The notes: generated by a model not told the origin, from the sequence alone. A stretch of DNA of 64,000 bases from Podarcis erhardii (GCA_964252035.1 OZ176200.1), one strand, 5' to 3'; shown: positions 1 through 64,000, numbered from the stretch's first letter. Made by a program: numbers and translations.

Positions 1-3000
1 ATTTGGACTCTCATCATATTTGCTGTCATCTAGTGTGTAACACAACATAAAGAGTAACCAGAAGATTTACAATCCAAAGATGAAGATTTTACTTTGCCAT
101 GGTGAATTCACTTCATAAAACAGAGAGAGAACAATTCAGTAGAAAATGTTGGCAGACCTCTCGGGAGTAACAGGGCACATTAATTTATATGACATGCTGC
201 CCTGTTTCTCTTATAGAGGCCCATAGGAGGAGTTTGCTACCCTGAGCTTTTACTTAGGTCCCTAATGAAAATAAAAATGTTTTCAGCCCATTAGTTGGGC
301 ACTTTAAACTATCATGCATGCCTTTCTTTGTATGTCCACCTCTCACCCCTGCAATTTTTTTAAAAAAACAAATATTACCTCTAAGTATATATGACTAATA
401 CGATTCAAAATTTATAAGATGCAATTGAAACAGCACAAGTGACACACACTTCAGTGTGCTGTTATTGGGTGCAATGGACACCCTAAAGCACACAAAAGTC
501 AAGAATCATACTGCTGCTATTGCAGCCTTTTGTACAAGCAATATTATGATGTGTTCTAGTTAGTGCATTTTTCAATGCAAAAAGTGAATGTTTCATGGGA
601 ACAAAACCCCTTAAGTCCCTACTGGTTTTTTCATGGATTTGTTTGCTTCTGCTGTGTGTGCTTTTCTACAGCCCCAACAAACTGCTGCTATATGGCCATT
701 TTTAGGGCTTCTCTCTAGCTAGCCAAATCAGGAGTCACTCAGGGCAAACAAAAGCATGTCTTCACTGTCTTTACTCTGAAGGGGTGGGTGAGAAAGGAGA
801 AACTATAATGTGGATCAGAGAGCCAAAGGAAAGGAGAGACTATGATTTGTATCAGAGATCCTGTGAGCAGAACTTTGTTCATGGGCTGTGCCTACTTGCA
901 GAAAGGATATTTTCAGATCCCCCTTCACTGCCCCCAAAAATCTCAAGAGCTGTCTGACCCCCCTCACCATGGTGGGGCAGGGGCAAGCAAGACTGTAGAG
1001 TCCAACTCCACCTTTCTGCAGTTTCACACTTAGAGTTAAGTAACGTGAGAGGGGAGTCAGGATCAGGGTTGTAGCCTGGGTAGGCTAAAAACAGCAGCAT
1101 TTATGCAGTGCACTCTTTGTTAGATGAGATTATGTAATCCATAATGATTTAAAGATCTAATGTCCTCCAGGCACTGCCACCTACCCCATGTGTGGCCCCT
1201 GAAATGGTCAGTTCTGTATCTGGCTGTTAGTCAATTGAAAGAAAGGAGTTGTTAACATTTAAACACCACAGAATCAGATGGCTTAAAACAAGGTAAAAAA
1301 GCATGTCATTTTGGCAAAACAGTCAAGGCAGCAAAAAACCATGAATAGTGCCAGGAAAGGCCAATTGTCAAAAAAATTGGCTAAATGTCCTTCTGTTTCA
1401 GACAATAGCTTATAAAGAAATTAAGAGTCAGTTAAACTAATTCACTTTAGAGGAGCTTGCCATCATAAGGCTGACAGAATTCCAGTAGTTCAATAGTGAG
1501 ACACAGAAACTGTCGATGGTCCCTCAAGCAATTAATTTTCTTCCAGCTCTTCACAACTGCATTTCAAGAAGTATTTGCAGGATCCTACCCACACTTACCA
1601 GGTAATGCCCAAACAAAACAGTGCTGCCACATCCTAAGCCTTATCAGAAAGTTGAAAATAGTGACCCACTAAGAGAGAAAACACTAAGCAATATTTTAAT
1701 TACGTGCTTCATAATAACTACTAAAAAAACATTAAACTCAAACTAATCACACTTGTTACCTAACTCAGATTTAGACTTCTGTAGGTGCAGAGTGAAATAT
1801 TTAGTTCATTATCTATATACAATGTATACTAGAAATAGCTGCTTACATAAAACAAAAGTCTAGGGTCCAATTCTTACATGCAAACAGTGACATGGAGGCT
1901 GTTCAAAACTCACAAGTTTATATAGTCTTCCAGATGGGTCAAACAAAAATAAGACGATATGGGAAACTGATATACATATTTAAACAAACAAAGTCCTCAA
2001 CTCCTGGTTTGTAGCCTGACCTGAAGTGGGTTGCAAATGGAAGTTAGGGATGGGGTGCTGGTCATGGGCACAAACAATCAATATGGTAGTAGTAGAATGT
2101 GTGTAGAATAAAAGCTCCCCCCACTTGAAAATAGCTTCCAGACAGTCTTGAAGAAGCTGGCCTTTCAAAATTGTTAGGAAAAGGGTATGTTACACTTGAC
2201 TGTAGCACCTTCTGCATACAGGATAGCCAGAACAAGCTTCTAAAAAGGGATATTGTTAAGACAGAGAAGGCACAGAAAATGACCATTTAAATAATGACAA
2301 GGATGGAACAATTCTGCTGTTGAGGAAAAGTTACAACAGGGGTAGCTAACATGATATTCTGGATGTTTTGGAGCACAGCTCTAATCAAACCCGGCCAGCA
2401 TGGGTAAAACACTATACTATTTTAATATCCAAATTTATTGTGGTTTGGAAATTTTTTTAATGGAGAGCAATTTTCATAGTAAACGTGAGAATGCAATTCA
2501 TACCTAGAATCCAATCTTAAGTGAGTGCAATCAAGAGAAAGGCAATTGTAGTTGGTTTCAGTGGAATTAATTTCAATGGACTCAGTTCATACAGACATTT
2601 CTTTAAGACAAGGTCCTTTTAATAAAATGAACTGGGAAGCTCTTCTGGGCATGAGTAGGAACTCCCATACCCATAAAGCAAATGTTATCAGGACATTAGT
2701 AGTTAGGATCAGGGTATTAATCCTTTGATTTAGCTACAAAACAGATCTTATTGAAATAACTTGTGAATATGTTCCTATGTGCTTGGTCATCCCATCCGTT
2801 AGGGGGAGGGGGGGAAAACAAATAGGGAGAATGCAAATTTGCAATGCACAAAGTGTACAGTGTACAGTGTTTACATAGGATAAGAATTATCTAGCCAGAT
2901 CTACTACCATGCAGCGGATTTTACGTTCTTTGGGGGATTCTAGGTGTGTTTTTCAAAAGGCCATTCATGAAACTATATTAGAGGTGTCTGGCTTCTATTA

Positions 3001-3635
3001 ATGTTATGTCCTTTGACATCCAGTCAGAGAAAGATAAAAGATGGCATTAACTTCTCACAGTGGAGTGAAATGAACATGTTAAAAGAAATGAGCAAATACT
3101 AAATAGATGTGCAATGCAAGGTGACCCAGTCGACTTTAACAGAGTACCAAAATATAATCAAATAAAACCTATGATCTTTAGACTGGAAAAATGGTGAGCC
3201 AGGAAGGCAAACACAATTTTTAAATCTGCAAAGACCAACTGAAATAAATCATGCATAAATTGTAACATGCAGCTGAGTCCGCTACAACCACTTGATCCTT
3301 GCAAGGGCATCAATATTGAAAGGGTGAGCTTGAGTCAGGGTGAGCTCAGCTTTCCTTGGAACATCATCCCTCCTGCTACTCACTCTCTCCAGATTATACA
3401 AACCACAGAAGCATCAATGCAAACAATCTATTATATACAAAGTGAAACTGCACTCTATTTCCCTCCATCACTCTCTGTCTAGTAAGCCAAACAGCTAGCT
3501 GTTTTGTTGAAGATAGCCACCAGCAAACCTGTTTGAAACTGGGAATGGGCCTTCTTCTGCCCAAAAGCACCATTCTTAGATTCACCTACTTTTTAAGCTT
3601 ATTTAAAATTTATCCTTTGCTTTTCTATTAAAATA

Positions 3636-3877
3636 CAGTGGTACCTTGGGTTACATATGCTTCAGGTTACATAAGCTTCAGGTTACAGACTCCGCTAACC
3701 CAGAAATATTACCTTGGGTTAAGAACTTTGCTTCAGGATGAGAACAGAAATCGTGCTCCGGTGGCGCGGCAGCAGCAGGAGGCCCCATTAGCTAAAGTGG
3801 TGCTTCAGGTTAAGAACAGTTTCAGGTTAAGAACGGACCTCCAGAACGAATTAAGTACTTAACCCGAGGTACCACTG
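3636..3877. mobile_element. Tc1/mariner (pogo/Tigger-like) MITE
   Basis: 18-bp TIR CAGTGGTACCT(T/C)GGGTTA at both ends, flanked by TA on both sides (3634-3635, 3878-3879). Internal repeated TTCAGGTTA motifs. Confidence 0.9.
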
Positions 3878-6800
3878 TAATAACCCAAAGGGCTTAAAAA
3901 ATAAATACAGCAAAGTATGTCAAGAAAATGTTCCCATTCAATTGAATGGAAAACACAACATCAATTAAGACAAGAGAGGCAGCCACACTAAAACTTCAAA
4001 AGAAACATAAATAAACATCAGTTCTGAAGGATAGCCCTACCATTGTGCAGAACAAGGTGACTACCTGGAGTCAGGGTACAGTGGAGAGGGCAGAGATGGG
4101 TATGCTATGGCACCTATCCTTTGTCCCCTAAGTAAGTCTGTTGTTCTCGGATGCAGCGAAAGAAAGATACTGTCCTGTCACCAGTGTTGAATTAACTGTG
4201 ACACATGTGTTGGTAACCTCACATTTGGACTATTGTAATGTGTTCTGTGTGGGGCTATTCTCTTGCAGTTAGTGCAGAACACTGCAGCCCTTATCAGGTA
4301 CATATCACACTAATGCCCTCAATAATTCTGAACCTGAAAAACCATATTCCCCTCCACTGCCCAGTAAGTTTTGCCACAACCTGATTAGGTTGTGGTAACA
4401 TGGAGGCTGGCTTTTTCACTAGTGGTATCAGTGTTTTGGAATGCCCTCCTTGCTAAAATACAAGAAACTCCATCAGTATTGACATCCCACCAGCTCTTAA
4501 AGACACAAGAGTACTCATAAAGTACTCCTCTCCACCTGCACATCAAGCAAAAATATCAGCTCAAGTAATACCCCCAAACTATGGAACTGCCGCTTCAGAG
4601 GTAGTTCAACCCTATCCAGAACAGATTGGATCCATTTCCAAATCTCCAGAACAGTTGATCAACTACCTTGTCTGACTAACTTTAGGATTTGTTCACTCTC
4701 ATCCACCCCATCTACACTGGAAAATTTCCATGTGATAGCAAGCAGTCCTGGCAACTACCAGCAGACTTTGCATGCAATGGCAATTATTCATATAGTAATC
4801 TGCTCTAGATATTAACAGCCCCAGTATGACAAATATGGGAGATATCCAATGCCCTCATTTCATTACCACAAGATTTCCATTTGTGCAACAGAACCCTTCC
4901 TTCCTCTCTCCAAATCTATTTTAGAAGGTTGGGTGAACCCCCAGAACAGATTTAAAGGGAGGATTAAGGAGAAGAGAGGAGAGGAGGAGAGGAGAGACAA
5001 AGTTCCATTGAACAGGCATGGCTGGGCAAGATTGATAAATAGTCTGACTTTGTATAAGGCAGCTGCCTATGTTCCTAAATACTATCCCAACACAAACTAG
5101 ACAGCCATGTGCAATCAAAAGGTCCTAGAATGCTCATCATTTGCCTGCTGCCATGCGGGGGGGTGGGGGTGGTTAGAATGAATTGGAAAGTATTTGTGTA
5201 AAATATTTTGAAGGCACAGGGTGCTTGAAGAGCTCTGCTAAAGAGAATAAAATACATACTATGTTGAAACTGCATACCAAAGATATCTAAAGATTGCATT
5301 CAGGCTTCAAGTACTTCTTAACCTCTCCAACCAGATTCATGTCACCAAGAATATAACTTAATAGACTGAGAAGTTATATCTAAAAGGGAAAACTGCATCT
5401 TTACATTATAGGATGGTAATAAAATCCCATAGCAATTATCCCATTGTTATGCTCAAAATAGGTACACTCTTTCATGCCTTAATTTTATGTTTTGCTTTGC
5501 CCTGTGCTAAAAGCACCAACATAATTATGCCCTCCAAGGTCCTTGCAAAATCTGCTCAGAGTGATTATTTGACTCTCTTTTTATTTGTGGAAAGTAGCTA
5601 ATATTGTTTCAGGCTTTTTATCAAAATAAATGCATGATTGGCTTTAACCATTTCCCCCCCTATTATTGTTTAAAAAACGAGTTTGCTAATAGATGAAAGA
5701 GAAGAAGGTTAAATACTTTAATTTCCAACTTGCACACGCATGCATTGTAAAGAGTTTCTCATTTTGTGTAATTTAGGCACAACCACAGGACATAAATGAT
5801 AATGTAAAAAAATAAAAACCCATCAAAAAAGGAACATGATGGTGTATATTACATGTGAATATGATTTCTGATTAATAATGGTGATTCAAATATATTATTC
5901 CCATTTAGAAGATACAATTGCAAGCTATTTTTATTTTTATGAATGCTTATGTGAAATAGTTTTAAATTTATCTTTACCGTAAACCTAGAGCCTAAATCAT
6001 CATTCAACTGTTGCAACATCATTCAAATATATAGTGCTGTTTTTTATATTAGTAATTAAGCCCATTCTATTTCATCATTCAAAATGTTTGAAAACTATTT
6101 ATAATTCCCATTTAGAAAACCATGCCTAGGCAGCCACTCTAATTCATTTCACAGATTTCAAAATAAAGTTTCCAAATATGGATCTGGAACCTTCCTACAT
6201 ATCTTTCTATGAATCCTTACATTAAGTCTGGTACTTATGTGAACACCATTAGTTCATATTTCTCACTTAAAGCACAGTCAGCCAGCTCAATCATTTGCTT
6301 GCCTTTCAGGCTTACTTTGCAGGTTCTCGGTCTAAATGGTGTTGCAACCAAGCATCAAAAGCAATGGGTAAAGGGATGGTTGCAATTCCGAGCACTCAGT
6401 ATTACAGGATCTTTCTCTTGGACCAGCACTTCATTAAATTGCCCCTCCCCTATTGGCCATGTCCAGACCAGATCAGCTTTAAACATAAATATAGGTACTT
6501 TAGTCCATTGACTTCAATTTGTATAGAGTAAGGCAAAACAACATAACGCTACTATCATAAATATGAAAATGATGGGGTGTTAATGTCTTACAGAAAAATC
6601 ACAATGGAAATCTGTTATACTTGTAAATCAAAAACGCATGTTCCTAGTTCCATTTGCTTGGCTTACAGCTGCCTTGTAAAGTGCTTCCGACAGATGTCAG
6701 ATGGCATTGCCAGATGTCTATTTCTTCACATCTCAAAGCAATGCATATTAGTTAATGAAATGTTACTTCTCGCACTTATCTGTGCATTCAGAAACACTCA

Positions 6801-7249
6801 CATGTGTTTGTATAGGCTATGGGAGAACTGTAATGCAGGGCTGTATAACCTAAATGACCTCAAGGGCCATTCCACTTTTTGAAGGGCCAAGGACTGCAAC
6901 CGTAATTTTATCGCCAAAATTGTCAGTTCCACCTCAGCTTAATGCACATTAATCTCTTTATCACTTTAATTTGTCCTTAGCTACTTTGGCATGTGAATTT
7001 GTCCAGTCCATAATACACCATCAAGCACCAGTTCTATAGGAAATTATTTTCTGTCTTGGAATGCTAACTGGGCATGTGCAGGTCTGCAGGGTTCCTGTGA
7101 AGTTTTAGTGTTTTCAAGAGTTTTCAAGAAGGGATAGCAGCTGGGAATTGTAGTTTCCAGAGCTCTGTGTGCCTGAGATGACGTTATGAGCATGTGCATG
7201 GCACCCTAAAACATGTTCTTACCTAAGCATCTGAGATCTTTACCAAGTA

Positions 7250-7453
7250 CAGTGGTACCTCCGGTCGTGGACAGGATCCATTCCGGAGCTCTTGTCGGAT
7301 CCCAAGGTTTCCGCAACCGGAGGTGCCTGTTCTGCGCACATGTGCGGCGCGATAGAGCGCTTCTGCGCATGCGTGCAGCGAAACCTGGAAATATATTTCT
7401 GGGTTTGCTGAAGGATACATAACAAGAGGCGCACGTAAGTAGAGGTACCACTG
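7250..7453. mobile_element. Tc1/mariner (pogo/Tigger-like) MITE, second family
   Basis: Perfect 12-bp TIR CAGTGGTACCTC, TA TSD (7248-7249, 7454-7455), CpG-rich interior unrelated to the 3636 element. Confidence 0.9.
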
Positions 7454-7696
7454 TACTCTGTTGCCTTGTGAACAGCGTTTTTTGCTTTAGTATATTAAAC
7501 ATGGAAGGGTATTATTCCGACAGCCAGACATGTGTGAAGTAAATACATTTCCAAATATTAATAAGGTTGGGGAAAAAAGAAGTATCTCATAACCAAATAA
7601 AATCTCCAGGTCTTGACCAGGAAACAAACTTATAGTATAGGCATGGTTGTGTAAAAAGCACAGACTGCAAAGCAGCTAATACACAGTATTGAAGAG

Positions 7697-7880
7697 GAAT
7701 CACAGAATTGTAGAGTTGGAAGGGACCCCAGGGGCCATCTAGTCCAACCCACTACAATGCAAGAATCTCAACTAAAGCAGCTGTGACAGACGGCCATCCA
7801 ACCTTTGTTTAAAATCTCCAATGAAGGGGACTCCACCTCCTTCCAAAGGAGTCTGTCCCACTGTTGAGCAGCTCTTACTG
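7697..7880 (-). mobile_element. CR1 LINE 3' end fragment
   Basis: gaatcacagaattgtagagttggaagggacccc...catctagtccaaccc is the typical reverse-complemented CR1 3' terminus of sauropsids. Confidence 0.75.
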
Positions 7881-10800
7881 ATGTTTAGTTGGAGAATATT
7901 TGAGACTTTGCCTTCTTGATTTTTTAACAACCTGTGCTCAGTTATTTGACTTAAATACACAGTCAAATTAGTGAAATTAGTGGATCACAGTCAAATTAGT
8001 GAAGTCCATTGATTTCATTGGATCTAATCTGAGAATGCCTTGCTTGACTACAACCCTTAATATTTATTTTGGTTGTTCTGAGAGGATTGTATATTTAAAA
8101 GATTCTAGATTTTTATGAGAGATGGCTAAGAATGTTAGAGGAACAATACATTTTTTGGATTAGAAGACCAAGCCAAACACACACACACCCCACACATACT
8201 CTGAGGTTTAATACACCCGGTTTTGCTGCTTGCCTTAACACTGACTTAACACTGGCTGTGGGTTTGGGTGTAAGTCAGATCAGTTTTCATGGCCTACAGA
8301 CTGATAGGATAACTTCTGGTACAATAAAGTACTGTACTACTTATGCATCAGCTAAGAGAAAGCAAAAGGAAGACACCTTTATAAATACTTCTGCTAATTT
8401 ATATGAGTAGGTGCTGATTTAAAAATAATTACTTTTAAGTAGACATATAATACATCTGACGGCAACTTCAAGGCCACAGCTCTCTCAGACTTGGATTCAA
8501 AGACCTTCATACAGGCAACTTCTGTAGAATAGGGCACATGGCCACCAAAGAGTGATGAGATAGGAATTCAATTAGAATGAAGCTCAAGGACCATCATTTG
8601 GAAACCTCTGCTCTAGGGGATGCAATCATGTGACTAACGCAGCTGGATACAAGACTTCATTTCCAAAACTAGGTAAGAGAATAAGAACAAAACCATTTCA
8701 ATTGAAAAGCTTTTATTATACGGTGCTCAACTTTTCACTGAAGGTTAGAGAGACTTTTCTTGAATTCAGTAGTCCTACTTAAGGATAACAAAATCTTATC
8801 ATTGTTAAGGACCTCAGAAATTACAGCACTACATGATAAACTGCTCTGTCTCTGTTTTATATTAATACTTCATACATATAAGCTGCTCTAAATTTAATGC
8901 TCTTGTAAGGAAGGTTAAATACTACAAAACTTCCATACAGCAAAAGCCTGGAACTCTTAATGCATCAGATTTTCTACTTGGTGATTGTTCAGATGGTATT
9001 ACATCTTAATGGATTCCTTTTTAAAGAACTAGATTGTGATTAATTGCAGTGCATGATTATGTACATGAAAAGGATTGGTCTGAACCTTTGCCCTAACCAT
9101 ACACCAGGGTAAAAGGAAGTTATAAAAAGGTGATGATTTAATCATTTTACTGAAATAAAACTGTGACATCTTAGCAGACACAAACAATCCTATTTATGTG
9201 TTAAATGAACACAATTTTTATTGCCCAATGTAAATGCAAGTCATGCACAACAAATCAAGCAGGTGTCTAAAAGGGGAAAACATTCTTTTGAGCATTAACC
9301 CTTGGCAATATTTGTGTTTCCCAAATTAAGCTGGAAATAAGCCAGTTTAGTGTAATGCCTAGAACACTATTTGGACATGGGAAACATCAATGCAAATATC
9401 TACATAGGCATCATTTTTCTAGATAGCTTTGAGCATGTTACCATCTCTCTGCCAAGTTACAGAATTATTGTGAGGATAAAATGGGAGAGACATATATACA
9501 CCAGCCTTAAAGGAGAATAGGATAAAAAGGAGATTGCAAGTGCTCTTTTGTTATTTATTAACACACATAGAGGACATACTCCAGATTTATATGATGACCA
9601 TTAAAATAGACACTACTTGTATAGAAAACTAACATAATTAGAATGTGTGTGTGATTTATTTATTTAGTCTGTGCGCACATGTGTGTGTGCGCACGCGCAC
9701 AAATATACACTCTACAGAAAGCACATGAGAGGACAGCAAAATTGCTTTGTTTTAACATTTACTGCAAACCATGCCAATATTTGGCCACAGTATTATAGCA
9801 GACCTGGGTGCAAGTGCTAATCAAGTGGAAATGCTAGTAGACCTTTATTAGCATTTATTTATAAAATCAAATACTCCTTTTCAAAAAAAAAAAAAAAGCA
9901 TACACAAAATGGTTTTCAATTTTTTTAAGAGTACATCTTTTGAGGGTAGGCTCAATTTGCACAAATTCATATTTGTGTCTAAAAAATAATAAGACTTGGA
10001 CTAATCTCTGCCTGAGATGAAAATTGTTTCCCTAGTCTATCGATTGAGGCCCATATGAATAGACCTATGGCCACCTGAAGGGATCCAGAGCAGATAACAT
10101 TTTGTATGCACCTGATGAGCACTGATCAGAATAGGATTAATGTACAGTATATATATCCCCAGTGCTAGATGCAGCAAAAGTGAAGAAGTCATTTGCCTGT
10201 TAGCCACAAGCTGATTCAAGTACAGATACCAGTTTCAACATATGGATGGCATTTAATAATCAAGTATTTAGACACATACATGAAATAAAATATGATTTGT
10301 GTATCCTGGGATTCGTGTATCCAGGGAGTTCCCACTGGGAAAAAAGAAACCAACTGAGATATTTGCTGTGCATCCAACAATGCAATTCAAATGGACTTGC
10401 TCAAGTTCAATCCTGTTTAGAAGAAGGGAAAAACTGTGGGTACTGTTCCACAGTTAACATTAGACGTAGCCAAAATTGCTTTGTTCCCCATGGGCCCAAT
10501 CTGAAGTCAATAGATGTGTATACAAATGAAGATATGTGAAAGCATTCGTACTAAATTTTAAGATTTCATGGTCTATGTAAATTTGTTACAATTAGCATTT
10601 TCCCCACTTAAAAGCTTTGCAGTAACAAAAAGCCAGGCATGTTTTTTAAAAAATAAAGATGCACATATGATATAGCCTTACTTTTTGAAACAGTGCTTTT
10701 TTCTGGGGTGGAACGTACCCCTTAACATTTTGTGAATCTAAGTTTGACCTCATTGAGGGGCAGTATTTCAATATGAGTAGGAAATATGAGCTTTTTTTAA

Positions 10801-11774
10801 AAAAAAAGCACTGTCCAAAACATTTGGTTAAACAATACATTTTGCTGAACTAACATACTGTTTGTGTAGTGTTATGTCCTTAAAAGGGGCAGGCAAACAA
10901 ACCTTGTGATCATCCATATTCAGAATAAATTTGACTTCACATAGAAATCCTCCTAAATTTAAAGGTGAAAAGGAATGCGGAAAGTAAGCGAAGTCTGATT
11001 GTTTTGGTGGCAGTACTAGGAAAACCAAACAATCTGCCTGACGTCACCAAAATAATTCACCTGACATCATGATGGAGAAGCCAGCCATGAACACCTCGCA
11101 AATTATTATTTTGATCCAGTTGTTAAGAGAGAATTACAGCAAAACCTGCACTTTCCACAGCTATTAAAGCACTGACCCTAGAAGAGCACTCTTTTGTGCT
11201 GAACTTTTTTATATCACCAAGACTATTAATCAGGTGCCAGTTCAACTGATGTGCTTTATATAGTTGACCCCAACCAGTGCCTTAATTACCAGGTATTAAA
11301 TGCTAATTAGGATTCTCTGCATTAAAGTTTAATTTCTAAAAAAAAGGAAAGAGTGAAAAATCTAAAAAGTATTGCGTTCCTTTGTTGTGTGCTACAGCAT
11401 GGATGCAGGAGGATGCAGCAATTTGCTATTGACAAGCATTACAGGAGCAGGTCATTTCACAAGTATAGTGTGGACAAAGGTGAACTGGGCAACTGATGAG
11501 AATCTGTGGCCAAGGCGAAATAGCAATCTCTGAGCCAAACAGTAATAAAGTTACTGAAATGAAGCAATGCAGCTTTTAAAGTGAACTGTCATAAGTGGGA
11601 AATGGGTTTCAGAGTAATTAAAACCAGGGGCGAACCAACCATTAGGCTAAGCAAACTATAGTGTCTGGCCTCTGATAAAGCTATGAGTAGCTTTAATACA
11701 GTGTATGCTCCCCAGTAAATGCTCTTTCAAACATTGCAAAAAATAAGGGATAGATTTAACAGTAATAGAGAGGC

Positions 11775-12554
11775 TACTGGGCAGTTATTTCTCCACAAGG
11801 GCTGACACTGATGCCGAAACGCAGCATTGCCTGAGCTCTGTGAGTGCAGCTTTCTCCCAGTTGAAGTGTTTGAGGAGCGGGACGTTCTCAGGGAAACTGA
11901 AATGCTTGTTTATAAATCTACTGTACTACCAACCTTACTGTATGCTTGTGAAACATGGACCACTTATAAATGCCATCTCCAACTCCTCAAAAGATTCCAT
12001 CAACTGTGTCTCCAAAAATTTTTCCATATCACTTGGGAACACAGGCAAACTAATGCCAGTGTACTGGAAGAAGCAAAGATCACCAGTGTCGAAGCAATGA
12101 TTCTTCAACATCAACTTGGACTGGTCATGTTGTTTAGATGCCTGATTATTGTCTTCCAAAGCAACTACTATATTCCAAACTTAAAATTGGAAAGCGTAAT
12201 GCTGGTGGTCAACAAAAGAGGTTTAAAGACTCTCTCAAGGCAAATCTAAAAAAATGTAGTATAAATGATGACAATTGGGAAACACTGGCTTGCGAGCGCT
12301 CCAATTGGAGAACAGCCTTTGTCATGAACTTTGAAGGCGCTTGAACTTGGGACGAAAGGGAAAAATGTGCTAAGAGGAAGGCACACTTGGCAAACCCTCA
12401 CCATGATCAACTCCCATCCGGAAACCTATGTCCCCACTGTGGAAGGACATGTGCATCCAGAATTGGCCTCCACAGTCACTTACGGACTCACTGTTGCGAC
12501 CATGTTCATGGAAGACAATCTTACTCAGCTACGAGTGATCGCCAAAGAAGAAGA
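11775..12554 (+). mobile_element. 5'-truncated RTE-clade LINE (RT C-terminus plus C2H2 zinc knuckle), frameshifted
   Basis: Translations VYKSTVLPTLLYACETWT..., LPKQLLYSKLKIGKRNAGGQQKRFKDSLK and CPHCGRTCASRIGLHSHLRTH across shifted frames. (GAA)-type tail at 12547-12554. Confidence 0.9.
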
Positions 12555-13218
12555 GCTAGAGTGGAGAATCTTTTCCATTACAGCTACTGCAGCAGCAGCA
12601 GCAGCAAGGTAAACAAGGGAGCTGAAGCAGTACTAAGGGGCAACCAAAGAAGAACCCATATCCTTACCAGACAGAAACACAAAATAATAATCATTCGCAT
12701 CAGCATCTGCCACTCATCTGGCTGGGTTGCCCCAGCTACTCTGGGCAGCTTCCAGAGAACAAAGGCAAGGAACAGTCCCTAACTCAGCTGCTGCTTTGCA
12801 TCTCCCTCTGGTAAGCATATATGGAATACCTTTGCAATCCACCACACCCACCACTCAGTGGGAACTGTAGAGTACCACCTCAGCTGTATGCTTACCTGAC
12901 TGCAGTGCAGCTTTAAAGGAAGGAAAGCCTTCAGGGTTGCCAGATTGGGTACAGTGTGCAAAATGGCATGAACTGAACATACTTTAAGAAAAAAGAAAAT
13001 ATTTTTTCAGCCCTTAAGCAATCCTTAATGAAAAAGAAAAAGGCCCTAATATTTATTAATCTGCCACTTGGCTGAGAAGAAAAATCAAGAACTCTCAGTT
13101 TGTTGAGGTCTAATAATTTTAAAAGGAGACACGCAGTAACTGAATGGATCAGATCGCAACAGCCCCAGTGAAGTGGGCTAGTCACCACAGTGGAAATAAG
13201 CCAAATAGATCAGCCAGC

Positions 13219-13222
<4 letters not shown>

Positions 13223-13249
<27 letters not shown>
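13223..13249. repeat. (CA)n microsatellite
   Basis: Direct reading. Confidence 0.95.
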
Positions 13250-13255
<6 letters not shown>

Positions 13256-14088
13256 AATTATGTTAATTATGTTAACTAAAATATGCAAATTAGCTGTGGC
13301 CCTCTGCATTTTCCAAGGTGACCCTCCGTGCCGAATGCACTGCATATCCAGTGTACTAAAATATGCTGGTAGATGGGCAACTATCTTATCTGCTGAAATT
13401 GGTGAAATATTAAGAATAATGTATTCTTCCATATACAATCAATGAAATATTTTGAATAAAGCATCCAACAGAAACTTGTTCAAAAAGAAAAAAAACCTCC
13501 TACTAGTTAAATTGTATTTAAAGACTGAAATGTTTTCCAAGTGCAAGCATATATACATCAGAATTCTTTACCTTTGCTGAACACCTAAACAGACATCTAA
13601 ATATAAGATGGTGTACAAAATATATGTACTGAGATGAGATTAATCTGTTTAAATCCCATTTTGATTCTGTTTTAAATACCTGAGCTGATATTTTCACATA
13701 ATCTAAATTAAACCAAGGAAAGCAGGTATTAATATAAGAAATTGTCAATTATATTTATAGCCAGTGGAAACAGTAACGTGACAAACATGCTGCTGCTTAA
13801 TTAAGATTTCAATCCTGTACAGAGTTAGAAGCAGAGACGCCTCGGTGATAGATATAAGGAAGAATGAATTTTATACAGGGTTATAGCAAACATAAACAAT
13901 ATTCTCCTTTTCTTTTTAAAAATAGCTAAATAGCTGAATTGATAAGAAAGACAAATACAGATTCTATGACTCTCTTTCCTAGCAACACATATTTCAGCAG
14001 TTAGATATACCAGCTAAATAGTGGGAAATCCTTCCTTGGTGTGCAAATTTGCTCTCTTTAAGACTTGATCATCCATGAATGTATTAAA

Positions 14089-14135
14089 TGCATACACACA
14101 CACACACACACACACACATGCGTGTGTGTGTGTGT
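14089..14135. repeat. (CA)n-TGCG-(TG)n compound microsatellite
   Basis: Direct reading; alternating purine-pyrimidine and self-complementary. Confidence 0.95.
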
Positions 14136-17100
14136 TCCGATACTGCAGCAAAAAAAAAAAATTACGCACAGGCTGACCCTTCCCCATGAATGTATGAGCA
14201 ACAAGAGATACAGCAGTGGATTCACCAACAGGATAGACAATTCGTAAAATGTTTCTGCCACAACAAGGAGTGGAGGGGCAAGTTTTGAGTTCCTAAGAGA
14301 TTAAATCTGAGTACCCAATACCAAGTGCATAATATAATTCCCAGTGCTATAAAAATAATAAATTCCTCCATCCCTCCTAAGGTCTCAAGTTTCAATACTT
14401 CTACAAAATGAAGATCTAAAGCATATGTAGCTTATTCCATAATTCAACATGGTAATAGATGCTGCACCTGCCCAAATTCTTCCTCTGCACAACTAGTAAA
14501 GGTACAGGAACTCTGACATCTTCCTCACCATACATAGTCATAAATGCCCTACTCTCAGTGAATAATCTTGTGTAGCATATTGGCCTCACGTACTAATATG
14601 CCAATTCATAATGCTGAGAGCAAAACCAACTCATTTGTGGATAACTTTAATTGTGCAAACACGCACACAGATGACTAAATCTCAGAAGCAATGCTAGTGC
14701 CAAAACTGGAATGCTAACACAATATGCAAGAAATCTTTTTCCTGTTCCTCTTATGGCAAAAAAATAAGGAAAGAAAACTGGATTACATAATGGAAACAAT
14801 TCAGAATAAAAACCAAAAGGCATGGAAAAAAGGTATAGCTCAGAAGTAGTACGTTGGAGCTGAATCACAGGTCTTATGCTACTATGTTTGATGGCAGGAC
14901 AATATTCATGTGGTCAACCCTTGTCCCTCTGATCAAATCTGAAAGCTTAAGACAAGGCATGAGTGAGATGGTTCCCATATGTTTTTTAACAGGCTGATGT
15001 CAAGGTTGATGTGCAATGTCAATTTTATTTTTCTCAGATGAAATGTTGTACTTGACAATACTGGCTGCACAAAAGCCACATCTACAGCAGTATGGCGAAT
15101 AAGCATAGTGACATCTTATGACTCTGAATGGCCCATTAGTAAGAGATTTAGCTGCCATGGGCCTGGTTGTCCACTATGAAAATATGATGTGCCCATACAT
15201 ATGTAATGCATTATTTTTAAAAGACGACGTTCAAAGTATCTCCACTTGTTAATAAAATTAACTTCATAAATGGATCATTTTTGTCCTGGGAGTTTTAAGA
15301 GATTTAGTTCTTTTTTTCAGTTGTGGCAGGGGCTTCTTGTGTCTTTGACTGAGGGGGTGGGATTCCGTTACCATAACTAATGTACATTACCAGTTTCAGA
15401 ATTCTAATTGAGTTTAATACTGTTTCATGTTGCATTGAAGTACAAAATCAATACCATTTGTCCAGCAAAGAGGAAAAATGGAATCTATAAACTGCTCTTA
15501 TTGAGTAATTAAACACCTATTATTGTCATGAGTAGTGGAAAAAAATGAATTTGGTAAGATAAATTTTCACAAGAAAACACTGCAGTGATTAATACTTCCC
15601 CACGTATTAAATAAAAATGACTGCCTTTTGTACAGGACTGCTGGCAGAAGAACAGGAATGAGAGAAGTAGTTGCCAGTACCACAATAACAGGCTAACCTT
15701 GAACTGAACTCCTTTCCTCAAGAAATTAAATGCTATAGCAGGACGTTAAATCCCTCCACTTAGAGCTCATTTGTGTTCCGTGTAACCTGCAGTTCCTGAA
15801 GAAAAAACTCATTATCTTCAAAAGGAGAATCCTTTTATAATTTCTTTACAAATGTGCATATTGTTTCTCCAAAAAAGTATTTCACATTAGAAGGATAAGG
15901 GTATTAACAGCATAAGCAAGCAGAGGGAATAAAAGAGAGAGACTTGCATCATTAAGATACCTTTTCTGTTTCCTGGACATTCTAACACAGACTACGTAGT
16001 GTTACTGGGGGAAATGGGATGTGAATGGGGGTTAATAAAAGTGTACCTTCACAGCAAATTTTTAATCTGTCAGATTGATCTTAAAATACCTCGATCTCTT
16101 TGTTGCTCCATGCCTGTTTTCTGCGCGCACAAACACACACACACAGCCCCTCCCCCAACATTTATCCTGATGGCTGCCTTTACATCCCTATTTTTCTTTT
16201 CACTTTCAACGATGCACTAGGAACAACTATCAAGTACAAAAGATGAATCTAGGGATGCGACACTTGTAAAGGGTAACCCTTTTTCACAAGTGTGATGGGA
16301 CAAAAAAAAAAGGAAGGGGGGAAAAAGGCCACTGAAGCAATAACTGCTCACTGAATTACCATTAAATGGTAAGATTTATAATCCAATGTACAGTAAGTGC
16401 ATATCTAATGGAGTTTGTCCTTTGAAAGAATATAAAGTAGATCTGCAAGCATATGGATGTATACAGGCTAGCAGTCATTCCTTGCTCATTTTGTTCTTAA
16501 AATTTAGAAACAAAGAATCTGGCCATATTGTATATATGTAAACAACCCAAAGTTTATAACCCAGAGTATAGTTAATTGTGGTTATGTCCCACTGAAACAC
16601 ATGGAATTGTGCCCAGTGCTGCAAGTGTAAATTAAGGGAATTACGCATTTGTGCTGTATACTATGGCTTGCATTTTCCCATTTCACAATCCAAACAGATT
16701 CATTCTTCATAATGGGTAAAAAGGCAGCTTCATCATGACAAGTTAAAATTTCTCTCCACAGAAATCATTAATAAAATGAGAAGCAATAAATTCAGCATCT
16801 CACGTATTGTAAGCCAGAGTGAAGATTGATTCTTCTACCATACCCAAACCACCACACCCCATAGTAAAAATAGTAACAAAAACTCTACTGTTCTAGCAGA
16901 ATATCACTTGTAACATGAACTTTGTTGAGATATATGTTGAAGAAAGAATAGCAATGTGCATTCGCACGGAGTCATCAGGTCTGCTGGTTAACAGCACTGT
17001 AACACCAATATACTTTGCTCTCGTTCGTATCAGGAAGAAAGCAATAAAATGTCTTCACCTTGGACACAACTGACTAGGCACTACAGCAATTGCTAATCAT

Positions 17101-18198
17101 TTTGAATTTGTGAGAGGTTTCTGCACAAACCACATTGAAATTAGCTGAAGTTGCATGGCAGTGTGTGTCTGCTGGATTCCCTTCCTTGGAAAACAACATG
17201 GCAGTTTGAGAATTTCCTTCTTTCAGGCACTTGGAGGTTACAGAAGGATAAAAGATCAAACAAGCCCAGATATAAACATGCTCTTAATATTGGATTTTTT
17301 TCTTAAGGGACATTGCAAGACAATCTAAACGAAAAAACAAAGCTAGTCTTACTCTGTTTCCTTCTGGGTTCAAAGGTGGATGGGTTTGTTTGTTGTTTAA
17401 ACTCCAGCTTCTTTCAAATAGCAAAACTTGAAAATATTATCCTCAGAAAAGGAAAGGAAAAAATTGCAGCAAGCAACTTGGCTAATTTGCCTAAAATCAG
17501 AATTACTTTTAGAAGAATAACAAACAGTGCCTGCCTTGTACTTTAAAATCTTGCAGAATGAAGTTCAGCAAAAGGTGAAGTAGTGGAATTAGAAAGATAA
17601 GTGGCTGTGTCACTGGAGACTTCTGCATTGGCAGCATCCAAAAACATACCTAAACAAACAGGAGCACTTTTTCCTTCCATACGTTAGGTCTTTCTCTCAC
17701 CATCCACAGTGTAATTTTTAATTATTTGTTTTGTTGTTGCAAGTGTATTCTTAGGCTATGCACAAGCAGACAAAAACCTGGCATTATCTGAAATAGTTAA
17801 AAAGACCTTTTCTATGGTACAGCGAACCACAGAATTTCCAGCCGCTGAGGGAGGCCAGTTGACCACTTACATTCCCCCCCCCCAGCCCGGTGATAAAATT
17901 AATGGATTGTTTTGATTCATACAATACTTTTCATGCCTAACTGGGGGAAGCACACAGCTAGAATAAAGGAGGAGGAAGAACAATCATCCTGAAGAAACCA
18001 AGTTCAATGTAAAGGGAGCTAATTGCAAGATGATTGCATTCTGCAAAACAAGAGGTGCTTGTGGCATTACATACCATCACAAGGGCTAGGCTTTTCCACC
18101 CTGCTGCTGCCTCTAAACAAGCTGATTTGCTAACAAAGTGGTCAGCACTCGCTCAGCATCTCAGTAGGTCCACTGCCGGCTGCTTTCCCAAGCAGAGA

Positions 18199-18433
18199 NN
18201 NNNNNNNNNNNNNNNNNNNNNNNNNNNNNNNNNNNNNNNNNNNNNNNNNNNNNNNNNNNNNNNNNNNNNNNNNNNNNNNNNNNNNNNNNNNNNNNNNNNN
18301 NNNNNNNNNNNNNNNNNNNNNNNNNNNNNNNNNNNNNNNNNNNNNNNNNNNNNNNNNGGCAGCCAGCCAGCCAGCTTCATTCACCACACAAAACTCCATC
18401 AACATCACATTACAGTTGGAAAAAGAAAGGTGG

Positions 18434-18506
<73 letters not shown>

Positions 18507-21500
18507 CCAAAGCCTTGTAGTCCCAATCCCTGGCATGCTTACTTTCAAGAAAAATCTCACTAAAATGCTTTAAATCAAAGCTTCAAATTTGCTAGAGCTA
18601 GAAGGGATGGAGATGGATGGAAGGATTGGCAGCCAGAGAAGGGATGATGACACCACATTAGAATTATGCAATATATAGAAAGCATCTACAAGCTTTGACT
18701 ATGTGTAAACTGTTCCTTTTCATTTGTCACATCTATGCTATAACAAGCACTTGTGGGAACACTGCAGCCTGAAAGTATTTATTTGAAAAACAAAACAGAG
18801 TACATCTTTTTATATATATTAAAAAAAAACCCTTTTAAAAAGCCACAAGGCCTCAAGAGGTTGGTTGGTCCTTGTTGCACTGCAATAAAATTAAAATAGT
18901 TCACAACTTTCTCTAATGAATTTAAATATTACACTATTTAGATGAATAATGAACTTCGAATGTGTGAGCTATTAAAAAGCCATTAAAAACAACCACAAAA
19001 TGCATTAGTACATTTAAACCGCGTATTGTGTAAGGAAAAGAAAAACAAGTCTACAGTGAAATTATCTGCTTGTTTACTCAGAAGTAAGCTCCACAGATCT
19101 ACATGGAGCTCGCTTCCATTTGAGTGTTTATATATAGAATGGCAACCATACTTGATCAAGCGGGAGTCAAGTATCTATCTGATGCAGNNNNNNNNNNNNN
19201 NNNNNNNNNNNNNNNNNNNNNNNNNNNNNNNNNNNNNNNNNNNNNNNNNNNNNNNNNNNNNNNNNNNNNNNNNNNNNNNNNNNNNNNNNNNNNNNNNNNN
19301 NNNNNNNNNNNNNNNNNNNNNNNNNNNNNNNNNNNNNNNNNNNNNNNNNNNNNNNNNNNNNNNNNNNNNTGTTTACGAGAGATTTTGTTTTTACAAAATA
19401 GAATTACATAAATGCCCTTAAAATTAAATAAACCACAAGCTGACAGACTAGTAATAGCAACTCTCTTGCCATAGGTCTTCCATCCTTACATGAAGAAGCA
19501 ACCAACAAAAACAAGGGCAGTGTGAAAGCAGAGCACAAGAGCTCTTTTGTAAGCAAAATGTCAAATATCTTCTACATTTCCTGCCAGAAATCAGTTATCA
19601 GCCCAAGTGAAAATTGGGGGTGGGGTGCTTCTATTTAACTTCCCATAAAATACAATTTATTATAAAGGGGGAGAAACAGGGAGTTGGTGTGGCCAGAGAG
19701 AAAATAAGGAAATGTACAACTAAGCTGGTGCGATGGCTCAGTACTCCAGATCAGCAGTGCATTGACCCTCTGTATCTCTGAGTCATTAGCTAGAATCCCA
19801 GCTCTGCCTTCAAGAGTAGGGAATTGAACTCACACACTGATGTGGGGAGATTCAGGATCTTGAGCATGCCAGACAGAAGGGTCATTCTCCGTGATGAGGA
19901 GGACGGTTGCCCCCCTGGGGAGGGAAAAAACTGGATGAGTGATTGTCGCACGATTCAAGCAATGGACATGCTGCTGACTCAGGGATGGACACTGACAGGC
20001 ACCAATGCGTCAGGCCAGCTTGCTCCTAGTGGGAGTTGTTTTAGGGCACTAGTGCTGACAGGTACATGCAAAAGTCAAGGGGAAATAATATACATATACA
20101 TGGTGTGTGTTTTACATCTCTATTTATACACCAACAACAAGGACACACATACAATCAAGTCTATGTGAATGAGAGTAGAAGTGGAGCACTGGCTTCTTCT
20201 GTTTAGCACATACAAAGCTCATGTTAAGCATTCATCTGTAGTGTGTGCTTGTGTTTTTCCCCGCATTAGACATTTAAGTCTGACACCCTGGTATGCGTGC
20301 ATATATTATGCACACGTGTAATTTGCATATGTGTAGTATCATGCATAAATGACAGCCAATTTAAAATGCCATTCTCTAATTTATATGCAAATTCTACCTC
20401 TGATAAAATAAAAAAAACATATTTTAAAAGCAGCTTATAATGCTAACACATTATTCCCATGAATGATTCTCAGTAAACTACATATGCTGACTGCAGGGCT
20501 CTTTTTTATTATTAAATGATTTATTGGATAGAGAACGAACCCACTTAAACTACAGTGGTTCGCATGANNNNNNNNNNNNNNNNNNNNNNNNNNNNNNNNN
20601 NNNNNNNNNNNNNNNNNNNNNNNNNNNNNNNNNNNNNNNNNNNNNNNNNNNNNNNNNNNNNNNNNNNNNNNNNNNNNNNNNNNNNNNNNNNNNNNNNNNN
20701 NNNNNNNNNNNNNNNNNNNNNNNNNNNNNNNNNNNNNNNNNNNNNNNCACCAGGGAATTGTGTACTCCAACCTATTCCCAGTTTGCTTACAGATGCAAAT
20801 ATGCACTCCTCTCTTTTAACTACTAGAGTGTGGAGATGGAAGTTTACACAAACGACATCAGTTGTGTAAAAACAATGACGGGATTTTCAAAAGTTTTAAA
20901 GTGAAAGCTGATTTATACATTTGAATTGATGTGAATATAAAAGATAGAACACTTTCAGAAACACTGAAAAACCAAATCAATAGAATTACTATATCCGAAA
21001 CAGATCAATGAAGGGAAAATAATAGAAAATATTTCAAGCTAAAAGCCAAATATTTTTCAGAGAACTATCCTCACAGCCCTACAGATATAAATGTTTAGAC
21101 TGTGATCTTCTGCCCAGCTACACACAAACAGCCGCCTTCCTATGGAAATGTTTAAAAATACATTTCCAAAAGATCCATTTCTAAAAAGCTAAACGTGAAG
21201 TATAGGGGCCCAACTAAAACATAAACCCTATTTGGGTTGCAACTATTATTGTCTTTTATCATTTCTTTATTTCAGCCTGGATATCTGCATCTGAAATTTG
21301 TCAGAATTTATCCTAAAGCAAGTGCCCTCTCCTGTGTCTATCCAAGGAATACAAGTCTTGTCTCCTCACAATTAACAAACCTTGTCTGCTGCTGCATCTC
21401 TCTCTCCCCCCCCCCCCCCGGAATGAGCATAGGCTTAAAAAAAGAAAACCCCAACATATACTGTATTTGCTGCTAGGCACTTAAATAGTTGTCTCGTCCA

Positions 21501-23069
21501 TTTTAGTAGAACACTGTACTATCCATGAAGCAACGCTTTCCCACTCTCCATCACTGTATTACACAGAGTTAAATGCTGCAAGCCAGAATAAGGATCATCA
21601 AATGGTCTAAAAATGTATGCTACACAAAGGCCTTAAAACACACACACAGTTCAGATCCAGACTGGTATAGTCAATGCCCATGATATTATTACATAAAGGC
21701 TAAATAAGAATGTCTGCATTGCTAAACTGGATTGTGGAGATAAGTGTACGTAGCAAACGTGGGGGTTGGGAGGGGGGTATTCCACAGCGTATTTGCCTTA
21801 TTAAAAGCAACATATACAAGCAACATATACTAACAAGTGTATATTTAATGTCAGAATCATCTAAATTTTATGTTTCACTAAAGCGCAAACTGTTTAGTTC
21901 TTAAAATTATGAATAACAAATTATTTTTCTACTAGTAGTAGATCCAGTTAGACAAACAGCATCCTGAAGGACAATTCATTTCATAGAAAATATGCTGAGT
22001 GCTGAAGCAAATCATTTTTATTTACCTCAATGCTAAAAATAAAATTTCAACATCCCTGCCATTTTAATCAACTGTGTATCTAAGACAATCCTACACTTTC
22101 CATCCACGTCCGAGGCCCACATTAATCAGGTGTTAATTTTTTTAAAAAAAATATGCTCTAGCTGTTTGGAGTTCATTCAAGGTATTTCATTAGGAGCTTA
22201 TTTGTTGAAAATAAACGTTCCAGCCATATCAAGTTTAACCCTTAGTGAAATGTGAATGAATGCTTTAAATGAGAAGATNNNNNNNNNNNNNNNNNNNNNN
22301 NNNNNNNNNNNNNNNNNNNNNNNNNNNNNNNNNNNNNNNNNNNNNNNNNNNNNNNNNNNNNNNNNNNNNNNNNNNNNNNNNNNNNNNNNNNNNNNNNNNN
22401 NNNNNNNNNNNNNNNNNNNNNNNNNNNNNNNNNNNNNNNNNNNNNNNNNNNNNNNNNNNNNNNNNNNNNNNNNNNNNNNNNNNNNNNNNNNNNNNNNNNN
22501 NNNNNNNNNNNNNNNNNNNNNNNNNNNNNNNNNNNNNNNNNNNNNNNNNNNNNNNNNNNNNNNNNNNNNNNNNNNNNNNNNNNNNNNNNNNNNNNNNNNN
22601 NNNNNNNNNNNNNNNNNNNNNNNNNNNNNNNNNNNNNNNNNNGGGAAAACAGCACAGCTCAGAAGAAATGGGATTTGTTCCATTTGCATGATGCTGGCTC
22701 CCTTGGGCCCCTTTCTTTCAAATCCACAGCACAAAAGACAACACTTAACATATTTGCTTAAAGATGACAACCTCATGTTGATTTCATTTGGATGTAACAG
22801 TGTCAGGATTACAGATATGAGAATATATTATATCCGTAACAGAGACTGACAAATGTATCCATCAGTAGAACTGTCTGATTCATCTGCTTATACAGCCATT
22901 TTGCCATCCCAAGGGTTCCATCTAAGTAGNNNNNNNNNNNNNNNNNNNNNNNNNNNNNNNNNNNNNNNNNNNNNNNNNNNNNNNNNNNNNNNNNNNNNNN
23001 NNNNNNNNNNNNNNNNNNNNNNNNNNNNNNNNNNNNNNNNNNNNNNNNNNNNNNNNNNNNNNNNNNNNN
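18199..23069. other. Cluster of five N runs (18199-18357, 19188-19369, 20568-20747, 22279-22642, 22930-23069)
   Basis: Lengths 159, 182, 180, 364 and 140 bp; content unknown. Confidence 0.98.
18436..18505. repeat. (CT)n(GT)n compound microsatellite
   Basis: Direct reading. Confidence 0.95.
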
Positions 23070-25645
23070 TAGATCCCCCTGGACTCAATATATTGCTGGT
23101 TTTAAGCAACTTTCATTCTATACCATCAAAACTAAGATCAAAATAAACCAACAGCATATTTTTTAAAAAAACAAAAACAAATGTAGATTTTTTTAAAGTA
23201 CCCATTTTAAAATGTGTGCTTTAATCAAATTAAAAAAAATGTCACTCAATAAGTACATTAAGCTTACTTGGCCACTTAAAGGAATGTGTAGCACAATATC
23301 CCGGAATTCACACACCAGCATGTAAATATTTCCATAGTAGTAGTAACACATTATTGCATTGTACTCCCTTATATTTGGACTTCCAAAAGTGGTTTGTCTT
23401 TTTATTTTAAGGAATTCCTTGATGTGTATATATTTATATCTAAAAACAGACCAGCAACTAGTCTTTAAAGATGCACAATACTACAGAAATGTTGATGTCA
23501 ACAGACACGCACATGTCTCTGCGGCTCCCTTCTGCGTATGATTTTATAGATCAACCCCACCCCTTTCTGATGAAATTAAGCAGTTAGGTAATGGTTTCAC
23601 TCCATTTCAAAGTGCATTACTTTGAATTGTGTATAGGGGCTTGTTCGTTCTTTCGTTCGTTCTCTCTCTCTATCCCTCCCTCCCTCTCTTTCTTTCTCTC
23701 CCGCGCCACCCCCTCCCACTACACAAAGTGACTAGGCATAATGAAATGCTGGCTGCATGTCTTTGTCCAGAGGAACTCTAAACTGCTTGTTGCTATTTGC
23801 TGGCACACAAGAACTGCACCATAATTCACTAGATTGGAGCTGTTTTGTAAAATGGAGTTAACTGCTGTACGTGGAATTTCAGCCCTGCAGATGGTTACGA
23901 ATCATTATTTTCAATTTGTTTAGTTTCACATAAGGAAAGGAGTATGGGGAGGGGGAGCGAGATCAAAATATATGCCGAGATTGCAGGGTGGGGGGTTAGT
24001 GTACTGGTTTGCAGTAACACAGCATTAAAATAATCTAGTACAAAATACAAAACTCGTTAAAAAACGCTGAGTATATAACCCCACCTCCTCCTCTTCTTGC
24101 ATTTTTAAGAAGTTGTTCATTGATCAGAATATTCAGTCCTAAAATCTGGACCACATACAATTTTTGTTTGTTTTGTTTTGGAAATGGGATTGTAAGGTGT
24201 CTAAAAGCAAAGTCATTCTCTGTCACATTTGCCATCACTGAAGCCAAAATCATTCTATTCCATAAGTGGCTCAGTTGTCTGAGTGTAAATGGAACATAAA
24301 GCATTTATGGACAAGTGCATATGGACAGAAATTGAGCTGTAAATATATAGGCAGGGCAAATCTTGGAGCCTAGAAACATCTGGGGCTGAAACACAAGATG
24401 TGAGACTTATTCTGAAAGTGGCCACTTAATTGCACAGTTGATTTATACACTTGCTGTTTCGATTAAACAGAATATTAGAAATTTCCTGAAGAGAAATACA
24501 GAAAGTGAATGCTTTAGTAAGGATGATTATGTTTCGATCTCATTGCAGAATAGGTGAAGGGGGGGGGGAAATGGCACTCTCTCTAACACTTCTTTAGAAA
24601 ACAAATGAAGCATTTCTACTTCAAGGACAAACACTTAAAAGCTTTTCTAAATTCAAACCAAAAGCATTATTCTACAAAAGGTGCAGCCACCAAGCTTCAG
24701 TGTTTGAGAGTATCCTTAAAGCATACTTTGAGCAGTTAAATGATTAAATAGCTTCACTTTTTAAAAAAAATCTACATTTGATTATGTTGTGCAAAAGGCA
24801 TCAACAGAATTAATGCAGTTATCAGCATACTTATTAGTATTTCATTCTGGAGAGTTGATTCATTTGATTCTGGTGCCACATTATCACAGCTGCCATCAGA
24901 GGCATTCAGACATGCCTTCTTCTTAAGCAGTATTAAGGGGGCCATGAAGACCCTCTTGGTTCGAAAAGCCTCTGCCCTTCTTCACGGCAAAAGAGCCTAA
25001 AAAGAAAAGCTGTAAAAGCCATCTATTCAATAGGATAGCTTAGAAAGATTAAGGGTTTGGGCTTTTAGGCAAGGGTGGTATATACTGTCAATCATCCACT
25101 GGGTTGAAGCTTAATTTTCTCACTGGATTATATTTTCGGATTTAGCAATTAAAATATTGCCAAAGCAGTATAAGATTACATGAACTGCTTGCTGGACCAG
25201 AAGAAAGGTCCTTTTAGCATTCTTGGCTCCAACTGTGGCTAACCAGATGCTCCAAGGATACTCATGAAGGCATGTTGGAAAGAGCTGTGTATTGATGTCG
25301 TCGTCCCCCGTCCCCGCCCCCCCCGCATATACTGCCTCTGAAATATGAATATCTAATTCTTGGCTCTTATGCTGACAGCTAGGTCTATCCTCCATGAATT
25401 TCCCTTACTCTCTTCAAAAGCAGGTTAGCAGCAAGCACCATTCATGTGGCAGGGAGTTCTGTAAGTTAAGTGGAAGTAATTTATTTTGTTTCTCCTGAAC
25501 CTACTGCTAATAACTGATTTTGATGGCCCTAAATTTTGTAGATTGCAAGAGAAAATCTGAAACCATGACAGAAGTAATCATGACATTTCAAATCAACTGT
25601 ATAGTGAAGCAATCACAATTCTTATTCCTAGCACTCTGTTTACAG

Positions 25646-25769
25646 CAGGGATGGGGACCTGTATGGTGTTACGTTTCCCAATTCGTATCAGTCCCAGCCA
25701 CTGTGGCCAATAGTCAGAGGTGTTTCCTGGCCTTGAAACATCTAGAGGGGACCAGTTTTTCCACTTCTG
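25646..25769. mobile_element. Decayed hAT MITE
   Basis: Starts cagggatgggga, ends ccacttctg. Degenerate 8-bp TSD gtttacag / aattaaag with central TA. Confidence 0.55.
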
Positions 25770-28460
25770 AATTAAAGGAGGCTATTTGAAGAACGTGTAA
25801 GTCTAACAGAAATGGTGTAGAAATAACCTTCTGACTTGAGTAATACCAAGTCAGCAAAATGTCATGTGGCAAGCTTCTGAGTTTTCCAGAACTTTTCATC
25901 AGGAAAGACACAAAACAAAGGTTGAGGGACAAGAAAATTTTGGCTAGATGTTGTAGCCATGAGGCCAGCTTGTAAAAGTACTACCAGATACTACAGATAT
26001 TAGGTTACACACCTTAGGGTCAACCTCTCTTCAGGAAAGAAACAATACCAATAATTATTTGTGATCCCAAGAACTCATCTCCTAGGAAGGAATGAAACCT
26101 TCATATTCAAAAGGAAGTATGGCCCTACTCAGGCATTTGATTGAATATATGTGGGCCTAAAGTGGATTGGGGTTGGGACATGCATGCAAGTTCCACCACT
26201 AACATAACATATCTATGTATGCCGGCTCCACTTTCAGCCTTCATGTGTTAAGCATGAAGATATATCCATTTGCTCAATACGTGAAGGTCAGAAGTGGAGC
26301 CAGCACATGCAAGGGTGTTGGGCTTGCCTGTGTGCCTCCAACCCTCTCTACTGTGGAATACCTGAGTGGGGCTTAGATGCAGTGGGGGGGGGGGTGAGGA
26401 AATCTTTCTCCACAAGGCCAAGTCAATAGGTTTATGGTGCTCATTCTGGAGAGCAAGTACCATTGCTTTCTTATGACACAATGCCATCCCAACACCCATA
26501 GTTTCTGCTCATAATTGCCGATAACATTTCAAAGCCCAATACTTAGCTTAACTACTCACTTTTAGGAGAGGTACACAAGACTGCAAAGGAGTGGCTGTAG
26601 TGTGACTCACTTGTTAAGTGAGTGTATGAGATACAAACACAGCTGCACACATATGCTGATTGCCCAGGGGGTGGGGAGAGATCTTCATCCCTTAGGTAAG
26701 TATTTCTGAACTTTTTGAATACACCCCTCCCCTTCTATACTCCTATACCAGTCATTTGGTGTCCTATGTGCAGACATCTCTGAATGAAGTTGTGTGCACA
26801 TAGCCTGCTCCAGAACATGATTCTCTGCAGACTGAGAAGGTAGAGCCACTGCAGCATTGGAAGGAGAATAGAGTAAGAGATCTGATCCCTCCCTATAAAA
26901 ACCAAGCATTGAGAAAGATAAGCATGAAGCAGGAGTTCTTTCTATTCTCCTTTCTTCTCAGCTCACATTAGAACTATGGATTTAAACTCAACATATTTCC
27001 AATATGAATCCATCATTATTTTGCTTGTGGCATAAAACTTTTTCACCAGACACAAAATATACACCTTTGGATATTTCCAACCAAAGTTCAACTGGAAGAA
27101 CATGGTCATATGAACAAAACACTTATCAATGGTGTGTTTATCAAATGATACGGATGGTGTATTATATAGTCAGAGTAAGGCTACGTCTACCAAACTGAAA
27201 ATAACTGATCAGTGAACTGAAACTTTCCTTCCATCGTCGCTCTTACTCATCTCCTACTCCACCCCCTGGAAGCTCTCCATAGTTTACTTACCAACCTGTG
27301 CAGGTCTACTTCAGCTGAGCTTTTCAGGATGCTTGTGTACCATTCCTTTCCTAAGAGAGTATGGAATGTTGCCTTATGCAGAACACCCCAGCAAAATCAC
27401 CATCCTTTCTTTTAATGCATCCCTGTCTATATTTATGCACATCATGGTGACCTAGAAGAGGCCAGAACAGAGCAGGCTTATGCATGTTCCACAATCATAC
27501 ATGATGACCCAGAACACAACCCCCGTGCAAATGGGTTGCCTGTACTAGGAATTCACTTAGTAAATCCATACCTTCCAAAAATTCAGATGAGTAGGTAATA
27601 GTTTGAAAAGAAAAGATTAACTCTGTGAAGACATACCCATCTCCTTAGATGTGGCAAGAGGAGTCAGTTCTGGAAGCTATACTAAAATGCATGCCTAAAT
27701 AGTACCAGAACAAACAATAAAGTAAAAAAAAAGGTACAAAACAACTAGACCAAGAGCAAACTCTTCACTCAGAATATGTAACCAAAGTTGGCAAAGAAGT
27801 GTTCTAAATGTTATTAGACTGACAACAGTGACATATCAAAGCTAAAAAATGCCATGTACTAATGTAGTGTTAATGAACTTAAACTAGTTTTAAATTGCAA
27901 CCTGTAAACAATGATCATAAGCCAGTTGTAGGAAGCCCCTCCCCTTTTCATCCTCCACTACCAGACTGATACCTTATGGGTTCATCTTTCCAGTCTCACG
28001 TTGGTGACATTTGTAAACTAGTGGAAGCAGACCCAATTCATAGATTATCAGCAGCACTGGTTTTCTAGTAGAGTTTGAAGGAAGTAATTATGTGAACAGG
28101 AATGGCAACACAATTTCTTCTAAACCAAAGTAATCCGTTTCCAGCTAAACAAAGTAACCACATCACATGCACACACCGTTGTTCTTATACAGTATTACTG
28201 GAACTGCATAGAAACAGTGCAGCTAACATATAAATTTGTGTATACCTTCTGGGATAGATAGAAAAAAAGAACACCCTACTATCAATTCAGAATACTTAAG
28301 AGGACTCTACAGGTCAAATATTTTGCATGTTGAGAGCTGAATATGATAAATTATACGGGAAAAGTCTGAACGGTTGCTTTCAAGTAACTGTCACAGTAGA
28401 TCTCCTTATTCTCTCAGATTACAGCAATGGCAAACACATACTGCATCTCTGGGTTTAATT

Positions 28461-29140
28461 CAGTGTTTCTCAAACTTTTTTCTCTGGGCCACACTTTCAG
28501 AATAATGAATTTGCTCATGCCACACAAAACTTTTTATAAGAAATACATTTGGGGGGGGGGGGACAACTCCTAGCAGTGATTTATTTATAAAACAGAACAC
28601 AACCACTTTATAATATGATCATGGGTCATCCAGAAAGTATAAAGCAATTCAACTACATAAGAACATGAATCATTCCCAAAATAAAATTATAAACAAGCCT
28701 CTTACACATGTACCTTAAGTTTGTAAACAAAGTCAATGAGAGGTGTGGGCTTGCTTTTTCCAGGAAATCTGATTTATATCGGGTCCAATTTGAGTCAAAC
28801 AAATTCTTATCTCATCAACACAAATAAGCCTTTTCTTTTCTCCTTTCTGATTTTCATATTTATCAGAGTTGAAAATCCCCGTTCACAACAGTATAACATA
28901 GAGAACTGTAGAAGAATAGCCAATACAATTCTTCAGCAATCTGTTCAAATAGCGATTCTGGATCACAACTAGGATTGTCCTCAATATCACTTGATACACT
29001 TTCTCTCATTGTGAAAAGGTATCTGTTCATATTCTGCAAATATTTTTTAAACTATACACTGTACTAAACTACAATGCACTGAAATGTTTTAATGTTTCTT
29101 TGAATGCCCTTTAATCTTGCCATCCTCTCCTGCCACACTG
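28461..29140 (-). mobile_element. hAT (Charlie/Buster) deletion derivative with transposase C-terminal remnant
   Basis: Terminus cagtgtttctcaaac at 28461 and cactg at 29136-29140. 8-bp TSD gtttaatt / gtttaatc. The minus strand of ~28736-28940 encodes VLAILLQFSMLYCCERGFSTLINMK and, after a frameshift, DEIRICLTQIGPDINQISWKKQAHTSH, typical of the Buster transposase C-terminus. Confidence 0.85.
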
Positions 29141-29323
29141 GTTTAATCCAGTGGCTTAAAGATAATTTAATAATGGATCCCTCATGCCATGGAGCACAGC
29201 AACATTAACAGAACCATAGTGCTGAAAGAAATCCATGAAATTTATTTCATTTCCCTAAATAATCAGCAAAGATTTTTTTTCACACAGTGCAATACTACTG
29301 CTAGTCAATAACTGTGGAATATC

Positions 29324-29325
<2 letters not shown>

Positions 29326-29361
<36 letters not shown>
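29326..29361. repeat. (TA)n microsatellite
   Basis: Direct reading. Confidence 0.95.
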
Positions 29362-29363
<2 letters not shown>

Positions 29364-30444
29364 ACATCTGTGTGGAACATGCACTTTCCAGCCCCCCCCC
29401 CAACTGCCTTGGGAATAAGTGTTGCTGCTTGCAGTTGTGAGGGATTTTTTTCCTAGTACACATACTACCAAAATGTAGCAACAGCAACTTCCCAGAAGAA
29501 AGGAAACAGCCTTTCTTCAAATAAAGAGCTATATTTTTTCTAAATACGCTGAATAAAAATGTTTTAAAAGACAGAAAAACTCATAAGGTAGCAGACACCC
29601 TAATAAAGCTTCATATCTCATGAACCATGCATGCCTTCTATCTAATAACGGTACTACTTGAGCTGAAAGAACTGCATTTCCCCACTAAATAATATTGCCA
29701 CTTGAGCACTGAGAAAACCCTATCTCTCAACTATTTTGTGCCAAAAAGTGTGGAACATCGTCAGCGAACAAATTCACTGAACTGGCACAGAAAACAGCTA
29801 AGAGTTTGAGCTGTGGGTGGTCACTCCCAAAAGCAGATTCCACAACCTCCTACAGGGATTGTTCAACAGCTGTACAATCCTGGCAACTTCTATTACTGGT
29901 ATGGCATAATCATACTCTTAGATCAAACCAAGTAGAAAACAGTTTCCAAATGTAGCATCGACTACAAGCGCATGGAGTGCAAACCCATCCAGAACAAGCA
30001 ACTGACCTATTTCCTGGACCTGGGAATCACTGACCCACACCAACTGTTTCCAGCTCTGTTTATTTAGTCTTCATCCAGCCCACCACTCACAGCCATACCC
30101 GACAGTTGGGTGTCCTCAGAGTATTAAAAACACTGCACTCCAAATCCCCTAATAACAAACAGCTCCCAACAGCTTCAGTTTATGGTAAAAAGAAGCAAGG
30201 TTACATTCCCTTTATGGTCTATGAATGTCTGCAGTTACACTACCACAAATATTGGGTCCAGGTTGTGCTTTATCATCAGTGGCTGTACCATGGTACCTTC
30301 TTAAGGATCTGGACATGAGACCCTCACAGAAAGCTGCATTAAGCACCCCTCGATCTAACCAGTCATACTCTTCTGACTAGATCTGAGCCAAGAGGGACAA
30401 GGATTGAGAGAGCTTGTAGTCAGCTGCGTTATTGCAAGCATTGT

Positions 30445-30559
30445 GGGTGGTAGTCAACTAAATTTTACTAAGAGTAGACCCACTGAATTTAATACGCATG
30501 ACTAAGGTCCATTAATTTCAATTGGTTTACTTTGAGTAAAACTTAGTTGAATACCACCC
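30445..30559. mobile_element. Short palindromic MITE-like element
   Basis: Terminal inverted repeats gggtggtagtcaactaa / ttagttgaataccaccc (16/17 complementary). Confidence 0.7.
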
Positions 30560-30639
30560 CTTGTCCATTTCATCAGGCCTCATCCACTAAAACTGATGCC
30601 ACAAAAAAGGGAAATATGTAATACTGGATGCTTCCCTAT

Positions 30640-31400
30640 GAACAGTCGTAACTATGGCGTCAAAATGTTTGGAAGATGAGTGCCCTTATCCTCAAAATGT
30701 TGTGCAAACATTTCACAGTGCATCTTTACAAGCTCCCATGGGGTGTCCTCCATGGACAACAACCTCCGTACCACCCTAAAGAGTTCTGCTGGACAGCTGT
30801 TTGAGAATGCAGTAGAGATGGTAACGTCTTTTGCTGTCCCCTGCCAGATGGTAGGCACGATTATGTTCCCTAACTGGTGTTTGGACAGAACTTTCCACCA
30901 GCTGCACTATTGTTGTAATCCAGCCTGCTTCATTGTCTACAAGTTCAAAGAATTTCAGGCAGCTCCACATCACCAGAGAGGACACTCAAGAGTAATCACA
31001 ACTCTTGCTTCAAGTCTTGTTTCAAGTCTTGCTGTTCCACAATGCAAGAAAGGCCTTGACAGGATTGTCAGCTTTATCCACTGGAAAATCCTCCACAGCA
31101 TTCAGGAATCCATCACATTCCATAACTATCCAAGGATGGACCTGCAGGGGGAATGTGGCACCAAAAGCCACTAGGAAATAGTCCAACCATTACAGTGCAA
31201 TTTCTCTAACTGCACCCTCCCCATTACTAGACCACCAGCCATGCCATCTGCATCAAAGTCCAAACTGAGGGTATGTCCCACTCTATGTGCCAGGCCAATG
31301 GCAACTTGAGATAGCCCCATGGTTGTCATGGAGGTCATGAAGTCCCAACCCAGTGCAGGCAACCTCTTTTCTGTGTTCAAGGACTTTCCACACTTACACC
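30640..31400 (-). mobile_element. L2 LINE ORF2 fragment (end of endonuclease to pre-RT region), degenerate
   Basis: Minus-strand peptides DFMTSMTTMGLSQ...HRVGHTLSLDF, GFLNAVEDFPVDKADNPV and CPAELFRVVRRLL...HCEMFAQHFEDK resemble squamate L2 ORF2. Stops and frameshifts present. Confidence 0.8.
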
Positions 31401-32405
31401 TAGCTTTCCTGTGCACCATAGACAAGTCCCACTTTTAGTATTCAAGGCACTCTAGATATTGTTAATTGGTCTCTTATTTCCCTATGCGGTGAAAACACAC
31501 TGCCACCCAGAGCTAATTTTCAAGAAGAGGGAAGCTACAAACACAAGCAAAATAGGTCTGAGAGAGAGAGGGCTTGCTTCCATTTAAACACCAAATAGCC
31601 CAGTTATGCAAGCATATTCATAAATAAGATCCACAAAGTTCAGTGGAATTTACTCATCGCCTTTAGATTTGTACTGTCCTATCCTAAAGGCTGTGTTTGA
31701 AAAAGACAGTCTTGTTCACCCATCACCTCACACAGGAAGTATACATTCAAATTCTACTAATGAATAGCAAAACATCAGGGCCCATCTCTCAGTTGGATTG
31801 TAGCTTACTCAAAAAACCTTTGAGGCTTGGCTGAAGCACAAAATATCAAGCATGAATCCTTCTGCTAGTCACACTTTGAATATTGAGGGTGTTCAAGATA
31901 TTTTTAATATTACAAATTCTGTTTTAAAGGTGCCATCAAAATGGGGCCATGGCATTATCTAATGAACATAATGCCACGTTACATGAGTCATGGCCACTAG
32001 CTTAGATAACATTAGGAGGCGAAATGTGATAAATAAAGTGAGTTGAAACATACTATGGCTTTAAAGAAGAGTAATAAAGTTACATTTTAGTGGCAATTAA
32101 GCCACATAACTTTTATATTTCAGATGAAGGTTTCTAATCTCCATTGCTCACTACAAAGCTACATTTGACTGCTGCAGTCAAATGCAATGCATTTGAAACA
32201 AGAAAATAAAAATCACGAGCAACCAAAAGCATAAACTAAAACTGCAGGATTTTTTTATATTTAAGAAAGTCCCCCCCCAATCCATAACACATTTCTATTA
32301 CCATGAGGACTAGAAACATTTTAAAAATGCACTGAAAATCAGTTACTGAGCATTGCACTGAAGCTTTCTAGGCCACACAAGGGTAATGCCCACACTGTAA
32401 CACAG

Positions 32406-32434
32406 ATGATGATGATGACGATGATGATGATGAT
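32406..32434. repeat. (GAT)n microsatellite
   Basis: Direct reading, one GAC interruption. Confidence 0.9.
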
Positions 32435-33765
32435 TTACTTATTCCCCAGCCACTCTGGGATTTATAACTTTAAAAAAGTGTCTGGAAGGAATGGAGTGGG
32501 GTGTGGGGTGTGTGTGTACAAATGGTTAAATGATGATTACTGTGAATAAGCAAGTCTTTAATACTTGTAATATGTCATGTGAACACACTTTCAGAAAATA
32601 TTTTATAAAAATATACCATTGTGGGTTTTAGATAACTATATAATCTCTTATAAACCAATCTTTAAAGTTCTGTGTTTGTTAGCATGCTGGAGATGTAAAT
32701 ACCTAAATACTATAGGTGTGCATATAATTTATTAAATTAATATCCCACCCATCCTCCCAAAGGAGTCCAGAACAGCAAGAACTTGGCCACTTGAAATGTT
32801 CAAGGGCAGGTATAATGGTGTTTACACTCTAAGTGTTTCTTTTTAATGGTACTCACATGGTGGATACAATAGACTGAGAGGTGAGAAGTGGGGCTCTTAA
32901 ATCTCCACAGCATGTGCCATAGTGACTTAAAAATGTTTTAATTTATTCCACTTTTTACTTTGCCATATTCATTTTGCTTGGAAGCATATTACACCATGGA
33001 ATAAAATACCCCAACTGTACAAGAACATATTAAAATTAGCTCAAGGAACTCTTACAATGATTCTTGAAAATATTCAAGCTTGAACCAGGAAACCTCTAGG
33101 CTTAGAACTGTAGGGAAGCCACTGTAGAGCAAAACACATTTCCCGTGAAATGCACTTGCATCCTATAACATAAGAGTTTTTAGCCCTTAAGACTTTCAAG
33201 ATCAGCCTGAGCAAATATGGTCACAATTTTATTGCAAGCTCATTGTAAAGAGTGGCAGGGGATAAAATAATTGCCAATGAAGTTTCAGAAGCCAGCACAG
33301 ATTTTCCAGAGGTTGGATATCGGTGCTCCAGATAGTAATCCCAAGATCTCTTACTAGGGAGCAAATTCCATTGAACTGAACTGAATTATGAGCAAACATG
33401 TTTAAATTAGGACTGCACTGTGAATATCACAAACAAGCAGAAAAAGGCATTTGTGTTTAGCAGCCAAAATACCATGCCACAGTTATTCAAGTTTACACTA
33501 AGAGAGCTACCATATTTATAGTGTCAGAATTCACATTCCACCAATCCCCTGAACAAAATTTTGCTATAGTTCTAAAGTATAGATGGTTAGATATTTCTGG
33601 ACAAATCTCCATGTTAAATTTTTAAAAAGCAGATAGGTTTCTCCAGCTGGCAGATAGAATGGACGACATGATACTGGAGGCCTAATTTGCTATCTAACAA
33701 GTGGGTATGCAGTCAATAGTGCAGCTAACACCAATTGTTCCCTACCCAATCCAAGGAAACAATCA

Positions 33766-33960
33766 ATTTTATTTTTTATTGCATTCATGCCTTCCCTTTC
33801 TTCCAATCAACTCAGTACAACGTATTTTGCTCTCCTCCTCCCCATTTTGTCCTCAAACCACTCTGGTAGGTTAGGCCAACAGAGTATGTGACTGGCCCAA
33901 GGGTTACCTAGCAAGAGTCATGGCTGAGTGGACCTGGGTCTAGCCAACACACTGGCTAGC
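33766..33960 (-). mobile_element. Decayed tRNA-derived MIR/Squam-like SINE
   Basis: ccccattttgtcctca...ggtaggttaggc...gtgactggcccaagggttacc...catggctgagtgg pattern shared with the 63540 element. Confidence 0.6.
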
Positions 33961-36147
33961 CAATGAAAAATATGAATATTATCTTGCTTAAGTGAATGAG
34001 ATAGTATTTCAAGCCATTGGTTGAGCAAGTTGTGCCATCAATGGAGGAGCAGCAACTCCCACAACACACACACAAAATCTATCTATCCACACACACATGC
34101 ATACTCTTTTATTAGCAACAATCAATAAAAAATTGAAAAATTGAAACAGGTTCTTTTGCTCAAATATTTGCAATGATAATTAATTGGAGGAAAAAACAGT
34201 ACTTAGGCTCAGCTCCCAGATGCCTGCTCTTTGTATAGCTGTCCTTCAACAAATCTGACCATTTAACATTACTTCACATGGCATTTTTGGGGTGGGAGTG
34301 GGGGTGTTATTCCAGATAAACATTAGAGTTCATTTCTTCCTCACAGTGAGTTAAAGAACCAAAAGACATGTGCGACTTTGCTTTGAGTCTGTGTCAGAAA
34401 AAGAGCGAGAGAAAGAGATTACCAAATGTGTCTTGCCTGATGATAAACGTACTTGGTTTTGGCTAAAAGCAGTAATCATATCAGTATCCCTTGTTATGTC
34501 CAGCAAGTTTCTTCAGCATGGATTTGTCTTCAGAAGCACACTTCATGGGACTTTTATTAAGTCCATTTGAAAAGAGAATAAGTTTTGAAGGGCAGAGTAA
34601 CATTGCAAGGGGCAGCAGGATTGCCAGCTTACACTTGGCTTTTTGAGATGCAACATGAAAAAGGCACCTCTGCTTTTAATACACCAGCATGCTGGCTAAT
34701 GCAGCTTTTCACATCGTAGTGCTAGAGTAGTAAAGAAAAAAGGAACCTGTAGAATATATCTTCCCCTTCCATATTGCTATTAAACACAAAATGAGCCCCA
34801 CCCTGCTAGAGATTTGGTAATTCTTCATGTACGGAACTACATTCTTCTACCACTCCAGCTGCACACCAATGTATAGATTTTTAAGTATGATAAAGTCAGC
34901 AAAGAAATGACTACTTAACAAATCCATCTATCTTTTGGAATTGCGGCTGCAATTTTATGAGCCCAACTGAACTCCAGCAGGACTTACTTCCAAGTAAACA
35001 TGCCTAGGATTGGATATAGATGATATTCTTTAAAAAGGAACATCATGTTCAAAATGAGAATGGGGTGATAAAGCTTCTTGAAAAGGATACCTCAGTTAGT
35101 GTAATTGTACACCTGCTTGCAGCGTAACATGCAACGGCATAACTATAGCTAGCTAATTTTTAAATGCATAATCACAGAGGTTTATTATTTGTCAGTATAT
35201 CAAACTTATTTGCTCACAAATAATAAGACACTTCTTAAAACAAGTTAATAAGCCTAAACCTACTTTTTTGAAACAAATGTCTATGCAGACACCAATATCT
35301 TAATTCACTGGCAATTTTTCTTTCACTATTATTTTTGTTAGAAGATTACTATTCTTCTCATTCTAACATTAAAATAATTCTGGAGTTGGAAAGCATTCTT
35401 TCTGTAGTTATTTTTAGGGGAGGGAAGGAACAAAAAGTTAAGAGATCAAAGCACTCCAATTTTAGAAGTGTGTCACTGATTTAATGAAATGATTATGAAG
35501 GATGCTTCTAGTTCAGAAACAAAAGCCAAAGTTTGGCCTTTGGAAACAAACAGCAAAACTAAAAGCACGCATACCGTGTTGCTGTGTATACTTGCTTGCT
35601 ATTCAACATATTTTACTTCAAACAAATTTTAGGACATACACCCCTCATTATATCCTGCAAACTTGGGAGTAAATTTCTTCCTTACAGTGACAAAACCCAA
35701 TTCAGTTTAAAGACAACCCAATAAAATTGAACAGGAATTTATTGGGCAACAATATCTTAAAATAAAGTTACGTTGCATCAGAAGTTTCACCAAGGTTTAA
35801 ATAGTGAATTAAAATACAAAATGTTTCAAAGGCACATAAATCAATCATTTCCCCAGACATATCCACTGCACAAACATCAGTTAGCTTTAAAAACAACCAC
35901 AACTACCAGCCCTTAGTTCTTTAGATATCTGTGCAGCCAACAATTCCATAAGGCTAAATAACTTTATTTACGTCACGATGAAGAAAGTGAAAAATAAGAA
36001 TCTAAGGAACAAGTCAAATCCTTCCCCAATGTATGGGAAGGCTGTAGGACACTCCTACACTTGGAGTAGCAAACATAGAAGAGGAAAGTTATTGTCCTGG
36101 GGAACTAGATCATCCCAGTTTTTTTCAAAGGTACCGTATATTAATGT

Positions 36148-36395
36148 GAGAGCCAGTGTGGTTTAGTGCAGGGATAGACAAAATAGTGCCTTCAGATGTT
36201 GTTGGGCTTCCATCATCCCTGATCACTGGCCACACTAGCTGGGTCTGATGGGAGCTAGAATACAACTAGGGGGGCACCACTTTGGCTACCTCTACTGCAG
36301 TGATTTCACCAGGACTGAGAAGACTCAAGCTCAAATCCCCGCTCTGCTACAAATCTACTGGGTGGCTGTGAAACTGTCTCTCAATCTGACACTCT
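36148..36395 (+). mobile_element. tRNA-derived MIR/Squam-like SINE interrupted by a hAT MITE
   Basis: Head gagagccagtgtggtttagtg (36148-36168). After the MITE it resumes with B-box-like gctcaaatcc and ctactgggtg. Confidence 0.6.
36169..36294. mobile_element. hAT MITE nested in SINE head
   Basis: Ends cagggatag...ggctacctcta with internal ccatcatcc/gatggga inverted arms. Flanks gtttagtg / ctgcagtg form a degenerate 8-bp TSD. Confidence 0.7.
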
Positions 36396-39300
36396 TGAAT
36401 AAAAAACTGCAGAAAGATATTGTACACTATCACAAGTTCCTTGAAGAAAGTACTAAATATGAAATGAATGAAACATTTAAATAATCCATACTCTTAAATC
36501 CAATACACTTTGCTGAAAGCTAAAACAATGTATTTTGAAAAAGTAACATTTTAACATAGACGTGTGTGTCATAAAAAAAATCTTCCCATTGTTCAACCCC
36601 CATACAAAATGTTCTACTAATTATTCTACTATGAGTCATTCAATAAAAATAGCTGGAACTATGGAAAGGATCATGAAACTGAAAAGTGAGTTGGGAAACC
36701 CTAATAAGCACGCATTCAAAACATGCTCCGTTGTAAGGATACATCCCGATGTAGGTCACTCAGAAGCACTTCATCTCATAGTATCTTTTGAATTCTTCTG
36801 GTGGTGCTGCCCTGACTATTTGGTAAAACTAAAAGCCAACGAAATCTTTAAAATGTTTCCTCAAAATGTGATCCATCCTACTAGCAAACACAATTGCTGT
36901 CACACATCAGAACACCTCCAGCTGAAAGCAACACGAGTTACAAGTGCTCTCCACTCTATAGCTTTATACATAGAGATAATGAGCCAGTTAAATCCAAGCA
37001 TTACGGCAGCCGAAGAATTTAGCAGGATTGATGAAAGAGTAACAAAGGAAAAGCAGGAGAAAGCTTACACAGTCTATACTTTGCCACATACCACTGCATG
37101 GCATATAATTAGCAACAGTTCAAAGTAATGGGGTTAATGAAACAAAGATCACAAGATGTTTCTTGTTCTTTCGTTTCTTCATTAGCCGTTTCAAATATAG
37201 ATTTGCTTCAATAAGCTTTTGTGCTCAGATCACTTACTCTGGAGTAATCCCAATGATATTGATGGGCTGGCATCTATGCCAGTCAATAGGGTTTTTTAAC
37301 AACAACAAAAAGTGCATTTAAATCCCCCCCCCCACTTCATTATATTGAAGGCAATTATACACAAATACTTTCATTTGTGAAAAAGCATTTGCTTGCTCAT
37401 TACCATTACAAGACATTTTGTGGAATGTAATTCACCAATATTTGCAATACAATTCTCATATTAAGGTGCTATTTCAGGGTCTTTTTCTCTTTACTAAACA
37501 GTCCAATTCAGAGACTTCCTACATGTCCTTGATTTGGACTCAATATATATTCACTCACTAACTTCTTTTCATAACAAAAATGCTTAAAATGCCTATATAG
37601 GAATTCAGTCTTATATTCCCACTCCTGTCTCCTTCTGTGTCTTGAACAGCAGCTTAGCATAGAAAGCAAACAGGTTTCCTGGCACAGAGATAAAGTGATC
37701 AGAAAAGATTTACAGGCTAGATTTCTGTAGTTTCAGGCTGCTCTTAAAGGCACAATGCAGGTAATTAGATGGCAACTGTCACAGCCCATTCCTATTTGTG
37801 TGTACACAAAGTTCCATGGCACTTACTTGAGAGTAAATGTTAATAGTACTGCAGTCCTGTGCACACTTACTCGTAAGTAAGTCCAATTGAATGCACTGGG
37901 GTTTGCTGCTGACTAAACACACTGTACATGCCCATGTCCCATTCAATTATTTACTTTATTTTATTTTTAAATATTTATACTTTAAAGCAAGCATATGAAT
38001 TAAAATGCTTGATTAAAATCCATGCTGCTAGATTCAGCAAAAATAGTTATTTGTAGAGACACAGAAGATAAATATATATAGTCAAATGCGCGCACACTCT
38101 CTCTCTCTCACACACATGCCATTTTCCTTTTTTCAGACACACTTTGCTTAGACTACCACAGGTGCATGTGCCAGAAGTAAATTTGTATTCACATTACAAA
38201 CCCAACGGATAAGGAATTTAATTTTTATAGCTTTCTCTACAGAACATGGCTCACAAATGCCAACAACAAGGAATTCAAAACAGGATCAATTCTTTTCCCT
38301 TCTTGGAAACAATCTTATAAGTGTCCAAGTACTCGACAACATGAAAGAATATTGTTGCTTCTCTGAGCTCTTTTGATATCTCTCTCTGCATGGTGGAGCT
38401 GTTCACGAGTGATGGGAGAAATCTCTTTTGAAAATAAATGGCACCTCTTCAAGTGTGTTCAGATACATCCTGGCTGGACCTTCAGTTATAACTTGAAAAG
38501 GATGCTTGATTTTTAAATTTGTTTTAGGTATCAAATTGTGATGCCTGTAACAATCTTCAAACCTGATTCTTGCAGCACAGACTTTATGAGTTTCCCCCAT
38601 GTCAACACAGAAGGCAGAAAGTAATGAGAGTGGTGAGGAGAGGTAACGGGAGAAAGGAAGAGAGGATGGGGTTAGGCAATTGTTGCTGAACATCCCAACA
38701 AACTAAAGTTCACACTTCAGATGAGACATACTGAAAAGGTTAATGCTACTGCACTTAATGGTTTCTTCACATCCATAAGCATAGCTGTCACCACATACTT
38801 ACACAGAGCACTAATCACTTCACAAGCGTCGAAGCACTGGTACAAATTGTAGTGCACAGGAGTATGTTACCCACATGCAGCCTGATCCTACACATGCATA
38901 TACACACTTAGTCAGTAAGCATGCAGATTACTACAACATCACTCTTTCTTCTGGCCTTTAAGGATACCTAAGAATCACACATAAACAGGTCCCCAACTTA
39001 TACAAAAGAAAAATTGCAGTATATTAAGATGCTGAGCTTTGGAAAATAAACTTGGAGAGAATTAAAATGTTGATTTTAGCCACACTTAAAACATTTTTTT
39101 TAAAAAAAATCATTAAAGAGAAAATTTTTAAAAATCAAGAGACAAGTTCAAATGTTAGCTGTGCAGTTGTCATAAGACTACTATGATTGCGGCTTCAATT
39201 CTAACTGGGTACAGAATTGCAGTCTTCGGTTTCTTCCATAGCCAGTATTAACCATAAGCTTTACATCAATGTTTATTGCCAAAACTGTATTTGGACATAT

Positions 39301-40959
39301 TAAATACAAACAATGGACAGGAGAGTTGAATTAAATATATTCTTTTGAAGGTGATGTAAGTTTAAAAAGAGAAAGGAGGCAATGTAGTTTTGTGTGTAAA
39401 TGAATTTAAGTGGGTAAAATTAGGCACAGAAGAGATCCAATATGACACATTGTTCATTCTGATATGGAAAGAGGTATCAATGTCTTTTTGCAATAATCTT
39501 TTTAGGATATTGCATTTACAGTGCATTGTACAGTTATTTCTTAAACTGCACTTGAAAACAATCAGTTAAATTCTCGGTTAATAATGTAAATTAAAGGAAA
39601 TATCCTTCAAGGATATGCTTATAGAATCTACACTGTTTAATGACAAAAACAAATGATAAACTGGCAGCAACTAATATTATTTTTAAACAAATGTTAATAA
39701 AACAGATTGTCACTAAAGAAAAATAGCTACATTAGTTCTGCACTTCAGGGGGCAAAATCATTTCCACTTTAAATAAAATTTAGCCTTGAAATTAAATGTG
39801 CTATAATGAAGCATCTCACAGGTACCATTTACTGACATTGCCAGAACAAGAAGCTGCCTGTCATTGTTCTTCTAGCGCCTTGATATCCAGGTACCCTCAT
39901 GAAGTTATGCTGATGAAGAGAATTCAAAATTTGCTTTAGAGCAGGATAAAGTTCCTACTCCTATAAGAACTTATTTTTGGGAGGATACCCACTGATTTTT
40001 TCCTGGAATGACAGAATTCATTGTGTTTTAGGAATTTTATTCTCACTGGTTAATCAACAGGTATTTTCATATTTGCTGTTCTGGAACTAGCAAACACAAG
40101 CTTACGCTGCTTTTCAAATAATATGTTCCAAGCCCCTGTTCCTACAAAAATGCTGACATATCTAATTTTAATTTGACCTTCCTTGGAAGTTTCGCCGTCA
40201 CTCACACTGTGTGGTAGGCTGACTATATAGACTTCCATTTTTACCCAGCTTCCAGCTTCTCACCACTATATTTTGAAGGACAGAAGTTTAAAAAATGAAA
40301 AGCTAGGCTGTTTGTATATATCCGATAGTACAACTAATGCTCATAATTAACACTACAGCATGGATTTTACACCTGGAAGATATCCTTGTGTATTTTTGTG
40401 GGGGTTGGCGGCTTATCACAATCCTATGCATGTCTACTTAGAGGTAAATCCAATTTAGTTAAATTATCAGGTAAGTGGGTATAGGTTTGTCTATTAATAA
40501 AAGGATGCTAGACCCCCTGCTACACTTAAAGCTCCCAGATGTTTCCCATAAGATATATCAGTTTTCACTTTAAAAGATAGCATTTCTAGCAAAGAGAGTT
40601 TAATAACCTGTAACCATAACCATGGTGTACAATCAGGAATTTAAAAGCATGGGGAGGGGGGAGAGAGAGAATCTGCTACAAAATATAAACTAACTAAATT
40701 ACACATATTTTACTACCAAAATGTAATTGGAATAGGATGACTCTCAATTGGCCCACTGTGCTGCTTTCACCAACTATTACCATGTCTTCCCCAAGCTCAA
40801 AAGCAGTACGTTGATTTATTAGTAGATGGACATAAAAATTAATAGAATAAAAGTTAGTCCATTATTACCAACTTGGATCATTTTGTTTGGGTTGGGTTGG
40901 GTTGGGTTGCGTTGTGTAAAGAAAGGCAAGTTCATATTTAATGTTTCTTGTTAACTTTA

Positions 40960-41460
40960 AATCCTTTGCTTATTAATGGCAGTGGGGAGAGAGAGAGAAG
41001 GAGGTAAACACGCTGATGAAATACTTTATCATGCTGATTGACAGAAAAAATGCTCCATTACTTCACAAAATGCCCGTATAACAATTCCCTCCCATCAATA
41101 AATCATGATGAAATTCCAGTTAATTAAATAAACATTAGTCAATTAAACCTGGCGCTTTTTGTAAAGTTATACAATGCAAACTTAAGTTCTTATAAAGCGT
41201 ATGTTAACTGGGGGCAAAGAGCTAAATATTTTCCTTTATCGGATCTAACAACACTAGATGAGACTAGCAGATTAAAAACATGCAAGGGAGTTTCCTACAT
41301 ACAGCTATCATGCTGATTTTGTATCATTAAAATGGCTCCCAAACAAGCAGATTAACTGATTAATTGATGATTAAGACTACAGGAAGATCAGACATTACAC
41401 CCAAATACTTCTTGCATGCACACACAGAGCTAACTAATTGACAGCTACACACACATCAGA
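40960..41460. promoter_or_regulatory. Candidate conserved intronic enhancer (TALE/homeodomain/Fox motif cluster)
   Basis: GTAAACA 41004-41010, TGATTGACAG 41035-41044, GATTAACTGATTAATTGATGATTAAG 41350-41375, TAATTGACAG 41435-41444. Unique, non-repetitive sequence. Confidence 0.5.
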
Positions 41461-42685
41461 ATGATCAGTCTCCCAAAGCAATATTTTAAAGCACGCATAA
41501 ACCCCTCTTTCAGCATTTCCATTCACAATGAACAATTATATATCTAAGTTCAAGTTCTGTGACCTAAAGCACTAAAAGAATGAAAGGGTGGGGGGGAATT
41601 CTTCAGTACACTGTTATCAATAAATAAACTTTTGAAATTAATCATGTGATCATAAAAACAAGCAATAGAACATAAATATAACCTCAGTATTAATGCAAGG
41701 CACAGAATATATTCTGAGCCAACATGCACTAGAAAATATTAGGAATAAAGCTCTCATGCTGAATTGCTACCATCAGAAAGAACTTGGAGAAAAGTTCCTT
41801 GATGTATCAGATATACTGATGGTGGGGGCCATGTATTCCATCCTCTGCTATGTTTATATGGATGGTACCTGAAGCCAATGCTTATTACCAATGGTAAATA
41901 CCATATTGTGTGTCACATAACTGACACACATCCCACACTTTCTCCAATACAGCTGGTTACTGATGTATAAATCTCTTTTGTCTGGGGGTAAGGAATGATG
42001 ACTGGGCACCAAGTTTGTATAGTAATCACATCTTGTTTCAAATATCACACATTAATAAAGCTTTTTCATAATAATGCAACAGACACAACTCATTAGCAAA
42101 TCTAACACCCAAAGTCCTATTGCATTTTTGCTGAGATCTGGTCCAAACCGTCCACAAATAGCACTTGTTTTTCAGCAAGGACAGAGGAGTGCTAAAAAAT
42201 GCCTGATTTCAAGGAATACTTCATTCTCTTAATAACAAAAAGCTGTCTGGCAAAGAAAATTCAGAACTTCTCTGAAAGTCCAGCGAAAATTCACCTATAT
42301 TGTGGTTTTCTAAAATGGTATTTTTGACATGAGTTATCTATAGGTATGTATCCTTGTCTAGGATACAAACGCTTACAGTAAGAATCCACATGCAGTGCAC
42401 TTGTCAAAGAGAAGGTGGAAAGGGCAAAGATGTTCTTAACATGTCTCCTGATGTGGTACAAAGTAATGCCCAATTTCTTGCATAAATACCAGCACTGGAA
42501 AGATTTCCCCGATAAAGAGCTAATGACAAATACAACAAAAAGCAGATTTATCAGAGGTTAGAAATCTGGGATTAATTTTCACTGTCTAAACCTTGCAACT
42601 GTCACATGGAAAACAAACTTACGAATGTATTTCATCCCATCAAGTCCCCCAGATGAAATATATTCCTAAAGATGCAATGCAGGGA

Positions 42686-42687
<2 letters not shown>

Positions 42688-42719
<32 letters not shown>
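42688..42719. repeat. (CA)n microsatellite
   Basis: Direct reading. Confidence 0.95.
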
Positions 42720-42721
<2 letters not shown>

Positions 42722-43552
42722 TAAAGCCTGAACCACAAACATTAAAGCGCAAAAGGAGCAGACTAACTGTTTGAAGTTTTATTCTTAAAATATACATCTA
42801 TATCATAGGGAAAATATCAGATACAGCCTTATGTTAAGCAACTCAAAACCAAAAGTGTAAGGAGGATCTGCTGACTCTCTTTTTTCTTAAAAATTTCTTT
42901 CTGGGAGTGACAACAGAAGTCCATTTTTATTTTTATTTTGCAGATGAGGAGGGGGAGTCAATTCAAAGCAGCTTCCCCAACTCAAACCTAACTCCCCCCC
43001 CCCCCCTGAAGCATCATCATGACAAGTGGCTGCTTGATAGATGTTCCCCTTGATAAACGACTTGTTCAAAAGAGACACAGTAGCTTTCATTTCCTGACCA
43101 CAACACACTTTTAATTTGCAACAGCAGAACTGCTGGAGTGTGACTCAGTCCTACTCTCCAGCTTTTCAGGGTTCTGCTCCTGACAGGCCACATCACTGGG
43201 CAAAACAATAACTAGGTGCATCCACTAACAACAATCAATGCATCCTGTTTTTTCTTTTGATACACACACACACACACACACAAACATTCAGTTGCAGAAC
43301 TGATTACATTGGTGCTCTCACACACTCTCATCCTCTTCACCCCTCCCCGAAAACTCGGCCGCTTTCAAAATCACTCTGCTGGTCAAGATATTCTACTAGG
43401 AAATTGAGAAGTAGAGGTGGGGGTGGAGAGAAGGAGAAGAGGGCAGACCCAGAGGGGTTGGGGGGAGAGAATAAAGTGCACAAGTGCCATACAATATACA
43501 AAGCAATGTCACCCAACCATGATTACTGTGTATTACTACTATTAGAATTATT

Positions 43553-43573
43553 ATCATCATCATCATCATCATC
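43553..43573. repeat. (CAT)n microsatellite
   Basis: Direct reading. Confidence 0.9.
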
Positions 43574-44975
43574 CAGGAATTGCATTTAAACAGTGGCCAC
43601 CATCCACCCCATCCAATTTCAGCCCTCAGCACACTATCCAATTCCCGATTTAAAATTTATAAATGTAATATCCTCATCACAAGCAGCAGGTCCAATCCGC
43701 TGTGAATATATATTACAGCTTTAACATCACAGAGGGAAATCTCCCATCTGGCAATCACATTCGCTCCAACAGCTCTAGGAAATAAAAGCGGGGGGGGGGG
43801 GGCAGGGAGAGAAGAGAAAGAGAAAGCAGCCGTGTCTTCCTGCTCTCTCCCCCCTCCCCCTTAAAAACATGTCTCAGGGCAAATTATGTGCATCTAAAAT
43901 AAACAGTTGCTGTATTGATCGCCTTAAAGTCAACAAGTTCCAAATGCAAAATAAATAAATAATAATAATCAGATAATCATCCCTATTGTAACAGCGGCTC
44001 AGGGTTACTTTGGAGAGATATAGGCACCTACTAGCATCAGCCTAGGAGTGGACATTTGGCACTCAAGCTTTGCTTTGGATTCAGGTTTGTTAGGAAAGAT
44101 CAGTGGTCACGTACTTAAGCTGACCATGAGGTTTTGCTCTGTCCTTATTTGCTTCTCCCACAGACTAGTAAAAGTGAGACAATTCGCTGTCCTTCTGTCA
44201 CCCCACAAATTCCTAATTTTTGCATTTGTGCGCAAAACAAAATCTGCTGTTATACTTTCTCTAAGCTTCTGTAACTGGACTTTTGTAAACTGCAATATAT
44301 TGAAATCCTCCCTGCCCCATTTCATCAGATCCCTCCAGGCCTATTTTTTTAAAGGTGTTTTCCAGAATGTGGCCTCTTACAATCATTTAAAAGTATGTTG
44401 CAATGACAAGCAGCTATATGGAAAAAAGGACAGAAAATACACAGGTCGTTATTAAAACTGGAGGAGGGAGGCGGAAGAATTGGTTATTGTGCACCTATGA
44501 ATCATCTTATTTTCCTATCCTGATCTAAAACCTACAAAAAAGTAGAGGGAGGAAAGATATAACGGTAGTATAGAGTAAGAAACAATAACTATTACTTTAA
44601 AATTTAAAAGGAAACATTTGCTGTGAGTGTAGGCATAGATATGTTCAGGGTTTCCCCCTCCCCTTTTTACAGTTACTAATTTACATAGTATTTGAGTGTA
44701 CACAGTTCACTTTTGGTAACATGCAACTTTAGCATTGCAACTGAGAACAAAAGTAACACTACAATCAAAGCAGCAATCAGAAACAAAATGATAACACACA
44801 AAAACTGCTTATTTACACACTTGAAGCTTTACCATTAACATCATTTATCTCTAGCCATATCCACATGCAAAGTCCTCAGATATTTTTTTTCATCATGCGC
44901 TTTTAAAATTTATCTAGATGCAAAGAAAGAGAGAAAGAAAGAAATAGAAAGACATAGATCCAAAAGCAGACATAC

Positions 44976-45000
44976 CATAAACACTGGTGCTACTGATCAT
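44976..45000 (-). CDS. FIGN: Fidgetin, first coding segment (exon 2, 25 nt, MISSTSVY + first base of Gly), phase-1 donor
   Basis: Reverse complement reads gcaagaa-ATG ATC AGT AGC ACC AGT GTT TAT G|gtatgt. MISSTSVYG is the recalled N-terminus of vertebrate fidgetin (MISSTSVYGLKMQW...). The 25-nt coding microexon followed by a huge intron matches the FIGN structure as I recall it. Canonical GT donor at 44975-44974. Confidence 0.95.
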
Positions 45001-45145
45001 TTCTTGCTGGCAGCACAAAAAAGCTGAANNNNNNNNNNNNNNNNNNNNNNNNNNNNNNNNNNNNNNNNNNNNNNNNNNNNNNNNNNNNNNNNNNNNNNNN
45101 NNNNNNNNNNNNNNNNNNNNNNNNNNNNNNNNNNNNNNNNNNNNN
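44976..45145 (-). other. FIGN: FIGN exon 2 (mostly 5'UTR); 5' boundary hidden in the N run 45029-45245
   Basis: 3' end is fixed by the donor at 44975. Visible UTR is ttcagcttttttgtgctgccagcaagaa. The upstream boundary (~45145) is only inferred from the ~170-nt mammalian exon as I recall it and cannot be seen. Confidence 0.6.
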
Positions 45146-46243
45146 NNNNNNNNNNNNNNNNNNNNNNNNNNNNNNNNNNNNNNNNNNNNNNNNNNNNNNN
45201 NNNNNNNNNNNNNNNNNNNNNNNNNNNNNNNNNNNNNNNNNNNNNAAGGGGGGGGGGAGAGCACATGANNNNNNNNNNNNNNNNNNNNNNNNNNNNNNNN
45301 NNNNNNNNNNNNNNNNNNNNNNNNNNNNNNNNNNNNNNNNNNNNNNNNNNNNNNNNNNNNNNNNNNNNNNNNNNNNNNNNNNNNNNNNNNNNNNNNNNNN
45401 CAATACGCCCACCGTGCTGTCCCCCCTCCCTCCACGATGATGTGCTTACATTTTACTGCATCAGCTTCTCTTGACATATTCACGCCCCCCCACCCTGAAC
45501 TAAAACACGGCAATTTAACCCTAACTTTCCCCTTCCGCCGATCCTCATTCGCACTAATTTGCTTAAAAGTTCGTTCCCCCAATACACCTAAGTCGCATCT
45601 TATCCGCGCGTTGCTGCTTGGAGTCCAATTTGAAAAAATAAGAGACCCACTTAAGCGAAAGTGGATTTGGCGGCGGGGTGGGGTGGAGGGGGAAGCTCTA
45701 AATCTCGCAATCGCGAACTCTTGGGCTCCTGACTATTGTTAGCAACGATCAAGGAAGGGGGGGAACCATCCACCGCGATGCTATCTCTTTACTTTCCACG
45801 CTGCGCTTAGATGAGAAAAACGGAACGGGGGGAAAAAAGAGAAAAGAATAAACCAGTCTGGAGCATGTCCTATATTTAAATATAGATTTAAAGCATTATG
45901 GCTTAGATTTAATATTTAAAAGGCACACGCACAAAATTTAAAGCGCCCGTAGCCGCCTGGGATATATTTAAAATTATATAAAATTTTAAACAGAGCGGGC
46001 GGGGGGGGGGGGGAGGATGAAGAGAGACGAACGGCGATGGGAGATCTTACCTGGAGGTTTGGTAGAGAAGCCCGGTAGGTTAGAGCAGCATCGATCCTAT
46101 CTGTTCGCTGANNNNNNNNNNNNNNNNNNNNNNNNNNNNNNNNNNNNNNNNNNNNNNNNNNNNNNNNNNNNNNNNNNNNNNNNNNNNNNNNNNNNNNNNN
46201 NNNNNNNNNNNNNNNNNNNNNNNNNNNNNNNNNNNNNNNNNNN
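45029..46243. other. Three N runs in FIGN 5' region (45029-45245, 45269-45400, 46112-46243)
   Basis: Lengths 217, 132 and 132 bp. Confidence 0.98.
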
Positions 46244-46330
46244 ATGCCAGCAGCTGAACGCCTGCGCAGAGCGCCGCCGAGCCAAATTCAAATCACTTTC
46301 ACACTCGGAGCCAAAGATCAGTTTTCAAAA
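46051..46330 (-). other. FIGN: FIGN non-coding exon 1 (5'UTR); 5' end approximate
   Basis: Consensus donor CAG|GTAAGA on the minus strand (exon ends 46051), ~0.9 kb upstream of exon 2, inside the CpG island. The middle is masked by N run 46112-46243. TSS not determinable. Confidence 0.65.
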
Positions 46331-46462
46331 AAGAGAGAGAGAGAGGAGAAGAAGGTGTGGGGGGGGGATATCGGGAGGGAGGGAGAGAGAGAGAGAGAGA
46401 GAGACGCACCAGATTCATGGGCAAGAAGAGGAGGAGAGGAAGCTCAATGGCCGCGCGCTACT

Positions 46463-46492
46463 GCCGCCGCCGCCGCCGCACCACCACCACCA
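46463..46492. repeat. (CCG)5-(CAC)4 compound trinucleotide repeat in promoter
   Basis: gccgccgccgccgccgc accaccaccacca. Confidence 0.9.
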
Positions 46493-47866
46493 GGCCCCTG
46501 GCTGCACAGGTCAGGTTACATGGTAGGGGCTGTCGCTTGCAAGGAAGCCTGCAAACACTGCCTGGAGGTGGCCGGGAGGTCATGGCAGAGCAGCCAGGAA
46601 GCTCTCCCGCCCCTCCCGCGGCCGCCAAAAGGCGAATCGGGAACTTGGGGAGTTGGGATCCCCGCTCCCAACCTCGCCTCCGCCTCCTGCAGCAAGAGAA
46701 ACACTTCTCCCAGCTCGGGCACTTTCCCTGCAGCCGGGAAAGCGCCATAGCCCGTCCCATCCCCCCAACCCCCCCACAGCAGCGGCGGCGAACGTCTCTG
46801 CCTCCCCCCCCACCCCACCGCCCGGTCCCCACCTCGCAATAAGCAACAGCGGCGGCGGCGCCTCCAGCTCCAGGCCCTACCGCAGCTCAGTGGCAGTAAT
46901 GCCTCTGTGCAGCCCGCTCGCCGTCGACTCAGCTCCCTAGACTTTGGGATGCTGCGCGGCGGCAACAGCCGAGAGCGGTGGAAGCAAGAGAAAGACCGGG
47001 AAAGGGGGGGGGGCGATCCTGCTCTGTGTGCTTGCTCGCGGGTAAAGAGTAAAGTCGCACTGTATGCTTATGGAGCTTTCCGCACCCCCCGGGTAAGAAA
47101 CTGTGTGCGGCAAAGGGGATAGCAGCCTGAATGATGCAGGATAGCAGCAGCATGGGGGGGGGGAGCGAAAAACGACCAGAGACATTAGACTTTCCCCCCT
47201 AACAGTTGCATTTTATTCCCGCTGTCTCCACTTGGAAGTTCCTTTGCGTGCAGGATCCCCTGCTCTCACTTGCTCCAAATGACGTTTCACGGCACCGTCC
47301 TGCACAAGTTCTTTCCTCACAAAGAAATTTTCCGCTGGGTTGAAGAGAGTGTTCACTGAGCAAATAAAGCCGCACTTCTTTCGGAATAGGACCCAGTGAA
47401 TTCAGTCGGGGCTTTATTTCTTAGTAAATCTCTGCAGTGGATACAGATGTAATATCCCATTAAACTCTTCAGAGTGTTTCTGTTTACTGTACTAGGCTAG
47501 TGCTGTGGGGCTGCAATCTTAGGTATGCTTTCTTGGAAGTTCTACTGAATTGCTCTCTGTTTAAAAGGACTTCCCTGTGGATTCAAACTGGCAGCACCAT
47601 CTGAGGTGAGGTGCTGAGTACACCAGGAATCTCCCACAGGATACATGGGAGTGGGAAGACAAAATATACCAAGGCTGCAATCCTAAATTGCCAAGGACCA
47701 AGTCCTGTTGAAATACTTGAATTAGTTCTGAGTAAAAATACTTTGAGGTGTGATGTCATTAAACAGGCTTGCTTGGAAGTGAGTCCAGTTTGCATTGTGA
47801 TAGTTGTAAACATGCAAAGGGTTTGGCTGTACCTCTTGTGATCCTCTGTGTTATCATTTGCAAGTG

Positions 47867-47905
47867 TCAGTTTCTTCACCTGTAAAATGGGCATAGTTAA
47901 TACTA
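47867..47905 (+). mobile_element. MIR/CORE SINE core remnant
   Basis: tcagtttcttcacctgtaaaatggg matches the CORE-SINE core motif. Confidence 0.5.
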
Positions 47906-49941
47906 ATTTTTAGTATAATCTCCAAGAGTTAATCTGAGCCCAGACTGAACAGAGATAAGTTTCTGGAATCAATTTTTATACAGCAAGTCCCATCTCTCCT
48001 TTATCTCCTATTAGTGAAATACCCCATAATTTGAGCTGTGAAAGTTGATTAGAAAGAATCTAGCCATCAGAGTGGCTCCTTGCAAATCCCTTGCTACTTA
48101 CAGCTCAGGGAACATGCCCAGCAGCTTCAGGGATTAAGTGTTTAGGATCAGATGGCCACGGCACCTTCTTAAGAGGTATGGATGGGTGCGTGCTGGTGCT
48201 TTGATATTAAACAATACATGTTTGCTTATGATTTGATATCTCTTTACAACTGAATGATTCAGAGTTGATTATGTGAACTACCTCCATTGACTTTTACTGC
48301 ATTTGCAGTGATGTGATATGATAGTTCTGTTTGTGTTGTTACAAGTGCCTTTGTTGTACCTCACATAAATAATCACTTGCCTGTTTGTTAGTTATTTTGT
48401 TAGTTTAATTGTTGTGTGAGGAACATGCACAGACAAATCCAAACCTTAGAGATAGAACCTTTTTGATGGAATCCATTCTCAAATGCTTTGCTGCAGGGAC
48501 CCACCAATGGTCTTTTGTCTTTGAGCAAAATCCACTTGTCACTTTCAGTGCCTTAATCAGAAGCTACATCTCTCAATCTGCGACACCCCCCTCCCCACTT
48601 TAAAGGCAAGCTGGTGTTCATCTCGGGCTTTTCATACCCTTCCCTACCTTATTATGTTGGATGCAATGAATACTTTCTCACAGTCCATTTTGGGAGGGAA
48701 GAGTTACGTTGCCACATTGCATATGCAAGTTAAAAGCCCAGACAGAGGATCTAACACAGGGAGTGGCATTTTATCCCATGTTTCCCTTTTATCATTTATA
48801 TTCTGCACTAGTACCTTGAGACTCACCTCTGTGTACACAGAAAATAAGCCCCAGTGATTTCTATAGAGCCTCCTCCCCAGGAACTGGGCATACGATGGTA
48901 AACTTTTGGATTTCCTTCAGGTTAACGCCAGTGTACTTGCAAAGCAGCCAGAAGGCGAGAAGGTAGAGCAACTCAAACAACTCCTTAATGTGTATTCAAG
49001 TGCCAGAAGACTCAATGGGACATTTTGCATGCCAGAACGGCAAATTCCCAGCTCTATGAAAAGGACTGTCATAGAAAGTAGCGTGGAATAGTCTTCTGTC
49101 CAGTATAAAAATAAACATCCCATGGAGCTTGTCTTTGTGCTGCTAGAGGTAGTTAACAGTGCAGTCCTAAACATATCTCCTGAGAGGTATATCCCACTGA
49201 GTTCAGCAGGACTTCATCTCACCCATGTGAGTACGGAATTGCAGCCTTAATGTGGGACTTGTCAATCCATTATGTCTTACTCATGTGCATATAATTGTTC
49301 ACATTGCTCCAATTTTATGTGTATGGGGTTGTTGTTTTCTCCTGCAGGATTGCCAAGCTCTTTCTTTAACTACACTTCTCCAACCATATAGCCCAAGCAT
49401 GTGCATGTTTGCTCAGATAAAAGTCTAAATTTAACTCAGATGAAAGTCCAAGTACCATGCACACTTACCGGCAGCTGTGTCCCAATATACATTAGTGTAT
49501 ATTATTAACTTGCATGTCCATCAGTTAACTATAGTTTTCAGTTAGGTGCAATTTATATTCATATGCTTCCTTTCACAAGCCTCTCCTTCCCTTGCATGCT
49601 ATATATAATACACAAATAATACACAGTCCATGTTGGTCCCTTCCAGAGTAGATCCTATTAGATTATTAAATTATTTCTCATAATATATGTAACCTTTTAC
49701 AGCTTTAAATCTGTATGGAAATATGTGCAATGTTTGGGTTTGTAATCCTTCCTGGGACCTTGTGGTAAAGGATGAGTAAGAAATCAAATAAGTAAATAAA
49801 TCGTTCTCTGCATTAGGAGAAACAATTCCTGCATGCTCATAGTGGGAAAGGGATATTTCCTTCTGATATCAGCCCGTCATGCCTTGTGGGTTGCCTAACC
49901 TTGAGCCTCCACGCTGCACACATTTCCATATAGATTTAAAT

Positions 49942-50029
49942 TGCCCTCCAGACACTTTGGATTACAACTCAGCTGCAGCCATGGGAGTTGTAGTCCAAGA
50001 AACTGGAAGGCACCAGGTTGGAGAAGACT
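49942..50029. mobile_element. Decayed hAT MITE (same family as 36169, 51063, 52041, 59280)
   Basis: tgccctccaga...ggattacaactc...gggagttgtagtcc...ggaaggcaccaggttggagaag palindromic core. Confidence 0.55.
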
Positions 50030-50403
50030 TTCCCACATCCTTACCTTGTCTTAGGGAAGCCTGATTTTCCTCTATGGAGAAAATAGCTCCAGAGATGTTG
50101 ATATCTTCTTCTTGCCAAGCAAGAAGGCCAAGCAAGCACCTGCTGCTTTTCTTGTACATCCTCCCCAAATGAATGATCAGTGCTGTCAGCTCTGATGGCA
50201 CTGGTTGTGTATTTGTGGAAGGGCCACGGGTAAGAAAGGGTGGGGGAAGAGAACATCAGATCTGAATTTGACACCTGTACTAATGGCCAGGGACAGCCTA
50301 CAAGCTTCAGGGGTCAGCACTCTCTCTATATGCGTCTCTCCCCTATTACCATTCAAGAATCCTTCTCCTATGACCTTTATTGCATGAAGTGAACATGGCA
50401 TCA

Positions 50404-50790
50404 ACAGGAAGCAAGGCATTTGTTGCTGTAGCTCCAAGGCTGTGGGATAATATCCCACAATGTTTGGTTGAATTCATCCCTGCTAGCCATTAGGGGGCCG
50501 GTGACCAGACAGGCAGCCCTTTTGGTCATGGCACTCCATCTGTAGAATGCTCTTTGCAGAGAGGTTTACTTGGAGGCCTCTTTGATGTTTTGTTTTGGCA
50601 CCACGTAAAGGCTTAAAAAAAAAATTGTGCAGGCATTTCAGCATATAGCGTAAGTTCCCTTGACTGTGTTTTTATCCGTTCTTTTGAATTTAATGGCTTT
50701 GTTTTGTTTTAATGGCCACTTATTTTATTTTCTTTTATCACACTGGGAGTTTTTAGTGAAGGACTGAATAGAAATCTTCTAAATAAATAA
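50404..50790 (+). mobile_element. L2 LINE 3' end remnant
   Basis: Degenerate agggcattt...gtggcactccatctgtggaatgctct-like L2 3' motifs ending in an aaataaataaat tail. Confidence 0.55.
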
Positions 50791-51062
50791 ATGAAACATA
50801 TCTGTTTGGAAAGACCTTTGGTCAGTAAACAAATATTGTATGCCTATCTGATATAATCTGCTGAGTTCAATGTCCTGTGCTTTTAATTTTAGTGTTGCCA
50901 TTTTTACATGAGGATGTTGTTTTATTTTATTATAGATTATTGTTGCGAGCTGCCTCAAACTTGTAGAATTCGGACACAAATGCTATAAACAAATAAAGAC
51001 ATTTCCACAGGAACATAAGAAGCTGTCTTATTGCTCAGTGAAGCTCGGTATTGTCTCTAACA

Positions 51063-51193
51063 CAGAGATAACCTGTGGCATTCAGTATGGTGCTGGACTG
51101 CAGCTCCCATCATCCCTGATCAATGGACATTCTGACTGGAGGACTGAGAACTGGAATCCAACAACATCTGGAGGGCCACAGGTTCCAATCCTT
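51063..51193. mobile_element. hAT MITE within an older CR1-tailed SINE remnant (~51011-51335)
   Basis: aacctgtggc...ctcccatcatccctga...caacatctggagggccacaggtt inverted arms. Confidence 0.6.
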
Positions 51194-51344
51194 TTATTTA
51201 TTTGTAGATAGATGGATTGAATTTATATACCACCCTAAACCCACAGGTATATCCTTGACTCTGACCGCCCAGGGTTTCATACAGGGGTCTTTTCTAGCCC
51301 TGTCTGGAGATGCTGAGAGACCACTCTGCTACTGTCACATAGAT

Positions 51345-51932
51345 TGTCAGGGCTGGAATCAGACACAGGTCAGCAATAAAATAAGTAGATATCAGTTATC
51401 ATTTAACTCTTTCTGCAAGGAAACGGACATGCAACTTGGCCTTGTGGTCTCAGCAACATGGCCCAGTAGGTCTTGCCCCTATGAAGCAGTTGCCAGGACT
51501 GAAGGTCCCTTCCTTTCACCCTTTCTAAAGCTCCTTCTCTCCTGGATGGTTCCCAAGCAGTCTCAAACTGTGTCTGCGCACCTCTGATATCTGTTCTGAT
51601 CTTCTCATTACTTTGCAAGTTCTCGGAGACCAGGGAGGAGGGGAGCTTGCAACAGCAGGAGAGGGAGACTCCCTGGATTCTTCAGCAATCTCTTGAAGCC
51701 TCTCCTCCTCTGCTTTGGCCTCGGAGTCTGAACTGCTTTTCACAGGCTCGTCCTGCTCACTAAACCCTGTTGCCCCTTCAGCATCCAGCACCACCTTCCA
51801 ATCTTTTCTCTCTGACCTCTCCTTGGTGTCCTACCACAAATCCCCTGGCTCTGAACCTTCTCCGAGGTTTCCATTGGAGGCTCCCCAGTTGGGGCCTCCC
51901 ACCACACCTCTTTGTCCAGTCAGTCCCTGATA
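51345..51932 (-). mobile_element. Solo LTR (Gypsy-like), 588 bp
   Basis: Termini TGTCAGGG...CCCTGATA (from CCCTGACA). 5-bp TSD tagat / tacat. Contains an acidic/Ser-Pro-rich 89-aa minus-strand ORF (51525-51794). Orientation and superfamily are inferred. Confidence 0.7.
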
Positions 51933-52040
51933 TACATCTATGTTGTCAGTACTGAAAGGAAGAAGAATAAGAAGAATTTTATCATTTGTACACCGCCCAT
52001 CTCACTGGGTTGTCCCAGCCACTCTAATAATGCATTAGAT

Positions 52041-52116
52041 CAGCCTTCACAGTGTCCAGCCAGCATGGGGAGTTGGAGTACCAAACATCTGGAGAGCACC
52101 AGCTTGGCAAAGGCTG
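52041..52116. mobile_element. Internally deleted hAT MITE
   Basis: Ends cagcctt / aaggctg. Flanks cattagat / tgttaggt (central TA, differences all transitions). Confidence 0.6.
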
Positions 52117-53299
52117 TGTTAGGTGTTTCACATAGGGATGCTCAAGCACTAAAGCTGGCTCTCTTCTTCCCCAGCACTATTGTTTGTATGCAGAAGAACC
52201 AATCCACAAACAGTAAATGGTTTCAATTTATAACAGCTGGCTCACTTAGTTGTTCCAAGATGGGACTAGAGATTTAAATTTCTCCAAAGACCATTCAGAT
52301 CATTCTAATAGGGCAAGTGCTGCATAAACTATATTCTTAGATAAAATTAATTATGGAACAAAGTTCCATATTTCCCTTGCCTCCTGTGCCACTACCTCCT
52401 GGCATGTGTGCCATTTGTAAAAAAGAAGAAGAAGAAGAAGAATTCCTGTTCATGTAAAATAAACCCTTTGTACGTGCACACATCCACACATTCTGTTTTT
52501 CTTGCTATATAAAGAGATGTCACCATAACCTGTGGACATTTTGACAGCTCTATGAGAGCTAGTGCAGTGTGTTGGAGGAATGAGCTGTGAGATGAATCAG
52601 TTTGGATCTCACCTCAACCATGCACTTGGGGAACCTTAGGTGAACCTGTTAGCATCAGCCCTCAGCACCAAAGTAATTTGAGGTCTACTATATTGGCCTA
52701 CTATAAAGATTTGTTGCAAGGCTCACAGCCTATGTGCTTTTACTTGGAAGTTAGGCCCAGTGCCAAGCAAGAATACAATTCTAGGCATGTCTGCTGATTG
52801 CGTTCCAAGTATGGATGAGACACTAGTCCTGCTGATGTTATGTATTTTGCCCCAGAGTGCTTAAATCACCACTAACATCAGCATGAAAGGAGGGTAGCTC
52901 CATCAGGTCCCCTTCTGTGAGGATTGCAACTACCATGACGATGGCTGTCTGAGAGAAGAACTGTGTGGTGGGAGCAACCCTGTTCTTCTGGCCAAGACAT
53001 TGTCACCTGCTCTGTTCCTAGATCTGGTGTTGGATGGAGAGTACTTCCAGGGAGGAACTGGTTTTTATCAAGGACAAGAGAGACAGAACTTATATCAGGA
53101 AGCGTTGTTTATATCAGCCAGCCAGAAATCTGTATAGACACATCTGCATTAGAAGAATGGTCACTTCAAGAACTTGAGTTTGAGCTTGATTCTGCCTCCT
53201 CTCTCACATTCCCTTTTCCTTATGTAAGCTGCTCTGGGAGGGTTTTGACTAAAGTATACATTAATTTTATCATTTCTGCTTCATAAATTATAAAAGAGT

Positions 53300-53347
<48 letters not shown>

Positions 53348-53349
53348 AA
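53300..53349. repeat. (AAAG)n microsatellite
   Basis: Direct reading. Confidence 0.95.
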
Positions 53350-53370
53350 AACATTTTATAGGAAGGAGAT

Positions 53371-53466
53371 TGAGGCTGCACTCCTATACACATCTACTCA
53401 AAAGTAAGTCTCATTGAGTTCCATGGGGCTTGCTCCCAGAGTAGTATATATAGGATTGCAGCCTCA
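53371..53466. mobile_element. ~96-bp palindromic MITE-like element (best copy of a family with many degraded copies here)
   Basis: tgaggctgcactcctata / tataggattgcagcctca termini (17/18 complementary) with an internal gtaagtctcattgagttccatggggctt arm. Confidence 0.75.
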
Positions 53467-56414
53467 AGAAAAAATATTTTTAAATGTAAGGTATAAAGAC
53501 TTTAACTTTCTCCACCAATCTACAGTAAAATGCAACAAATGGAATCAAAGCAAAAACTACATCAATAAAACTGTTTCTCAACCCCTTTATACTATTACTC
53601 TACAAATGGACGGCATCACTTAACAATATTGTGCATTAACAATACAATAAGTTCTCTAATAAGTTTCCATGAAATGACAATTTATTTAAAAACGCATCAT
53701 TTGTAATTCTATTCTCATAAGACCATTTAGATGCATGGGTCTTTTCAATTCTAATAGACCTGCTAATAGTCCCTCACAAAAGAATTTATTCAGGCCCTTG
53801 ACCTCAGATTGATACAACTGCACCACATAATCAGAATTAAGAGATGAGTCAAAGTAATATTCAGTAGTATCAAGGGGGTCAAACTGGTCCTTCAGCAACC
53901 CATGTACCATACATGCGAAGGTGATTTCAAAATCACTGCAGCAGCCCCTTTCCCTTTGTGGTGTCTGAAGCCTTTGTACACACTTTAAGGAACAGTTTTT
54001 TCAATAAAATATTTAACATACTATACATACAGCCCATAGATTTTCTTTGTGAAAAGAACAATAGTGGGAAATCACGATTATTATTATTTTTAAGTCTACT
54101 GAGCGGGATTTACAGGAAGGTCTTAGAGACCTGCCAGTATACATTTTTATATTTTAAAGGAACACAGCAGAAACCCCAGATTCAATTCCACAGCAAATGA
54201 AAATAGCTGTAAAGTTATATATATAAGAATTGATAATCAGATTGAGGTTTTCCTACTGCATACGAGTCAGGTAAACAGACCACCACAATCACAAATATTT
54301 TCTACATATCTCAGGGTGTGAGCAAGTGCCCATTTTGCTTGGGAGAGAAGATTTGGTCATACAGTGACTACAGTTTGGATGTAACAGTAAGCTATCGCTT
54401 CACATTATGTGAATGAGCCTCGGACTTGTGTGCTTTCCCCTATTATTTCTTCCCTGGAGTGGTTGCAAGAAGATCAAAAGAGTTTGCATCTTTTAAAAAC
54501 CACTCATTACTCATTATGTCTGAATCTAGGTTTAGCTTTGTGCTTTAGAAAGGGGTGGGGAACCTTTCCCCTATGACTGACAGGAAAAAAAGAGTTGGGT
54601 GTGGCAGCTGGTACCAGGCATAGTAGCAACCAATGTTTGCTGAAGCCAGAGTCGGAGGCGGGGCAAAAAACATATGATCTGCCTCATATAGCTGTCTAGT
54701 AGGTAGGAGGAATCAGCAAAAATGAGGTACTCTGACTTTCAGGAATAAAGTGCTTTCTGGTGCAGCAAAGCCACCAATGGATACAACCTATTAATTTCAT
54801 TAACTCTGTGTTGGGTTATGGCCAAGAGTATTTTAAAAAACAAAGTGAAGAGGTCAACTCATCAGCAAATACAGATCCCCTTGCCTCCAAAGTAAAACAC
54901 CATCATGAAAATACTTTACACCAGCTTAGGTTCAGGCCCAAAGTGTATAAAGGTTTTTCAGAACAGGCTCCTTAATTCCCTTGAATCTGCATTATGTTAT
55001 GTAGTCTGTTGATGCTTGAATTAATGTGCAAGTTGTTAATCTCTCTAGACCTAGATTTAAAATTAGACAAAGCAATAATTAGTTTGGCACCATCATTTTG
55101 CTACCCAGAGAGTAATAATATAGGTCATAAAATACAAGAGAGCCCATTACAAGTTTTTTTTTTTTTTTTAAACACACATTGTTACTGGGGAAAGATACAT
55201 AGGTGCAGAAATTTGAAAATAAATTATGGTTAGGCAGCAAAATAAATTAAAGTTTTTTTTGTAAATCCAACCCTATGGGTGATCTTTTTGTTTTTATTAG
55301 CATTTTAATGCTAAAGTGGCGAAGCAGCCAAATCTAGAACCTTCAAGGAGCTGCTGTTACCAATTTGCCAAGCACTCCCCTATTGCATCCATGCTGACCT
55401 TGACACTGTTGTGGCAGAGTCAGAGAATGATGGGAGCTCGGATACCATTGAGCATTGCTAGGCCAGATAACTTTCAACTTGTTTCCCCTGAGACTGTGGA
55501 CTAACTGCTTGGAGTGGTGAGGCTAGTCCTTAAAGGCTACTCATTAAAAAGCCAAATTCTTTGGCCATGGACAATAAATAAATAATTTAATTGAAAACAA
55601 AATTCAGGATCAGGATTGTGATTGTGATGCACAACAAGCAGTGTTTTAACCATTTCTCCCCACACCAGTATCAATGACACCCCCCTCCCTAACTGTTGAT
55701 ACTGGTAGTGAAGCTTTCACTGATATTAATATTTAGATTTTCTTACATTACAATCATCACTTTAGAGCCTCATCTGAATGGTTTCTGAATTCTGAGCTTC
55801 CCCCACCTCTAAATATTCCAGAAAATGTGCCTAATTACATTCTGAGAATACAAGCCTGAAACAGGATAAACATGGAATAGCCACATAGAAAGCATAGTCC
55901 TTTTGTATGTGCATCTCAGTTTGTTTTCAGGGCAAAAGACTGCAGAGGAACAATGCAATTGCTTGCATTGGCTACTTTGTCCTGCCTTCCAATCACTCTT
56001 GCTTTATTTTTAGTTAAACATGAGAGATCAGGAAGTCATCAAATATCATAATTGGTCTTGATTTCTCAGGATATTTTGAGCTACATGCCATATCCAACAA
56101 CAGTACATTGGCATTGTATTGAATCATTATGTTAAAACATCTCAGTATCCAGTTGCATATATTTTGCAAGTATTTAATTGCATGCAAAAAGCATCACATA
56201 GCAACATTAAGTATGTGTGTGTGTATACATAGCACTACACAAGTGCATAAATAAACAGAGAGCGGAAGAGATAGGTATAGAATGTAGATTCATTGCTATA
56301 AATGCATATATATTCATAACTCATTTAATGCGGAGCTTCTTGTGTAATGCAAGCCACTGATACAAAGTTGCTAATGATAATTATAGAAGTGATGCTGATT
56401 TAGTCATTTCAAGA

Positions 56415-56570
56415 NNNNNNNNNNNNNNNNNNNNNNNNNNNNNNNNNNNNNNNNNNNNNNNNNNNNNNNNNNNNNNNNNNNNNNNNNNNNNNNNNNNNNN
56501 NNNNNNNNNNNNNNNNNNNNNNNNNNNNNNNNNNNNNNNNNNNNNNNNNNNNNNNNNNNNNNNNNNNNNN
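56415..56570. other. Isolated N run (156 bp)
   Basis: Direct reading. Confidence 0.98.
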
Positions 56571-57539
56571 AACCAGAAACAATAATTTGCAGAAAGCATC
56601 TCATGTACCACAGCTGACTGCTGCAATCATTTGGTCAACCTGTTAAAGATCAAACAGTATTCTTCACTATTCTCAGTGGTATCTTTGTAATAAAGTAGCA
56701 GCAAACAGACAATGTTTGCTTCTGGTCAGTTTTAAAGAATGTTCAGTTTATCAGTAGAGACTTTAATCTCAAGCTTCATAGAGTACAAAGAGAACATTGA
56801 TCCTACTGTGTTGTCCTTTAGGCCACAAGGCATGAGCATTTTTACATTCATTTGTCACAAAGCAAAAAAAGAAAGAAGGAAGTTAATACTTTGAAAACAC
56901 CAAATGCCATCTTTTAAAACAGAATAATTTCCTATTTCTTTCTCTCTCTCTTTCATCCCCCAACTCATCTTTTTTTCTTCCTGCTATCTGATTAGGCTTC
57001 TGTTCCACCATACTTCACAGTTGTAACTAGTGGAGAAGAGCTCCAGTGCAGGATTTCATGATTCTGGATTCCCGCCAAGTCACCCATTAGCTAGTGACCT
57101 GGTGCTCGTGTTGAATAGAGCAATATCATTCATACAGGTCCACTGTTTTGGGTTCTGCTGTGAGTAGCCTACATGAAGAATGGCACTTTACCCCAGTTAG
57201 GTAAAGAAATGTGTCACAACCAGAGTAATTATTTCTGGTGAGACCAGGTCTGCAGATGAAAAGGAATTAGATTAAATTCACACTATGCGTGTTCTGCAGT
57301 TTATTTTGCATTTTCATTTACAGAAATAAAACAAAATGAATTACTTCCTTGACCATAGAATTGTTCCCCCCCCCCGAAAGTTGCTGCAAAAAGAATAGTG
57401 TGTGCAGCACAATAGGCCTATGCAGGCATATCTTTATCAGAGTGAAGGGGGACAAGTATGCTAGCTCTTTCCCCGCATTACAGACCCTATCGCTTTCCCA
57501 TGAGTTGGATCGCTTTTGAAGTGGAACACCTACTTTGCT

Positions 57540-58596
57540 CATGGAGGTTGCCCATGACCAGGCCACGCTAACCCATGATTTAGTTATACAAAACGTTGAC
57601 CACTGAAAATGGCTCAGAAAGATCAGCTGGTTCAAAATGTGGCCACCAGAGTCCTGGATGCCAGTGTAGTTTTGACCCCACTTCAAAGTGCTGTTTTTTA
57701 AATCTATAAAGCCATAAACAATTTGGGCCTGAGCCAGTTGAAGGATTGCATGGAGCCACATCAACATGTTGTTTAGTTGTTTAGTCGTGTCCGACTCTTC
57801 GTGACCCCATGGACCAGAGCATGCCAGGCACTCCTGTCTTCCACTGCCTCCCGCAGTTTGGTCAAACTCATGCTGGTAGCTTCGAGAACACTGTCCAACC
57901 ATCTCGTCCTCTGTCGTCCCCTTCTCCTTGTGCCCTCTATCTTTCCCAACATCAGGGTCTTTTCCAGGGAGTCTTCTCTTCTCATGAGATGGCCAAAGTA
58001 TTGGAGCCTCAGCTTCAGGATCTGTCCTTCCAGTGAACACTCAGGGCTGATTTCCTTAAGAATGGATAGGTTTGATCTTCTTGCAGTCCATTGGACTCTC
58101 AAGAATCTCCTCCTGCACCATAATTCAAAAGCATCAATTCTTCGGCGATCAGCCTTCTTTATGGTCCAACTCTCACATGAACATCCTCCAAATTTGCCCA
58201 CCACTTAAATTATCAGTGTAGGCAAGCATGAGGGAGAGGGCTGTTTCTGTAGTAGCCCTGCAGATCTGGAACTCGCTCACATCTGATGTGCAGAAGGCTT
58301 CCACAGCTCTGGTCCTTTTGAAATACCTAGTGGCCTTCACATGACTGGGAAGGCTGGGCTATGCTTCTTTACATTGCTCTGCTGGCAGTTTATGTCTCAT
58401 ATCTTTGACTGGGTGTGGTTTTTCATGTTGTTGTTACTGCCAGCTTAGTAACTTTGGAGATATTGTCGTATTAAATGCCTCTATATATTTATATTGTTGA
58501 TATCGTATTGAATTTTTATTACGGGAGCTGCCTTCAGTGAATTGTACTCAGAAAGGCAGCCTATAAATATTAAGAAAAATAAATAAATAAATAAAT
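57540..58596 (+). mobile_element. Old L2 LINE 3' portion, interrupted by BovB
   Basis: cagctggttcaaaatgtggcc, ttcaaagtgctg...ctataaagccataaacaatttgggcc L2 motifs, and an (aaat)n tail at ~58577-58596. Confidence 0.6.
57768..58174 (-). mobile_element. BovB (RTE) LINE 3' fragment, 5'-truncated, young
   Basis: Open minus-strand frame ESWTIKKADRRRIDAFELWC...RRRGRQRTRWLD...HGVTKSRTRLNN, characteristic of the BovB ORF end. (CAACTAAA)-type tail. TSD acatcaacat (57758-57767) / acatgaacat (58175-58184). Confidence 0.95.
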
Positions 58597-59279
58597 TTCA
58601 GGGCTTAAAATCATACAGGGAGCCTACATGAGTAGGCTGGTTCCCCACTACAAATGCTTGCCTGCAACTGAAGGAGAACAATAAGTGCAGTTATGGGGGC
58701 ATGGGGTGGAGCTGGGATGCTCAACCCCACACTCCGTCAGGTAACAGCATTTGAAATTAGGATGACTAAATAGGACTAGTAACAATAAATATTCCAATAG
58801 GGTATAGGACTGCAGCCTAAGAACACCTGTATTTCCTATTGGCTGATGCTTAGGTAGATATCCCCTCACTGTTCTTGGTTTTATAATGGGCTGCAGCTGA
58901 GCTTCTCATTAGCAGTCCGTTCCCTCTTCTGTTTTGCATGAAACAATGTGGCATAGCTGGTCCTGATCCACCACTAGATATGGCCAAATCTCTCGATTTC
59001 AGTTTCTCTCATTTTTCCAATCTTAAATTCAGTTCTCGACATTTCTGCTGCCATCTGTGATTTTTAAAACTTGCTTCGGACATTTTTTTTTTAGCACTTT
59101 AGTGTGAAGTTTCCCTAACAGGCATATTTTTGCAAGCAGTTTTGACTAATATACACATTTTTGCAAGATATTTCTGCTAATATACCGCATATCTGTATAT
59201 TGCTTTCACAAATATATGCATCTATATCCACACTTTATCCTAATATACACATTTTTGTACACATCTGTTGGCTGAAGAA

Positions 59280-59378
59280 GGACCACTCCCATCATCCCTG
59301 ATCTCTGGCCATCTTGGTTGGAGATGGTGGGACTTGGAGTCAAACAACATATGGAGGGCATCAGGTTGGGGAAGGCTG
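59280..59378. mobile_element. hAT MITE (right part), adjacent to an AT-rich unclassified repeat (~58960-59270)
   Basis: ctcccatcatccctga...gatggtgggacttggagtc...ggagggcatcaggttggggaaggctg. Confidence 0.55.
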
Positions 59379-62300
59379 CCATGGGGTATCAGTAGTTTTG
59401 GTGTGTTTTCTCTCCTTAAGAATACATCCTCACTGGACAGTATTCTCTACTGTCCTGCGCTTCCCACTCTATTTTCAGTGGCCTGTGCTTGGCCTCCCCC
59501 CCCCCCCCAGCTCTTTCTCTGTTATGGTTGTATGTTGGTTCCTCAGCAATGACAGCACATGTTGGCACCACTAAGGTGCTTTCCTCTGATATGCTTTTAC
59601 ACTTCTAGCACCAATCATATGGCTTTCTTTTAATTGTGTGTTAGAGCTTGTTTAGTCCAAAGCAATAGTGACAAGATGTCTCTCAAGGCCAGATAATTAT
59701 CATTTATTTTGTGGTGCCAATAGAGAGTCTTCAAAATAAGATGAACTCAGGGGTATTGGCATGATTATTATTTTTCAGAGAAGCTATGATCAGCCTTATT
59801 CTCAGAAGCAGCCTACAAGAAATCTGTCAAATTTTGAGGATAACAACCAAATTCCCTCATGCAAATTTTATACTAGGTATCCAGCAGATGTGATCTCTGG
59901 TAATGAAATATGTGTATATAAAGCTTAATTTGGTTGTTCGTATCTCAGGAGGATATTGGGATGGGGGAAAATACCCAACTTGTAACACATGTTGGATTTT
60001 GAAAGCCATCCTTATAAACTTATATGTGCTTGGCAACTGTGTCCTGTTTAAACTGCAATATTGCCTTGTGCCTAGGTGGGCATCATGCCACTCTAGCAGA
60101 TGGGCATGAGTTTAAGTGAGCCAGCATAGTAGTACATACTTTTCAGGGTCCAGGCACCTATCATACCTGTAAAAAGCACTGCATCTAGGATTAGAGAGCT
60201 ATACTAGTCCCCTCTAAATCATACACCGATTTGAACAGATATCTAGGATACAAAGAATGAACGGGACTAAAAGTCAGAACATCTACTATATCTTTTTGGA
60301 AAATAGTTTGTCTGTCTGTTCTCTGTAAGTTTGGCTGCCTCTCAGAATATCACCACCAAACTTGACAGTTGAGTGCTGGGCGCCATTTTAAATCAATATG
60401 CTGCACCAAAATGTGACTTCATCTGTTTGCTTGCCATAAGTTCATCTGCCTCATCACAAAAGTAATCACAAGAACCAAACTGCAATACTTAAATGACTCT
60501 GAAGGTATTGTATCCTAAGGATGTTGGATGGAGTCTTGTACACCTTCTTCCAACAACTCCAGCCAAGCTGGTGCCAAATGTATTGTTCTGCTTTCCTTTG
60601 GACCACATTAGTGGGGCTGAGAGGGGGATATTGTTGTATGAGCAGCCCAGGACCTCCATGCACACTGTCCTGGCTTGCACCCCAGGGAGATCAATTTGGT
60701 GCTGCTAATGCAGTGGTTTGACTTCACTCCTGGAGGAGCACTCCATTGTCTCTTGAGACAGATGGATGACAACAATATTGTGTGGAGGGACCCTCAATGT
60801 GTATAGTTACGTAGTTTTCCCTTGCTTGGCTGGCTTTTCTTTCACAGATAGCTGGTGTCGGGGGGGGGGCAGGGACAGAACAGTGCTGAGACAGATTGGG
60901 ACCATAGCAAGTGGGGAGGGAGCTTAATCTTTTGCTGCCAGTGTTGTCCTGATTAGAATCACCCATCCAATTGCTAATCTCACAGGGAGGAAAGCTCCCC
61001 TTGACACCAACGAGAGCTTTATTCTCATTGCAAATAGCCAGCACTGGGGACAGGAAGAACTGTGGTGGGGCAAATGAAGTTCTTCACACACTCCCTCCCA
61101 TGCTTATTAAGCCAAAATAAGCTACAAAATGGCAAAGAATGTGAAAAACATTTTTAAAAAAACATTTCTAGTTTTCTTTGTTTTCATTTTTTTCTGTGGA
61201 TTTTATCATGCTGCTGCTTTTAGATATGTTATTAGCAACCTTGGAAACATTTGATTGAGAGTCAGGGTTTACATTTCTTAAATACATACATGAATTAGTT
61301 CAGGAAAATATAAACTGGTAGGATTGCGGAGGCATCAGACACTATTATATAAGATGCTTAAGTCTGCATGTACCACACAGTCTCATGAACACTACCACTA
61401 TTGTTTCAGATGAGGATATAGGCCTTTACCACTCCCTTGCAGTTTTATTGACAAATTCCCTTTCTATTTTGTGTAAGAGTTGAAATTCAATGATAAGTCA
61501 TATAAGCTCGCTCTATAGAGAATCTGTAACACTGCTCCCAGGCACACTGCAATGATTGGAACCACAAGCCAAACACGCTTTAGACGCTTAAAAATCTCGC
61601 AATCTACTGCATATATATAATGGAGCTTTCAGCTAGTACACTGCAGCTACTCATAAATGCATTTGCCTTAGGGGCATGAAATCAGAGTAGTTATTTGTAT
61701 TACACTGAAATAGCCATGGCTACAGAGGAATTTACATAATAAATACACCTGCCTGCTTTAAAACATAGTGTGCAACTTTTGCAATGTGTGTGGGTAGTGG
61801 TGGGGGTAGGTTAGAGAGGTATGTGTGTGTAGAAAACATGCGGATTTCAAAGTTACCCAAGCAGTTTATTCAATAAATGCTTGAAATGCTGCTGTGTTGT
61901 ATTTTAACATGCAATCATCTGATAGCCAAAGGATGGTTCCAAATTTACGAATGATATTAAGTAAATTTGGCATTGCAATGAATGTTGTTCACGTTCAAGT
62001 CAATGGTCACTTGTTGTGGCTTTCAAGAAGATTAAAATTTGGTAAACTTGCATCCCTTGTAAGAATGTCTCTTTCAGTATTCAAAATTATACAAAAACCA
62101 AAAAGAGAGAGAAAGAAATATATCAAACACCACAGCACCACAAGATAGTTTTAAAGTGAACTTGACAACTTATATCCTTTTACTCCCTACTTTGTTATAA
62201 CCGGTTGCCCTTTTAACAGTAAGAGACCCCTCAGGATATTAAAACATGACTGCAAATGAAAAAAGGTGTTCAGATGCATCCAGTTCATCTGGACATTAAG

Positions 62301-63539
62301 AGATTATGTGTCAGTCTACTTTTAAAAATGTAAGCAAGTCTGATAACTCAGACCCTCTCCCGATGTTAGCAGTGTGGAAGCCACTACAGCCTGTCTTCTT
62401 CCAGCTCTGCTTCACTAAAGCCAGAAGACCTTGGCCATATAAGAGAGAGCCCACAGCATGGTTCCATTTCCATGTCCTTCCTTTCAGAAACTGGAACTTT
62501 ACATATACCAAGCTACTTCACACCATAGAGATGCTTAAAGTTGCAGGGGAGACAACCAAAAATTCAGTCTAATTTTGTGACTTGCAAATATCAAAAGCTA
62601 CACAGTCTTTCTGACATAATAGAGCCCTCTTGCATTAACTGTGCTGATTAATACAACATAGTAAGGGTAACATATTTCATAGGATGGACTTTGTAACAGT
62701 ATATGAGCTCTTAATCCAACAACTAGAGGGTTTTGTACAACTGAAAAACATACATATTTTTTACACCAAAAGAGGTCCAATAAAACATTTAGCACACCTA
62801 TTTTTCATTGCATATATTCTACAACATCTAAGCAACAGCTGCCTATTTCAACCTTAAATAGTGGCCAGTGCCGGCTTAGTCTTGGGTAAGCATTGTTTGA
62901 TTTATGAGAATCCTCTGAAGATTGATGTGAGATAGCATAGTCTTTTATCTGGTTGGTCTTCTGTCTTTCTGGTTTGGCTTAATTCCTTACAACACTTTTG
63001 ACTAGCGCTGCCTGTATTCTCAAGGCAGAGTTTTCTGTTCTTCTTCTTTTTTTAACCACAAGATCATTCACAAGATTCCATGTTTCTAATTTACTGAAAG
63101 TCGCAAATCCTTGCCACACTCTCACAATAATGTCTGTATTATAAATTATTTGAACTCTTGCAGTCAATCACTTTCAAACACAAAGGTAACATGGCAGCAC
63201 ATCTTCCCAAAGGGATGCTGCCTTCTGTCGTTGACTCCAGATATCTAAAATGAGACAAGAATGACACACTGAACATTTCAGCATGGTGATTTCCTGGTTA
63301 TTAGTTACATTCAAGTTCTTAGTGCAGCCTGGGACATGCAGTTACTATATCAAGGTCTACAGCTTTTTGGCTAAATCATGCTTCCCTGCTCCGTGCATAT
63401 AAATACATACTCCCACAAAAAAAGCAATTTTTCTGGCTATTTCCAGTAACATGCTCAGCAGAGACAACTTTCCACTGGTATGTTATCATTTAGAGTGACT
63501 CAAAACACATGCTTAGCTTGCTTGCTAGGAGAACATCTG

Positions 63540-63795
63540 AAGAAGAGGAAGAAGAGGAGGAGGAGGGGGAGTTTGGATTTGATATCCCACCTTTCACTCC
63601 ACTTAAGGAGCCTCAAGGAGGCTAACAATCTCCTTTTCCTTACTCCCCCACAACAAACACTCTGTGAGGTGAGTGAGGCTGAGAGACTTCAGAGAAGTGT
63701 GACTAGCCCAAGGTCACCCAGCAGCTGCATGTAGAGGAGCAGGGAAGCAAACCCAGTTCACCAGATTACGAGACCACTGCTATTAACCACTACAC
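63540..63795 (-). mobile_element. tRNA-derived SINE (Squam3/MIR-like), near full length
   Basis: Purine tail then tttggatttgatatccc...cccccacaacaaacactctgtgaggtgag...gtgactagcccaaggtcacccagc...ttaaccactacac. The reverse complement contains an A-box GTGTAGTGG and a B-box-like segment. Confidence 0.85.
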
Positions 63796-64000
63796 CATGG
63801 GTAGGCAAACTAAGGCCCGGGGGCCGGATTCGGCCCAATCGCCTTCTAAATCCGGGAATCAGCATGTTTTTACATGAGTAGAATGTGTGCTTTTATTTAA
63901 AATGCATCTATGGGTTATTTTGGGGGCATAGGAATTGGTTCATCCCCCCCCATATAGCCCGGCCCCCCACAAGGTCTGAGGGACAGTGGATCGGCCCCCT
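63796..64000 (+). mobile_element. hAT MITE (runs off window end)
   Basis: catgggtaggcaaactaaggcccgggggccgg...ggccccccacaaggtctgagggacagtggatcggccccct, a hAT-type terminus with GGCCC subterminal repeats. Confidence 0.8.

What the first reader, a model, noticed from the sequence alone, without database searches (positions are those of the whole stretch)
18199..23069. Five short N runs in unique, TE-free intron DNA may be masked ultraconserved elements of the FIGN regulatory block
Seen: five runs of irregular length (140-364 bp) within 4.9 kb, flanked by AT-rich non-repetitive sequence. I recognise no TE between ~12.8 and ~25.6 kb, whereas TEs are frequent on both sides. Real assembly gaps usually fall in repeats or have fixed placeholder sizes. 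Established (from memory): FIGN lies in a gene-poor region known for arrays of highly conserved non-coding elements in vertebrates. Inference: the Ns replaced segments nearly identical to human or mammalian sequence, for example during contamination screening. If so they mark the most conserved enhancers and make the assembly look as if it lost them.
Basis: partly seen in the sequence, partly recalled or inferred. Interest (0 to 1): 0.7.

Follow-up and report, generated by a model that had tools for sequence, protein, structure and literature searches.

The report
Purposely masked conserved stretches, FIGN intron
The five N runs are most likely stretches blanked on purpose in this copy of a lizard genome because they resemble human DNA, so they mark already known, deeply conserved non-coding elements in the second intron of the fidgetin gene and not missing sequence.

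Summary
The window holds four more, three of them at a CpG island.

They do not behave like scaffold gaps:
- Two runs are separated by only 23 bases, too short to be a contig.
- Two runs are exactly 132 nt, the minimum seen.
- No length is a placeholder size, and no run ends in a repeat.

The operators state that N runs may be masked on purpose and forbid looking the letters up "from human sequence".

The gene is FIGN on the minus strand. An ATG exon reading M-I-S-S-T-S-V-Y-(G), followed by a GTATGT donor, lies 28 nt from one N run. That places the five runs in intron 2, 22-27 kb downstream of this exon.

Published work already describes dense conserved-element clusters at FIGN.

Not tested:
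- The hidden letters, which are barred.
- The FIGN start peptide, which was matched from memory only.

The idea that the public assembly lost these elements is unsupported. Verdict: ordinary, low interest.

The parts
18199..18357 (.). N run 1 (159 nt), in FIGN intron 2
   Evidence: flanks read
19188..19369 (.). N run 2 (182 nt)
20568..20747 (.). N run 3 (180 nt). Octamer motifs (ATGCAAAT or its reverse complement) start at 20385 and 20793 in its flanks.
22279..22642 (.). N run 4 (364 nt), the only one of the five long enough to hold a 200-bp element. An octamer motif starts at 22682 in its right flank.
22930..23069 (.). N run 5 (140 nt)
45029..45245 (.). N run 6 (217 nt). It ends 28 nt upstream (minus strand) of the FIGN start codon, so it probably covers the untranslated part of exon 2 and its acceptor site.
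45246..45268 (.). 23-nt island of real letters between N runs 6 and 7. It is too short to be an assembly contig and argues for in-place masking.
45269..45400 (.). N run 7 (132 nt, the minimum length seen)
46112..46243 (.). N run 8 (132 nt), inside the CpG island and probably inside exon 1
56415..56570 (.). N run 9 (156 nt), about 10 kb upstream of the promoter on the gene's strand
44976..45000 (-). Coding start of FIGN exon 2: ATG ATC AGT AGC ACC AGT GTT TAT G, reading M I S S T S V Y and the first base of G. The donor GT is at 44975-44974 (G|GTATGT).
   Evidence: The match to the human fidgetin N-terminus is from my own memory and was not checked with a tool.
45400..47100 (-). CpG island (GC 0.55 over 46-47 kb), taken as the FIGN promoter and exon 1. 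A candidate exon-1 donor CCAG|GTAAGA has its last exon base at 46051.
   Evidence: The exon 1 limits are inferred; there is no RNA evidence.
18436..18506 (.). (TC)26(TG)n microsatellite left unmasked, 79 nt from N run 1. Whatever rule made the N runs did not blank simple repeats.

Best explanation
They are not unsequenced gaps. In a lizard, DNA that still looks human over tens to hundreds of bases is deeply conserved. The runs lie in intron 2 of fidgetin (FIGN, minus strand), 22-27 kb downstream of the ATG exon, inside a documented regulatory block rich in conserved non-coding elements. They therefore most likely hide a cluster of five conserved elements that act as developmental enhancers bound by transcription factors. 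Shown: position, lengths, clustering, the gene context, and that the runs do not behave like gaps. Inferred: that the filter was a human-likeness filter, that the hidden letters are conserved elements, and that those elements are enhancers.
For: - Nine N runs of 132-364 nt, none a placeholder size, and the two smallest both exactly 132. A tie of the two smallest has a chance of 0.8-2% under smooth length models and 7% with a hard floor.
- Only 23 real bases (45246-45268) separate runs 6 and 7.
- The flanks are not low-complexity and share no 10-mer across any of the five runs.
- Simple repeats, the usual sites of gaps, are left readable.
- Three of the other four runs sit at the CpG island and at the ATG exon of the gene, places that are expected to be conserved.
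- FIGN context: the peptide MISSTSVY(G) plus a GTATGT donor on the minus strand, and no long coding frame in 1-44.9 kb.
- Literature: 47 and 50 conserved elements around the two Fugu fign copies (PMC1896008). The FIGN;GRB14;KCNH7 cluster holds 44 UCNEs (PMC3436827). Two of the 52 densest human UCE clusters lie at the FIGN 3' and 5' ends (PMC13513235).
- Clustering p = 0.012.
- The octamer motif ATGCAAAT occurs 3 times out of 8 within 200 nt of run edges, against 0.4 expected (post hoc and weak).
Against:
- The hidden letters were not and may not be read, so conservation is inferred and not measured.
- The rule that made the masks is unknown. The one filter I met is said to 'also trip by chance'.
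- Four of the five runs are under 200 nt.
- The FIGN peptide match rests on memory, and a paper search for it was blank.
- Some old short-read scaffolds do carry very short sequence islands between gaps.
Confidence: 0.72

Rival explanations
1. They are true scaffold gaps with estimated sizes, from a short-read or mate-pair scaffolding step, that happen to fall in unique intron DNA.
For: The scan's program labels them as assembly gaps of estimated length. Irregular sizes are what size-estimating scaffolders write. Run 1 lies 79 nt from a long microsatellite. Continuity was not tested.
Against: A 23-nt island between two runs. All nine lengths fall in 132-364 nt with a repeated minimum. No repeats or duplicated ends at the edges. 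Clustering at a promoter, at an ATG exon and in one 4.9-kb block. The piece is chromosome-scale, with other notes placed more than 31 Mb away on it. The best-holding runs date from 2024, when gaps are normally fixed placeholders.
Confidence: 0.12
2. They are masks made on purpose or by a filter, but for a reason unrelated to deep conservation: chance hits of a screening filter, adaptor or contaminant screening, or some other sensitive category.
For: The filter met flagged an unmasked 39-nt place (19952-19990) and is described as tripping by chance. The masking rule is not disclosed.
Against: Chance hits should not cluster five in 4.9 kb (p = 0.012). They also should not coincide with the promoter and the ATG exon of a gene known for conserved-element clusters. 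The operators' wording points to human sequence as a source of the hidden letters.
Confidence: 0.1
3. One or more of the five runs hides a conserved transcribed element, such as an alternative exon or a non-coding RNA exon of the FIGN locus, and not an enhancer.
For: Elsewhere in this genome, first readers report that single N runs sit where ultraconserved poison exons of TRA2A and SRSF3 are expected (unchecked notes). In this window run 6 abuts a real exon.
Against: No listed run is on record as RNA among the holders of this stretch. There is no Rfam match in the window. The unmasked flanks show no splice-site or frame evidence. I know of no exon in FIGN intron 2 (own knowledge).
Confidence: 0.05

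Closest known systems
UCNE cluster 'FIGN; GRB14; KCNH7' of UCNEbase (44 elements; Dimitrieva and Bucher, PMC3436827)
   Same: Same gene neighbourhood. Short, non-coding, clustered elements in and around FIGN that are conserved across vertebrates.
   Different: UCNEs are defined as at least 200 bp at 95% or more human-chicken identity. Identity could not be measured here, and four of the five masked stretches are shorter than 200 nt.
dedUCE clusters at the FIGN 5' and 3' ends (13 elements each, two of the 52 densest in the human genome; PMC13513235)
   Same: The 5'-end cluster includes elements that overlap exons. In this window N runs abut the ATG exon and sit in the presumed first exon. dedUCE accepts elements from 100 bp, which fits the run lengths.
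   Different: The five runs of the finding lie 22-27 kb from the ATG exon in a compact lizard genome. Whether they belong to the human 5'-end cluster (25 kb span or less) or to other intron 2 elements is not known.
Fish-mammal conserved non-coding elements around FIGN (Woolfe and Elgar 2007, PMC1896008)
   Same: FIGN was chosen there as one of seven loci with clusters of such elements, with 47 and 50 around the two Fugu copies. They are read as developmental cis-regulatory elements.
   Different: No alignment to those elements was made here.
Hard masking of sequence (letters replaced by N of equal length) as a data-preparation step
   Same: Irregular lengths, a minimum size, very short readable islands between masked spans, and no relation to repeats.
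   Different: The rule and its reason are not disclosed. Equal length was not verified with reads.

Membership tests
Scaffold gap of an assembly | Separates two contigs, each at least as long as the assembler's minimum contig | tested here: not met
   Runs 6 and 7 are separated by 23 bases, 45246-45268. For the five runs of the finding the shortest spacer is 287 nt, which alone is not decisive.
Scaffold gap of an assembly | Fixed placeholder length, or a broad spread of estimated lengths | tested here: not met
   The lengths are 132, 132, 140, 156, 159, 180, 182, 217 and 364. There is no placeholder size, the range is narrow and the minimum is repeated.
Scaffold gap of an assembly | No reads or contigs span it, or the spanning length differs from the written length | not tested
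Ultraconserved element in the strict sense (200 bp or more, identical in human, mouse and rat) or UCNE (200 bp or more, 95% or more human-chicken identity) | Identity to human, mouse or chicken above the threshold | not testable with these tools
Ultraconserved element in the strict sense (200 bp or more, identical in human, mouse and rat) or UCNE (200 bp or more, 95% or more human-chicken identity) | Length of at least 200 bp | tested here: inconclusive
   Only run 4 (364 nt) can hold 200 bp. Runs 1, 2, 3 and 5 are 140-182 nt. An element could reach into the readable flanks, or the mask could include padding.
Conserved non-coding element cluster of the FIGN regulatory block | Lies within or next to FIGN | tested here: met
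   A minus-strand ATG exon reads MISSTSVY(G) with a GTATGT donor at 45000-44974, next to a CpG island. The peptide was matched to human fidgetin from memory only. A note places nebulin 4.9 Mb away on the same piece, which fits human 2q23-q24 by my own knowledge.
Conserved non-coding element cluster of the FIGN regulatory block | Elements are clustered and non-coding | tested here: met
   Five runs in 4.9 kb, p = 0.012. The only long reading frames across them are made of unknown residues.
Conserved non-coding element cluster of the FIGN regulatory block | Cross-species conservation of the elements | not testable with these tools
   Conservation is only implied by the operators' wording on masking. 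Distant relatives hold 8-9% of the stretch's sampled words, but where those words lie could not be seen.
FIGN gene (fidgetin) | AAA ATPase coding exon | tested here: not met
   There is no long coding frame in the window. This is expected if exon 3 lies beyond the window's low end, so the gene call rests on exon 2 alone.

The most novel reading that the evidence does not exclude
The five masked stretches form an unusually tight module of deeply conserved elements (five in 4.9 kb) in lizard FIGN intron 2. At least one of them would be a transcribed conserved exon or non-coding RNA and not an enhancer, as reported for the poison exons that other N runs of this genome are said to cover.
Probability: 0.05. 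Interest if true: 0.3.

Novelty: already known. Interest (0 to 1): 0.12.

Why it matters
The main value is as a warning for the rest of the scan. Clusters of them flag conserved regulatory blocks and conserved exons, not poor assembly or lost elements. First-stage notes on other windows (TSHZ1, TRA2A, SRSF3) point the same way. The biology underneath, a dense conserved-element cluster at FIGN, is already in the literature.

Tried and rejected
1. Read laying on 17600-23500 with four runs (same species, a close relative and two distant relatives). The aims were to test spacing across the runs and to see where distant relatives keep the sequence. Local scripts that only count motifs and composition ran on the whole window file.
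2. A first motif search for the fidgetin start was blank because I had recalled the start of the paralogue FIGNL1. The right peptide was then seen in the ORF list.
3. A paper search for the 9-residue peptide found nothing.
4. Rfam at gathering score and ARAGORN on the whole window found nothing.
5. Pfam on eight ORFs gave only a weak zinc-finger hit. The Atlas look-alike search gave many unnamed clusters at 0.95-0.97 for two retrotransposon-like ORFs, which fits repeats but proves nothing.
6. A self-comparison of the window found few repeat families, all outside 12.8-25.6 kb.
7. I did not scan metagenome or genome collections with flank letters.
8. The idea that 132 equals a 32-letter word plus 50 letters of padding on each side is only a guess and was not pursued.

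Full report
**Observation.** The window holds nine N runs. Five are those of the finding: 18199-18357 (159 nt), 19188-19369 (182), 20568-20747 (180), 22279-22642 (364) and 22930-23069 (140), all within 4,871 bp. The four others are at 45029-45245 (217), 45269-45400 (132), 46112-46243 (132) and 56415-56570 (156). When nine runs are placed at random in 64 kb, five midpoints fall within 4.7 kb in only 1.2% of 200,000 trials.

The flanks are no more AT-rich than the rest of the window (GC 0.395 against 0.394). A (TC)26(TG)n microsatellite lies 79 nt from run 1.

**Gaps or masks?** The scan's program asked that continuity be tested first. I tried to lay reads of four public runs over 17600-23500. 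Continuity and true length across the runs are therefore not tested with reads. Frame is not an issue here, because the only reading frames across the runs consist of unknown residues.

Indirect evidence speaks against ordinary gaps:
- Runs 6 and 7 are separated by only 23 real bases (45246-45268). No assembler would place that as a contig between two gaps. It is what remains when two nearby spans are blanked.
- All nine lengths lie between 132 and 364 nt, and none is a placeholder size.
- The two shortest are both exactly 132. Such a tie is expected in 0.8-2% of draws from smooth length distributions. Another first-stage note in this genome also reports an N run of 132 (s1-268886; unchecked).
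- The edges are of normal complexity and share no 10-mer across any of the five runs.
- The places where gaps usually fall, five dinucleotide and one tetranucleotide microsatellites, are fully readable.
- The piece is chromosome-scale and the best-holding public runs date from 2024. Both fit a modern assembly with fixed-size gaps.

The operators' own note says N runs may be 'masked on purpose' and forbids looking the letters up 'from human sequence'. I take this to mean that the hidden letters are human-like.

**What lies around them.** The minus strand at 45000-44976 reads ATG ATC AGT AGC ACC AGT GTT TAT G and is followed by GTATGT. This is a start codon, the peptide M-I-S-S-T-S-V-Y-(G) and a strong splice donor. 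It matches the N-terminus of human fidgetin (FIGN) as I remember it. The match rests on my own knowledge; no tool here could confirm it, and a paper search for the peptide was blank.

The rest of the gene context fits FIGN:
- The exon lies 28 nt from N run 6.
- A CpG island spans about 45.4-47.1 kb (GC 0.55). It holds N run 8 and a candidate exon-1 donor, CCAG|GTAAGA, with the last exon base at 46051 on the minus strand. This donor is inferred; there is no RNA evidence.
- No long coding frame lies in 1-44.9 kb. The intron after the ATG exon is therefore at least 45 kb long, and the large coding exon lies beyond the window.
- The mouse fidget allele is an ETn insertion in Fign intron 2 (PMC6466679).
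- In humans the 5'-end UCE cluster of FIGN overlaps two exons (PMC13513235).
- A first-stage note places nebulin 4.9 Mb away on the same piece, which fits human 2q23-q24 by my own knowledge.

The five runs lie 22-27 kb downstream of exon 2.

**What the hidden stretches most likely are.** Published work shows that FIGN is one of the classic loci with clusters of conserved non-coding elements:
- 47 and 50 elements lie around the two Fugu copies (PMC1896008).
- The FIGN;GRB14;KCNH7 cluster of UCNEbase holds 44 elements (PMC3436827).
- Two of the 52 densest human UCE clusters lie at the FIGN 3' and 5' ends (PMC13513235).

In a lizard, a stretch that a filter still takes for human must be deeply conserved, unless the filter tripped by chance. 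Five chance trips in 4.9 kb, with others at the promoter and the ATG exon of the same gene, are unlikely. I therefore read the five runs as conserved non-coding elements that work as developmental enhancers. That last step is inferred from what is known of such elements, not shown here.

A weak, post hoc hint supports this. Three of the window's eight octamer motifs (ATGCAAAT) lie within 200 nt of run edges, against 0.4 expected (p = 0.006 before correction for six motifs).

**Limits of the claim.** Whether the hidden letters meet any definition of 'ultraconserved' cannot be tested under the rules. Four of the five runs are shorter than the 200 bp that the strict definitions need, while the 100-bp threshold of dedUCE would fit. 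The masking rule is not known to me.

**Transposon-free block.** The small repeat families within the window lie at 3.6-7.5, 36-38, 49-53 and 59 kb. The retrotransposon-like reading frames lie at 11.8-12.8 and 57.3-58.2 kb (many look-alike clusters of unnamed fragments). None lies between 12.8 and 25.6 kb. A GC-richer stretch at about 19.70-20.06 kb looks SINE-like to my eye but gave no tRNA or Rfam match. Without a repeat library the claim is only partly tested.

**Earlier notes of the scan.** First readers reported the same pattern on other pieces of this genome: N blocks around TSHZ1 (s1-215004), eight irregular runs in an enhancer-like intron (s1-217739), a cluster upstream of an exon (s1-229725), and single runs where the ultraconserved poison exons of TRA2A (s1-241326) and SRSF3 (s1-220708) are expected. 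None had been followed up and I could not check them. They are leads, not independent evidence.

**Verdict.** The biology beneath them is a known conserved-element cluster of the FIGN block. This is ordinary; its use is as a reading rule for other windows of this genome.

Noticed in passing
window 44974-45000 (minus strand): Start of the fidgetin coding sequence: ATG, then MISSTSVY(G) and a G|GTATGT donor, only 25 coding bases in this exon. It fixes the gene's strand and shows that the window covers the FIGN 5' end.
   Followed up: partly
window 45400-47100: A CpG island with (GA)n tracts and G runs holds N run 8. A strong minus-strand donor, CCAG|GTAAGA, has its last exon base at 46051 and may end exon 1, which would give a first intron of under about 1 kb.
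   Followed up: partly
They lie in a GC-richer, possibly SINE-derived stretch at about 19.70-20.06 kb.
   Followed up: no
window 11827-12782 (+) and 57318-58208 (-): Reading frames that look like the tails of LINE retrotransposons (BovB/RTE-like and CR1/L2-like by eye). Pfam is blank, apart from a weak zinc-finger match below the curated cut-off on 12387-12782; the Atlas shows many unnamed fragment clusters at 0.95-0.97.
   Followed up: partly
window 20385, 20793, 22682: Three perfect POU octamer motifs (ATGCAAAT / ATTTGCAT) lie within 200 nt of N runs 3 and 4. The whole window has eight.
   Followed up: partly
window 17600-23500, run table: Two more distant organisms (F and G) hold 8-9% of the stretch's sampled 31-letter words, while four closer ones hold 62-78%. 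Where the shared words lie relative to the N runs would be a cheap conservation test, but it could not be run.
   Followed up: no
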